From: Antechinus flavipes
Lineage: Eukaryota
Assembly: GCF_016432865.1 (NCBI RefSeq)
Contig: NC_067399.1
Location: 57,102,001 to 57,166,000 of the forward strand
Direction of reading: 5' to 3'
Length of the DNA stretch: 64,000 nt
Shown here: positions 1 to 64,000 of the stretch, piece after piece
Layout of the letters: every line of letters starts with the position of its first letter
How positions within the stretch are numbered: position 1 is the stretch's first letter
Made by a program: the position numbers and the translations under genes
Notes under the pieces: generated by a model
The model's input: only the letters and a program-made list of their open reading frames with translations
Databases searched by the model: none
Told to the model about the DNA's origin: nothing

Positions 1-230
1 CTTCCTTGCCTGGCTCTGTTTTCTAGGTTCAAAGTGGCCAAACACCCAAAGTTGGTATGAGGATCAAACAGATATCTATATATCTATAAAGGACTTTCAA
101 AGCTTTTAAGTGTTAAGCAAATATCATCTCTCCTCCTCCTCTGCTTCCCCCTTCTCTTCCTTCTTTTCCTTTTCTTCTTCCTCCTCCTCATTCTCCTCTT
201 CCTCATCTTCCTCCTGCATAGGGACACACA

Positions 231-416
231 GCTCAGCTGGGATGATCCCAATTTGGGGCTGGGGGTGGGCAGAATAGAGAGGAAGAAGCAATCTGGTAGT
301 TGGTGGTTTTACATCTCTTCTTTACCCCTCCCTGGTGCATACTACCAGAAGGCCAGGGCTCCTTCCACAATTTGCCACCATTGTCAGAGGTTGGGTCCCA
401 GAGACCCAAAAGACTG
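231..416 (+). repeat. Local duplication, copy 1 (CpG-free) of a ~185-bp element
   Basis: Aligns end to end with 2617-2800 (gctcagctgg...cccaaaagactg). Confidence 0.9.
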
Positions 417-420
417 ATCC

Positions 421-590
421 TCCTCCTTCTCTTTGTCCCTCCTCCTCCTCTTCTTCCTTTCTTCTTCTCTTCCTCTTCCTCCTCTCTCTCTCCCTCCTTC
501 TCTGTCTGTCTCTATTTTTCTCTCTTCCCTCATTCCCTTATTTTCTCTCTCCCTCCCTCCTTCCCTCTCTCTTCCCTTTCTCTCTTCAAA
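421..590 (+). repeat. Polypyrimidine (CT/CCT) low-complexity tract
   Basis: Almost exclusively C/T; a similar tract lies at 131-215. Confidence 0.9.
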
Positions 591-1197
591 AAAGGGAGGA
601 CATATACAGAACAATAGCTAGCAAGGATGATAGATTCTAGTCAAGGTTTTTTAAGGATCTGAGGCTTTGGGGCAGACTTTTCTAAGATCTGTCCCCAAGT
701 AACAGTGGTCCCTCAAATTACCCATATAAGTGTATGTATGTATAGTATATATACATATATATGTGTGTGTGTTTGTCTGTGTGTATATATACATATAGAG
801 AGATAGTATGCATTTTTAAATGAGATTCTTGTGGAGGTCAGAGTCAAGAGAACCTGATTTCCAGTCCTCTGAAAGATATTGGCTATGTGATTTTGGTCAA
901 GTTACTTACCTTCAAAGGATTAAAAGCTATAGGAAAAGGTGCTAACCTGCAGTGGAGAAGAGAGTTTCTTCCTCTGGAATTTCCCAAAGTAATGAAATAA
1001 CAGCTCTAGTCCAAAAGAAATATTTGAATATATTCATGTGTCTGCACATAGTCTCTCGTTCTGATGGGAGTTACTTTCAAGAAAGTATTGTTTTCTTTTT
1101 TCCTTATATCCTGGGTACCTAATACTATGTACCCCACACATAGCAGGTGTTTAATTAAAGGTTGTTGATTGAGTGATAACTTGATAGGACTTGGAGA

Positions 1198-1420
1198 GAC
1201 CTTAGAACACTGAATGTCGGAACTGGGAGGGGCCCTAGTACATGGAATGTCAGAGCCCGGGGGGACTTTATAACATGGAATGTCAGAGCCCAGGGGGACT
1301 TTATAACATGGAATGTCAGAGCCCTGGGGGACTTCATAATAAAGAATGTCAGAGTTGAGAGGGACCTTATAGAACATAGGATATTGAAACCAGAAGGGAT
1401 CAGAGAGCATAAAATGCTAG
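1198..1420 (+). repeat. 33-bp minisatellite (gggggactttataacatggaatgtcagagccca)
   Basis: Near-identical units at ~1230-1330 with degenerate flanking units; explains the 11-aa periodic ORFs at 1006..1410 and 1155..1337. Confidence 0.85.
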
Positions 1421-2616
1421 AGTTAAAAAGGCCCTCACACAGACTATTAAAGCTCAGTCTTCAAGAACATCCATTTCAGTTCCTTCCTTTACAGCTAATA
1501 AGATCTCGCATTTAGATGGTGCTTTAAGATCACAGTATCCGTTGACATCTATTATTCTCATTTGATCCTTACAACAATCCTATAATGCAAGTAATATTAG
1601 CCTCATTTTAGAGATAAAGAATAAAGAAATGACAGAAGTCCAAGATCCAACATCACTCCAAGAGTCTGTGACAGGGCTGAAGCCCACTTGAGAACTCTGA
1701 TCTCTATATCATATAGCCTGATTCCAAACCCAAACTAAAGTAAAAAAAAAAAAACTATTCTTAGTGTATGAGGGTATTCACTTAAGAATATAAAAACTAT
1801 TCACTACTATCTCCTTCTATAGGGGAATATTTTCAGATATAACCAAAGGAAGAAAGGAATAATAACCCCGTCCTTACGAGCAAGTAATGATAAACATTTG
1901 TTAAGTATCAAGGGACATACAATATTCAGATAAGGCATTGTACCTGCCTTAGCGGAGCTCACAATCTAGTAGTCTTTAATCTCTGAAGCATCCCAAAGAA
2001 GGATCAGATCATAATATCCCGAGTTCAAAGGCAAAATTCTCACCTGGGGATGGGGAGCAAGGTAAAGCTTGAATTTAATTCTTGGCCAACCCAACATTGC
2101 CCAAATCATTGTTTTCCCTTTTAAGAATAGAAGTCTCATAAGTCATAAGAAATCTCGGTGTATTATTATTTTTTTAATCTTTGTCTTTCCAGCCCATTCA
2201 AAGAAGGTGCTTAATAACTACTTGCTGGATTCATCTGAAGTCAATCCATAATACTCAAAGAAAAAAAAAGGTGAGAAAGTGTTAAACCCATCCAGAATCT
2301 ACAACTTTTCCACAGATACCAAAAGCCAAAGAGAGTGCACGTGTGTGAAGTGGGAGGAGGGGTGTAAGATGAGAAAAAAGCCAGGGACCAGGTAGTGCAC
2401 ACATTAAGGTCTCTGGAAACTTTCCAGTCCTCACAAGCCCTACTGCTGTTCTTGGTGCTATTTATTTTGGGAGCTTTTGACTTCTTTTGCTTCTTCTCTC
2501 TCAAACCTCCCAAATCACCTCCAGATTTGGGACAGGCCTTCATCTGGAAAGTTTGTTCAGTTGCCGGTCTCTCAGCAGATGGCTTGCCACTTTGCCAAAA
2601 CAAGTCTGGAGCTCCT

Positions 2617-2800
2617 GCTCAGCTGGGGTGATCCCAGTTTGGGGCTGGGGGTGGGCGGAGTGGAGAGGAAGAAGCAATCTGGTGGTCCGTGGTTTTACAT
2701 CTCTTCCCCCTTCCCTGAGCGCAGGCTACCAGGGGGCCTGGGCTCCTTCCACCATTTGCCACCAGTGCCAACGGTCGGGCCCCAGCGACCCAAAAGACTG
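2617..2800 (+). repeat. Local duplication, copy 2 (CpG-retaining) of a ~185-bp element
   Basis: Aligns with 231-416; contains six CpGs that are absent from copy 1. Confidence 0.9.
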
Positions 2801-3504
2801 GTACAAAGGAGGGAAGATGGAAGCCTCTGAGAGACGTGGAGCTTTGTGTCTGCAGATAGCCGATGTTGCACAAAGCACAGGAAACAGATGCGTGCATCTG
2901 CCCTGACAGCGGAGTGATGACAGGAGAACTCTGGAACAGCTCATATGTCAGGGGGAAGAGTTGGTTTTTTTTTTCCTTCTTTCTTTCTTTTTTTTTTTTC
3001 TTTTAAGAGGGGAACAGCAGCAGCACCTGTTCCCGGTGCCTGTGGCAGCAATTCATTGAGCACTTTGACTGGAGATGTCAATTATGGTAAAAAAAAAAAA
3101 AAAATGAATGAAGGAAGGAAGGAAGGACTGACTAGGTGAATGGTGACTACTAAATGTGAGGCAGTATGGTGTGGTGAGCAGAGCTCTGGACCTAGAGGTG
3201 GGAACCCCAAGGGCAGAGCCTCCACTCTGCTGCATACCGGCCCTGGGGTCTTGGGGAGGGGAAAATCACTCCAGTCTTAGCTTTCTCATCTGTGAAATGG
3301 GGCTTATAACACTTCTGTTGCTGATCTCAGAGAGTTGTTGGGAAGAAAGTGACTTTTAAACCATGAAAGAAGATAAAAATGGCAACCATGAGGCTTGTGG
3401 GGGCAGTACAGGATAGTAGACTGACTTGGAGAGAAGGGTTAGGTTTAGATCCTGCCTCAAAAACTTATTTGTCTTCTCTGTGACTCTAGGAAAGTTTGTG
3501 TCAT

Positions 3505-3700
3505 ACTCTTCATGACCCCATTTGGGGTTTTCTTGGCAAAAAATACTGGAGGGGTTGGCCATTTCCTTCCCCAGCTTATTTGACAGATGAGGAAACTGAG
3601 GCAGAGTTAAGGGACTTGCCCAGTTGGAAGTGTCTGAGGACAGATTTTTAATTCAGGAAAATGAGTCTTCCAGATTCCAGGTCCAACGCTCTGTCCACTA
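3505..3700 (-). mobile_element. MAR1-type CORE-SINE (RTE/BovB-like tail)
   Basis: ggggttttcttggcaaaaatactggag...gccatttcctt...gacagatgaggaaactgaggc. Confidence 0.7.
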
Positions 3701-5437
3701 TGACCACTCTATTTACTCTTCTAAAAAACTCAATGACCTCCAAGGGCCTTATACAACCAGTAGCTAGAACACTGAACTTGGAATGAGGAAGAGCTGAGTT
3801 CAAATTCTGCCTCAGATCCTAAATAACGGAGTCATTGTTTATATCTCTGAATTTCTGTTTCTTCATCTGTAAAATGGGGAGAATAACAGCTCCCATATCA
3901 CAAGTGTACTATGAGTGTCAAATGAGATTTTATATCTATTTATGTTGCTTTCAACATTTCAAAATGTTAGATAAATGATAATGATGATGATAATGATGAA
4001 GAAGATGATGATTTCAGTCCTAAATCTAAAATATTATGATGGTGTCAGGGGTAAAGGGTCATACTACCGATGCTCTGGATGCAAGTCACTCCATTGAGAG
4101 GCTAAAGGAACGGTTAACTTCACCTAAAAGGGTAATTGGAAAAGGAAAATAATAGCAAGTTGTCCTTGGCTGGGGGCCTTCAAGCAAAGGCTGGGTGATC
4201 ACTGGTCAGGGTGGAAGGAGGAGGGATTCTCCATTAAGAACTGGTTGGGCAAGATGGACTCTGAAGTTCTGATTCTGAGATGTTGTGAGATCACATCCCT
4301 CACGCAAGCAAGGGAGGTGCAAGGGATAATGGCCCCCTGGCATCCTCCACAGATGCATCTAGAAGTAACCTCTACCCGGTAGTCCAATATACTTGGGGTC
4401 CCCCTTACTCCTGATTCATCATTTCTGAAGAAAGCAGAAATCACATGCCCCAAATCCCACCCCACTCCATCCATAAGGGGGACTGGGGAAACTAGGTCAT
4501 TTAAGATACTATAGGTGTTATCTTCTCATTTTAAAGGTGAAGAAATTGAGATTCTTTGAGGTTAAAGAACCTTGGACAAAAACACAGTCTCGTTTTTCTC
4601 ATCTGTAAAATGAGAAATTTGGATTGAATTGACAGTTGGGTTTTTTTTCTGTCTCTAGTGTTTAGCTGTTTGGTCTCTTCCTTGATTCTGGAGCTTCTTG
4701 AGGAGAGGGCCCCAAGATTCTCAGTCTTAAACAGGATGACAAGAGAGACCCCAATGACCTTCAGGAAGGGATGGTTAAGTCTCTTCCAAGGCACAGATAC
4801 GGGCTACAAGGAGCCAAGTGGAAGAAAGTGGACATTGGCCTGGAAACAACTATATTCTATTTCTCTACCCCATCCATTAGAAAACTCAAGGGAAGGCTAT
4901 GAGTATTTATTTGACACCTTCTGACTATCCAAAAATCAAAGGCATAATCTTTGCCCTTTGATGAGGGGTTTGAGAGGGAACTACTTATAATCAAGTTGAT
5001 TTGAAAAGACACCAAAAAAACTCTAGAAAACTATAAGTATACATAATTGAAATCTGAATGTATTCTTTGTTGTCCATCATGCCCTACTTCTGGCCCTCCC
5101 AGTCCTGCTTCTGCTGATGTCCAGAAATTCAGAGGAGACCCAGCTCCTCTTTGGCATTCTGCCAGCTTCTAGGCCCTGAGCTGCTAGTCTTTGGCAGTCT
5201 TTCACAGCAAACAGGCCTGAAGCCATATACAACTGAAAACTCAGTTTCCTTATCTGTACAAAATGGGGATGAGCTAGATGGCCTTTCTTTCCAAAGACCC
5301 TTCCTATGCTAGAGCATTGGATTTGGAATCAGAATGAGTTGATTTTGAATTAAGATTCAGATGATTATTACTGATGCAATCCTGGGAACCCACTTAACCT
5401 CTCTCAGCCTCAGTTTCCCTGTCTGTAAAACAGAACA

Positions 5438-5640
5438 GTGAGACAGTGGATTGGAGTCAAGAAGACCTGAGTCCAAATAGTGCCTCAGTCATTTACAACT
5501 AAGCCCCTTCACCCTGGTTTGCCTCAGTTTCCCCATCTGTCAAATGAGATGGAGAAGGAAATGTCAAACCCTTCCAGTTTGACAAGAAAACCCCACATGG
5601 AGTCCAGGGGAGTCAGACACGACAACAAAGACAAAACTGA
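5438..5640 (+). mobile_element. MAR1-type CORE-SINE
   Basis: tRNA-like head, core cctcagtttccccatctgtcaaatg, tail ggagaaggaaatg...caagaaaacccc...gtcagacacgac. Confidence 0.7.
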
Positions 5641-5989
5641 GATAATAATTGTACATAACAATAATTGCACAAAGTGTTAAGCACTTTGCAGACCCTAAAG
5701 TTCTTTATAAATGCTACTGGTTATTACTCGTCATACTGTTCCAATTTCTCCAAAAAGATTTTTGTCATTTGTAAAATTCATTTCAAAAGAGTGAGTAATA
5801 AAACAGTTGTAGCTCCTGAACACTGGGAATGAAGCTGCCAGCAGCATCCACATCAGCATTCCAATTCCCAGAACCAACTTCACTCTGATCACCAATCAGG
5901 GCATGAAAGGGACATTAGGTACATTGGGTGAGGGAGTTCCTATGTCCAGGAAATCATGGGTCCTCAAAGCAATCTGGAAGCTTGAAATC

Positions 5990-6360
5990 TCAGAATTATA
6001 TCTGCTTCTTTCCCCTTCTTTTTCCTGTCTATTAAAGCTACCTTTATTGCTTCAAAAACCTTGTAGATTGAACATTCTTTTTCTACAAGTCCTCAATATG
6101 TCACACCTGGATTACCACAACCCTTGTGTCTTCCTTTTTCAATCCATTACACATATATGCTCCTGTCAGATTCAGAAAACTCTGCTTTCATTAAGAGACC
6201 CTCCTGCTCATGCACTGACTCTGGCTCCCTACTGCCTACCGAGTAAAGCCCAAAACTTTTACTTCACATGCCAAGCTTTTTACAACTTTGCTCTGTCCTA
6301 CTAAATCCAACCTTTCCAAGCACTCCCCGAATAGCTCTTCTGCTCTGACCAGGTCAGTTT
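5990..6360 (+). mobile_element. L2 LINE 3' fragment
   Basis: ggctccctactgcctacc...aaagcccaaactt...caagctttttacaac, typical of the L2 3' region. Confidence 0.55.
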
Positions 6361-6374
6361 ATACACAACTTGCC

Positions 6375-6528
6375 CCAGAATGCAGCCTAGACCAAATAAA
6401 AACAAAATTGGGAAATGTTTAACAAAATCAAAATACAACAAAACATAAATAATGTGAGTTTGTGATTTTCTAAGTTAGCATATATAGCCCCTAGGGAATC
6501 CGCTTCTGTTTTGAGTTTGATACCACTG
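6375..6528 (-). mobile_element. hAT-type MITE fragment
   Basis: Ends in gagtttgataccactg, a hAT-like TIR; a related copy lies at 57175-57330. Confidence 0.55.
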
Positions 6529-9267
6529 ATGTAAAGATTGTTCAAACTTCAAAGTACTACAGAGATATTATATTTATGTATTTTATTCTATATGTGGATA
6601 TACATCCTTGCTATATTAATATATTATCTAGACAAAATATTATTACATAATATATTGTTATATGGCAATACATTGTTATTGTAACTTTATCTTCACATAT
6701 AAATGTATACTGTTTCATATTTATTATCTATTAAGTTGATATGATCATCTCTAAAGTATGTCCTTCTCAATCTTTGCCCTATGCTATCCTCCTTCTGTGC
6801 CCTTTCTCTCTTCTTATAAGCATCTAGGTGGTGCACTGAAAAGAGTGCTGGTCCTGGCTTCAGGAAGACGAGTTCAAATCCTACCTCCAATTAGCTGTGT
6901 GACCCTGAACAAAACACAACCTCTCTGCCTCAGTTTCTCCATCTGCAAACCAAGATAACAGCAATACTTCTACCGCCCAGAGATATGGAGAAGATCAAAC
7001 GAGATAGCAATTATAAAGTGCTTAGCATAGTTCCTGGTGCCTAATAAGTGCTATATAAATGTTGACTGCTATTATTTCCATTAGATTGTAAGCTCTTTGA
7101 GGGCAGGGGATGTTCTCTGCTCCTTTTTGTGTCCCCAGAGCTTAGCCCAGTGCCCTGCACAAAGCAGGCACTAAATAAAAGTTTGTTGAATTGAGTAAGA
7201 AGAGATAATGTTTGTAAAGTTCTCTAAAGTTCTATATAAACACTAACTCAAAATTATCCAAAGCCTCCATATCCCTCATAGCCCAACAGAAATTCAGTCT
7301 CCACTAGGAAACCATTCCTAAGGTGATCGCACCAAATACCCTCTTCCCTAAACTTCCTTAATAGTTTGACATTGAATTGTTCTCCAATTGTTTCAGTCAT
7401 CTTCCTAACTAGACTATAAACCCCCTTGTTGTCAGGGACCCTAAATGAGAAACAGCCAGAAGAAATAGGGAATATAAGCATCAATCCTTCCCATTTTACA
7501 GATGATGAAACTGAAATTCTCAGAAAAGTGAAATGACTTCTGGAACCAGAACTCTAAAGCTGAAAGGGATTGTTGAGATTATCTAATCCAACTGTCTCTT
7601 ACAAATGGGTAAAATGAGTTTCCCTCACTGTCTTTTCTAAGGTTACAGAGAGCAGGGCTGGGCACCTAATAAGTCCCCTGCACCATCATACCTGACTTGA
7701 GCTTTGAGGGAACAAGGTCCCAAACCATCTCCTACAGTACCTAGAATAATTCTAGAGCCACAAATCATATTCAATATTTGCTGATTGATGGAAAATTCAG
7801 TAAGAGGGAAATCATGTTTGTAATGGCACCTTGTTGGGGGTATGAATCATAAAAGAGCATCATGATTTAGGAAGGAAGAGATGTAGCCAACCCTTAAAGA
7901 TCCTCCACATCCCTGAATGACCTACAAGCTGCTGGGGCACCCTAGGGTGGGGAGGAGAGCTGGAGGGGGGTGGATCCAGGAAGCCATGCAGACCCCAGCT
8001 TCCTCAGAGCCCTGGGATCACTCAGGGTCTGCTACTGGCCGGAATTCCTAACAAGTCAAGGGCAAGAGTTCACTTTGGTAGTTCCAAAGCTTCCAGGAAT
8101 TTACAAATTGTGCGACTCGCAGTAACCAATGAGAGACTTCAATTTCAATATCACTGAAAACACGACGTCCAGAAACAGGGTTTGGAGGGAACGTGATAGT
8201 TTTCAGTAAACCACATAAGTCTCCCAAAGACAGCTAAAAACCAGATTTGGCTTAAGAACAAAGTCATCAAACATCAGAATTCAGAGGGGGATGTAAAAAA
8301 AAAAAACAGCCAAAAAACAAAAGAATATTTGCTTTATGGGACACACTATGTCCAGGCTTCAAGTGGCCATTGGAGATGAACAGCACATGTGTTTGTAACA
8401 TGCAAGAAAGGATCCCACCTAGACAGACGCACACCAGAGACTTTGGAAGCATGTTACTGGCATAGAACCCTTCCACATGGATGAGGAAATTAGTTCTTGG
8501 TTAAAAAAAAAAAAAAGTTTCATTTAACCAAATCTACCACTGTACGTACACTCCAAGCCTGGATCAGACCTTTCCTTCAGAGATGGATAATGATGGCAAG
8601 ACCAAAGGGAATTAAGACAAGCTTTAGAGCCTAACCACATTTGCTTAAAACTACGTGCCATCATAATTGAATTTCAGCAGCAGCAGGCACCATCTACCCA
8701 ACAGAGCAATGTGAGCAGCTCTCCTGCGTCACTCCATCCCGAGGCTGCCTTCCCTTGAGACGAGACCGTGTTTCGAGTCCTAATGTCTGCGTCCCACTCC
8801 CACCCCAGCTCCAGAGTTCTGTCCAGTGGCTGTTTCAGATACAGCAGATGCAGAGCTCTCACTGCGACCTGCCCAACTATGAGTGATGCTGCTAGAATGC
8901 TCACAAGAGACACCACGCTGTCTCCTTTTGACGGGTTCTAAAGTACACACACCTGACTTCAGATTCCAGCACCAGCTGTTTGGGGATCAGACCTGAACTC
9001 TTTAACAGAACCACTTTTCGCTCTGGAGTCCTGAAATTGTTGTGATCTATTCCTGGCTTCAACATGTCAATGTTCTAAAAATGTTCTGACCCAGTGACAT
9101 CAAGGCAACTGTTTTGACATCTCAGCTCCTGGCGTTTCCTCCACAAGAGATAACCAAAATATTCTGTTCCACCAGCCGAAAGCAAAGCTCGCCGACTCTC
9201 CTGAGAGGCAGGGAACCCAATCTTTCTTCCCTCCCCCCCTCCCCATTTTTCCAGTCAGGAATAGAGT

Positions 9268-9276
9268 GCCTACCTT
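9268..9276 (-). other. GSE1: 5' splice donor ending the giant exon (AAG|GTAGGC)
   Basis: Plus strand 9268-9276 gcctacctt reads AAG|GTAGGC on the minus strand, at the end of conserved-looking protein sequence. Confidence 0.75.
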
Positions 9277-11847
9277 GTGTGTAGCTGCTGGGGAGGCCCT
9301 GACCAGCACTCCCGGATGGCTCAGGGCTTTGCCGGCAAACACCACGGTGCCACACTCCACACAAGCCCCAATGATCAGCTGCTTGCCATCATCCACCAGC
9401 AAACTGTGCCCGGCTCTCAGGGTGTAGAGAAACATGGGCAGGCGGGCCACACGCACTGCTTTTAATCCAAGACATCGCTTTTTCTCCTGCTGGCAGAAGA
9501 AGCACACGAAGGTCTCCACTTTGTACTGCCTGGACCAGGCGCTGATGGGGTGGTGGGAGCTTCTGCCTTCGTGCTGCAGCCACTGTCCTAGCAGGTCGTG
9601 GTAGCAGAGCACACAGGTGGCCACCAGCCCTGTGGAGTCAGCGGGCCTGGCCCGGGGGGCCGGAGGATACACCGTAAGGAATGGGAAGAAAGGTTCCTTC
9701 TCCCCAAAGCGGCTTGGAGGGTTCACGTTGAGCTGAAACTCCTTCCCAGGCCCCAGCTCGGCCCCACAGATGTAGCACACAGACAACGGGCCCCCCTTCA
9801 CTGAGGGATGCACCGCTAGCCCCCCAGGATCAGTGAGTGAAAACACCTGATGGTATCGCCCCAGGAAACTCTGCACCGAGTTTATGAGCTCCTCATTCTG
9901 GCAGGCCCTGTACATGGACCAAATATCTTCCAGCACCCCATAGCACTTGGGGCAGCTGCGGACTTCCCAGTGCCTGTTAAGTCCTTTGGCATTGGGTGGA
10001 CAAGGCAGGAGATTCACAAAAGGGAAATGCATGGTGTTCTTGGCACTACCATTGATGATCCTGGTGGGCACTGTCCGGGAATCCTGGGCACAGTCCTCCC
10101 CACAGAGGTAGCAGGCCTCCTGCTGAGGCCCAGCAGGGGCTCCCTCTTCCTTCAGAGGCCTCCTCCCTTTGGAAGACATCCCTGGATTCAGAGGCACCAC
10201 ATAAAGCCTCTGCAGAACTGGCACGTTGGCCAGTTCAAAGCTTTGCCACTGTTGCATGAGGGAGGAGAAACAGCAGGAGCACACCAGGGTGCTGCCCCCA
10301 GGGCTGATGGGCAGGGCCCCCGGGGGTGGGCTGTGCAGCCACAGGAAAGGAAAGAAAGGGGCCTGTGCCGTCTTCTCCTGCTTCTGAACGTGAATCTGGT
10401 GCTGAGAGGCCAGGCTTAGGAGGTTGCCACAGATATAGCAGCAGGTGTGCTCTGGGGTAGGAGCCCAGGGGTCTTGGGACCCCGGATTATTGCTACTCCC
10501 ATTCTCCTTGTCTGCCAGGCCACCGCCACTTTTCGGGGCAACCTCCCAGCGACTACAAGGGTTGGGGAAAGTCTGCTTCTTCTGGTCTTCCTCATCACTG
10601 GTGATGTTGATCTCGCCTTCCTCGGAGGTCCCACAGCCCCCGTGACTTTCAGGACGTGGCTTGGGACCCGGGGTTTGGGATGTCCTCCCCTGGTTGATGG
10701 CCGAGAAGCCGATGTTATTTTTCAGGCCATCCCCCGGCGGGCACTGGAAAGGGGGTCCCCTCCAGTTGCCCTGAATGCCCCTCAGGACACTGGGGCTGTC
10801 TTCGGGGACCCAGTGCGTGGGTGTTCCTTTTTTCTTCCTCCTGGTGCCCATTTTGCGCCCGGGATCGGGCTGCCCTGTTGGCCCCTCCACACTCGATTCT
10901 GCGGGGAGGGTGTTCTCTGAGCCAGAGTGCGTTGAGGGGATTGCAGAGGGAGGCCACTCTCTGAACCGGCCCACAAGCACCCCTGTCCCGGGTCCGCGGA
11001 GGACGCCCTGGGGAGCGGCCATGGGCGGCTTGAGCAGCTGGGGACCCCCGCCTGCTTCCTTCGATGGGGGCGGACCGTAGCCTGGGCTTCCCTGGTCCCT
11101 GGGGGCCGGGCCTGGGGCGGGCTCAGGCTCCGAGAGATGGTCTGTGTCGGAGAGGGAAGACAAGTCCGAATCGTGCGCCTCCTCCTGGGGAGGGCGGGCG
11201 CCCCTCCTCGCGCTGCCGTCTCCTACGGCCCCCTCCCCTTCGTCGTCGTCCTCGTCGTCGTCCTCTTCGCCCGGCTCCAGGGCGTAGGAGAGGTTCCACT
11301 CCTGGGGGGCCGCGGCGCGGCGGCCCGGAGCGCCCCCGCCCGCCTCGCACTGGTAGGGCCGCTTGAGCCAGTACATGCGCTTCTCCACGGGGGTCCTGGA
11401 GCGCTCGAACGCTGCCCACTGCTCGCCCAGGAAGCAGCGGCAAACCGCGCACACCAGCACGCAGCCGTCCGCTGGGGACACTTCCCGAGCGCCGGGCGCC
11501 GGCTCCTGCTGCTGCAGGAAGGGGAAGAAGGGCTGGCCTTGCAGGCTGCCCCCGGGCCCGGCCGCTCCGGCCCCAGAGCCGGCCGCCTCTCCGCGCCCCG
11601 GCGCCGGCTGCTTTACCTGCAGTTTCAGCTCCTTGCCGCGGCCGATCCCCCCGCCGCAGATGAAACACGAGAGCGGAGCCGCCGCCTGGCCCCCGCTGCC
11701 GCTGCCGGGGGGCTTCTCGGGGCCGCCGCCGCCGCCGGCCCCTGGGGCCGCCGGCCCCAGGCTCTCGCTGCCGGACGCGATGGCTGCCATGAGCCGCTGC
11801 TTACGGGAGATCGGGGGCTCCTTCTCCAGTTCGCTCCTCTTGTCCAT
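9274..11847 (-). CDS. GSE1: Large first coding exon (858 codons from ATG 11847, phase 0) of the GSE1 long isoform; Plexus-like N-terminal region with five C4 (CxxC...CxxC) modules
   Basis: Frame is open from 12150 to 9103. First in-frame ATG is at 11847 (MDKRSELEKEPP); the track's start at 11958 is GTG. A strong donor AAG|GTAGGC follows codon K (9276-9274), and the 57 read-through codons after it look intronic. Five repeats C[YF][IL]C...[PH]FFPF[LV]...P[AP]P.A...CxxCxxxLxxQW; an acidic tract (EEDDDEDDDE); a basic NLS-like RRKKK. Gene identity is from recall of the distal giant exon of vertebrate GSE1 and Drosophila plexus, not from a search. Confidence 0.78.
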
Positions 11848-12800
11848 GGGGCGCTCAGACGTCCGCGGGGGCAGCAGTCCGGGCTTTGCGCACCGAGGCC
11901 GGCGCCTGCTCCCGGGCTGTGGGCGCTCTGCGTCCTCGGTGGAGCCGCCTCCATGCACCGAGTGTCCGGGGCGCAGTGTCTTTCCCGGCCGGCGCGCGGG
12001 GGGCGGGAAGGGGGGGCCGGAGCTAGAGACGATCCGCTTGCAAAAGTTTGTGTCTCCGTGCTTGTGAGTGAGTGTGAGTGTGTGAGTGAGTGTGAGCAGT
12101 GTGTTTTCGCCGGGGACGGCTCCCCCCCTCCCCCCGCTCCTCCCTCTCCGTTAGGCTGTGATTGGCGCTGCGGGGAAGGAGCTGATTGCTCTCCTGCTCT
12201 GGCCCCGGAGATCCTGGGACGCTTTGGCAATAAATATATCTTTAATGGGTTTTAATCCGCCGGCTCGAGCGCTCCCCGCCGCCGGAGAGTCTGCCTCGCC
12301 CCCCTTCCCGGAGCCCGCCCGCTCTTTTATTCCGGCGCGGCAGCTAACTTTGTCCATGTGTGCCTCTCGCAAAGTTTGGCTGCGGGCTCGGCGGCAGCGC
12401 CATCGCCATCCTCGCCGGGTCACCACTCGGCTTCCTCCAGGGGCGGCTGCGGCGGCTCCACGAGGTCAGCGCCCGCCCCCCTCTTCCCCTCCGGGCCTCT
12501 GCCGGGCCGCCCTGGCCAGCCGGCTTCCCGGCGCGGGAGGCTCCCGGCGGCCAGCCCAGCTAGAGCGCTCCGGAGATCTGGCAGCCCCCCGGGAAGCGCC
12601 GCGCGCACTGAAGCCGCCCGAGCCGCAGCCGCAGCGGCAGCATGTGCTCGGCCCGGAGCCTGCCAAATCGTTTGGTCATTTCAGTTGGTTGGTTGGTTGG
12701 CTGGGGCGGGGAGGCACGGGGGGAGGGGAGGAGAGGGGGTAGGAAAGAGAGTTGGGGGAGGGGAGAAGAGGTGGAATCCCTCCTGCTAGAAACTCGAGGG
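10880..12800. promoter_or_regulatory. CpG island / promoter of the minus-strand gene
   Basis: Very high GC and CpG density against a CpG-depleted background. CCAAT on the minus strand at 12161-12165, GC box ggggcgggg at 12703-12711, (GTGA/GT)n at 12063-12103, G-tract clusters. Confidence 0.85.
11625..11954 (-). other. Overlapping upstream ORF (109 aa, MEAAPPRTQ...) out of frame with the main CDS
   Basis: ATG at 11954-11952 (ggtgcATGG) is in the frame of the tracked ORF 11625..12230; it stops at 11625, past the main ATG at 11847. Confidence 0.55.
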
Positions 12801-13704
12801 GAGCCATTCGCACGATACGTGATTCTAGTTCTCTTCTCCCTCCCCCTCCCCTTTTATTTATTTATTTTTTTATCTATTTTATGTCTAGCCCCACACAGCT
12901 TCCCAGAATGATTCATTGGCCCAATTAGGGGCTCCTTCCCTCCAGCCCAGGGAAATCTGTCTGAAGGGCCTTCCCCGGGGATCAGCCAAAAATCCATTGC
13001 TGGGCTCTCACTAAAGGTCATTGAGGACAGTGAGGAACCAGGTAAAGACGTCCCTTAAGACTCGGGTTGGACAGCCTTTTCGAGGGGGCCCGCAATATTG
13101 TCTCTTTGCCAAGTAACCCTAGCCAAGATTAAGGATGAAATCACCGCATGCTGTTTAAATGCAGCATTTCTGGTGGCTTGTGTTTTTTGTTTTTCTAATG
13201 TACATCTGTTTAAACATTGTGGAACAAGGCTTGGAAAGATGCTGAGGGCACCAGAGCTCTGGCTGGCCCTAAGGATCCCTCCTAGGAATTTGGAGGTTGC
13301 TTCAGATGGGAAGGGGAGGAGGACAGGGGGGTCAACCCTGTAGGCTGAAGCCTACAGATGGGGGAACTGAGGTCCGGCGAGAAGTGATTTGCTGGCTCAA
13401 GGTCATACAGCTAGTAAGCTGAAATAGCAATTTAGACCCAGGTCCTCCCATTCCAAAGCAAGCTCTTTCCACTGTACTGCAGAATGTTGCATAGAGTCAT
13501 AAGGCTGAATGCTTAATACAGGCACACGGTACTGGCTCCGAATTATTGTGTTGGTTTTTTTTAATAGTAATTTTTTTTTTTTTTGATTAGAGCACTGACC
13601 TTGGAGTCAGGAAATCAGAAGTTCAAATCCAGATTCAGACACAGACCCTATATAGGTCACTTAACTTATCCCAGCCTCAGTTTACTCATTTGTAAAAACA
13701 AGGA

Positions 13705-13780
13705 TTGGGACAGTTAAGTGGCATGGTGGGTAGAGCACCAGCCCTGAAATCAGGAGGACTTGAGTTCAAATCTGGTCTCA
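13705..13780 (+). mobile_element. WSINE1 5' part (runs into gap)
   Basis: gtggcatggtgggtagagcaccagccctgaaatcaggaggacttgagttcaaatctggtctca. Confidence 0.8.
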
Positions 13781-13930
13781 NNNNNNNNNNNNNNNNNNNN
13801 NNNNNNNNNNNNNNNNNNNNNNNNNNNNNNNNNNNNNNNNNNNNNNNNNNNNNNNNNNNNNNNNNNNNNNNNNNNNNNNNNNNNNNNNNNNNNNNNNNNN
13901 NNNNNNNNNNNNNNNNNNNNNNNNNNNNNN
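13781..13930. other. Assembly gap (150 N)
   Basis: N run. Confidence 1.
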
Positions 13931-14596
13931 AAAGCAAGGGTAATAGTAGCTTCTACCTCCCAGGATTGTTGAGTGATCAAAGGAGATAATAGATAAAGGA
14001 CCTTGCAAGTTGTAAATGCAGTTTTTTTTTAAAAGATAAGTTTCTTGAGTTTCTTTAGTTTGATAAAGGAGAATATTCTTTGTGTTTATATTCACCTTTA
14101 ATAATTTAAATTACCATCTCTTAAGTTCCCTTACATTTCTTCTCTGATATTGTAATTTTAAACTAGTATTAACAGGCTTTATTCAGTCTAATATAATAAG
14201 AAGAATGCTAAACTGGTAGTCAGAGTCTTGGATTCTAATCCCTGTCAACTGTGTGAATTTGGAAACAGCATCATCCTCATCTCAACCACCACCACCACAA
14301 AAATCATCATTATTATCCCTAGCAATTAGTGGCAACTAAGTGGCACAAGCTAGAGTACTAGACTCTGGAGAGCTGAGTTCAAATATGGTCTCAGACATTT
14401 AATAGCTGGATGACCCTAAGCAAATTAGTTTTCTCATCTGTAAAATGGGAATAATAATAGCACTTACCTCCCAAAGTTGTTGTGAGGGTCAAAGGAGCTA
14501 ATATTTGTCAAGCACTTTGCAAACTTTAAAGTCCTATAAATTATTTACTTATTATAAGTATGATTACCAAAATTTGTTGTGAAGATCAAATGAGAT

Positions 14597-14734
14597 TAAT
14601 TTCCCCCCCTGAGGTAATTGGGGTTGTGATTTATCCAGGGTCACACAACTAGGAAGTATTAAGTATCTGAGGCCAAATTTGAACTCAGGTCCTCCTGACT
14701 TCAGGGCTGGTGCTCCATCCAAGTAGCTGCCCCA
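14597..14734 (-). mobile_element. WSINE1 inserted in a MIR, with a 10-bp TSD caaatgagat
   Basis: Reverse-complemented WSINE1 body; TSD at 14587-14596 and 14735-14744. Confidence 0.8.
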
Positions 14735-15991
14735 CAAATGAGATATTTTAAAGTACACTTAAATTACTGAAATTTATTGTGAGATATTTTAAAGTACCAT
14801 TTAAATTTTAGTAATAATACTAATAGTAACTAGATAATTTATAGCACTTCAAAGTTTGCAGAGTGCTCGACAAATGTCTCTTTTGATCCTCACTACAACC
14901 CTGGGAGGTAAGTGCTATTATTATTCCCATTTTACAGACAAGGAAACAGACACATCATTTCCCATCTCTCATTGTTCTCATCTGTGAAATGAAAAGATTG
15001 GATCCTCCATCTCTGCTCATTCCAGGAAATTCTAGTTCACTCACTGTAATCCCGCAGCTAATTATGAAATCGCCACAAAGGATAATACTTATTACATTAA
15101 GAACCCACATGTACAAGACAGATCACAATCCCTCTTCAGAAAAAGAACCATGATTGTCATCCTTTATCACTGCAATTTGATTACAACAGGTATATATCTC
15201 CATCATTGGATCCAAACTCAGTTTTCCAGCATGGTAGGATTCCAGAGGACTTAATACTAGAAATCAACACATTTATTAAGTGATAACTGTGTACCTAGGT
15301 CTTGAGGGTACAAAGATTTTTTAAAATGGCATCCCCTTGGACTAAATAGAGCTTTTTATTCTATTGAAAAGGCTGCAGCATGATGAGATGAAGGCAAGAG
15401 TGCCATCGTGAGAGTCTGAGGCAAGTCAGAGAGAATCAGTAGTAATTTTGTGGGATGAGCCATCTTGATAGGAGCACCTGGGGCCAATCCCATTCTAGGA
15501 AATCCTGAGAGCTTCAGGACCTGGATAATGTTGAAAATATTTCAAGAAGGGACCTTAGCCCTCCAAAAGCATTCAGGCTAACAAGAATTTTAAGAATGGA
15601 CTAAGTTGTGTTTACACAACAAATATATGAGAAAGGCTTGCCTGGGAACCCATATTCGGTCAAACATCATTGCCCTGCCCCCTCTTCCCAACTGTCCTAT
15701 CCATTTATTGTATTTCTCCATGGAGTTTGGGATCCCTAGCATCAACAATATTTCTAAGTGTCTTGTTAGTTCTCTTCACCCCTCCTGCTGCCAACTTTCT
15801 CTGCTTTCCTTTATGTCTTCTCTCTGTGACTTATGTGGTTGCAGTAAGCAGTTCTCTTTAGCACCTAAGAAAGTCACTAACGGGAAAAGGGACTTTTCCC
15901 TTCTCTCCTTGGCAGGTGCCAACTATAAGTGTAATATCTGTAGAGACAAACATCTCAGAGGGCTATATTTTCTCCTCTGAGTAGTATAATT

Positions 15992-16189
15992 TTCAGGGCT
16001 CCAAGGCCACCTCCAAGCCTTGAAACATAAGCAGAGGATCAATGGGGAGAAATAACGATGATAGTCATCCTGGGCCCCACCTGTAAAACATTCAGGACTC
16101 CAAGGCCACGTCCAAGCCTTGAGATATAAGCAAAGGACCAGTGGGGAGAAATAACGATAATAGTCTTCCGGGCCCCATCTATAAAATAT
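15992..16189 (+). repeat. ~99-bp tandem duplication (2 copies)
   Basis: ttcagggctccaaggccacctccaagccttg... at 15992 repeats at 16091; about 12-13 differences. Confidence 0.9.
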
Positions 16190-16354
16190 GCGTTTAGTTC
16201 TAGCTGGCCTATACGGTACCTTCCCACCTCTAAATCTATCATTTTCCGACGGTCTCTATTTCATATTGTGATTTACCAAAAAAAATCTCTAAATCTTTAC
16301 TTAGATGATTTCATCTGATGTGGGGCAGACCACATACTATAATCATTATTTTTT

Positions 16355-16490
16355 ATTAAAGTTTTTTTTTTATTTTCAAAACATATGCGTGGACAATTCT
16401 TCAACATTAGCTCTTGCGAAACCTTGTGTTCCAATTTCCCCCGTCTTCCCCCCACGCCCTCCCCTAGATGGCAAGTAGTCCAATATAATC
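16355..16490 (-). mobile_element. Dasyurid L1 3'-end fragment
   Basis: tttattttcaaaacatatgc...aaccttgtgttccaattt...ctagatggcaagtagtccaatat. Confidence 0.7.
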
Positions 16491-16549
16491 ATCATTATTT
16501 TTTAAACATAAGAAAAACAAGGCCCAAGGAGGTTAGGCCACAGCCCGTA

Positions 16550-17060
16550 AGTGTCAAAGACGGGATTTGAACTAGATTATCGGGACTGCCAATCTTCATC
16601 CCCAGCCACGCTGCTCCGAGACCAGGCCGGTGGGGAGGAACGCCTGCCCCCGGGCGCACACACAAAAATGCGAAGGCTCAGCAACATTTTCTCCCAGTGG
16701 AATGTCAGCGAGGGGGATGGGGCTCTTGCTTTTTTAGCGCCTGGAAATGGGAAGAAACGTTCAGGCTGCCTCTGGTGGGGGAACTGTCTCCACTCCGCGT
16801 TCAACAAAGCACTTTGTTTCTTACTCTTCCGATTCGGTTATTCTGTATTATAGTTACTGGAGAACGTAGCTCGTCCCCTTTTGGGACTCAGCTCCGTGGG
16901 GATGCAGCCTAACTCCCAGGGTTATTATGGGCAATGACAATGTTTCTAGAGGGCTTTAAAAACCCATGGAATACTTGTTTCCCATCAACCTCAACGTCAC
17001 GTCGACTGGTGGGCAATATTTTTGTGCCCATTTTTTCAGAAGCGGGACCTGAAGCTCAAA
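16550..17060. promoter_or_regulatory. CpG-retaining putative enhancer with a palindromic SOX-type site
   Basis: Many CpGs in non-repeat DNA; AACAAAG-CA-CTTTGTT at 16803-16818. Confidence 0.45.
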
Positions 17061-17519
17061 AAACGAACTGATCTCACCATGCTCAAATGACTCGTTATTG
17101 TCCAGTGTACAATTTGAATTCAGGTCTCCTGACTTCCAGTTTGGCTCTTGGTTACTTGTTACTTCTCAGACCTTAATGTAATGTGAGCTATTAGTATAAT
17201 GAGACCATAGCTCTTGGTTTATCTAAACTTTGTATTTCCTTAATCCCCTAGGTGCTTAATAAGCGGGTGTTGAATTATTTATCTTAATTTGCCACTTAAA
17301 TAAATGCAAGAGGTGGCCAGGATTTCTGAGTGTCAAGAAATCCCGCTCTCCCCAAGGCATCCGTGGGTCCGTCTCTGTATTCAGTGCCCTCTCACAGTCA
17401 GGCAAAGAATAAGACAGAGGATGTTTCAGATTGATGTTATTTTACATTGACACTGAATATCTCTTCTTAGTACATAGTCGTTTCCATATTATTGCCTCCA
17501 TTAGAATTTGAGCTCTTAG

Positions 17520-17590
17520 GTGGTGCAGTGGATAGAGCACCAGCCCTGAAGTCAGCTATCCCTAAGTTCAAATCTGGTCTCAAAAAAAAA
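17520..17590 (+). mobile_element. Short WSINE1 head-only retroposon with A-tail and a 17-bp TSD
   Basis: TSD agaatttgagctcttag at 17503-17519 and 17590-17606, flanking gtggtgcagtggatagagcacc...aaatctggtctc(A)n. Confidence 0.8.
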
Positions 17591-17624
17591 GAATTTGAGC
17601 TCTTAGAGGGCAGTGATAATGCTT

Positions 17625-18020
17625 TTGGATATATATATATATACACATATATATACATATATATACGTATATATATATATATATTCCTTTGCTTAGCACA
17701 GTGCTTGGTATGTATTAAAATTATAAATAAATGTCTTTGCATCCTTCCTATTTTCTTCCTTCTCCCTTTCTTTCCTTCTTTTCCTTTTTCTCTCTCTTCT
17801 TTCCTCTTTTCCTCCTCTATTCCTCCCCTTTTTTCCTTTTCCTTTTCTTTCCTCTCTTCTGTCTCTCTCTCCCTTCCTTCTTCTCTTTCCTTTCTTTCTT
17901 TCCTTTCTCCTGTCCTTTCCTCCTTCCTTCATTCATTTCCTCTTCCATTCTGACTCTTCCTTCCCTTTTCTTTCTTTCCTCCCCTACTTTTCCTCTCTCT
18001 TTTACTACCTTTTTTCCTTC
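17625..18020 (+). repeat. (TA)n plus a long polypyrimidine low-complexity tract
   Basis: Direct inspection. Confidence 0.9.
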
Positions 18021-18169
18021 CCACCTTTCTTATGACTTGGGATCTATTTGTGGATCAAGCACATCACCAGTCATTCTAGGGTTTCAGAAAGAATAAAAGG
18101 TTGGTGCATTTAAAATTGCAGGAAATATAGGTGCAAAGAGACACTCAATATAATCTAGGGCAAGGATTC

Positions 18170-18930
18170 TTAATCTTATTATTATTATGTCCAGCTTGTT
18201 TATTTTTAGATTTTGTGATGTTTTTATAATAGCTCTTTATTTTTATATATGGCAAAGATAATTTTCAGCATTCACCCTTGCAAAATCTTGTGTTTCTCAT
18301 TTTTCTCCCTCCTCTCCCCCCTCCTCTAGGCAGCAGGCAATCCAATATAGGTTAAACATGTGCAATTCTTGTAAACATATTTCTATATTCATCATGCTGC
18401 ACAAGAAAAATCATATCAAAAGGAGAGAAAACACAAGAAACAAAGAGAAAAACAAAAAAAAATAACAGCAACAAAGGTTAAATGCTTTCTTTGATCCATA
18501 TTCAGTTTCCATAGTTCTCTCTCTTTCGCTACCGATGGCACTTTCTGTCCCAAGTCTATTGGAACTGGCCTGAATTATCTCACTGTTGAAAAGAGCCCTA
18601 TCAGAATTGATCATCCCATAATATTGATGTTGCCATAAGTAATGATCTCCTGGTTCTGCTCATTTCACTTTGCATCAATTCATGTAAGTCTCTCTAGGCT
18701 TTTCTGAAACCATCCTGCTGATGGTTTCTTATAGAACAATAATATTTCATTACATTCATGTGCCATAACTTATTCAGCCATTCCCCAATTGGTGGGATAT
18801 TCCACTCCATTTTCAGTTCCTTGCTACAAACATTGCTGTGCAGGTAGATCCTTTTTTCCTTTTTTATGATCTTTTTGGGATACAGACCCAGTAAAGACAC
18901 TGTTAGAGCACAGTTTTATAGCCCTTTGGG
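18170..18930 (-). mobile_element. Dasyurid L1 3' region
   Basis: ttttcagcattcacccttgcaaaatcttg...tgctgcacaagaaaaatca...aacttattcagccattccccaattg. Confidence 0.8.
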
Positions 18931-19794
18931 TATATTAATGCTTCTTAATCTTGTTCATATCAGGTGCCCTTTTGGAAGACTGGGAAAGTGTATTACCCCC
19001 TTCTCAGAATAATAGTTTTAAATAATTGAAGGAAGGAAATACTAAATTTTAGACTGAATTTAATGAAAATGACGATGAAAGTTTTTCCCTATCCAAGTTC
19101 ATGATCTCCTGAAACCTATCCATTATCCCTGTGGTGTTCTGTCAATCCCGGGTTAAAAATCATATCCCCCAAACCTCATTTTATAGAAAACTGTCCAGCA
19201 AAGACATTGCTAGTAAGGACTCGGGATGAGTAAGAAACAAGGCTCATTCCAATTTGGACCAACTTGTTCCAAATTGAGCAGGCTTTTTGTTTCATCCTTC
19301 TGCCTTTTTCAAACCAAGATGCTTTAAGAAGACACGCATATGTGAAATAACATGAATTACTTCATGTGCAAACTAACCAGGGGAGGAGATCATATTCATT
19401 AGGGTGAAAGTAAACATACAATCAGCCCTTTGGTTTACCTTGTTAGCCTATCATTTGAGGCCCACCATCACCCAATGACCACAAGAAGGAATTTCTCTTT
19501 CTTTTCTGAATTCCCAGCCTCTTTCTAGACAGTTATTGACTTTTTTTCTCTGATCTCCCATAGAATTTTGTTGTTTGGGGTTTTTTACCTTTCACCTTCC
19601 CTTATGTAAAAATAAGCAGTGGAGATATTTGTGTTTTTATCTTACTCCCTTGCAAGGCTATAAAACTGCATGAAGCCAAGTACCATATCTTATATGTTTG
19701 TTTCTTTTAAATCCAGGCCTTGATACAATTGGCACAAATCCATCCAAAAACATAAAAAATTATAAAAACATAAGGAACATTACAAAGTTACTTT

Positions 19795-19975
19795 AGAATA
19801 TACCAAAAGTCTTAGTGCATTTTTAAACTTTAATAACTTCAGAAGTATAAATATTGCAAGCTTATCAAAAATTATTTGACAATTTAATTATTTAATTTCT
19901 GTCACACTTATTTGCTTTTGTAAATTTGAAAAAAAAATTTACTTTAAATTTAACAATACAGGGCACCCTTTTATA
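19795..19975. mobile_element. Tc1/mariner-like non-autonomous element
   Basis: ccaaaagtcttagtgcatttt and tacagggcaccc TIR-like motifs. Confidence 0.45.
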
Positions 19976-20379
19976 TATTGCATGATATATTTAAGTGTGT
20001 CTAATCTACTGAACAGACTGTGAACTTAAGTATTGAAGTTATGTGACTAAGGGGGAACAATATTAGTTTGAGAAGATTTTATTAGGGCCAGAGGACTTAG
20101 ATTCAAAACTTGTCTCTGGAAGGACCTTCCCTTAACATGGTAAGGAATATATATATATATATATACGAAGACCAATATTAAATTTAATGAGAGTAAATGA
20201 GAAGCTTTTTCAATAAGATCAGAGGTTAAGGAAAGATTTCCATCATCACCATTATTATTTGATATATCCAGACAGTCGATAAACATTTATTGGAAGCATT
20301 ATGTGGCAGACACTTCACTATAGTGCTAGAAATGCTAGCTCTAGCAATAAGTCCATCTTCCTCAAAAGAAAGAAATTGA

Positions 20380-22620
20380 ATCATTGGTGAATAAGAAACA
20401 AAATAATCACTTTTTGTAGATTATATGATGGTTTACTTAGAAAACTCTAGAGAATCAACTAAAAACCAAAACAATAATCAGCAACATTGCAGAATATAAA
20501 AATAAATCCAAACAAATCATCATTTCTATATATTACCAATAAAACCCCACAGCAAAGGATAAGGAAAATCAATTTAAAATAGATATTGAATGCACAAAAT
20601 TTTTGGGGAGTCTACGTACAGATACACAAAGAAACTATGTGAATACAGCTATAAAATAGTCTTTGCAAAAATAAAGTGCTAAATGATTAAAGAAATATTA
20701 ATTACTTATGGGTAGGTCAATCCAATATAATACAAATGACAGTACTGCCCAAATTACTTATTCAGAGATATAATATTCAAATACCAAAAGATTACTTTGT
20801 AGAGCTACTTAAAATAATACATTTAATATGGAAAAGGAAAAGATTAAGAATTTAATATTTTTAAGGTGGTAAGGAAGGATGAGTAATAGTTCCAGGTCTC
20901 AAAATATACTGTAAAGTAGTGCTCAAATCAAATGATTTTTTGGTGGTTAAGAAATAGTCAGTGGAAGAGATTAGGTGCACAACATAGAAGCCAATGAACA
21001 TGGAAGCCTAGTGTTTTATATACTCAAATATTTCAGCTACTGACAATGGATTGAGTTTTTCAGTCTTTGTCAAACTCCATTTGAAATTTTCTTGACAAAG
21101 ATACTCGAGTAGTTTGCCATTTTTTTGTCTAGCCCATTTTAAAATGAGAAAATGAGGTAAATAGGATTATATGATTTGCCTAGGATCACATAGCTAAGCA
21201 ATGTCTGAGGCTTCATTTGAACTCAGGGAGATGAGTCTCCCTGACTTTAGGCCACTAGACCACTTGGCTGTCTCTAGCTACTAGAATAAAAAGTCACTAT
21301 TATATAAATACTGCTAGAAAAACTGAATAGCAGTCTGACAAAAATTGGTAAAGACCAACATAAAGCTCCAAATAAATACGTGATTCAGATACAAAAGTTG
21401 ACATCATAAGCAAATCAGAGACTCAACCAGGTCTATAGATATGGGAACATTTTATCTCCTCCCAGTTAATTTTATTATTTTTATTAGCTTTATAAATAAT
21501 CCTTTAGTGTAATAATAATTTAGTCATTGTAGTAAACTAATTTGGATAACATTATCAACCACACAAGGAATAGAGAGGATCCCAGAAGATAAGACAGACA
21601 ATTTTGATTATATGCAATTGAAATTTCTGCTCCAATAAAACCTACATACCTAAAATTAGAATGGAAACTTGTAACTGCAGAGGGAAAAATCTTTGCAACA
21701 AGTTTATCTTATAAGCGTGTCATTCACAAGATTTATAAAGTACCTGAATCAAGTTTATAAGTCATTTCCCATTTGATAAATGTTTGTGGCAAAAATACTT
21801 TTCAAAGAAAGAAATCCAAGTTCTAAATAGCCATAGGGAAAAAAGACCAAATAATTTTTTAATGCAAATTAAAGCAACTCAGAGATTCTGTATCACATCC
21901 ATCAAATTGGCAAAGTTAACCAAAAAAAAAAAAAAAGGAAAATTACAAATGCTTAAAGGGACTGTGGGGAAACAGAGCATATTAATATGTGCTTTGTAAA
22001 GCTGTGAATTGGTAGAGCCATTCTGGAAAACAGTCACTGAACTATGCATAACTTTTGGTCCAATAATACCATTACTAGACTTAAAGCCCAAGAAGATCAA
22101 ACAAGAGAAGAGCCTATATGTACACAGATATTTTTTTAAAATTCTTTTTGTGGAACTGGAAGAACTGGAGAATAAGGGGACACACATCAATTGGAGAATA
22201 ACTGGGGAAAAATACATATATGAATGTAATGGGATGCTAATACACCGTAAGAAATGATGGAAAAGGTGGTTTTGGTGACATATAAAGGGAATCGTATGAG
22301 TTGATGTCAAATGAAGAAAAGAAATTATTGTACAAGGACAATAATTTATATAGTAGATAATATAAAAGCAAACAATTTTGAAAAGTTTAAGAACTTTGGT
22401 CAATGCAGTGATCAACTATGACTGAAGAATGTCAAGCATTTAGCCAGCTACTCATCTCCTAACAGAAAAGTGATGGATTCAGGTCAAAAAATAAGACATA
22501 TTTTTGAAAATGACCAATGTGGGAAATTTTTTTGTTTTTTTTTTTTTAATTTTGCTTAATTAGGCCAATTTTTACAATTTTTTTCTTAATTATAGTGGTG
22601 GCTTAAGGGGGGAGGAATCT
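20380..22620 (+). mobile_element. Degenerate L1 ORF2 and 3' region
   Basis: From 20407 it translates SLFVDYMMVYLENSRESTK (cf. L1 RT SLFADDMIVYLENP); later VEPFWK and TFGPIIPLLDL are L1 ORF2 C-terminal motifs; multiple stops and frameshifts. Confidence 0.85.
21042..21275 (-). mobile_element. MAR1-type SINE nested in the L1 (TSD agctact)
   Basis: aaagatactcgagtagtttgccattt tail; TSD at 21035-21041 and 21276-21282. Confidence 0.7.
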
Positions 22621-23329
22621 ACTTTGGTTCATTGTTGTAATCAACTAAGACCATAGGTTGCAGAGAATATAGCAATCTGCATTGCTGGAGAGTTTCCAGT
22701 TCTTACAACAATGAAATGACAGATCTACTTATCTTTATCCCTAATATTATAATTTTTAAAACTTGAAATCTTGTGCCTCCCAAGATCTTGATCCATCCTG
22801 GATCCACATATTTTCATCTGTAAAGTGAAAGAGATTAGATGATTTTTTAGGTTTTTTTTTGCCTAGGTCCAAAATTCTCTGATTTTAATTTTGTGATATA
22901 ATCTTCATCTTCATTTCCCACTTTGCCCCTCCAACCTTTAGAGCAGGATCTGAGTTTACTTTTATTTCTATAGTTTTTAAATCCGCTACAGGTTGTAATA
23001 TCTTGATAGCTTGCAGGGTGTTAAGAAAAAAGACAGTTTCTAGGATTTTTTTAAACTATGTTACCTGTTGAAGAAGCTCTGATTTATATTCTGCTAGATC
23101 TCTGATTTCAGCTGCTGAGGGAAAGGGGCAGAATGGGAGAATTCCCAGGATTTTTATTGAAGGTCACAGAGGCTATTTGGAATAGATCCTGGTACCAGCT
23201 CATTTTACAGATGAAGGAATTGAGGAAAACAGAGTGAAGTGATTTGTCCAGGGTCAAACAGCTAGTATCTGAAGTCGGATTTGAATTCAGGTCTTTCTGA
23301 TTCCAACTCCAGTGTCTGTACTGCTCCGG

Positions 23330-23660
23330 AGGGGATGGATTTGATCCAAAGGATCTTGGGAAGCAGAATATACAAGACTTGGCAACTGAGATTATATGAG
23401 AAGGAAAACAAAGAGTCAATGTTGGACACTAAAGTTGTGATGCTGCTCAGAAGGAAGATGGTGGCCTGAACATAAAAAGAGAATTTTGGAGGAGATCAGG
23501 TTTTGAGAATATATGTTCTGCTTTGGACCTGAGCTTGAGATGCCTCTGGAACATCTGGAGAGACAGCCAGCAGGCACTTAATGATAGAGACTAGGGTCTC
23601 CAGAAAGAAAGAAGGGCTACATAGAATTGGAGGCTTCAGATGGATGCATGGACTTAGACA
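23330..23660 (-). mobile_element. L2 fragment
   Basis: gacttggcaactgagattatatgag...tgagcttgagatgcctctggaacatctgg. Confidence 0.6.
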
Positions 23661-25239
23661 TCATCTGCATGGACACTGAGACTGGCAAATCCAATGCTCT
23701 CATTTTTCATATGAGGAAGCAGAGTCTCAGAAAGTTTAAATGATTTGCTCATATCTGCTAAATATATAGATGCTGCTAAATATCACAGGAGAGACTTGAA
23801 CTCAGGTCCTCCTGACTTCAAATTCATCATTCTACAACTAAACCTTTGGGAGCTGAGAATCTGGTCTCCTTCCTTTCTTCCACAAATAAGAAAGGGTTCA
23901 AAATGGATGAAAAGAAGATGGCAGGCATCTGAAACACGGGCACTTTGTTGTCAGTGATGGAAGAATGGACTCAATTACTTACAATATGGAGCTAGGGGGA
24001 GCAGACTCCAGTGAGCTCCTGGCAGAAGCCCTTCGGCTCAGGTCGCTGCAAATCAGGGATCTGCTTGGATGCACACCCAGAAGGATTCTTTGGGCCGCAT
24101 TAAAGATTTATGTCAAATGTTTCTCCTACGGTCTCCAAATGTCAGGTCAGCCCTTGTGACTGTATATCACAAGGGTTTTTTAAAAGTCCCATAAGCTTAT
24201 GGTAAGATCCAAAGAATTAGAGATAGAGGAATGGGGGGCATCTGGAAATGGAAATCGGTCGGCTTGCCCCTAATCTCTCTGCTTTATAGTTAGAGGTTAA
24301 CAGGGAGCAGGGAAGGTTTTTAGGGTTGCTAAGGGACTGGGATTAAGTCTGGGAATGGGATGGTTAAATGTGGAGGCTAGTTCATGACAGGTTCTAGGCG
24401 ACTGCCTCCAGATATATTCTCAGGATTTGTCCAGTCTCATTTAAGTGGGACTTCAATATTTCCCAAAAGAATTGCAAGTGCTGGAAAAATGCATGTGTTT
24501 GGAGGGGGAGGATGGCAAGCTATAAACATTTACATAAGACCTACTATGTTCCAGTATTTCCCTACAAATTTCCCTGCATTTCCCTACAAATATTTTCTCA
24601 ATCTGATCTTCACAGCAATCCTAGGAGCTAGATGGTATTATTAATTTGCATTTAAGCCTTGAGAAAACTGAAGAAAACTGACTTGCCCAGAGCCACACTT
24701 AGGTCTTCCTGACCATGTTCAGTGATCTATCTACTGTGTCACCCTCTGGCTTGTAGTCCTGCTTCTGGATGTATGACCCTGAAGTCTCAATGGGCCTTAG
24801 TTCTCCCCTGTAACATGGAAGTAGTGATGCTTGCTTATCCGTAGGGTTGTTGGGAAGGCTGCATCAAATAATTTATGTAAAGTGCATCGCAGACTGTTAC
24901 TGCTTTATAAATGCAAGCTTGGGGGGCAGGAGCAAGGGGAGGTGGAAGGGAGGAGGTGATTAGATCATAGAATCATAGGTTACAGAACATTCAGGCTGAA
25001 GGAGACTTTAGACATCATGTAATCCAGCTCTTTCATTTAATAGATGGGAAAATTAAGGTGCAGACAGGGGGAAAGAGAAGGACTCATGATCCCAGGGGCT
25101 TGGAGATTTTAGACTTTTACTCTAATAAATTTCAGAATAATGCAAACGAATTTTTATATGGTTTTGCCCTTCTTGTTGAGTGCTGTATAGTGGGAATAAT
25201 CCTAGACTATAAATCTTGCATACAGATTATGTTACAATG

Positions 25240-25500
25240 ACCCTCCCAGTTCTGAATTGTGTTCTAAGGACAAATCTGATATTCCATGTTCTAAGACCTC
25301 CTCAGCTCTGACATCCTGTGTTCTAAGGACCTTATTAACTCTAATTCTATGATGTATAAAGTGTGCCTTAGCTTGTGATACTTAAAAGTTCCTCCCAGCT
25401 CTCATACTGTCTCCTAAAGCCTCTCTGAGTGATATTCTATGTTCTGAAGTCTCTTTGACTTTCCGTGTTCTAAGGTTCCTCCCAGCTCTGACATTCTGTT
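25240..25500 (-). repeat. Degenerate ~32-bp minisatellite, same family as 1198-1420
   Basis: Repeated cctcccagctctgacattctatgttctaagg-like units. Confidence 0.75.
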
Positions 25501-25879
25501 TCCTACCATGCTGTTATTCTGTTTTCACAATCTATGGTTCATAGATATTAAAAAACAATACTGTGCTTTTCCTTGATATTAGAGTCCTGAAATATAATCT
25601 CCTATAATGTCTTTCCTCATCATCCCTAAGAAGGAGATCAAGAATAGTTTTTAGGAGGGAGAGTAGGGAACAAGATTGTGAAAAGACAGGATTTGTCAGC
25701 AGTAACTCTGGTTGGTCAGTGAGATCATCTGACCACACTGGCTCACCTGAGGCAGCTCCCCAAGGAGGAAAAGGAAATGGCAAACTTCTCTAGTATCTTT
25801 ACCAAGAAAATACTAAAATGGGATCACAAAGAGTTGGACATGACTGAAACTACCAAACAACAACAGCCCCTTCACTCCT

Positions 25880-26420
25880 ATGGCTTCTATCTCAGTTTGG
25901 GTTTTCATTACCTCTCACCCGGACTATTATAATCAGCTCATATGTGATATTTCTGATTGCAGTCTCTATCTTCTCCATCCAATCTTCACAGAGCTAACAA
26001 AAATAATTTTCGGATGATACAGATATGACTAGGTCACCAAGATATTTTCTGTGACTGTTACTTTTAGAATAAAAGAAAAAGTCTTCAGCACTTAAAATCA
26101 CCTAATTATGACTCTAGCCTAGCTTTCTTGATTATTTCACTTTATTCCTATTTACACTTGCTTCACTCCAGCTAAGCAGACCTTATGTTCTCTGAATGCA
26201 GAGTGAGAACAAGATTCTCTTTCCTGACCTCATTTCTTTAGCTCAGGCTGTTCCCCAGGCCTAGAAGATGTTCTGTTATCAACTTATTCCCCATATTCTT
26301 TTCTTTCTTTAGCATTTAGCCCAGATAATAACCATCTTCTCTCGAACATCTTTTTTTGGTCTCATTAGTGTTTGGGGCATCCCTTCACCCTTTACTTCTT
26401 CAATTGCCTTTATTTACTTT
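25880..26420 (+). mobile_element. L2 3' fragment
   Basis: ttcattacctctcacccggactattataat...tccaatcttcacagagctaacaaaaataatttt. Confidence 0.6.
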
Positions 26421-27289
26421 TATTTATTTTACGTTATTGAGGCAGTGAAGCAATCCAGTGACTAGAACTCTATTTCTGGAGTTAGGTAGACCGGTTCAAA
26501 TGTAGCCCCAAATACAGATGTGAGATCTTGAACAAAGCTTCCTCTTCTGCAAAAATAGGAATAATAATAGCGCCCATCTCCCAGGATTGTTGTGATGATA
26601 AAATCAGATGATATTTTTAAAGTGTTTGGCAAACCTTAAGGCTTTTTATAAATACTGGTTATTACATGTTTATGTTGGATCCCTCTAGTAGAACCTAAGC
26701 CACTTAGGGACAGGAAAGATTAGGATTTTGTATTTTTTATCAACAGCGTTGAATTGATTAAGAATTAGAATGTCCAGGCTTCCAATGTTAGCTCTGACAG
26801 TAACCAGTTGTGTGACCATAGGTTGGCCACTAGGTCTTGAATCAATTAGTTCCCTCAACTATACAATGGGACTAGTAATGCTGGTACCCACTGCTTTCAG
26901 AGATGCTGTGAGGAAAGGGTGCTGGAAATCTGAGAGTATTCTCAAGTCCAAGAATGCCTGATTTTACTCCCTTTTACTCATCATCTAACTTTGCTTAATT
27001 AACTTCTGGATGGATAAGTGGTATAATGGTACATGGAACTGCAACATGTGGGCACGGATTCCCACTGCTTAACTGACTGACCTCAGGGCAACCACTTATC
27101 TTCTTTACCTTCCTCATCTGTAAAATGGGCAATTCATATTCTTATGACATGTCTGCTGCACAATGAGGAATCATGGGAAATATGCCTCTTAAAATATAAG
27201 GAGATGTATGCATGGGAGCTAATTCATTCATTTTTCTTAGAGATCTCCTGAAATCCTTTGTTCTCTTTAGAGTTCAAATCAAATACCAC

Positions 27290-27725
27290 TTCCTACCAAT
27301 ATAAAGCACTTAATACAGTGCCTGGAAAATAATAGGTGCTTAATAAATGCTTGTTCCCTCTTTTCTCCTCTCTCTTCCTTTTATTTATTTTATGCATTTT
27401 GTATTTATCAGTGTACATGCACCCCATACACTAATAGAATACGAACTTTTTGAAGGCAAGGATTGTTCCATTTCTATAAGTATCACAAGTGCCTAACACA
27501 GTGCCTGGTACATAGTGGGTGCTTTAAAAAATACTTTCTTCCTTCCTTTCCCTTCCTTCTCCCCTTTGTTTATTTTGTATATACGTTGTATTTACTTATC
27601 ATCCTAGCAGAATGTAAGCTCCTTTAGGGCAGGAACTGTTCCATTTTTGTCTTTTTGTCTTTGTATCCTTAATGCCTAACAAAGTGCCTGGCACATAGTA
27701 GGTACTTAATAATCACTTATCAAAT
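27290..27725 (+). mobile_element. Three tandem L2 3'-terminal segments
   Basis: Three ...acagtgcctgg(c/t)acatagtaggtgcttaataaat-like ends. Confidence 0.7.
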
Positions 27726-28139
27726 AGACTTGAATTGAAATATTATTTGTAGCTTGACTCTTCCGTTCCTTCTCTAAAGAGATTTCCTTTATTGAAACAA
27801 CTGACATCCATTCTAGGGCCTCCCATGTCCAGAGTGTGTATCTGACCGCAAGTGGCTTGGATCAAGGGAGCCCAATGTTATTTCCACCCAAAGAAAACAG
27901 CATTTCTTGGCTAGCAGTCAGAAAGAATCAAGGTGGGCCTGAGGCAAAAACTTGACTCTCTGAGACATAATAAAGATAATAACCCTTTACACTCCTATGT
28001 GGGATTCTAAATGCTGTTTGTTATAGAGCAGAAAGCAGTAGAAAGGGAGCCTGGAAGCACAAACTCTAATCCAAGCTCTGTCGACAAATAAACCTTTTCT
28101 GGGTCTCAGTTTTCTCATCTGTAGAATGGAGAAGGAGAG

Positions 28140-28340
28140 AGAGGGGAGAGTGGCTTCTTAAACTTTTTCCACTCGTGTACAAAAAAAAGAGCCATGCCCG
28201 TTGCAGAAAAAGTTGGCCTGGATGGCATGGGTACCACTCTGATCGATTTCTTCTGCATATACTCCAGCTTTCCAATGTTTGTCTTAAAGTATGACATCCA
28301 GATTTGAGCAAAAAGTCTAGATTCACCAAGATTCCTTACT
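28140..28340 (-). mobile_element. L3/CR1 ORF2 fragment
   Basis: Minus-strand AQIWMSYFKTNIGKLEYMQKKSIRVV resembles CR1 VQFWAPHFRKDIDKLESVQRRATRMV. Confidence 0.7.
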
Positions 28341-28479
28341 AAAAAAGCAAGAAGGAGCTGTGTGATCTTGGGCAAGTCAATTTAGCTTCTAGAACCCCAC
28401 TTCCCATCTCTATAAAACAAGGGGATTAGCCTGGGTGATCTCCAAGCACCTTTTATCTCTAAAAACTATGATCCCCTAA

Positions 28480-28679
28480 CAGTGGTTCTCAAATTTTTGT
28501 TTTCAGTATCTTTATCCTATTAAAAATTATTGAGGATATCTCCAGAGAGTTTGTGTTTATCTGGATTATATTTATAGACATTTGCCATATTGGAAATAAA
28601 AACTATTTTTGAATTTGTAGACCCTCTAAAAGGGTTTCAGAGCCCCAGGATTCTCTAGACCATACTTTGAGAACCTCTG
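28480..28679. mobile_element. hAT-Charlie (MER5-like) MITE
   Basis: TIRs cagtggttctcaaa (28480-28493) and tttgagaacctctg (28666-28679). Confidence 0.75.
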
Positions 28680-29444
28680 GTAGAGTCACATATTTCAAGG
28701 TCAAGGCTGCAGGTCCTGGGTACTGGCTTCCCTGTCAAATGCTTTAAAGGGTTTCCCCAAGGTCACAGAGAACTCATAAGATTTAGAGCTAGATGGGACC
28801 TTAGAGATGACCTTATTCAACCCCTTCATTTTAAAGAGAGAGGGAAAAAAAAGATACCTAGGCATCCAAGGTGACATGACCTGCTCGGTCTCATGCATGC
28901 TCAGTCTAGCAGAGCTGGGATTTAAAAATTGGTCTCTCACTTCAAAACTAATGCTCTTTCACAGCATAATGCTGCCTCCTAGGTATCCCTACAGCAGAGC
29001 TGAGACTTGAAACTAGGTCATTTCTTCAACAATCATTTATTTAAAGCCTATCTCCACAGAGACCTAAGCTCATAGCTGAAAGTTGGATGGAAATGTGAAA
29101 ATGAAAAGATGCATTCCCTGCCCTCATGGATCTTCTCATCCCACAGAGGAAGGAGGTAATAACCATGCAATAGAAGGTCTACGTTTGAATTTTAACTCTT
29201 CTTCTTTCTAACTGTTTGAACTTGGGCAAACCGCTTTCTTTCTCAGAGCCTCAGTTTACTTATCTGTAAAATGAGGTAAGTTCTGAAGTCCCTTTAGTTT
29301 TCAATTTGTTCAGTTCACTAAATATTTACTAGTGCCTACTATGTGCCAGACACTGTGCTAAGTGCTAATATCAAAAAAATTAAAAATTTCCATCTCAAGA
29401 AGCTTATAATATAATGATCATATGAATCTGAGATAAATTGAGAT

Positions 29445-29870
29445 AGGTACACACACACACATCTACATATATGCACATAATACAGACACATATGTATGTG
29501 TATGTACATAATGACACACACATGTATGTGCCGTGTTCATACATGTATGTATATACCTGCAGTCAGGTACATATAATATATGCATATATGCACATATAGA
29601 TGCAGATAGATAAATAGATGGAAAGTAGATAAATAGATGAATGGATAGATAAATAAAAAGATGGATAGATGATAGGTAACTGGTTGATGGGTGGATAGAC
29701 TAAAAGAATGAATAGACATATAGATGGATGGATGGATGAATAAATAGACAGATGGATGATAAATGAATAGCTAATAGATTAATAGACAGGTAGTTAGAAA
29801 AATAGATGGATAATGGATAGATAGATGATAGATAGATAGCTAGATAGATGCATGGATACATAGATACTTG
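29445..29870 (+). repeat. (CA/TA)n and (GATA/GATG)n compound microsatellite
   Basis: Direct inspection. Confidence 0.9.
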
Positions 29871-32800
29871 GAATTTGGGGGATCTACTACTTATATGAAA
29901 TTGTCCTCATTGGTAGAAAGAATGATTACTTGATGCTGCCTATTTTTAGGAAAGAAACAGTTGGCAAGACAATTTGGGAGAAAAGAAACCTTTTTCTTCC
30001 TTCTTGTTTTGAGAGAGGGCATGAATGATTCCAGGCTCTTTTTAGGGAGAAATCCAAAAGAAAGTGAAAAGAGCAGACATGTTGGGGACTTTCAGTTGAG
30101 CTGAGAAATCTCATTTTCAGCGGGAGAGGGCTTTCTCTCTTTGTATTGTTTAGAACATTCAAACCTGTATAACTTCTCTGATTTCTATATGCTCTCTGCT
30201 TAAATAAATGGCTCTATTCACTATCTATGATAGTCCTTTGTAAATTTAGCATTTGGTAGGAAGAAATCAAGTCTCAGGTTCCTACTTCACCCCTTCTTCC
30301 TTAAGAGATACTGAATAGGGAAGTAGCTTGAACTTAGAAATAATTTCTGCTAAGCTAGCAATATTTAAGGGAACAGATCAATAGAATTCTAGTCTAGCAT
30401 CTAGTCTATTATCCTTTTCTGAAGACAGCCATGTGAACTAACCTTGTTACCCCAATCTCCTGCTCCTCCGCTGGCAGGAATTAAAGCCCCCTTGGAGAAA
30501 GGTGAGCAAAATTGCAGAGATCCATTCACTCTTTGTTGTGAGCCAAATTTAAACAGCCCATGTGGCCACACATACCTTACTAGTTAAATGAACATGGGCC
30601 AATCACTTCTCCAAAAAGCACTCCAGGCAACTGTTTTAAGACCATTAAATTATAGATGAGTAGCCAGACTGCATATGGAGGGAGTTCACACATCAGGTGC
30701 TTTCCTATTCCATTGAAATCATGGCTTTGAACAAAAGTTTCCCCATCCTTCCAGATACCTGTCTCTAGCCTCCTAGTTCAGGTAAGGAAGCAAATTGGGT
30801 GGGGGAGACATCATTTGTTTTCATGGTGCTATTTGAGACCACAGTCGCCATTTTTAAAACCTGCCTTTGTGCCCTCAGTCCCTTCCCTAACAGCCCTCCC
30901 CTAGATGTACCACACAAGCCAAACTTGATCGGATGTTGTCTGGCAGACTGAAATTCAATGTGTAGCTGTGATTAAGTTACTGGGTTGAAATTAAAATGCT
31001 GGATTGATATCATGTTTTCCTTGGTTCTCTGTTGCATGAGTGTCTCGCAGCTTCAGCCATCTCATAGGTCAGAATTTCTGATTTCGGGATCAGTGATTCT
31101 ATGGATCAGTAATCAGTAATTATGACTTGGGCTTTGGGGTCTGGTTTGCAGACAGATATGCCCCAACTGAGGGTTTTTTTTTTTATTTTGCTTTGCTTTG
31201 CTTTAAAAATCCAATACAATCAAACCAATCGATCTAAACCACCTGAAACTTCTAGCTACTCAACCAACCTTGGGTCATCCAATCTCTCTGAAAGTACTTG
31301 CTCTCTCATAAATCTTGAGCCATTTCTAACTTCAGGCTTCCCTCGTGAATGGTGGTTCCCAGCTTGGCTTGGCATTATAATTGTCTTACCATGAAGTCAG
31401 GAAGACACAAGTTTAAGTTTCCAATTGGATACTTAATGAGTGATTCTGTGCCAACTGCTTCACTGCTGTTTGCCTCAGTTTCCTCATCTGCAAAATGGGA
31501 ATAATAATAACACTTAACTCCCAGAATTGTTGTGAGCATCAAGATAATATTTGTAAAAAACACTTAATTTGGCATTGTGTCTGATACACAGTAAGCAACA
31601 TATAAATATTAGTTATTAATATCAACATTATTATTAATGCTGTCTTTACTCAACCTCTGCCTGCTTCAGAGAAAGGAGAAAAAAAAGAGGAGGAGGAAGA
31701 GAAGAAGAAGGAGATGAAGAAAAAGAAGAAAAGGAGGAGGAAGAGAAGGTTCTAAAGGTTATTTCAGTACCAAATCCCAATACCATCAACTCAATTATAT
31801 CTGCTTTTGTTGGAGTTTTGAGGGCTGGAGGGTGGAGCTATAAACAACCACCCAAAAGCCTTCCTTTATAGAGGACTCAGAATGTTGCAAGCAACTCTCC
31901 ATTCCCCCATCTATCCACATTTTCAGCTTCCTTTTGTGTGTTGGTTCCCTCCACTCCCACTGCAGATTGTAAATTCCTTGAGGGCAGGAGTTGTCCTTTT
32001 CTTTTTTTATATCCTCAAAATAGAGAAAGAGCTTAATAAATGATTATTGAATTGAATTGTGTGATGTTTCCCCCATTAGAATGTAAGCTCCTCGTGGACA
32101 GTAATTATTTCACTTTTACTTTTATATTCTTTTATATTCTCATACTTTGAGCTGCTATCTGGAACATATAGTTGGTGCTTAATAAATGCTTAATAACTGC
32201 TTGTTAATGGACTGATTGATCTTGTGACATACTAAACTTTTCCCAAGAGTAGGAAGATTCATTCTTCTAAATTCTTCTAAAATTATAAATTCTAAAATTC
32301 ATTCATTCTTCTAAATCTTATTTCAGAAACTTAAACTCGGGTCTATCTGACTTCAGACTCAGTACTCTATTACACCACATTACCTCTTAAATTTGGGAGA
32401 AACTATCTAGTCCCATCTTCTTTATGTTATAGACAAAGTGATTGACTTTTATGAGAGAATTGAAATGATTTTTCCAAGGTCACAGGACAAGATCATAGCA
32501 GAAGGGGAGCTAAATTAGTTTCTGACTGGTATCTTACCATTAAAAACACTTTTAAAAAAATTTGGGGAAAAAAAAATTTGGAAAATGGTGACATGATCAG
32601 TAGTGCTTTTTATAATGGCAAAAGCCTGGAACTCCATTTACAAAATCACTCTTAACCTTTCTAGATGTAAGAACTCTGTATAAGTTGGTTTACCAGGATG
32701 AGCTTTGGTTTCCTTGTCTACAAAATGAGCCTAATAATCTTTGTCTTATTGCCCTCAAAGGGTCGTTGTGAGGGTCAAATGGAATAATGAATGTACAAGC

Positions 32801-33779
32801 ACTTTGGCTAAAATAAATATGTTGTTATTAATTGACTGAATTGATGAGGTGCCCTTTACAAACCATATGAGAGTTTCCCCTCATCATAAATACTATTTTC
32901 TCATTATCTACTGGACTCATAGTGACTTGCCCAAAGTCAGAGAAAGCGTGGTATGGCAACAATAATTAATAACAAATAATAATAACAATAATGATGATGA
33001 TCTTTAAGATTTAATATTTACAAACCATTATTTTATATATATATAAAATCTCATTTGACACTCACACCAAACATAAGTAGCTGCTGTAACCATAGCACTT
33101 CCCCTCATTTTCTAAATAAGGCAGAGAGAAGTAAAGTGTCTTCCCCAGGGTCACATAGCTTGTAGATGTCTGAGATCAGATTTGAACTCATGGACATGAG
33201 TCTTATTGAACCCAAGCCTGGGTGCTTTGTACACTATGGCGCCACCTAGTGTCCTGGCGGACAGTATATCTGATTTGTAATCAAGATTAGAAAATTCTGC
33301 CTCAGATACTCATTAATTGTATAATTCTAGGCAAATCACTTAATCTCTCTGAGCCTTGAGTTCTGTAGCTATAAAATGATACCTCTCTCATAGTGTTGTC
33401 ATAAGGATCCAATAACAAAAGTTGTATAAAAATGCAGTGGATAAAATGATGGAAGACAGGAAGAGCTAAATTTAGATATACTTTCTAATACTTACTAGTT
33501 GTGTGATCCTAAATAACTCGGTTAAGCTCCGTTTGCCTCATTATACTCAGTTGTAAGATTGGGATAGTAATAGTCGTGATAACATGCCTGGCACATAGTA
33601 GGGGCTTTATAAATGATATTATTGTTATTTGTAAACGTTAAGATTAAATTATCAAATTAAATTATTAAATAATTATTAAAATTATTAAGTAGCCCTATAA
33701 AGGCCTGATGATTGATTACTTGGAGGGAGGATGTCAAATGTGCAAATATCTCTGAGTTTCTGCATCTGATGCCCTTCCA

Positions 33780-34300
33780 TCCCATGCTGGTGGTTCCCTA
33801 GATGCCCCTCGAGACACCCTAGCTTGGCCCCGTTGCGGTGATGGGGGCTGGGAAACAGGAAGGGAGGGAGAGCTCAGTAAGCAGAGAACGGGGACGGAGT
33901 CCCGGGAAGCTGATTCCAAGGGCAGGCGGGGTGTCAGGTTGCAGCCGCTCAGCCCCAGTGACTTCCTCCCGAGCAGCAGCCACTTCAGAAAGAAGAGCTT
34001 TCATCTGGGCAAACCGGCAACCCGAGGTCACCCATTAATATTGATCAGGATGGAAAGCTGAACTGCTAGAGAGGTGAAGGGAGAGCAGTAAACAGGCCCT
34101 GTTACCTGCTGGCACCCGCGGCCGGGGGAGCGGCTGGGAGGAGGGAGGGGAAGGTAAAGGAGCTGGGTCAAGGGAAGGAGCTTCGGATGGGAGAGAAAAG
34201 GAAAGATGCCGAATCTGTCGGTAAAAGGCATTCCTTCATCCTAGCTCCACTCCCCACGCAGCCCTGTTAAGGTTCTGATGGGCTTGGAGACAGCTATTAG
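33780..34300. promoter_or_regulatory. CpG-rich putative enhancer or weak promoter
   Basis: Cluster of CpGs (cccgttgcgg, cgggacggagtcccggg, cccgcggccgg); FOX site gtaaaca at 34088-34094; ETS-like acttcc. Confidence 0.45.
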
Positions 34301-34329
34301 GGAAAAAAAATCACTTCCTAGTTAGCCTA

Positions 34330-34500
34330 GATATAGAATCATAGAAAGGACCTTAGAATATAGAATCTCAAAACTGAAAGGGGATCTGAGAGCATAGAAA
34401 GTTAATTGGAAGGGACCTTAGAACATGGAATTTCAGAACTGGAAGGATTCAGAACATAGGATGTTAAAACCGAAGAGATATGAGAACATAGCTCAGAGAT
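34330..34500 (+). repeat. Degenerate ~32-bp minisatellite (CR1/MIR3-tail-like)
   Basis: Repeated tagaacatagaat...gaagggacct units. Confidence 0.65.
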
Positions 34501-34664
34501 TAGAGTACTGGACCTGGAGTTAAGAAAATCTAAATTCAAATTGAACCTTAGACAGGCTGGGCAACAAGTCTGTAAACCCTGGTCTGCCTCAGTTTCTTCA
34601 TCTGTAAAATAGGCATAATAATAATTTTTATCTTTCGGGCTTGTAAGGAACAAGTGAGATAATA

Positions 34665-34955
34665 ATGGTTTTTTCCCAATATTTTATTTTATTTTTTATT
34701 TAATAGTTTTTTCCCCCAATTACATGTAAAAATAGTTTTCAACATTCACTTTTGTAGGACTTTTGATTCCAATTTTTTTTCTCCTTCCTTTCCTTTCCTC
34801 TCCCTCCCCAAGACAGCAAGCAATCTGATAGAGGCTATACATGCACAATCATTTTAAACATTTTTATATTGGTCATGTCGTAAAAGAAAAATCAAGACAA
34901 AAGGGGAAAACCATAAGAAAGAAAAAGCAAAGAAAAAAATGTTGAAAAGAATATG
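34665..34955 (-). mobile_element. L1 3'-end fragment
   Basis: ttttcaacattcacttttgtaggac...aagacagcaagcaatctgata. Confidence 0.7.
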
Positions 34956-35014
34956 CTAAATACTTCTTGGCTATGTGACCCTGGGCAAGTCACTTAACCC
35001 AATTTGCCTCATCA

Positions 35015-35120
35015 AAGAAGGAAAGGAATGGAAGAGAAGGGAAGGGAAGGGAAAGGGAAAAAGCAAGGGAAAGAGAAAGGGAAAGGGGAAAGGAAAGGGA
35101 AAGGGGAAGAGGAAGGGGAA
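35015..35120 (+). repeat. (GGGAAA/GGGAA)n purine repeat
   Basis: Direct inspection. Confidence 0.9.
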
Positions 35121-36189
35121 GAGTTCATTTCCATCTTCATTGAGTCTCCACAGTTCTGTGAGATGATATTTGTAAGGGAGTTTGCAATCCTTAAAGTGAT
35201 ATTTATTATTATTATTATTTTAGAGCATAGAATGCCAGAGCTGGAAGGGATTTTTAGAAAGATCTACTCCTGCTCCTTGTTGTGTGGCAGGAAGATTCTG
35301 GATCAGAATCTGGACCAGAGACAGGAAGCAGGGATTCAGGAAAAGGAGACAACTGGACATGTGAGGAGCAAACCCTGGGAGAAAAAAAGAGGGGAAGGAG
35401 AAGAAGAGAGATTGAGCTTGAAAGAAGGAGGGAAAGATGGAAAAGAGATGGGAAAGGAAAGATTGGTGAAGCAGTGAGGAATAAAGGAGGATTGGGGCCC
35501 CAGGTGGTGCTTATATAAGGGAGTAAGGGAAGAGGAGGGAGACAGACAGGAGAAAAAGAAGTAGGGAAAAAAGTAGAAAAGAAGTATTTTTGGGAAAATA
35601 ACAACCGCTTACAATTGAATCATGCTTTGCAAAATTTATTCCACTTTTGTCCTCAAATAACCCTGTAAAGTAGTTACTGCAAATATTCTTATAACAAATG
35701 AGGGAACTAAGGTCAGGGTCATAATGGCTAGTGAATGGTTGAGTCTAGACTCGAACCCAGGCCTTCCAGATCTTTGCTAAGTGCTTTTTGCTGGGTTTTG
35801 CTGGGTTGGGGAATAAGAAGAGGAACAGAAAGCACGTATAAAGGCTATTCTAGAGAAAAACTCTTGTGATCTGAACTCCCTGAGCTTTTTGGGATGCTTC
35901 CAAATATCAGCTATAAGTTATGATCCTGTGATAACCTGGACAACATCTGGAGAAGGATCTCTTGGAGGAACCGGAGGAGAGAGGTTGTTGGGTAGACTGC
36001 TTAGGTATCTGACCTGGAGTCACAAAGACATGGATTCATAAGTCAGCTCTGACCCTTAGAAGCTGGCTGACCCTGGGCCAGTCCCTCTGGAGCTCCATAA
36101 AATAAAGAAGTGGAACTGAAATCCCTTTTAGCCCTAGGACCTCTGGAAAAAGAAAGGAGACCGAAAACCATCCCAGTGGAAAAGTAGTT

Positions 36190-36430
36190 GGTGAATAGGA
36201 GCCTATTTAGCCTAGAAAAGAGAAGACTTGTAGGGAGATATGATATCTGTGTTCCAGAATTGGGGGGTTACAACTAATAATGCTGGACCAAGAGCAACGA
36301 GGAGAGGTCATTGAGGCAGATTTGGGGCTCCACGTAAGGAAAAGCCTCCTAATTAGAGCTAGCCAAAGGACACGGGAATTCCTCAGAGAGTAACGAGTTC
36401 CCTGACACTACAGATCTCCTGGGAGCCTAG
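36190..36430 (+). mobile_element. L3/CR1 3' fragment
   Basis: ctatttagcctagaaaagagaagactt encodes the LFSLEKRRL motif of CR1 ORF2. Confidence 0.7.
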
Positions 36431-36689
36431 TGGACTATTTCAATTCAAATAATCAACAAAAGACCTACCGTTATACAGCAGGGAGGGGTTTTTTGGTGTA
36501 AATGTTGGAGCAAAAGGCTTGGAGCTAGGAAGACCTGGACTTCAGTCATGTCATACTGACTGTGTGACCTTAGAGAAATTATTTAACCTCGGAGGAATCT
36601 AGGCAAGCCTCTGAAACTGGAGCCGCGCAGAGAAGGTGCCAGACTGGATTGGTCCAGGGAGTTTTCTCAGCTGAGATTTGCCCTAATGA

Positions 36690-36940
36690 ATGCTGGAGCG
36701 TACCGATCAATGTTTAACAACCAGCTCTCCCGGAAGAAAAAAACAGATGCACACATACTTTTAAATTTATGATTGCATTGTTAACATTTTCTTCATTGCT
36801 TTCTTAAGCTTAGGCAACAGAACAATAAATCCGTTCCTGATCTGTAGCATTTGCTGATTTCCAAATAGTAAAAGCTCATCCTGAAATTTTAGTAATTGGC
36901 TCTCCTGTGTCAGTATGTGATGGCTTCAGCCTATCTCTGG
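36690..36940. mobile_element. hAT-type MITE
   Basis: aatgtttaacaaccagctctcc...atctgtagcatttgctgatttcc, a recurrent marsupial DNA-element pattern. Confidence 0.5.
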
Positions 36941-38794
36941 CTGGATATAGAGATTTAGGAGCCAACTGAATAATAGGTTGGCTAGTCAGCTGCATGGGGA
37001 TGGTACTTGAATCCATACTTGTAAGTTTAGCCAGGAAGAAAATGTTTTAAGTAGAAAAAAGAAAATATGGCCTATGCTAGAATCTTGGTAGGGGTGGGAT
37101 GAGAAATGGAAGGTGAACCATAGAAATATTCTGAAAGGAAGTGGTAGGGCAGGAGGGAGGAGAACCCATGTTAATTCATGGTTCAGAACCAAAGCTCTAA
37201 GTTTACATAGATTTGGTTCAATTTGGGGGAGGGGGGGGCTTTGAAGTAACGTATTCTTTACACCTAACCTTTAACTAATTTCTCCTGGGAGCATCATAAC
37301 TTGATTTATGTTTAAGTCTTCACAGCAAAAGAAAAATGGCCTTTAATTCCCATGCAAATACTTAGTTTAACAAAACATTGAATGTAAAGATTCTTTTTTT
37401 TCTTCGTCACTCTTATACAAATAAATTTACTTGGGCCAACAAATAGTCAAAAAAACCTTTCATTTTCTGGTGAACCAGGTCTGTACAAGGACCTTTATAA
37501 TGCATCCAACTTAAAATACAACCATGGGAAGACACTGCTCCAATCCCTGAAACATAGGAAAAAAACAGCGTTTCCAGAGTCAAACAACACCCCTTCCAGG
37601 GGAGCTTCCCCTTCCAAGAGCTCTATATAGTCTTCCAGACTTACAGTAACATCCTGAATGGGAATCCTCTACTAAAGGAAGAAAAATAAGGGCAACAAAG
37701 GAGTGATAATGTTACCCCACGCCATCCTCCACCACCCAAAGTCTCCTTAATTAGCAGTAACATTGACGGGAAAGGTTAAGGTTGTTCTTGCACGGTGGCT
37801 GCTTCCTTTGCTGCTCCTTGCCCCCAGCTCCGGTTCGGCCCAGGATCTCCTCGCTGGGCCCCAAATCTCTGCTGCTTGTCCCAGAGAACCTTCCCCTTAG
37901 CCCAGGAATTGTCCTTCCTGTCCACTCTCTGTGCTAACCGGGGGACTGCACGGCCTGCTGGGTTTCATGAATGTGTAAATTTGTCTGGAAAATTGATTCT
38001 GAGGTTCTCTCCCTGTATCTCTCCACCTTTCAATCTGTTCTTTAAAAGTCATTTGCCAAGCCTGTGTCCTGGACATATGAACTATGAATTATCAATCAGG
38101 CATTAACAATTGGGTATTTATGGGGTCACGATTACCCAGGAAGAGACAAAGAACTCGAACGCTGACAAAGAAGCATTGTGATAACCCAAAGTCTTTGGTG
38201 AGGATGATGATGACTTGGATCTTTTATGACGGATACATTATCAATCCCCAAACAAAAGACTCTGTCAGTGAAGCAATTCATCAACAATCAGACTCAGGAC
38301 AATGTGCGGGTACAGCTTCTGCATTCTCCCACTAGTTAAAAAGTTACAAGTCCCGGCAAATTGTCCCAGTGTGCTTTTGGGAACATTGGCTGATAGCCCC
38401 AGTGCTGGGGCTCTCTGTGGGGACCTGGGAGAGGCTCCACATTACCAGACAATCTGCCCAATACAAGAACAGTATTTCCTTGCTCTTGAATATCCTTCCT
38501 ATAATTTATACTCCCCCAGAGTCAATGAGCATCCCTAGTTTTTTTTTAAATAGTGCATTCTTCACAGTCCAGAGGCACTCCCCCCAAAACAGCAGTTCTT
38601 CATGAGAGTCTAATCTTCACAAATGGATGACCAAGTTATTATTTGTTCTTAATGCAGAATGGTAAGTGCTGAGTCCTTACCTCCCCTGGCAAGGATAAAG
38701 AGCTTAGAGTTGTGAGCTTTAGAGTAGGTGAACCTCATCCTCCCCCAAGGATCTAGTCAGTCTTTCATACTTGTAGTAATACCCTGGGTTCCCC

Positions 38795-39052
38795 NNNNNN
38801 NNNNNNNNNNNNNNNNNNNNNNNNNNNNNNNNNNNNNNNNNNNNNNNNNNNNNNNNNNNNNNNNNNNNNNNNNNNNNNNNNNNNNNNNNNNNNNNNNNNN
38901 NNNNNNNNNNNNNNNNNNNNNNNNNNNNNNNNNNNNNNNNNNNNNNNNNNNNNNNNNNNNNNNNNNNNNNNNNNNNNNNNNNNNNNNNNNNNNNNNNNNN
39001 NNNNNNNNNNNNNNNNNNNNNNNNNNNNNNNNNNNNNNNNNNNNNNNNNNNN
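38795..39052. other. Assembly gap (258 N)
   Basis: N run. Confidence 1.
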
Positions 39053-40099
39053 TTCAAGTCAATAGATTCAACTTCACCTGAAACTTCACAATCCACAAAA
39101 TTCACTATATTAGTGGAGGGCAAGATCTGGATTTTTCTAGCATTTTATTACTCTTCTCTTTGTTGATCTCAGCTTCAGATTCCACATGATCCAGGAACAT
39201 TCTCCTCCCAAAGAAAAGTGAGTATGGGAGTTCAAAATATTCTGAGGACTGACAAAAGATCATGGAACTTGGCAACATTGATCAAATGTGTTGATTTGTT
39301 TTCCTTGATTATATTTATTTGTGACAAGGAGGGGGAGTTTGGGGGAGCTGAGTTATTGAGTATTGATAGAGATGAAAGAAAAAGAATGAAAAGGACATCA
39401 GTGAAACATTTTAAAAATGAACAGAAAGAAAAAAAAAAAGACCTTCCATGAATGAGCATAATCTATTTTATTAAATTGAAAAAGTATTTTTTAAATTACA
39501 GAAGTTCAATGGCCAATATGCAATCTTCTTTTTTGTTCTTTGTATTTAGAACTGTATATATTTGTTAATAACTTTTAAGAAAATAACAAAAGAAAGATTT
39601 TTTAAAATCATTGTTATCCTTGACAGAACAATTTCAGCAGAGTGCTAGAACTAATACTCAGGTTACAAGTGGTAAAGTGGGTGATGAGTAAATGGAGGTA
39701 AAGAGAGCAAATAACCCTTTTTAGAAAGAGTGTAAAAGAAAGAATTAAAAAATAGGGTGGTGACTTGGGATGTCGGCAGGGTCAAGTGAATATTTTTAAA
39801 GACAGGAACAATGAGGTTTGTTATTGTTAGTAAGTTTGTTGATCAATCTTTTCAGTTATGTCTAATGTTTCATGATTTCAGTTGGTTTTCTTAGTGTGAT
39901 TAAGACCCTCACCGGCTTTCCTACAACTGAGCTGAACTAAACACCCTTTTCACCCCAGTGAGACTAACCTTTATTGAAATTTTTTCAGTTTATTTTGAGC
40001 TGGAGAGTGATTTTGTTCCATCAGACTGTTCAGAGGCTTGGTTTCATGCGGTTTTCGAGGGAAAGTGGGAGAACTCAAGCAGCTTCCTGATTTTACTTC

Positions 40100-40265
40100 G
40101 CCATCTTGGCTTCTTGGGGTTTTCTTGGAAAAGACACTGGAGTAATTTGCCATTTCTTTCTCCAGCTCATTTGACAGATAAAGAAACTGAGGCAAACAGA
40201 GAATTAAGTGGCTCACAGCTAGTAAGTGTCTTGGTGCTCTACCTACTGAGTCACCTAGCTGCCCT
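40100..40265 (-). mobile_element. MAR1-type SINE
   Basis: ggggttttcttggaaaagacactggagtaatttgccatttc...cagataaagaaactgaggc. Confidence 0.7.
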
Positions 40266-40559
40266 ATAATCGGAGAAGGAGTTGAAGATAAGAGAGAGAG
40301 AGGCAGTGATGTTCAGATATGGAATCAAAGGACCCAAGTTTGCATTTTGCACCTGTAACTTACTACTTGTGTGGCTTTGAGCAAGTCAGTCAACCCTCTG
40401 GGACTGTTCTCTCATCTGTTAAATGAGGAAAAATAAAGTGACATCTAACATCTCTTCTCCGGCTAAATCTATAATCCTATGATGAATGTGGTAAACCCCC
40501 AGAAGGGAAGGGAGGTGATGGGATCAAGGATATAGGAAGACGATTTGGCCTCTAGAAAG

Positions 40560-41420
40560 AAAAAGGCAAGCTCTTGCTCAAAAACTGATGCAGAGGAGAG
40601 GATGGGTTTTGAGCTGTGGAGGAGGGGACATGAGGGAGTTCAGGAAGGATAGCCCAAAGTGTCTTTGGAAGGGAGGAGACAAGGTCATTTACCGAAAGGA
40701 AGAGGGATGGAAGGGATTGTTGAGGAATTGGGGAGAAGGAAGGCTTGGCGCAATCGCTGTGGGTAAAGATGGTGGAGTCTGCCAGGGAAAAACAAAGGGG
40801 ATTATAAGGGGAAAGAAAAGGGTTTCTGTGAAGCTCCCAGAGCCCAGCTGAGGTGAATCAGCACGGATATGGAGCGGTCCTGCTCGGCTGCTGTTTAGCA
40901 GCATGCAATGGGCGTAGGGGAGGAGTACAGGTGACCCAGGATTGACAACTGGCAGGATAAATGTGAGATGACTGGAAGAAAGGGAAGTGGGGGGGGGTGA
41001 GGAGGTGGGAGAGATGGGAGGAGGTGGGGAAAGGCTCATCAACAATGTTGGAGACAAGCTTCATGTTTCAGGCAGAAACTGGTGATCCATGCAGCTCTAA
41101 AGATTCCATAATTCTGTCAGAGGAGAAAAATGGGAACAAGACAGGGAAAGAGAAGGAGGAAGGGGAATGCCAAGAGGGGATCGAGACACGAGAGCAAGGA
41201 GAATTCTGAGATGCCACTGCAGAGTAGGACTCCAAATTTCAGACAGGTAGAGGCTGTCGGGGTTTCCCCGTGAAAGGGTCAGTCTTTGAGAGGACATCAG
41301 CCTGGGCTCTGAGAATGCAGGAAGAGGTAAGCCAGGAGTGGAGAGATCAGCTGTGAGGTTGCCGGTGAGGGAGCTGGCCCCAGAGGCTTCCCAGGGAGGT
41401 TTTGTGCTGAACATTCTTCG
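40560..41420 (-). mobile_element. L2 ORF2 remnant
   Basis: Minus-strand TAAEQ...LIHLSWALGASQKPFFFPLI resembles L2 RAAER...SNLNWALTAAKQSFYSSLI. Confidence 0.6.
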
Positions 41421-42129
41421 TTATTACTGAGGGTGGCTTTGAACAGAGTGGGATCAGTGGAACCCGTACAAACATCGACTTGCCCACGTAGTCTCCTGGG
41501 AAATCTCTCCCTTTGAAAATGTCAGAGATGCTTGGCTATTGGGTGCATGTTTAAAGTTGCCCTCAGGGTTGGTCCAGTACTTGGGACAAGATGAATGCAC
41601 TTATCCTTGTGCATTATAGTTATCTCTGTCGCTTCTCCAGATAGATTTCTAGAAGATAGAAGCGGCATTGAAGAGAACAGAGAATGATGGGGAAAGGTGC
41701 AGGGGATGGAGGGTGGGGGTGCACTGAGGGAATACAATGAAGAAGGTGTTGAAGTGACCTAATTTGAGGGCATTGGAGGCAAGGATCCTCAAGGAATAAG
41801 AAGGAGGGAAAAATACATAAGGTACAGTATTAATAGCAAATTAGCATCAATTACACCATCTGTCTACTTTCCCGTCTGTATACACTTTTATGAGAACCAT
41901 TACTCAGGCATGGAGGGCATCCTTGAGGAAAGTATTAGAATAGGAAAATAGGCAGTCTTTCCCAAGTGATATTGCACAATAGACTCCATCTTTATCAGCC
42001 CAGGCTGACTGAAAGACAGAAAATAGAAAATCTCATCATAATTATTGGTTGTCATCTATTTAAAATAAAACCCCAAAACATGCGATTTGTTACAGCACAA
42101 AACCCTACCCTGAAGGCTGCTTTCCATAC

Positions 42130-42254
42130 AAAACATTAAAATTACATGATTCCTTGAAAGATATAGCAATAGAGATAGACTTTTTGATGACTGAAAACAT
42201 TAAAATTATATGATTCCTTGAAAGGACAAATGGAGATAGCCTTTTTGGTGACCC
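42130..42254 (+). repeat. 64-bp tandem duplication
   Basis: aaaacattaaaatta(c/t)atgattccttgaaag at 42130 and 42194. Confidence 0.85.
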
Positions 42255-42669
42255 TGTGATCCTTAATATCAAATGAAGCATAAAACAGGGAGGTACATGT
42301 TTGCCAGAGGCGTTCACTAGTGTCACAGAGGTGGCTCAGAAGAGACTCTAAGTTGAAGAATTGATGATGAAGCCTTCCAGGTACATCTATTTACGTGGTG
42401 CTCTTTGTATCAAGCTTACATTAATGTACACATACTGATGGACAAGCTATGTAGAAGGACCATTTAACTGAATGGTCTTATATACAATAGATATTCTTCA
42501 TCCACTTAGTGTTTCTGTGTGGATGGTTAGATAACAATAACTCTTCTAGTAGTTATGTTTATATAAAATATTTGTGTATATATATACATGTAGACATAGG
42601 CCTACATTAGCACAATGCTGGGCACATGGTAAGTGCTTAATGAACATTCCTAAGTGTGTATTATGTAAG

Positions 42670-42717
<48 letters not shown>
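42670..42717 (+). repeat. (TA)n microsatellite
   Basis: Perfect TA run next to a gap. Confidence 0.95.
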
Positions 42718-42720
<3 letters not shown>

Positions 42721-42746
42721 CATATGTGCCTATAGATAGAGGTATA

Positions 42747-43065
42747 NNNNNNNNNNNNNNNNNNNNNNNNNNNNNNNNNNNNNNNNNNNNNNNNNNNNNN
42801 NNNNNNNNNNNNNNNNNNNNNNNNNNNNNNNNNNNNNNNNNNNNNNNNNNNNNNNNNNNNNNNNNNNNNNNNNNNNNNNNNNNNNNNNNNNNNNNNNNNN
42901 NNNNNNNNNNNNNNNNNNNNNNNNNNNNNNNNNNNNNNNNNNNNNNNNNNNNNNNNNNNNNNNNNNNNNNNNNNNNNNNNNNNNNNNNNNNNNNNNNNNN
43001 NNNNNNNNNNNNNNNNNNNNNNNNNNNNNNNNNNNNNNNNNNNNNNNNNNNNNNNNNNNNNNNNN
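42747..43065. other. Assembly gap (319 N)
   Basis: N run. Confidence 1.
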
Positions 43066-43579
43066 GATAGGACTAGATCCATGATTTGACTGATATAGGG
43101 AACCTCCTGGGAAAGGAAACCTCCTCTACCAGTCAGTGTAAGTTAGCACTTTCTCTTCAATTTTCAGTCATAAGTCATCTAGGTGGGCACCAAGGATAGA
43201 GTAACCAGCCTGAAATCAGGAAAAGCTGAGACTCTTATTACCTGTATGATCCCAAGCAAATCATATAACTTCTGTTTGCGTTAGCTTCCCCATCTGCAAA
43301 ATGGGGATAATAGCAGCATCTACCTCCCAGGGTCATTGGAGGGATCAAATGAGGAAGTAATTGTAAAATGCCTGGCACATAGTAAGTGCTACAGAAATGC
43401 CAGCCATTTCTTCTTATTCTTATTATCATTATCATTATTGTTGTTACCCACAGTTTCAGAACTTGTTACTTGACTTGTCTTGACTTGACAACAATCTTGG
43501 ACTTGACAACATCAGAGCCAGGATGTATCAGTGCAGGGACTGGAACATCGGCCTTCCTGGCTTCTAGGCTGGCGCTTTC

Positions 43580-44290
43580 TATCATGTTATATATGTGTGT
43601 GGTATTCACATGTTTTTTAACATATTTAAACATGTATAACATCATATCCATGTATAAACATATGTTTTATTATGTGTTCAGACACACATAGAAATGAAAA
43701 GGCATTTATTCAGGGCTTATCATACACTAGGCACTGTGTATACAAATAAATATACATACAAGAGATATACAAATGCACATGTGAATATTATATATACACA
43801 TAAGTTATGATAAAAATGCAGATATTATATGTGCAAGAGATATGTGTGCACATGCAAAAATATACACATACGATATACATGCAATGTACAGATATGCACA
43901 TAAGATTTATACACAAAACACAAATACTGTATACATATGAGATATTATGTATACCCATATAAAATGCTATCCATGCACATACAAATATTTTATTAATGTA
44001 TATTATACATATATATGTATATATTATACATGTATAATGTATACATGTAATGTAATATAATATATTCTACATATATGAATATACATACAATACATACATG
44101 CGCAAAAGATATATACACATATACATATATACAACTATTGTATATACATGTTATACATATACTCATAAATATTTATATACATACAAGTATACACACTTAA
44201 GGTATACATACACAATAAACTATTATAGACCCAATAGCAGCTATACGTGTGTACATGTATATGTCCCTATATGAGTAAGCACACATATAT
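43580..44290 (+). repeat. Degenerate (TA/CA/TG)n low-complexity array
   Basis: Recurrent atatacacat/acatatgta words. Confidence 0.85.
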
Positions 44291-45364
44291 GTTGACCAGA
44301 CCTTTCCTGCAAATCACAACGGGTTAGGAGAAGCCATTTGGGAAATGGGAATGTTCTTCTCATGACCCCTTTTCCCCCTTGAAACAAAGGCCGCCCCTTT
44401 AACATCATTCTCATGATGGTGTTGTATGACTATGAGTCATGGTAGCCCAGGATGTCTCCCAAGAATTAATAATGAGCCTCCCCTTAAGAGCCATGGGCAG
44501 CGAAGAGGTGGATGTGAGCAAGCTGTAGCATCTTACAAAGGGAAAGCTAAGATTGTTACAGTGCTGACGACAGGGAGGGAAGGCCACTGGTTTGGGAACA
44601 GGAAGACCGTTCTCCACATTATGACTCCGCTGCCTGTGGGACCCCAGAAAAGTCAGTTACCAGCTTCAGGCCTTCGTTTCCTTATATGTGAATGAGAGCC
44701 CCGGACTGGGCCACGTCTGAGTGCTCCTCCAGCTCCTGACTGTGAGACAGCTAGCTCCCCCAAATGAGGTCCTGCATCTTTTCTCATTATTCCATCTCAG
44801 GGAAATCACAGTATTGCAAGCTCAGAGTTTGCAAGCAGCTAAGAACCTAGAATGTTAAAGCAGGAAGGAACCTTAAAATGCAGATTTTCAGTGTCAGAAA
44901 AGGCCCTTAGGCTCTATCTAATCACCTTCCTTATTGTACAAAGGAAAAAAGCAAGGTCCACAAAGGGGAAATATTTGATTAGGGTCCCATAGATAGTTAG
45001 GAAGTAAAGAAACAAGGTCTACTGTATATCAGGCACTGTGCTAAATGCTTTCACAAGTAATATTACATCCTCACATCAATCCTGTGAGGTGGGTGCTATT
45101 ATTATCATCCCCACTTTATAGCTGAAGAAACGGAGGCAAATAAGTTTTCCTGTGTCCAGGTTTAGCACTCCATCTACTGAACCACCTGGCTATGCAATAG
45201 CAACAAATAAAATATTCCTTGTTTTCTCTCAAGGGGCTGACTTTCTAATTCACAGGGTCATGGTGAGGGATATAAACCTTTAAGTTATATACTCATGAGT
45301 TGTTGTTTATTGTTGTTATTACTAATTATTTTGAGAAGTAGTTTATAATAGTAGAAAGAATATG

Positions 45365-45530
45365 GCTCTTAAATATTTTGAGAAGAATTGCACATGTTTA
45401 ACCTATATTGGATCACTTCCTGTTGAGGGGAGGAAGGGAGGAGAAAAATTTGGAACACAAGGTTTTGCTAGGGTGAATATTGAAAATTATCTTTGCATGT
45501 ATTTTGAAAAATAAAAAGCTATTATTTTTT
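45365..45530 (+). mobile_element. L1 3'-end fragment
   Basis: aaatttggaacacaaggttttgc...ttgaaaaataaaaagctatt. Confidence 0.75.
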
Positions 45531-45544
45531 TTAAAAGAATATGG

Positions 45545-45686
45545 GGGCAGCTAGTTGGTGTAGTGGATAGTACACCAGTCCTGAAGTCAGGAGGACCTGA
45601 GTTCAAATCTGATCTCAGATACTTAACACATCCTGACTGTGTGACCCTGGGCAAGTCACTTAACCTCAATTGCCTCAGAAAAACAG
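45545..45686 (+). mobile_element. Full-length WSINE1
   Basis: ggggcagctagttggtgtagtggatagtacaccagtcctgaagtcaggaggacctgagttc...aattgcctca; TSD gaatatgg at 45537-45544 and 45687-45694. Confidence 0.85.
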
Positions 45687-45894
45687 GAATATGGTTTCTA
45701 GGGTCAAACTGGTCTATCACATGAACTAACAATGTGACCTTAGAAGTTATAACTTCTCTTTAAGATGTAATGTCAGGGACAGCTATGTGGCAGAGTGGAT
45801 CAACCCTAGAATCAGAAGAACCTGAGTTCAAATCCATTCTCAGACACTTATTAGCCATGTGTTATTAGCCCAGGGCAGTTTTGTGACCCAGGAT

Positions 45895-46391
45895 NNNNNN
45901 NNNNNNNNNNNNNNNNNNNNNNNNNNNNNNNNNNNNNNNNNNNNNNNNNNNNNNNNNNNNNNNNNNNNNNNNNNNNNNNNNNNNNNNNNNNNNNNNNNNN
46001 NNNNNNNNNNNNNNNNNNNNNNNNNNNNNNNNNNNNNNNNNNNNNNNNNNNNNNNNNNNNNNNNNNNNNNNNNNNNNNNNNNNNNNNNNNNNNNNNNNNN
46101 NNNNNNNNNNNNNNNNNNNNNNNNNNNNNNNNNNNNNNNNNNNNNNNNNNNNNNNNNNNNNNNNNNNNNNNNNNNNNNNNNNNNNNNNNNNNNNNNNNNN
46201 NNNNNNNNNNNNNNNNNNNNNNNNNNNNNNNNNNNNNNNNNNNNNNNNNNNNNNNNNNNNNNNNNNNNNNNNNNNNNNNNNNNNNNNNNNNNNNNNNNNN
46301 NNNNNNNNNNNNNNNNNNNNNNNNNNNNNNNNNNNNNNNNNNNNNNNNNNNNNNNNNNNNNNNNNNNNNNNNNNNNNNNNNNNNNNNNNNN
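45895..46391. other. Assembly gap (497 N)
   Basis: N run. Confidence 1.
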
Positions 46392-47449
46392 TGGGCCTGA
46401 CTCAGGCCCACCAGCTGCCTGGTCCCCGGCAGGAGGTCCCTCACAGATGAGGAGGCCCAGTTTGACTGATGGTTCACACTGGCAGACAGTTCTGCCCTAA
46501 TTTAAGCCATCCAGATGCCCCTTTTTCTTTCCCAACCTAGATGGACGCCCCACCCCCACCCCACAGACACACTCCCTCAGCTTCCCAGCGATGCTCTGGG
46601 CACTAAGGCTCATGGAGAAGGGCACTTCCTGGGCAACCTGGGGCCAAAAGTACAGGAAAGGACATAAAGCCATTTGGAGAGTCGTTTGTCACTGTCCGTG
46701 GTGGGGAGGAAGGCGACTGGTTCGCTGCTGGGATTCTGGAGGCCAGGAGAGGCTGGAGTAATAAGGAACCAGAAATGGCTGGAGCAAGGGGGCAGATTTT
46801 TCTCTTCTTGAGCCCTGTATTCAACAGGTGAAGCTGCCATCTGTTCTTTCCCCCATCCTTGCCATGTGTCCTGCCCTGAAGTTTGGCTTTGGCCACAGCC
46901 GGAGAAACAGAAGCGAGAGAGACAGTGTAGGTAGGGCTCTGGGCGAGAGCTGTCTCAGAGCTAAAAAGGATCTTTGAATCGGGGGATTATTCCCATCCCA
47001 ATCAGCCCTAGACTTCCATTTTTTAAAATTGAATCAGAATGCATTCATTCATTCTTCATTCATTCATTCATTCATTAATAAGATTTCAGACATTATAAGG
47101 ATCCCCAGAAAGTACCAAGTCCAAGCTTCTCATGGGTAAAGACAGTGAAATTTAGAAAAGGGAGGTTTTATATATATATATATAGTATATTTCCTATACA
47201 GTTAGTAAGGGAGCGTTTATTAAGCCTTTACTTTGTACCAGGTACTAAGTTAAGCAGTGGGGATTCATAGAAAGACAAATACAAATCCTTATTCTCAGCT
47301 CATCTTTGAATTGAGGAGAAAAGAAGCAAAAAAAAAAAAAATTATGCAAGTACAAGATCTATACAAGGTGATAGAAGATAATCTCAGTGGGAAGACAATA
47401 ATAATGAGGAGGGAAATGCAGGACCAGGGAATTCCTTTCTTTTTTATAC

Positions 47450-48190
47450 ACTAATATTTATTTTTCAAAATACATGCAAAGCAAGATAATTGTATAAATA
47501 CATACGCATATGTTGGATTTAACATTTCTACTATGTTTAACATATATTGGACTACTTGCCATCTAGAGCAGGGGGTGAGGGAAAGAGGAGAAAATTGGAA
47601 CACAAGGTTTTACAAGGGTTAATGTTGAAAAATTATCCATGAATATGTTTTGAAAAATAAAAAACTTTAATTAAAAAAACAAAATACATGAAAAAATAAT
47701 TTTCAGCATTTATCTTTGCTAAACTTTGTATTCCAAATTGTTGTCCCTCTCTCCTTGCCTCTCCTCTCCCTAGACAGCAAGTAATCTAATTTGTTAAATG
47801 TATGCAATTCTTCTTTACATAGAATTATCATGCTGCACAAGAAAAATCAGATGAAAAAGGGGAAAAAATGAGAAAGAAAACAAAATGCAAGCAAATAACA
47901 ACAAAAAAGGTGAAAATCACAAGTCTATTGTCATGATCCTGAATCCTGAATCACCTCATTGTTGAAAAGAGCCACTTCCATAAGAATGGATCATTGTATA
48001 ATCTTATTGTTGCTGTATACAATGTTCTCTTGGTTCTGCTCACTTCACTCAGCATCAGTTCATCTAAGTCTCTCCAGACCTCTCTGAAATCATCTCACTG
48101 ATCATTTCTTATAGAAAAATAATATTCCGTTACATTTATATCCCATAACTTATTCAGCCATTCCCCCACTGATGGGCATCCATTCAAGTA
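47450..48190 (-). mobile_element. L1 3' region carrying a nested opposite-strand L1 3' fragment (~47480-47679)
   Basis: TSD caaaatacatg at 47466-47476 and 47680-47690. Confidence 0.75.
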
Positions 48191-49869
48191 ACAAAGTCCT
48201 TTCTAAACAACCTAGTGAGTCTGGTAATCAGTTCATCGACAAGCATTCCTTAAGGCTTACTATGTGCACTGTAACAGGTAGAGAGTATTATCCCCATTAT
48301 ACAGATGAGAAGACTGAGGTTTGGAGGAAAGGAAGTAACTTGGCTGTCATCAGGCATATAAGTAGAAGAACTAAAATTCAAGTCAGGTCTCTTGCTTCCA
48401 TATTCGGGCTCTTTATTATTATATCAGATTCCCTCTCTGAGAAGCAGAGACAGAAATTTTGATTAAGAAAGCTTCAGTGTTTTGTTGGGAGCATATGCTA
48501 AACAAAATGAACAATTTAAAAGATGTCATAAGTCAAACTAGAATAAAGTGCCAAAGGGAGTCGTTGGTTCACAGCCTGCAGAGGAGAGAGCCCTGAGTCT
48601 GGGGTGGTCAGAGAAAGCTTCCTGGGGGAGATTAAACATGAGTTGGGGCTTGAGAAATGGGCAGTCAGAGAAAGGGGAGCTGTACCTTCCAGACTCAGAG
48701 GAACAGCACGAGTAAAATTGGGAGGCAGGGACCAGCCAGGAGGCCTGTGGGAGCAAAAAAAAAAAAAAAAAAATTGGCCGGTATTTTGAGGAACTCTACG
48801 CTTTAAAGGATGTATCCATAAATAGCAATAACAGCCCCCCAAAGATGAGGAAATCATAGTTCGGAGAATTAGAGCTGGCACTACGGACCACAAGGTCACA
48901 GATTTGATCCTTATGTAGGTTGGCAAGCTGTACCCACAGATGGCATCCCTGACCCCAAACCACCTCGTGCCCTCCATCCCCAGAGGAGCCTGCAAGAGCA
49001 AAGACCTACAGACATTAGCTGCAGCTACTGGAAAACAACTCAGAACCTCTACCCTACTGAGGCTGGGTCAGGAGAAACTCGGGATATGAAGGAGCATAGA
49101 TTCTGAGATGTTATAAATGATTTATTCAGGCTTTCGGCAAATTAGTTAACATCTCTGTGCCTTGATTTCCCTGTCTGAAAATGAGAGGATGGAAATAGAT
49201 GGTCTCTAATCCATAAATAGCTTTTTACAGAGCTGGGGAATCAAACTTATTTGTTCAGATGCTGAGTCAAAAGCTCCTTCCCCTGCCCCACCTGGGTTCT
49301 TGTCCCTTACTCACTCACTAGCATTTAATTGCTCTTAATTGACTTGTGCCTTAATTGCTCTGAGTCTAAATTTCCACATCTGTAAAATAAAAGGGTTGTG
49401 CTGAATTTCCTCTAAGGTCCTTTCCAGCACTAATATTCTGCATTCTAATTGCTCATATTTCCAAATTACAAAGGTCTGGGTTTTTTTTTCTTTTTTGAGG
49501 AGGGAAGTATTTGTTTTTTATTTGTTTGTTTTTGCTTTTTGGGTGGTTTTTCTTTGTTTTTAACAACTTTTCAAAGGAAACCTTCTAGAAGTACTCTAAG
49601 AAATAAAAAGTTCCAGAGTTTCCACCTTCATTTTACAGATGGGGAAACAGGCTCACAGAAAGTCAGATGGGATACGCCTAGGGTACCAGAGTTGGGAATT
49701 TCTGACCCAGACTTTCTTAGTCAATACTTAGCTGTCTACATTAAACATTGCTGTATGACCTGTCTTCTAGCACAAACGGGTATTGTGATAGTGTTTTGTA
49801 ATGTCCCTTTCTGCTCAGACATTGTTTCCTAAAATCCATTCTAGATCTGATATTCTTTTTTTTAAATAA

Positions 49870-50225
49870 AATAAATAATTATAATAATTTTTAAAAATAA
49901 AAAACCTTAAAGTCTTTTATTTTCAAAATATGCATCGTTTTCAACACTCATCCTTGCAAAACCTTGTGTTCCAGATATTTTTCTCCCTCCTTTCCCTCCA
50001 CTCTCTCCCACAGACAGCAAGTAATGCAATATAGGTTAAACATGTGCTATTCCTTTTGTACATATTTCCACAATTATCAGATTGCACAAGAAAAATCAGA
50101 TCAAAAAGAAAAAAATGAGAAAGAAAACAAAATGCAAGCAAACAACAACAACAACAAAAATGAAAATATTATGTTGTGCTCCACATTCAGACCCCACAGT
50201 CCTCTCTCTGGGTACAGATGCTAGC
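49870..50225 (-). mobile_element. L1 3'-end fragment
   Basis: ttttcaaaatatgc...ccttgcaaaaccttgtgttccag...cacattcagaccccacagt. Confidence 0.8.
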
Positions 50226-51276
50226 TCTGATGTTCTCAGGCCCCTTGCAGCTTTAACATGCTGTGCGCTGAATAACCTTCCAGCTCTGCTCTTCTTTGAT
50301 CCGAGGGACCTTCTGCCTCTGACAATCCATGTTTTAATACAGCCCTCTCCCCTCAACTCTGGCATTCTATTTTCTAAGATCCTTCCCTATTCTGACATTT
50401 TCTGTTCCAAAGCTCCTTCTAACTCCAACATACTATGTGTCTAAGAGTCTATCACTGCCTTGCTGGGATAGAAAAAGCCCCCTAAAGGCAGCTAGGATGT
50501 CCAGGTCATTTTCTAGGTCATCTTCAATAAATGAAACTTCTTAAATTGAAAGACCATATTCCGATAAATTATTGATAAAGTCTCCGTCCTTTCTGAAGCT
50601 CAAAATCTTTTCCTCCACTCAACCCCTGCCCTCACCCTTGGAGACATCAATATCCATTTTGACATCCCTTTGACCACCCTGGCCTTTGGTCCATTCCACT
50701 TATCAACTCTCATTTCCACTCCATCTCAGCAAAGTGGTTGCATTTTAGACTTTAACAGCAATTAAAATTGTTCCACCTCTGTGCTATTGACCTCCTCGTC
50801 TCTACTCAAATCTCTCTTGTCCTTCTCTCCCTTTGTCTCATTCTGTTTAAACCAGATCGTTTTGTGTCAGGGACCTCTTTCTCAGTCTAGTGAAGCCTAA
50901 GGGACTCTAATTGAATTGTGCTTGTGGAGAATTGAAGGAAAAGTTAAATTGGGGAAACGAAAGAAGCTATTCTTTCCCCATCCAAGTTCATGGGTCACTT
51001 GAAATCTTGAAAGTCCATGGATCCCAGATAAAGAACCCCCTGTCATAAACTTATGTTTTATCTTCACTGAGACATCCAGCCCCTCCATCTTTTCCTGCTT
51101 TCTCAGCTCATCATCCCACTTATACTCTCACTTTATTACTTTCTCAATGTGGATTTTAAAGTTAATTAATTCAATTAATCAAACAGTATTTATTGAGTGT
51201 CTACTATGTGTCAACCATTGTGATATGTGTGCATCAGGAATACCAGCAGAAAATAGTTCCTGCCCTCAAGGAAACT

Positions 51277-52340
51277 TTCTCTGTCTCTGTCTCTCTTTCT
51301 TCTCTCTTTCTCTATCTGCTCTCTCTCTTTCTCTGTCTCTTTCTCTCTCTCTGTTTCTGTGTATCTCTGTTTTCCTCTGTGTGTATGTCCCNNNNNNNNN
51401 NNNNNNNNNNNNNNNNNNNNNNNNNNNNNNNNNNNNNNNNNNNNNNNNNNNNNNNNNNNNNNNNNNNNNNNNNNNNNNNNNNNNNNNNNNNNNNNNNNNN
51501 NNNNNNNNNNNNNNNNNNNNNNNNNNNNNNNNNNNNNNNNNATGTCTCCCTCTCTGTGTCTCTCTTTCTCTCTTTACTTTCTTTCTCTCTTTCTTTCTCG
51601 TGTCTCTGTGTCTTTCTTCTTTCTTTCTCTATCTTTCTCTGTCTCTTTCTCTCTGTCTCTGTTTTTGTGTATCTCTGTTTTCCTCTGTGTGTATGTCTCC
51701 CTCTCTGTGTCTCTCTTTCTCTCTTTACTTTCTTTCTCTCTTTCTTTCTCTGTCTGTCTGTCTCTCTTTCTCTCTTTCTTTCTCTGTCTCTGTTTTTGGG
51801 TATCTCTGTTTTCCTCTGTGTGTATGTCTCCCTCTCTGTGTCTCTTTTTCTTCTCTTTCTCTCTTTACTTTCTTTCTCTGTCTCTCTGTTTTCCTCTGTA
51901 TGTCTCTCCCTCTCTGTCTTTCCATGTCTGTCTGTCTCTCTTTCTTCTTTCTTTCTCTTTCTCTCTTTCTTTCTCTGTCTCTTTCTGTCTGTTTTCCTCT
52001 GTGTGTATGTCTCCCTCTCTGTGTCTCTTTGTCTTCTCTCTTTCTCACTTTACTTTCTTTCTCTGTCTCTTTGTTTTCCTCTGTATGTCTCTCCCTCTCT
52101 GTCTTTCTATGTCTGTCTGTCTCTCTTTCTTCTCTCTTTCTCTCTTTACTTTCTCTCTCTTTCTCTATCTCTTTGTTTCTCTGTGCAACTCTGTTTTTCT
52201 CTGTGTCTCTCCCCCTCTCTTTCCCTCCCTGTCTCTCCCTGTCTATCTTTCCTTCTGTCTCTCTTTCCCCTTCTTTCTTTTTCTTCCTCCCTCTTCCTCC
52301 TTTTTATCTTTCTTTCCCTCTCTCTTTTCTCCCCCTTTGT
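51277..52340 (+). repeat. Compound CT-rich minisatellite / polypyrimidine array containing a 150-N gap (51392-51541)
   Basis: Recurrent ctgttttcctctgtgtgtatgtctccctctctgtgtctct blocks. Confidence 0.9.
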
Positions 52341-52519
52341 CTGAACGTATATAACACATACATATATTTATGTATATACTAAATAAGTAAAAGAATATTC
52401 CTGGGGAAAGGCACTAGTAGTTGGGGGAGGGTAGAAGAAAGAGAAGAATCGGGAAAAAAAAATCAATGTAGAAGGTAATGCTTGAGATTAGAGATGGGAG
52501 TTCAAAAAGTCCTCTACCC

Positions 52520-53900
52520 TTGAATCCCTTGTCCTCTGCTCCCTCCAACATTCACGCATGTTAATTCTTGACTCTGGGACTCCTCCATCACCTCGGCTTC
52601 TGCTCCCAAGCTTTGGAATGCTTCTGGAGGAAGTTGAGCAACCCTGTTGACTAGGTCCCCTGTAAATACAAGTTCCCTGACCTCAAGTGGGCTCTCCCTG
52701 CTACACAGAGAGTCTTGTTTTCTTTTCCCTCCTCTGATTGACTTTCTACCAAAATTTCCACAAATGGCTGTTCTAAAACTAAGCTTTCTTCAGATCCCCT
52801 GGACAATACCATTCCATCTTTCTTCCTCAACTCCTACCACCACCCCCACCTTATAGGCAAAACAGAGGACATCTGCTACCAGCATCCTTTTGTTCCCTCC
52901 GCCATATCTCCTCACCAACTACCCCATTCTCTTCCTTTGCTCTTGTCTCAGAGGAATTCTTTTTTCCAAGGATGATCCCTCTTTTTGTGCCTTTGAATTA
53001 GGTTCCTTCTACAAATGGATTCTCTCTCATCTTCACTCTCCCTGTTCAGTGGCTCCATCCACACTGCCTAAAAATTTGCTCTGTGGTACCTTACCCTTAG
53101 AAAACCTCCATCATATTCCCTAACCTTTTGTTTCCATAACCTTAGGCCCATCCTGGAACCCTCATTTTCCACTGAAAGATGCACCACATATACAGAGAAG
53201 TAAATGCAAGATAATTTAGGGAAGGCAAGAGCTGGAAAATCCACTCATCTGCTTGGTCAAGTTGCTGAGTCTATCCCTACAAAATTTCTCACACTTATGC
53301 CTTGTCCACTAGTCCTACAATCCCCTGAACTATTCAATGACCTTCTAATTGGTTTTCCTGTCTAAAGTCTCTCCCCTTCCCAATCTATTCTCCTCCTGGG
53401 TGCTGGTGCTCCCCGATCAAAATCACTTTGTATTCATTTTCCATATATTTTGTACATACTTGTATTTATATAGCTTGCCTGGCATAAAAGTGTTTTGGAA
53501 ACACATGCTGATTGTTTGATTGATTGGCATTCTCCCAGAGTTTAACACAATGCCTTGTATATAGTGGATACTTAATAAATGATTATCAACTATTGATTCC
53601 ATCTCCCATCTCTGTCTTTTTTTGACTGTCCCCCATACCTGAAATGCTCTCTCTTCTCACCTCTTTTACCTCATTTTTCTTCGGAGATCACCTTGAGTAT
53701 GACTTTCTACAAAAAGACTTTCCTGATCCTAGCTTAGTTATTATAACACTTTCCCTCCTTCCCTAATAAAATTAGCTCTCATTTACTTATCTGTATACAT
53801 GGGACATCTTTTAGTAGAATGTAAGCTCCTTGAAATCAGAGACTATTTTTTATTTTTGACTTTATATATCCATACTCTTCGACATGGTCAGCACTTGAAT
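52520..53900 (+). mobile_element. Fragmented L2 (ORF2 remnant plus 3' ends)
   Basis: SKDDPSFCAFEL at ~52960 resembles L2 SKANPSTCALDP; L2 tails at ~53540-53590 and 53815-53920. Confidence 0.6.
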
Positions 53901-55299
53901 AAGCGTTTACTGAACTGAATTGATTAATCTAAGTTTTGAGAGGTTTATTCCTGAGTTCCATTGGGTGATGAATTTTTAACTCACTACAATTCTTTGAAGA
54001 CCATCTACTGGGGGCAGTTAGATGATACAATGGATTGAGTACCAGACCTGGAGTTGGGAAGACCATCGATTAAGTCATGGAGGGATTGTGATCTACTCCA
54101 GTAGATGGAAGGACCCACATGGAGGGAATTATAGAATCTTGCAGTATTTCAATGTAAACCTTCTGTGGAGCGGTACTGGAAACTTTAGGAGTCCACATGA
54201 AAGGAGAGTCACTCTTGGTTCATAGTTAAGGTTGTCAGGGAAGGATTGATGAGAGTCTCTCCTTGGAGGGAACCAATCAGGTTGTATTTGTACTATGGTG
54301 TTTCGTGAGCTCTGGGACAATGAGGGAGCAGGAGGCAAATAAAAATAAAATTCCTATTTATTATTATTATTTATGTGAATATTTTATTCATAATAGGAAT
54401 TATTATTCATATCATCTTTCAGTAGTTGGCATAAGGCCAAATACATAGTAGATACTTAATATTCTTATGTTCTGAGAATCAAAGATTGATGACTGAGTCT
54501 TTAAGAGTCAGGAAGCCTGAGTTCCAGAAACCAGCTACTAACTGGCTGTGTGAAATTGGGTGGGTCATGTGCTCTCTCTGCATCTCAGTTTACTCATCTG
54601 TCAAATGGACCATCATATCATCGGATTTAGAGTGGGAAATGACCCATAAGCTCAGTTAGTTTCACCGTCTATTTTACAGATGAGGAAACTGAGATCCAGA
54701 AAAAGTTAATTGGCTTGTCCGAGCTCACCCAGCTTATAAATAACAGATTCCACTTGGGATTCAGATCCCGGTCTTCTGCCTCCAAACCAGAATCCAAAAA
54801 AAGCTATTCTTGGATGGGCATAATAATGATGGCCCATGATATCACAAAGATTAAAAAAAAAGCAATATACTTTTGTATCATTTTTATTTTGGGAAAAAAA
54901 TGAGTCCCATTGAGTCTCCTAATCTGTTTTTTGTAAGGAAGCAAAGTAAAGGAAGCTATGTGAGGAAGGGAGAAGGAATGAGGGCCACATGAGGGGAGCA
55001 AAGGATGAGGAAAAGGAGGTCCTGAAATTTCAGCTCGAAGCAATAGAGGGCTGAGAGGCCGGCCAGAATATAAGGCTCTAGGACTCTCCTCTGCCAAGTC
55101 CATTGTTAGGACTGTGTCTGAGTACTCTATCTATAAGAGAAGAGCTAAGGGGAGATGGGAGAATAGGTGCCTGGGGGAGCCTATGGAATCTGCTTTGCTG
55201 TAAATCTCTAAAAATAGCTCCGAGCTCCATCTGCCCGGGATACTTGGAGCAAAGTCCCAGGCAGAGAGAGCCAGAGACAGAGGACTGGACTCGGTGACC

Positions 55300-56470
55300 T
55301 CCTGAGAATCCCTTTCCCCCCCACCCCCACTTCCGGGACCCTCAGTTTTTCACCTCCGAAGGGAGTTGGCAAGAGAAGCCATGAAGGTCAAGGTGGCCCA
55401 GAAGGGCGCTGCTCCCCGCCAGCGTGGATGGTGCTCTCTTCTCGGCCGGGACTTGCGGCGTGGGAAGGGCTGGAGGCTGGGGGCGGGGAAGAGGAAGGAG
55501 AAAGGCTGAGACCCATTTTGGGAAAACCCGCAGGATCCTAAGTCTCAGAGCCCGAAAGGACCTTTTCTGGAGAGGTCAGGTCGTGCAGGCTTTGGGATTT
55601 AGAGACGGGGGCAGTGAGACACAAATGGGGGACGGGGGGTCCCAGGTCCTCCGGGCAGTAAACAAAAGAGTTGGGACTTGACCTTGGGTCCCCTGGCTCG
55701 AGACCCAACTCTCCTGCCAGCCTCGGGCCTCTCCTGCCTGCCTCCCTTCCCTTGCCCGGGCTCCTGATGAAACAGAAAACAATAACAACGGCTAAGTCTC
55801 TGCAGATTAAACTGAAAGGGGGCTTCCCTCCGCAGAGGTCAAGGGTGGAGACTAGGGGAGGGAACAACTTAAGAGGGAGTTTATCTGAAAATAAAAAAAT
55901 GATGGCTGGAGCACAATTTTTTTTTCCATGAAAGGTTTATGCCTCTCTGGAGGCCTCTTCAATAAAAATGCATTCTGGCTCTCAGAGTGTGTGACTACAA
56001 ATCAGGCTCCAGTCTTTTCTCTTCCTGTGCCGACCTGCTGGAGTCGGCTGTTATTTTTGGCAGGCGGCCTTCAGGAAGGAGAAGGCTCTCCCCACCCCCT
56101 CCCGCCCCCCTCCAAAGCTGGCTCGGGAAACACTCTTGACATGACACCTTCCAACATCCTTCAAGGTCAGGAGGTTGGGGGTGGGAGGAGGAGGGGGAGA
56201 AAATGAGGGAAACTATGTTGATGGTTTTAAAAAAATATATCCCAACCCAATGAAGTCCTCCCCCTCCCATCCCCGCCCCCACCCCCAGCTCCATCCCCAT
56301 CCCCATCCCCGGCTAGACAAGCTGCCAACAGGCTAACCAGGGGAGAAAGGAAAACAGAACAGATTCGGAGTCGGCCCCCTCTCTAGCCACCGCTTCCCAC
56401 CCCGCGTCCCCACCCCAGCTCGCTGCTCATTGGCTGGAACCACCGCATAAATCATACTGCATCCACCAGT
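55300..56470. promoter_or_regulatory. CpG/GC-rich putative regulatory region
   Basis: CpG clusters at 55330-55720 and 56270-56450; GC box; FOX gtaaaca at 55658-55664; ATTGG at 56429-56433; PBX-HOX-like ATGATTTATG on the minus strand at 56446-56455. Confidence 0.4.
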
Positions 56471-56799
56471 TCTTGGGGGAATGAATGAAACAGACTTTCT
56501 CCAATCCATCCTCCCAGTCCTCGGGGCCATGCACAGAGAATTAGTGTATTCACCACTGACTCCCTGCAAAGGGAAACTCTGCAGAAGGCTATCCGGGCTC
56601 AGAACAACAGCTCCTGAGGGGTTTTTTTTAAAGCTTTATAAGGCCGTTACATTTTGACCTAAAACTCCCAAGATGGTGTCGATGGACATTAGTAAGTCGA
56701 TGACGTGATCCCAGATGCCAAGTGGTCTTTTTACTGATATGTTAATAGAGCCACCTAGAATTAATTGGTGGGTGGGTGGGGGGTTCATGTTCAATTTCT

Positions 56800-57010
56800 T
56801 GGTGACCCCATTTGGGTTTTTGGGGGGACAGAGATACTGGAATAATTTGCCATTTCCTTCTCAAACTCATTTTACAGAAGAGGAAACTGAGGCAAAAGGG
56901 ATTAAGTGACCTATCCAGGGAAATATAGCTAGTGGATATCTGAGGCTGGATTTGAATTCAGGTTTTCCTGATTCCAGGACCAGGGCTCCATCCACTGTGA
57001 CATCTAGCTG
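56800..57010 (-). mobile_element. MAR1-type SINE
   Basis: gtgaccccatttggg...gatactggaataatttgccatttccttc. Confidence 0.7.
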
Positions 57011-57330
57011 CTCGAATTTCTTCATACTAACACCAAAAAATATGATGTAGAGGCAAATACACTAGAGTTGGAGGCAAAACAGCTGGATCCAAATCTTCTT
57101 TACTTCCTGTAGGATGGTGGGTCAGACACCCTCACTCCTTATCTGTTTAAAAACAGACAAAAAAACATTGGACTAGGCCTAGAACCAGATTAAAATCTAA
57201 TTGAAAAGTATTTAGCAAAATAAAAATAGCGATGCAATAGACTATGGATAACAGTAATATGTGGCCCACAGAGATCCTTATGGATGGAGAGTTTAAGGGC
57301 CTCTGTTTCTATTAGAATTTGACACAATTG

Positions 57331-57482
57331 GGGCAGCTGGGTGGTACAGTGACTAGAGCACCAGCTCTGAAGTCAGGACGACCTGAGTTCAAATCTAGTC
57401 CTCAGACACTTAACATGGCCCAGCTGTGTGATTCTGGAAAAGTCACCTAACCCCAATAAGAAAAAACAAAAGAAAGAAAAAG
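57331..57482 (+). mobile_element. WSINE1 inserted into the end of a hAT MITE, 18-bp TSD
   Basis: TSD agaatttgacacaattgg at 57314-57331 and 57483-57500. Confidence 0.9.
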
Positions 57483-58654
57483 AGAATTTGACACAATTGG
57501 CCTAGGTAATATCTAATTTAATATTAGAACTTAGAAAATCTACATTTTTTGGAAGTGACTTGTCCAGGGTCACACAGCTAGTGTTTGAGGTAGGATTTGA
57601 ATTCATCCTCCTGGCTCCTCTGTGTTCCCTAGCTGCCCCTAGAAAACTCAGATTCTAACTTTATCACTGACACTGTGTGACACTGAACAAGGTATGTGAA
57701 CTAGTTAGACTAGATAAGTTCTAAGGTCTATTCTCTCTCTTAAAAAAAAAAAATCTCAACTTAATATTTGTGTTGGATCAACTCAACAGACCTAATCACT
57801 TACTCAATGACTCTTAAGTGCCACAGAAGTCATATATATTCACACACACATATATCACCCAATGCACACTTACTGAGCACTTTCTATGTATCCCTAGCTT
57901 TTTTTGCTCTCTTTGCTTGGCTCTTTTTGGAGAAGAGCATAAAAAAATAGTTCCTGACCTGAGGGATCTCAGTCTAATCATCATGTCAGGAATAATTAAG
58001 TGCTGGATTCTTTGACCCAGGCAAGGGCCATGGGGGCAGGAGAGAGGAGAGGTTCTCCTCATTCTGGCTCCAGTCTACCTGTCCAGTCTTCCCTTGCTGC
58101 CCTTCAAATATCCAGGATTTAAGCCAAGCCAGCCTGCTCTCTGCCCCTGGAGTCTCTCTCTTCACACATGCCCTACCTCTGCTTCAGCTGCCCCCCAAGC
58201 AGGGCACAGACCTTACCCCAGTGCTCAGTTTCCTCCTGGGGGAGTATTTCCCTGCTTTCAGAACCCGACTATAGTGCCATCTTCTTCAGGAAGCCTCCTC
58301 AGATCTCTCTCTTTTTATTTCATAACTCTACCCCAAAAGACCTCTCCCCAATCTCCAATTTTTCTTGATCAAAGGCTAATGGGCACAGAACGGTAGCGAT
58401 CCTAGAGATCACCCAGCCCCATTTTCTCACTCAATATACGAGTTCCAGAAGGGCAAACTTACTTACCCAGCCTCCCACAGCTAGCCAGTGGCCTTGACTC
58501 TTATTAATTCTATCAGCTAGTTGGGAAAATCAGTTCTTCAGCTGAGGTTGAATATTGCCTTAAATGCTGATTGATTCTGGACAAACCACTTCATCTTATT
58601 CAGCCTCAGTTTCCTCGTGGCTGAAATGAAGATTCTAAAAGTACCTGAACAACA

Positions 58655-58880
58655 AGGTGGGTGGAACGGACCTGAAGTCAGGAAGACATTTTCATGAATT
58701 CAAATCTGTCCTCAAACACTTATTAGCTAGTGACACTTAACTCTGCTAGCCTCAGTTTCCTCCCTGTAACATGTGCTGGAGAAGGAAATAACAAAATTAC
58801 TTCAGTATTTTTGCCAAGAAAACTCCAAATGAGATCAGGGAGAATCAGACAAGACTGAGGGGGGGAAAAAGACCGAACAA
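58655..58880 (+). mobile_element. MAR1-type SINE
   Basis: gctggagaaggaaataac...ttttgccaagaaaactcc tail. Confidence 0.7.
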
Positions 58881-59481
58881 CAAGCATAGTACTTACTTCA
58901 TAGGATTATCCAAAGACTCTAATATGTATAAAGTGTTTTGCAAACCTTGAAGCTCTCCACAAATTCTATCTGCTGCTATTAATTATTGTTATTCATCTTT
59001 CTGAGGCTCAGTTTCTCTATCTGTAAAATGAGGTAATTCTTGCCCTGTCCGTCTCTTAGGACTGTGGTGAGGAAAGTGCTTTGTAAATACCAAAATGCTT
59101 TAGAAATGCGAATGAGGATAAATAGCTCAGGCCTCCTAATCCACTAGGGATGCTTTTACCAGCAATGCACCATTTCTGGATGCTCTCTGCACAGCCAGCA
59201 GCCCCTCCCCTTGGCTATCCATCGGTCTACCCCAAAGCATAGAGCTGGATGTCACATTGCATGAACAGAAATTAACGGAGGAAACTGCCCTTGGCCCTCT
59301 CCAACAGGAGATTCGTCTCCCTCTGCTTGGCTGGATTTAAAATAGATGTCGTTTGGGTAAGAAACCAACCCACTGAGATCTGGTGGGAGGCTGCCAGAGT
59401 GTGAGTCTGAACTTGGGAGCCACAGCAGCCAGCTAGGGGAGGCGATACAGGAACTGTCAAATGTGGGAGCAGGATGTGGGC

Positions 59482-59494
59482 TGACCTGTGACCT
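59482..59494 (-). promoter_or_regulatory. Perfect DR1 nuclear-receptor element (TGACCTgTGACCT)
   Basis: Two exact AGGTCA half-sites spaced by 1 nt in non-repeat GC-rich DNA. Confidence 0.4.
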
Positions 59495-59993
59495 GCTGAG
59501 CAGCAAGGAGGGCCAAGGAAGGGATGCAGGACAGGGATTTTCCAGTGGCTGGGAGTTTGGTTTGGCCAGAAGGGAAAACTCAGCAGGCAAGAAAAATACT
59601 GAAGGGGAGGGAGCTGGAGGAGGGAAGCTGGAGCCCCTTAACTCCTCAACCTCCAGACTCTCTGCTCCCCATCCCCTTCCCCACTTCCCTTTGGGCAGCC
59701 TCCCCGGATTCCCTCCCATCTCAGCCCTAAATCCCAGGGCTCTGTCTCCCTTAGCAAATATTCCTGCAGTGACGGCAGATTTTACTCCACACTTTTTATC
59801 ACAGTCATTTGTGTACATCTAGTGGATTGTAAGCCCCTGGAGGCTAAGAGCTATTTGGTTTTTATCTACAGCAAAGATGAAGCAGTCCCTGTCCTTGAGG
59901 AGGGAGAGACAAGAGTATCCTTCCCTTCTATAGGGTAGAGAGAGAAGGGAAGAAAACACTTAGGAAATGAAATGTAAATTATATACACGATTT

Positions 59994-60319
59994 TGTCAAC
60001 GGGGGGAACTAAGCGAGCATCCTGTATCGAGCTTTGAAAAGGGGTAGGGGCTAAGAGGTTGAGCCCACGAGGGATGCACACTAGGCACAGAATAGATAGC
60101 CTGTGCAGAGAAGCTAGAAAAGAGGCAGAATGTTATATAAGAGAAATGTAAGATATTGTAGATCACACGAATCCCGGAGTTCTGAGCTTCTTCTGTAGAT
60201 CTAAAGCCAATCAGGCATCTGCAATGGGGATGGTACCAATATGGCGGCCCCCAAGAGCAAGAGCCCACTAAACTTTATAGGGAGGGCTAGAAAGGTCAAA
60301 GCTTCCTTGTCGATCAACA
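59994..60319. mobile_element. Candidate solo LTR
   Basis: TGTCAA...TCAACA termini, two CCAAT boxes, YY1-like aatatggcggc; no TSD found. Confidence 0.3.
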
Positions 60320-60619
60320 AGGGGATGAGGTCTGGGAGAGGTGCTGTATTACAGGCTGGGGTGAAATAGGGAGACTCAGCCTCCCAAAACTGAGCGTGAT
60401 GGGAGTTCTGTTAGTGCAATCCCCCCAAGCAGAGATCAGGGAGCCTGCTTCTGGGAGAGCCGGAAAGATGTGTAATGGAAGTGTTTTGAAAAATATTGTA
60501 GCATGCAAATTTTGTAATTGGTTCCAGTTTGGTAATCTTATGCTGAATAGTAGAATTTTGGATTGGCTGCAGTTGTGGGATCAGCATGGGGATTTGAGTT
60601 TAAAAGTCATTAGCTACTA

Positions 60620-60790
60620 TGTCGTTGTTCAATCATGTCCAACTCTCTATGACCCCTTAGGGGTTTTCTTTGCAAAGATACTGGAGTGGTTTGCCATTTC
60701 CTTCTCCAGTTCATTTGATGGGTGGGGAAACTGAGGCAAACAGGGTCAGACAATTATTAAGTATCTGAGGGCAGATTTGAATTAGGCTCT
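60620..60790 (-). mobile_element. MAR1-type SINE
   Basis: gttgttcaatcatgtccaactctctatgacccc...aaagatactggagtggtttgccatttccttctccag. Confidence 0.8.
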
Positions 60791-60869
60791 ATTTGCTGTC
60801 CACCAAACCATAATGTTGACAATTTTTTTAGCTAACCTCTCTTGATTTGACCTTTTCTCTTTGTGAGAA

Positions 60870-61570
60870 TTATTCCTGGTTCATAGTCTCTATTGAGCGA
60901 CAATCCCAGCAGCAGAGAGACCTCTGGCCCTTTCTCATCCCAGGCATGTGGGTATGAATATGGCCCCTGATCCTCTGGCTCAAAATCTGCCCTTTTGTTC
61001 TAGGTGAAGGATGTTGGGGACTCTGACCTTCAAATGTGAGTTTCAAATGGTCAAGAGGATGAGCCACACAGTCTAGGAGGTGAGATCACGTTGGGTCCGC
61101 CATCAATGGGATCTTGGAGTAACCCTTGGGCCATAGCCCATGGTAACTGAGACACAGACTCACCTGGCAGCAGTTCCACCTTTAGATGTGAACAGACTCA
61201 CCTAACAGGAACGTGAACTTAGTGGCACCAAGATTATGAGAAAACTGCTTTAATACAAGTCTACTCTCCTCAGAGACTGATTATATGGTAGCAAGTATGT
61301 CCCTGAAGCGCTGGGAGGATGTAGCTATATTTGTCTTCTTGCTACAGTTTCTATATAAATATCCCTTGATAAAAGTGGATTGATGACAAAAGTGAATTAA
61401 TTCATTCAATGGACCTGGGATGCTAATCTTTGGTGGCTAACATGAAGGGGGATATACCTGGAATAGGGATTTAAGCCAGTATCATTAAAGAAGAGTTATT
61501 CAGTGCCTCAAGGATTCCCCCCCACCCCAGGACCCTTAGGGGGAAATAGAATCATTCTGGCTCTAAGAGA
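60870..61570 (-). mobile_element. Candidate ERV 5' LTR plus leader remnant
   Basis: Minus-strand order: TATTTATA (~61361-61354), ATTAAA (61254-61249), TGGTGCC PBS-like (61230-61224), two AG|GTGAGT donors. Confidence 0.35.
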
Positions 61571-61679
61571 ATAAGACCATTGCAGCAAGATGGATTTAAA
61601 ACTAAGCCTATATATGTATGTATAATATGTATTATATATGATATTTAAGAGGTTATATATATTATCTAAGATGTAAAAA

Positions 61680-62110
61680 GCAGCTGCTAGATTTTCTTAA
61701 GCAAGAGAGAGACATGGTCAGACCTGAGCTTTAGGAATATAAATTTGGCAGCTATGTGGAAGACAGATTGGAAAATGAGGAAAAGAGACTAATTAGGAGG
61801 CAAATGCAATAGTCCAGACAATCATGACAAGTGTCTGAACTTGGTGGAGGGAGTTGAATGTGAATGGAAAGAGGGGGTAACAGAGGAGACATACTGTGGA
61901 AGAAGAATCAGCAAGAGCTGGCGAATGATTAGATGTGAGGGATTAGGGAGAAAGAAGCACTGAAGCTAATACCAAGGTTGCTAAACTGTAAGGATGTTGG
62001 TACCCTCCAAAGAAATAGAGAGGTTAGAAAGAGAGGAAGATTTTACGGGAAAATAATGAGTTCTGGTTTTGACAGGTGAGGTTTGAGACATTCACAGGAC
62101 ATCTGATTGG
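61680..62110 (-). mobile_element. L2 fragment
   Basis: ggagactaattaggaggcaaatgcaatagtccag...gagttctggttttgacaggtgaggtttgag. Confidence 0.7.
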
Positions 62111-62696
62111 AGATCATTCATCTTCTCTTGCCTGGTCTCAGATCCACCCACCCCCCCCTCGTCCTCCATATGCCGTGCTACTTTATGTGTGTCCCCCTTG
62201 CCAGCCCCCCAGACCTTTCCAATTCCAGCTCTGAGAAAATTAATCAGATCAACATTACCATGGAAAGGTCATGTCAATCAATTGCCATATGACTTCGGTT
62301 ATTCACTCTAACTTCTCTGTCCAAAATACTCCTCTCTGTTCATCATTCCCTTATATGTATTGTCTTCCCATATCAGAATACAAGCTACTCGAGGTTTGGA
62401 ACTGACTTTTTTGCTTACATTTGCATTCTGAGAACTTAACCCAGTATCTAGCACATAGTACTTACAATTATTATTATTTTTTAAACATTCATTCATTCAT
62501 TCCTCTGTTCATCCAGTTGATGTCCAATAGGTAGCTAGTGATATATGACTAGGGTTCAGGAGGAAGTCTTTCTATCTGTTTCATCAAATACAAAGTCTGT
62601 TCCATAATAAGCACTTAATAAATATATCTAAGTATGAATTATAAATAAATATATTTAGATATCTAGCATTTATATATCACTCAGGTTTACAAGCAT

Positions 62697-63478
62697 TTAA
62701 GGTTTACCTGAATTATCTCATTTAGTATCTAATATAATTTAATATCTAATGTAATAATATATAAATTTAGTGTCTATATAATATCTAAGATTTATCTATA
62801 TCATCTCATTTAGTGTCTGATATAAGTTAATATCTAATATAATAATATATAAATTTAATATCTACATAATATCTAAGATTCACCTATATTATCTCATTTA
62901 GTATCTAATATAATTTAATATCTAATGTAAAAATATATAAATTTAATGTTTATATAATATCTAAGGTTTATCTATATCATCTCATTTAGTGTCTGATATA
63001 AGTTAATATCTAATTTAATAGTATATAAATTTAATCTCTATATAATATCTAAGATTCACCTATATTATTTCATTTAGTGTCTGATATAATTTAATAACTA
63101 ATATAATAAAATATAATTTTAATATCTATATCTTATCTAAGGTTTATTTATATTATCTCATCTAGTATCTGAGATAGTTTAATCTCTAATACAATAGTAT
63201 ATAAATTTAATATCTATATAATATCTAAGGTTCAACTATATTATCTCATTTAGTGTCTGATACAATTTAATAGTTAATGTAATAATATATGAATTTAATA
63301 TCTTTATCATATCTAAGGTTCATCTATATTATCTCAATTAGTGTCATATAATTTAATAGCTAACATAATACTATATAAATTTAATATCTGTATAGTATCT
63401 AAGGATTATATTATCTCATTTTATATCTGATAGAATTTAATATCTATATAATATCTAAGGTTCACCTATATTATTTCA
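62697..63478 (+). repeat. AT-rich 88-bp minisatellite (~9 copies) embedded in a MIR
   Basis: atctaag recurs at 62783, 62871, 62959, 63047, 63135, 63223, 63311 (88-bp spacing), then 63397 and 63453. Confidence 0.95.
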
Positions 63479-64000
63479 ATTGTGAGAGGAGATGCTATTA
63501 TTACCCCCTTTTTACAGAGGAGGAAACTGAGGTAGAGGTTAATTGACTTGGCTAGGGTCAAAAAGCACAAAGTGTTTGGGCCAGGATTTGAACTCAGGTC
63601 TTCTTGACTCCAAGCGCAGTGGTCTCTCCATTGTGCCATAGTTGCTTCAGTGGGAAATAGCTAATAGATGGATGGTGATGTGGAACTGCATGTCAGGAAG
63701 GAGCCTTTGTACCTCTAGCACCTAGTATGACTCTTGGCACAGAGTGCTTAACAAATGTCTTGGATGGAATTGAATGGTCAGAACCAGGGGGTTTTGTCCT
63801 CCTGAACCCTCTCTAAGGCGTTCATTTGGTGAGGTGGCCAGCCCCTCCTTGACATTCTCTCTATGGGTTCTATGATACTATGTGTGCTATGACAGGATCC
63901 CTGCTGCTTTCTCCGTGTTGAGCTCCCTGGGCTGTTAACCCTAGTGTTTCAGAAGGTCAGTGTGGTATAATGGAAAGGACACTGGGCTTAGAATTAGGAA

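What the first reader, a model, noticed from the sequence alone, without database searches (positions are those of the whole stretch)
9352..11667. Five tandem C4 modules, possibly ZAD-like zinc domains, in the giant Plexus-like first exon of GSE1
Residue numbers count from the track start at 11958. The exon encodes five copies of one module: R1 aa98-196 (11667-11371), R2 aa507-586 (10440-10201), R3 aa616-683 (10113-9910), R4 aa728-812 (9777-9523) and a divergent R5 aa819-869 (9504-9352). Each has CxxC, then 68/49/49/50/43 residues with a PFFPFL...PxPxA core, then CxxC-x3-L-x2-[QI]W-x2-[FYH] (seen in sequence; R5 lacks the PFFPFL core and the QW helix). The spacing and the C-terminal amphipathic helix resemble the ZAD (zf-AD) treble-clef dimerisation domain, which is mainly an insect domain (inference). 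GSE1 is established as a subunit of the LSD1-CoREST-HDAC complex, but the commonly studied short protein lacks this region. The long form could therefore add a multivalent zinc-domain array to a chromatin repressor scaffold, shared with Drosophila Plexus. This is the most likely under-described system in the window.
Basis: partly seen in the sequence, partly recalled or inferred. Interest (0 to 1): 0.85.

Follow-up and report, generated by a model that had tools for sequence, protein, structure and literature searches.

The report
Zinc-module array in long GSE1 exon
This marsupial window holds the 858-codon first coding exon of the long form of the chromatin co-repressor GSE1; it encodes five copies of an ancient four-cysteine zinc module shared with fly Plexus, a real and conserved domain that gene models already predict but that has no family entry, solved structure or known function.

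Summary
Window 11847-9274 (minus strand) is one open exon of 858 codons. It has ten CxxC motifs arranged as five modules. R1 to R4 are clearly repeats of one unit, and R5 is a degenerate copy.

The GSE1/Plexus reading is supported.
- The exon is 90% identical over its whole length to residues 1-859 of a tammar wallaby RefSeq model, "GSE1 isoform X3" (2124 aa). That model continues into canonical GSE1 with Pfam DUF3736.
- The same layout, an array followed by DUF3736, is found from annelids, priapulids, spiders and amphioxus to sharks, frogs, turtles, birds and mammals. Cnidarians have the array but no DUF3736 match above threshold.
- A fly protein annotated px (Plexus) has the same modules in the same order.
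- All module cysteines are invariant or nearly so. dN/dS is about 0.10-0.15.

AlphaFold2 gives a confident treble-clef zinc domain (pLDDT 90).

The ZAD idea holds only as a loose structural analogy. ZAD structures are among the nearest folds (TM 0.37-0.54, Z 2.4-3.3), but they rank no better than FYVE, GATA or HNH. No sequence or profile test links the module to zf-AD.

The domain has no Pfam family. Function is inferred: a multivalent interaction or targeting platform on the LSD1-CoREST-HDAC scaffold. The finding is real and under-studied, but not a new kind of system.

The parts
9274..11847 (-). First coding exon of the long GSE1 isoform: 858 codons, ending in phase 0.
   Evidence: ORF. ATG and splice donor read in the sequence. 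90% identity to wallaby GSE1 X3 residues 1-859. 338 homologues at E<=1e-3.
11845..11847 (-). Start codon.
   Evidence: Orthologues from shark, frog, fish and gecko begin a few residues before the conserved SRKxRLMAA motif. The wallaby model starts at the same Met.
11779..11817 (-). Conserved N-terminal motif P-x-SRK-x-RLMAA (aa 11-23).
   Evidence: Alignment A4.
11353..11679 (-). Module R1 (aa 57-165). Cys 61, 64, 133, 136. It has a longer Gly/Ala-rich insert than the other modules.
10453..11352 (-). Low-complexity linker of about 300 aa (aa 166-465), rich in Gly, Pro and Ser, with acidic runs.
   Evidence: Composition. The linker is much shorter in the alligator and bird-like loci.
10189..10452 (-). 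Module R2 (aa 466-553). Cys 470, 473, 523, 526. Closest of the window modules to the family consensus.
   Evidence: AlphaFold2 model with pLDDT 90 and pTM 0.81.
9853..10125 (-). Module R3 (aa 575-665). Cys 579, 582, 632, 635. Core reads HFPFV, helix reads IW.
9511..9789 (-). Module R4 (aa 687-779). Cys 691, 694, 745, 748.
9313..9510 (-). Module R5 (aa 780-845). Cys 782, 785, 829, 832. A degenerate copy that directly abuts R4.
   Evidence: Cysteines invariant or nearly invariant in A2. Same order of secondary-structure elements in the array model. Collinear with the fly px protein.
9272..9273 (-). Splice-donor GT (AAG|GTAGGC).
   Evidence: The mole-rat (Fukomys) protein alignment stops exactly at 9274. 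The wallaby protein changes to next-exon sequence after the same Lys.

Best explanation
Window 11847-9274 (minus strand) is the first coding exon of the ancestral long form of GSE1, the vertebrate orthologue of Drosophila Plexus.

The exon encodes:
- a short conserved N-terminal motif;
- one zinc module (R1);
- a disordered linker of about 300 residues;
- four more modules (R2 to R5).

Each module is a domain of about 85-95 residues that binds one zinc ion through two CxxC pairs. The first pair sits in a beta-hairpin knuckle. The second pair sits at the start of a helix of about 16 residues that carries L-x2-QW. A short FPF(L) helix and a Pro-rich loop pack between the two pairs. This is a treble-clef arrangement.

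In the long protein, the array is followed by about 60 residues and then the whole canonical GSE1 (with DUF3736), which is a subunit of the LSD1-CoREST-HDAC1/2 complex.

Shown:
- the exon, the modules and their conservation;
- purifying selection;
- the predicted fold;
- fusion to the GSE1 body in gene models of close and distant species.

Inferred: the five modules act as independent beads that bind partner proteins. Self-association or nucleic-acid binding are less likely alternatives. Through these modules the long isoform would target or cross-link the CoREST repressor complex.
For: Coding exon and repeats:
- The exon is open for 858 codons.
- The modules are significant repeats.
- 338 homologues were found, each with 4-7 modules.

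Conservation and selection:
- All 16 Cys of R2-R5 are invariant or nearly invariant in 52 orthologues, from vertebrates to invertebrates.
- In 148 non-redundant module instances the 4 Cys are invariant, and F38, P39, L69, Q72, W73, R86 and Y88 are at least 90% conserved.
- dN/dS for R2-R5 is 0.10-0.15 against mole-rat (Fukomys), bird-like, alligator and frog-like loci.

Fold:
- The AlphaFold2 array model has pLDDT 84.
- The single-module model has pLDDT 90 and pTM 0.81. It shows a knuckle, a strand, a short helix, a strand, then CxxC at the start of a helix.
- The nearest solved folds are all treble clefs.

Link to GSE1 and Plexus:
- Array plus DUF3736 occur in one protein in frog, shark, amphioxus, spider, annelid and priapulid.
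- The same is true in wallaby, pika, turtle and emu (scanned), and by precomputed Pfam in more mammals, turtles, birds and coelacanth.
- The window exon is 90% identical to wallaby GSE1 X3 residues 1-859.
- A fly px protein shares the modules in the same order.
- In flies, loss of Lsd1 or CoRest turns intervein cells into vein (Curtis et al., as cited in PMC7601384). Loss of functional px gives ectopic veins (PMC13322080).
Against: - No other GSE1 exon lies in the window, so splicing to the GSE1 body cannot be shown for this genome.
- Several amniote and fish annotations call the array a separate 'uncharacterized LOC' with no DUF3736. An array-only product is therefore not excluded.
- The long isoforms are computational RefSeq models; I saw no transcript or peptide evidence.
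- Zinc binding and the partner-binding function are inferred, not measured.
- Model coordinates could not be inspected, so the zinc-site geometry was not checked.
- The modules are mildly basic on average (mean net charge +2.9), so nucleic-acid binding is not ruled out.
Confidence: 0.75

Rival explanations
1. The modules are true ZAD (zf-AD) domains, or their direct evolutionary relatives. They work as ZADs do, by homodimerising through the C-terminal helix. Long GSE1 would then be a self-associating, multivalent scaffold.
For: - Same Cys4 pattern and similar spacing, and the same order of elements: knuckle, short helix, CxxC, long helix.
- Six different ZAD crystal structures appear among the VIA matches at Z 2.4-3.3.
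- 7poh and 1pzw appear in the Foldseek list at TM 0.37-0.43.
- The best non-family match in the ESM Atlas shape search is a ZNF276 zf-AD cluster, with TM 0.54, 74 residues aligned and rmsd 3.7 A.
Against: - There is no zf-AD Pfam hit for the exon or its modules. zf-AD is not among the 25 families listed for 148 module instances at E<=1, so it matched at most 2 of them.
- The module profile finds no ZAD chain among PDB sequences at E<=10.
- FYVE (Z 3.6), endonuclease VII (3.5) and GATA (3.4) score as well or better, and no match reaches Z 4.
- The context differs. Here there are five tandem copies and no C2H2 array. From general knowledge, not tested here, a ZAD is usually a single N-terminal domain ahead of C2H2 fingers.
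- Dimerisation was not testable.
Confidence: 0.12
2. The modules are nucleic-acid-binding zinc fingers, like the GATA-type or ribosomal treble clefs. They would tether the CoREST complex directly to DNA or RNA.
For: - GATA DNA-binding fingers and ribosomal zinc proteins are among the nearest folds.
- The mean net charge of 148 modules is +2.9, with an invariant Arg and basic positions after the helix.
- Plexus is described as a nuclear-matrix protein that represses vein development (title of Matakatsu et al. 1999, cited in PMC13322080).
Against: - Window modules R2-R4 are near neutral (pI 6.9-7.3).
- Only one basic position (R86) is invariant, and there is no conserved basic patch.
- The fold matches are weak (Z below 4) and cover only the generic zinc core.
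Confidence: 0.15
3. In mammals the array exon has become a separate gene, or an array-only isoform. It would no longer be part of the functional GSE1 protein.
For: - Models in bushbaby (Otolemur), mole-rat (Fukomys), gecko, turtle, starling and several fish hold the array but no DUF3736.
- The bushbaby model spans 149 kb yet adds only 119 residues that are not GSE1.
Against: - Newer RefSeq models join the array to the GSE1 body in wallaby, pika, whale, rodents, anteater, hare, turtles and birds.
- Pelodiscus (softshell turtle) has both kinds of model (P0017 and P0204), so the split models look like annotation artefacts.
- The donor site and its phase match the wallaby model's junction.
- The wallaby model runs from the exon through about 60 residues into the canonical GSE1 start.
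Confidence: 0.15

Closest known systems
Drosophila Plexus (px) cysteine-rich motifs (Matakatsu et al. 1999, Development 126:5207, as cited in PMC13322080)
   Same: - Same module, with CxxC, an FPF core, then CxxC-x3-L-x2-QW.
- Same tandem arrangement, including the abutting last two modules.
- A fly protein annotated px matches the family at E 1e-76, and matches the window exon collinearly.
   Different: - The fly protein tested (P0187, from the gall fly Eurosta) shows no DUF3736 hit.
- Only the fly protein has genetic data, on wing-vein repression.
- The D. melanogaster sequence itself was not examined here.
RefSeq-predicted long GSE1 isoforms, for example tammar wallaby isoform X3 (2124 aa)
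   Same: - 90% identity over all 858 residues, with the same start and the same exon end.
- DUF3736 lies downstream, at residues 1643-1784.
   Different: These are computational models from other species. The canonical studied protein starts at MSHEPKS, downstream of this exon (plus general knowledge of GSE1).
ZAD / zf-AD (PF07776), for example Grauzone 1PZW and ZNF276 7PPP
   Same: C4 treble clef with a long C-terminal helix and similar Cys spacing. It is among the nearest folds.
   Different: - No sequence or profile similarity.
- TM at most 0.54 and Z at most 3.3.
- The FPF helix and Pro-rich loop are specific to this family.
- Here there are five tandem copies and no C2H2 fingers.
- This family reaches Cnidaria.
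MYM-type (zf-FCS) finger arrays of ZMYM2 and ZMYM3
   Same: Tandem arrays of C4 zinc modules. The multi-module model hits ZMYM2/3/4 in AFDB Swiss-Prot at E 6e-4 to 5e-2. From my general knowledge, not checked here, ZMYM2 and ZMYM3 co-purify with LSD1-CoREST-HDAC.
   Different: - TM is only about 0.1, because the match reflects a string of small zinc domains rather than a shared domain fold.
- There is no zf-FCS Pfam hit.
- Only 5 of 148 modules touch the related zf-FLZ model, and only weakly.

Membership tests
GSE1/Plexus N-terminal cysteine-rich module family (no Pfam entry) | Two CxxC pairs 43-68 residues apart, invariant across the family. | tested here: met
GSE1/Plexus N-terminal cysteine-rich module family (no Pfam entry) | An FPF(L) core and an L-x2-QW helix after the second CxxC, followed by P-x3-R-x-Y. 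| tested here: met
   Present in R1, R2 and R4. R3 keeps a variant (HFPFV, IW). R5 lacks them.
GSE1/Plexus N-terminal cysteine-rich module family (no Pfam entry) | Significant sequence similarity to the arrays of proteins named GSE1 and px. | tested here: met
GSE1 (long isoform) | The array and DUF3736 (PF12540) lie in one polypeptide. | not testable with these tools
   No DUF3736 exon lies in the window. The feature is met in the 90%-identical wallaby model and in many other species.
ZAD / zf-AD (PF07776) | A match to the zf-AD profile. | tested here: not met
   No hit for the exon or its modules at E<=10. zf-AD is not among the 25 families listed for 148 modules, so it matched at most 2 of them. 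No ZAD chain was found by the module profile.
ZAD / zf-AD (PF07776) | C4 treble-clef head with a long C-terminal helix. | tested here: inconclusive
   The topology agrees. Superpositions are weak: TM 0.37-0.54, Z 2.4-3.3, no better than FYVE, GATA or HNH.
ZAD / zf-AD (PF07776) | A single N-terminal domain ahead of a C2H2 zinc-finger array. | tested here: not met
   Five tandem copies. No C2H2 family passes threshold in the exon or in the long orthologues.
ZAD / zf-AD (PF07776) | Homodimerisation. | not testable with these tools
   No multimer prediction or assay was available.
MYM-type / FCS zinc finger (PF06467) | A match to the zf-FCS profile. | tested here: not met
   No zf-FCS hit. Only weak zf-FLZ hits in 5 of 148 modules.

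The most novel reading that the evidence does not exclude
This reading combines three claims:
- The roughly 2100-residue protein with five zinc modules is the ancestral, still-functional form of GSE1 in mammals. The studied 1200-residue protein is a derived internal-promoter isoform.
- The modules form an uncatalogued treble-clef family, present in cnidarians and bilaterians, that gives the LSD1-CoREST-HDAC complex its targeting or clustering.
- ZAD may be an arthropod offshoot of this older module.

The probability given is for the conjunction of a functional long isoform with array-dependent targeting. The ZAD-offshoot part alone is about 0.1.
Probability: 0.35. Interest if true: 0.7.

Novelty: new member of a known kind. 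Interest (0 to 1): 0.5.

Why it matters
None of the GSE1 papers opened or listed here mentions this N-terminal array. Yet it is the most conserved part of the family outside DUF3736. It is found from cnidarians to mammals and is under strong purifying selection.

If the long isoform is made, it adds five independent zinc modules to a histone demethylase/deacetylase scaffold. That offers a concrete handle on two open questions: how CoREST complexes containing GSE1 are recruited, and why loss of fly px gives the same kind of ectopic-vein phenotype as loss of Lsd1 or CoRest.

The work also defines a domain that could be added to family databases. The consensus is C-[YF]-x-C-G, then P-F-F-P-F-L, then P-P-x-G-A-x-P, then C-x2-C-x3-L-x2-Q-W-x2-[YF]-E, then P-x3-R-x-Y.

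Tried and rejected
- Pfam on the exon and each module found nothing, zf-AD included.
- A PDB sequence search with the exon and with the module profile found nothing.
- Fold search with the four-module model gave only diffuse hits, to ZMYM and LIM arrays and to generic zinc ribbons. It was not informative, so I modelled one module alone.
- I looked for later GSE1 exons in the window with frog, shark and wallaby proteins and with the tails of amniote models, including a low-stringency search. None was found.
- The C-terminal tails of the 'uncharacterized LOC' models do not match GSE1. Four of them, from a bushbaby, another probable eutherian, a turtle and a gecko, share a short segment that looks like the next small exon.
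- The Logan contigs L002 and L004 read through the donor into a stop, so they give no information on splicing.
- Literature searches for GSE1 with Plexus, for KIAA0182, and for long GSE1 isoforms found no paper on this array. Matakatsu et al. 1999 is not held in the library.
- Rfam found nothing in the window.
- The search of earlier findings returned nothing.
- I did not build a ZAD alignment for profile-profile comparison, because no tool supplied ZAD sequences and typing them from memory is unreliable.
Full report
**What is in the sequence**

The minus strand carries an ORF from 11958 to 9100. Three observations fix the true coding exon at 11847-9274, which is 858 codons ending in phase 0.
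- Orthologue N-termini place the start at the ATG at 11847. Shark, frog, fish and gecko proteins begin a few residues before a shared P-x-SRK-x-RLMAA motif. The wallaby model begins at the same Met.
- A donor, AAG|GTAGGC, lies at 9274/9273.
- The mole-rat (Fukomys) protein alignment stops exactly at 9274, and the wallaby protein switches to next-exon sequence after the same Lys.

The exon sits in a GC-rich block (67.5% GC at 10-12 kb).

**The repeats**

- Ten CxxC motifs start at aa 61/133, 470/523, 579/632, 691/745 and 782/829. The gaps within pairs are 68, 49, 49, 50 and 43 residues.
- Shuffling the protein gives 1.15 CxxC motifs on average. None of 20000 shuffles reaches 10.
- R1, R2 and R4 match one another at E 1e-11 to 1e-15. 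R3 matches R2 and R4 at 2e-4 and 8e-6.
- R5 is not significant in pairwise comparison. It does align to the last module of the invertebrate orthologues, which the module HMM recognises. Its four Cys are invariant or nearly so.

**What it is**

An exhaustive HMMER search gave 338 homologues at E<=1e-3, each with 4-7 copies of the module.

The long homologues carry the array at the N-terminus and Pfam DUF3736 (PF12540) towards the C-terminus. This holds for frog and shark proteins named GSE1, and for amphioxus, a spider, an annelid and a priapulid.

A word-indexed search seeded with the spider protein extended the family to molluscs, echinoderms and cnidarians (Nematostella, Exaiptasia, Hydra). 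It also reached a fly protein annotated px, at E 1e-76. BLASTP of the window exon against that px protein is collinear across R3-R4-R5, including the abutting last two modules.

A search seeded with the frog array returned RefSeq long GSE1 isoforms that hold both the array and PF12540. They come from tammar wallaby, pika, a whale, several rodents, an anteater, a hare, turtles, birds and coelacanth (four of them confirmed by Pfam).

The window exon is 90% identical over all 858 residues to wallaby GSE1 isoform X3 residues 1-859. In that model the exon is followed by about 60 residues, then the MSHEPKS start of the canonical short protein, with DUF3736 at 1643-1784.

The window is therefore from a marsupial, and the exon is the first coding exon of the long GSE1 form. 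None of the later exons is in the window, so splicing in this genome is inferred from the close orthologue.

**Is it functional coding sequence?**

- All 16 Cys of R2-R5 are invariant or at least 90% conserved in 52 orthologues, from vertebrates to invertebrates.
- In 148 non-redundant module instances the four Cys are invariant. F38, P39, L69, Q72, W73, R86 and Y88 are at least 90% conserved.
- Nei-Gojobori dN/dS for R2-R5 is 0.10-0.15 between the window and mole-rat, bird-like, alligator and frog-like loci. dS is near saturation at 1.3-1.8, so these ratios are rough.
- The linker between R1 and R2 is low-complexity and about 300 residues long here. It is only about 70-110 residues in the alligator and bird-like loci. 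Amphioxus has an extra module in that interval.

**Fold**

AlphaFold2 on the R2-R5 array with 52 orthologues gave mean pLDDT 84.3. The low-confidence stretches fall only in the linkers, and pTM is 0.50, which fits independent beads.

R2 alone, with 148 module instances as its alignment, gave pLDDT 90.0 and pTM 0.81. The order of elements is:
- the first CxxC in a hairpin knuckle;
- a strand;
- a short helix on FPFL;
- a Pro-rich loop;
- a strand leading into the second CxxC, at the start of a 16-residue helix.

This is the treble-clef arrangement. I could not read the coordinates, so the zinc geometry itself is unchecked.

**Comparison with known folds and families**

- Pfam has no family for the exon, for its modules, or for 148 family modules scanned one by one. 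Only scattered sub-threshold zinc-motif hits appear, and zf-AD is not among the 25 families listed.
- The module profile finds no PDB sequence.
- In AlphaFold DB clusters, the only significant matches (E 8.5e-17 to 9e-4) look like members of this family: several are named GSE1, and the rest share 24-35% identity and TM 0.69-0.91 with the model. After them E jumps to 0.14.
- Foldseek against the PDB gives nothing at E<=1e-3. ZAD entries 7poh and 1pzw sit at ranks 5 and 15, with TM 0.37-0.43.
- VIA-align over 48161 chains gives a best Z of 3.6 (a FYVE domain). Then come Lsr2 at 3.6, endonuclease VII at 3.5, GATA1 at 3.4, Grauzone ZAD at 3.3, and five more ZADs at 2.4-3.0.
- In the ESM Atlas shape search the best non-family match is a ZNF276 zf-AD cluster, at TM 0.54 with 74 residues aligned.

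Taken together, ZAD is a reasonable structural analogue. It has the same class, a similar size and a similar C-terminal helix. It does not stand out from other treble clefs, and no sequence-level test supports membership. The context also differs: five tandem copies, no C2H2 fingers, and a family older than arthropods.

**How it probably works**

Shown: a conserved array of five zinc modules at the N-terminus of a protein whose C-terminal part is GSE1.

From the literature:
- GSE1 associates with LSD1 and its complex (PMC8830420).
- In flies, Lsd1 or CoRest mutant intervein cells adopt vein fate (Curtis et al., as cited in PMC7601384).
- Loss of functional px gives ectopic veins. The px1 allele truncates the protein before the cysteine-rich motifs (PMC13322080).

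Inferred: the modules are separate interaction units that recruit partners to the CoREST complex or cross-link it. I favour protein binding for two reasons. Window modules R2-R4 are near neutral (pI 6.9-7.3), and only one basic position is invariant. Nucleic-acid binding and ZAD-like self-association remain open.

**Novelty**

The cysteine-rich motifs of Plexus were described in 1999 (as cited in PMC13322080). Long GSE1 isoforms are already predicted in RefSeq. The exon itself is therefore not new.

What is missing is a domain family entry, a structure, and any study of the long vertebrate isoform. None of the searches I ran in the held library turned up a paper on it. Many annotations still split the array off as an 'uncharacterized LOC'.

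I rate it a new member of a known but uncharacterised kind, of moderate interest.

Noticed in passing
window 11779-11817 (-): A conserved N-terminal motif, P-x-SRK-x-RLMAA, lies just after the start codon. It is shared by shark, frog, fish, gecko and marsupial GSE1 long forms. Its function is unknown.
   Followed up: partly
window 10453-11352 (-): The R1-R2 linker is about 300 residues here, rich in Gly, Pro and Ser with poly-acidic runs. It is only about 70-110 residues in the alligator (L003) and bird-like (L002) loci. Amphioxus and many invertebrates carry an extra module in this interval, so vertebrates seem to have lost one module.
   Followed up: partly
L001 (mole-rat, Fukomys) and protein P0001 (bushbaby, Otolemur): Module R1 was not found in the mole-rat locus, and it is missing from the bushbaby model. 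I cannot tell whether this is an assembly gap in GC-rich sequence or a real loss.
   Followed up: no
tails of proteins P0001, P0002, P0017 and P0160, after the giant exon: A weakly conserved segment of about 40-65 residues (x-S-x-x-L-E-x-P...) follows the giant exon in a bushbaby, another probable eutherian, a turtle and a gecko. It matches the wallaby next-exon sequence in character. It is not present in the window.
   Followed up: partly
window 51542-52331: A TC-rich low-complexity or tandem tract next to an N run. It explains the strong negative GC and AT skew at 50-54 kb.
   Followed up: no
window 62698-63453: An AT-rich tandem repeat with an 88-bp unit, 8.7 copies and 83% matches.
   Followed up: no
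window 11848-11958 (-): The reading frame stays open for 37 codons upstream of the ATG.
   Followed up: yes
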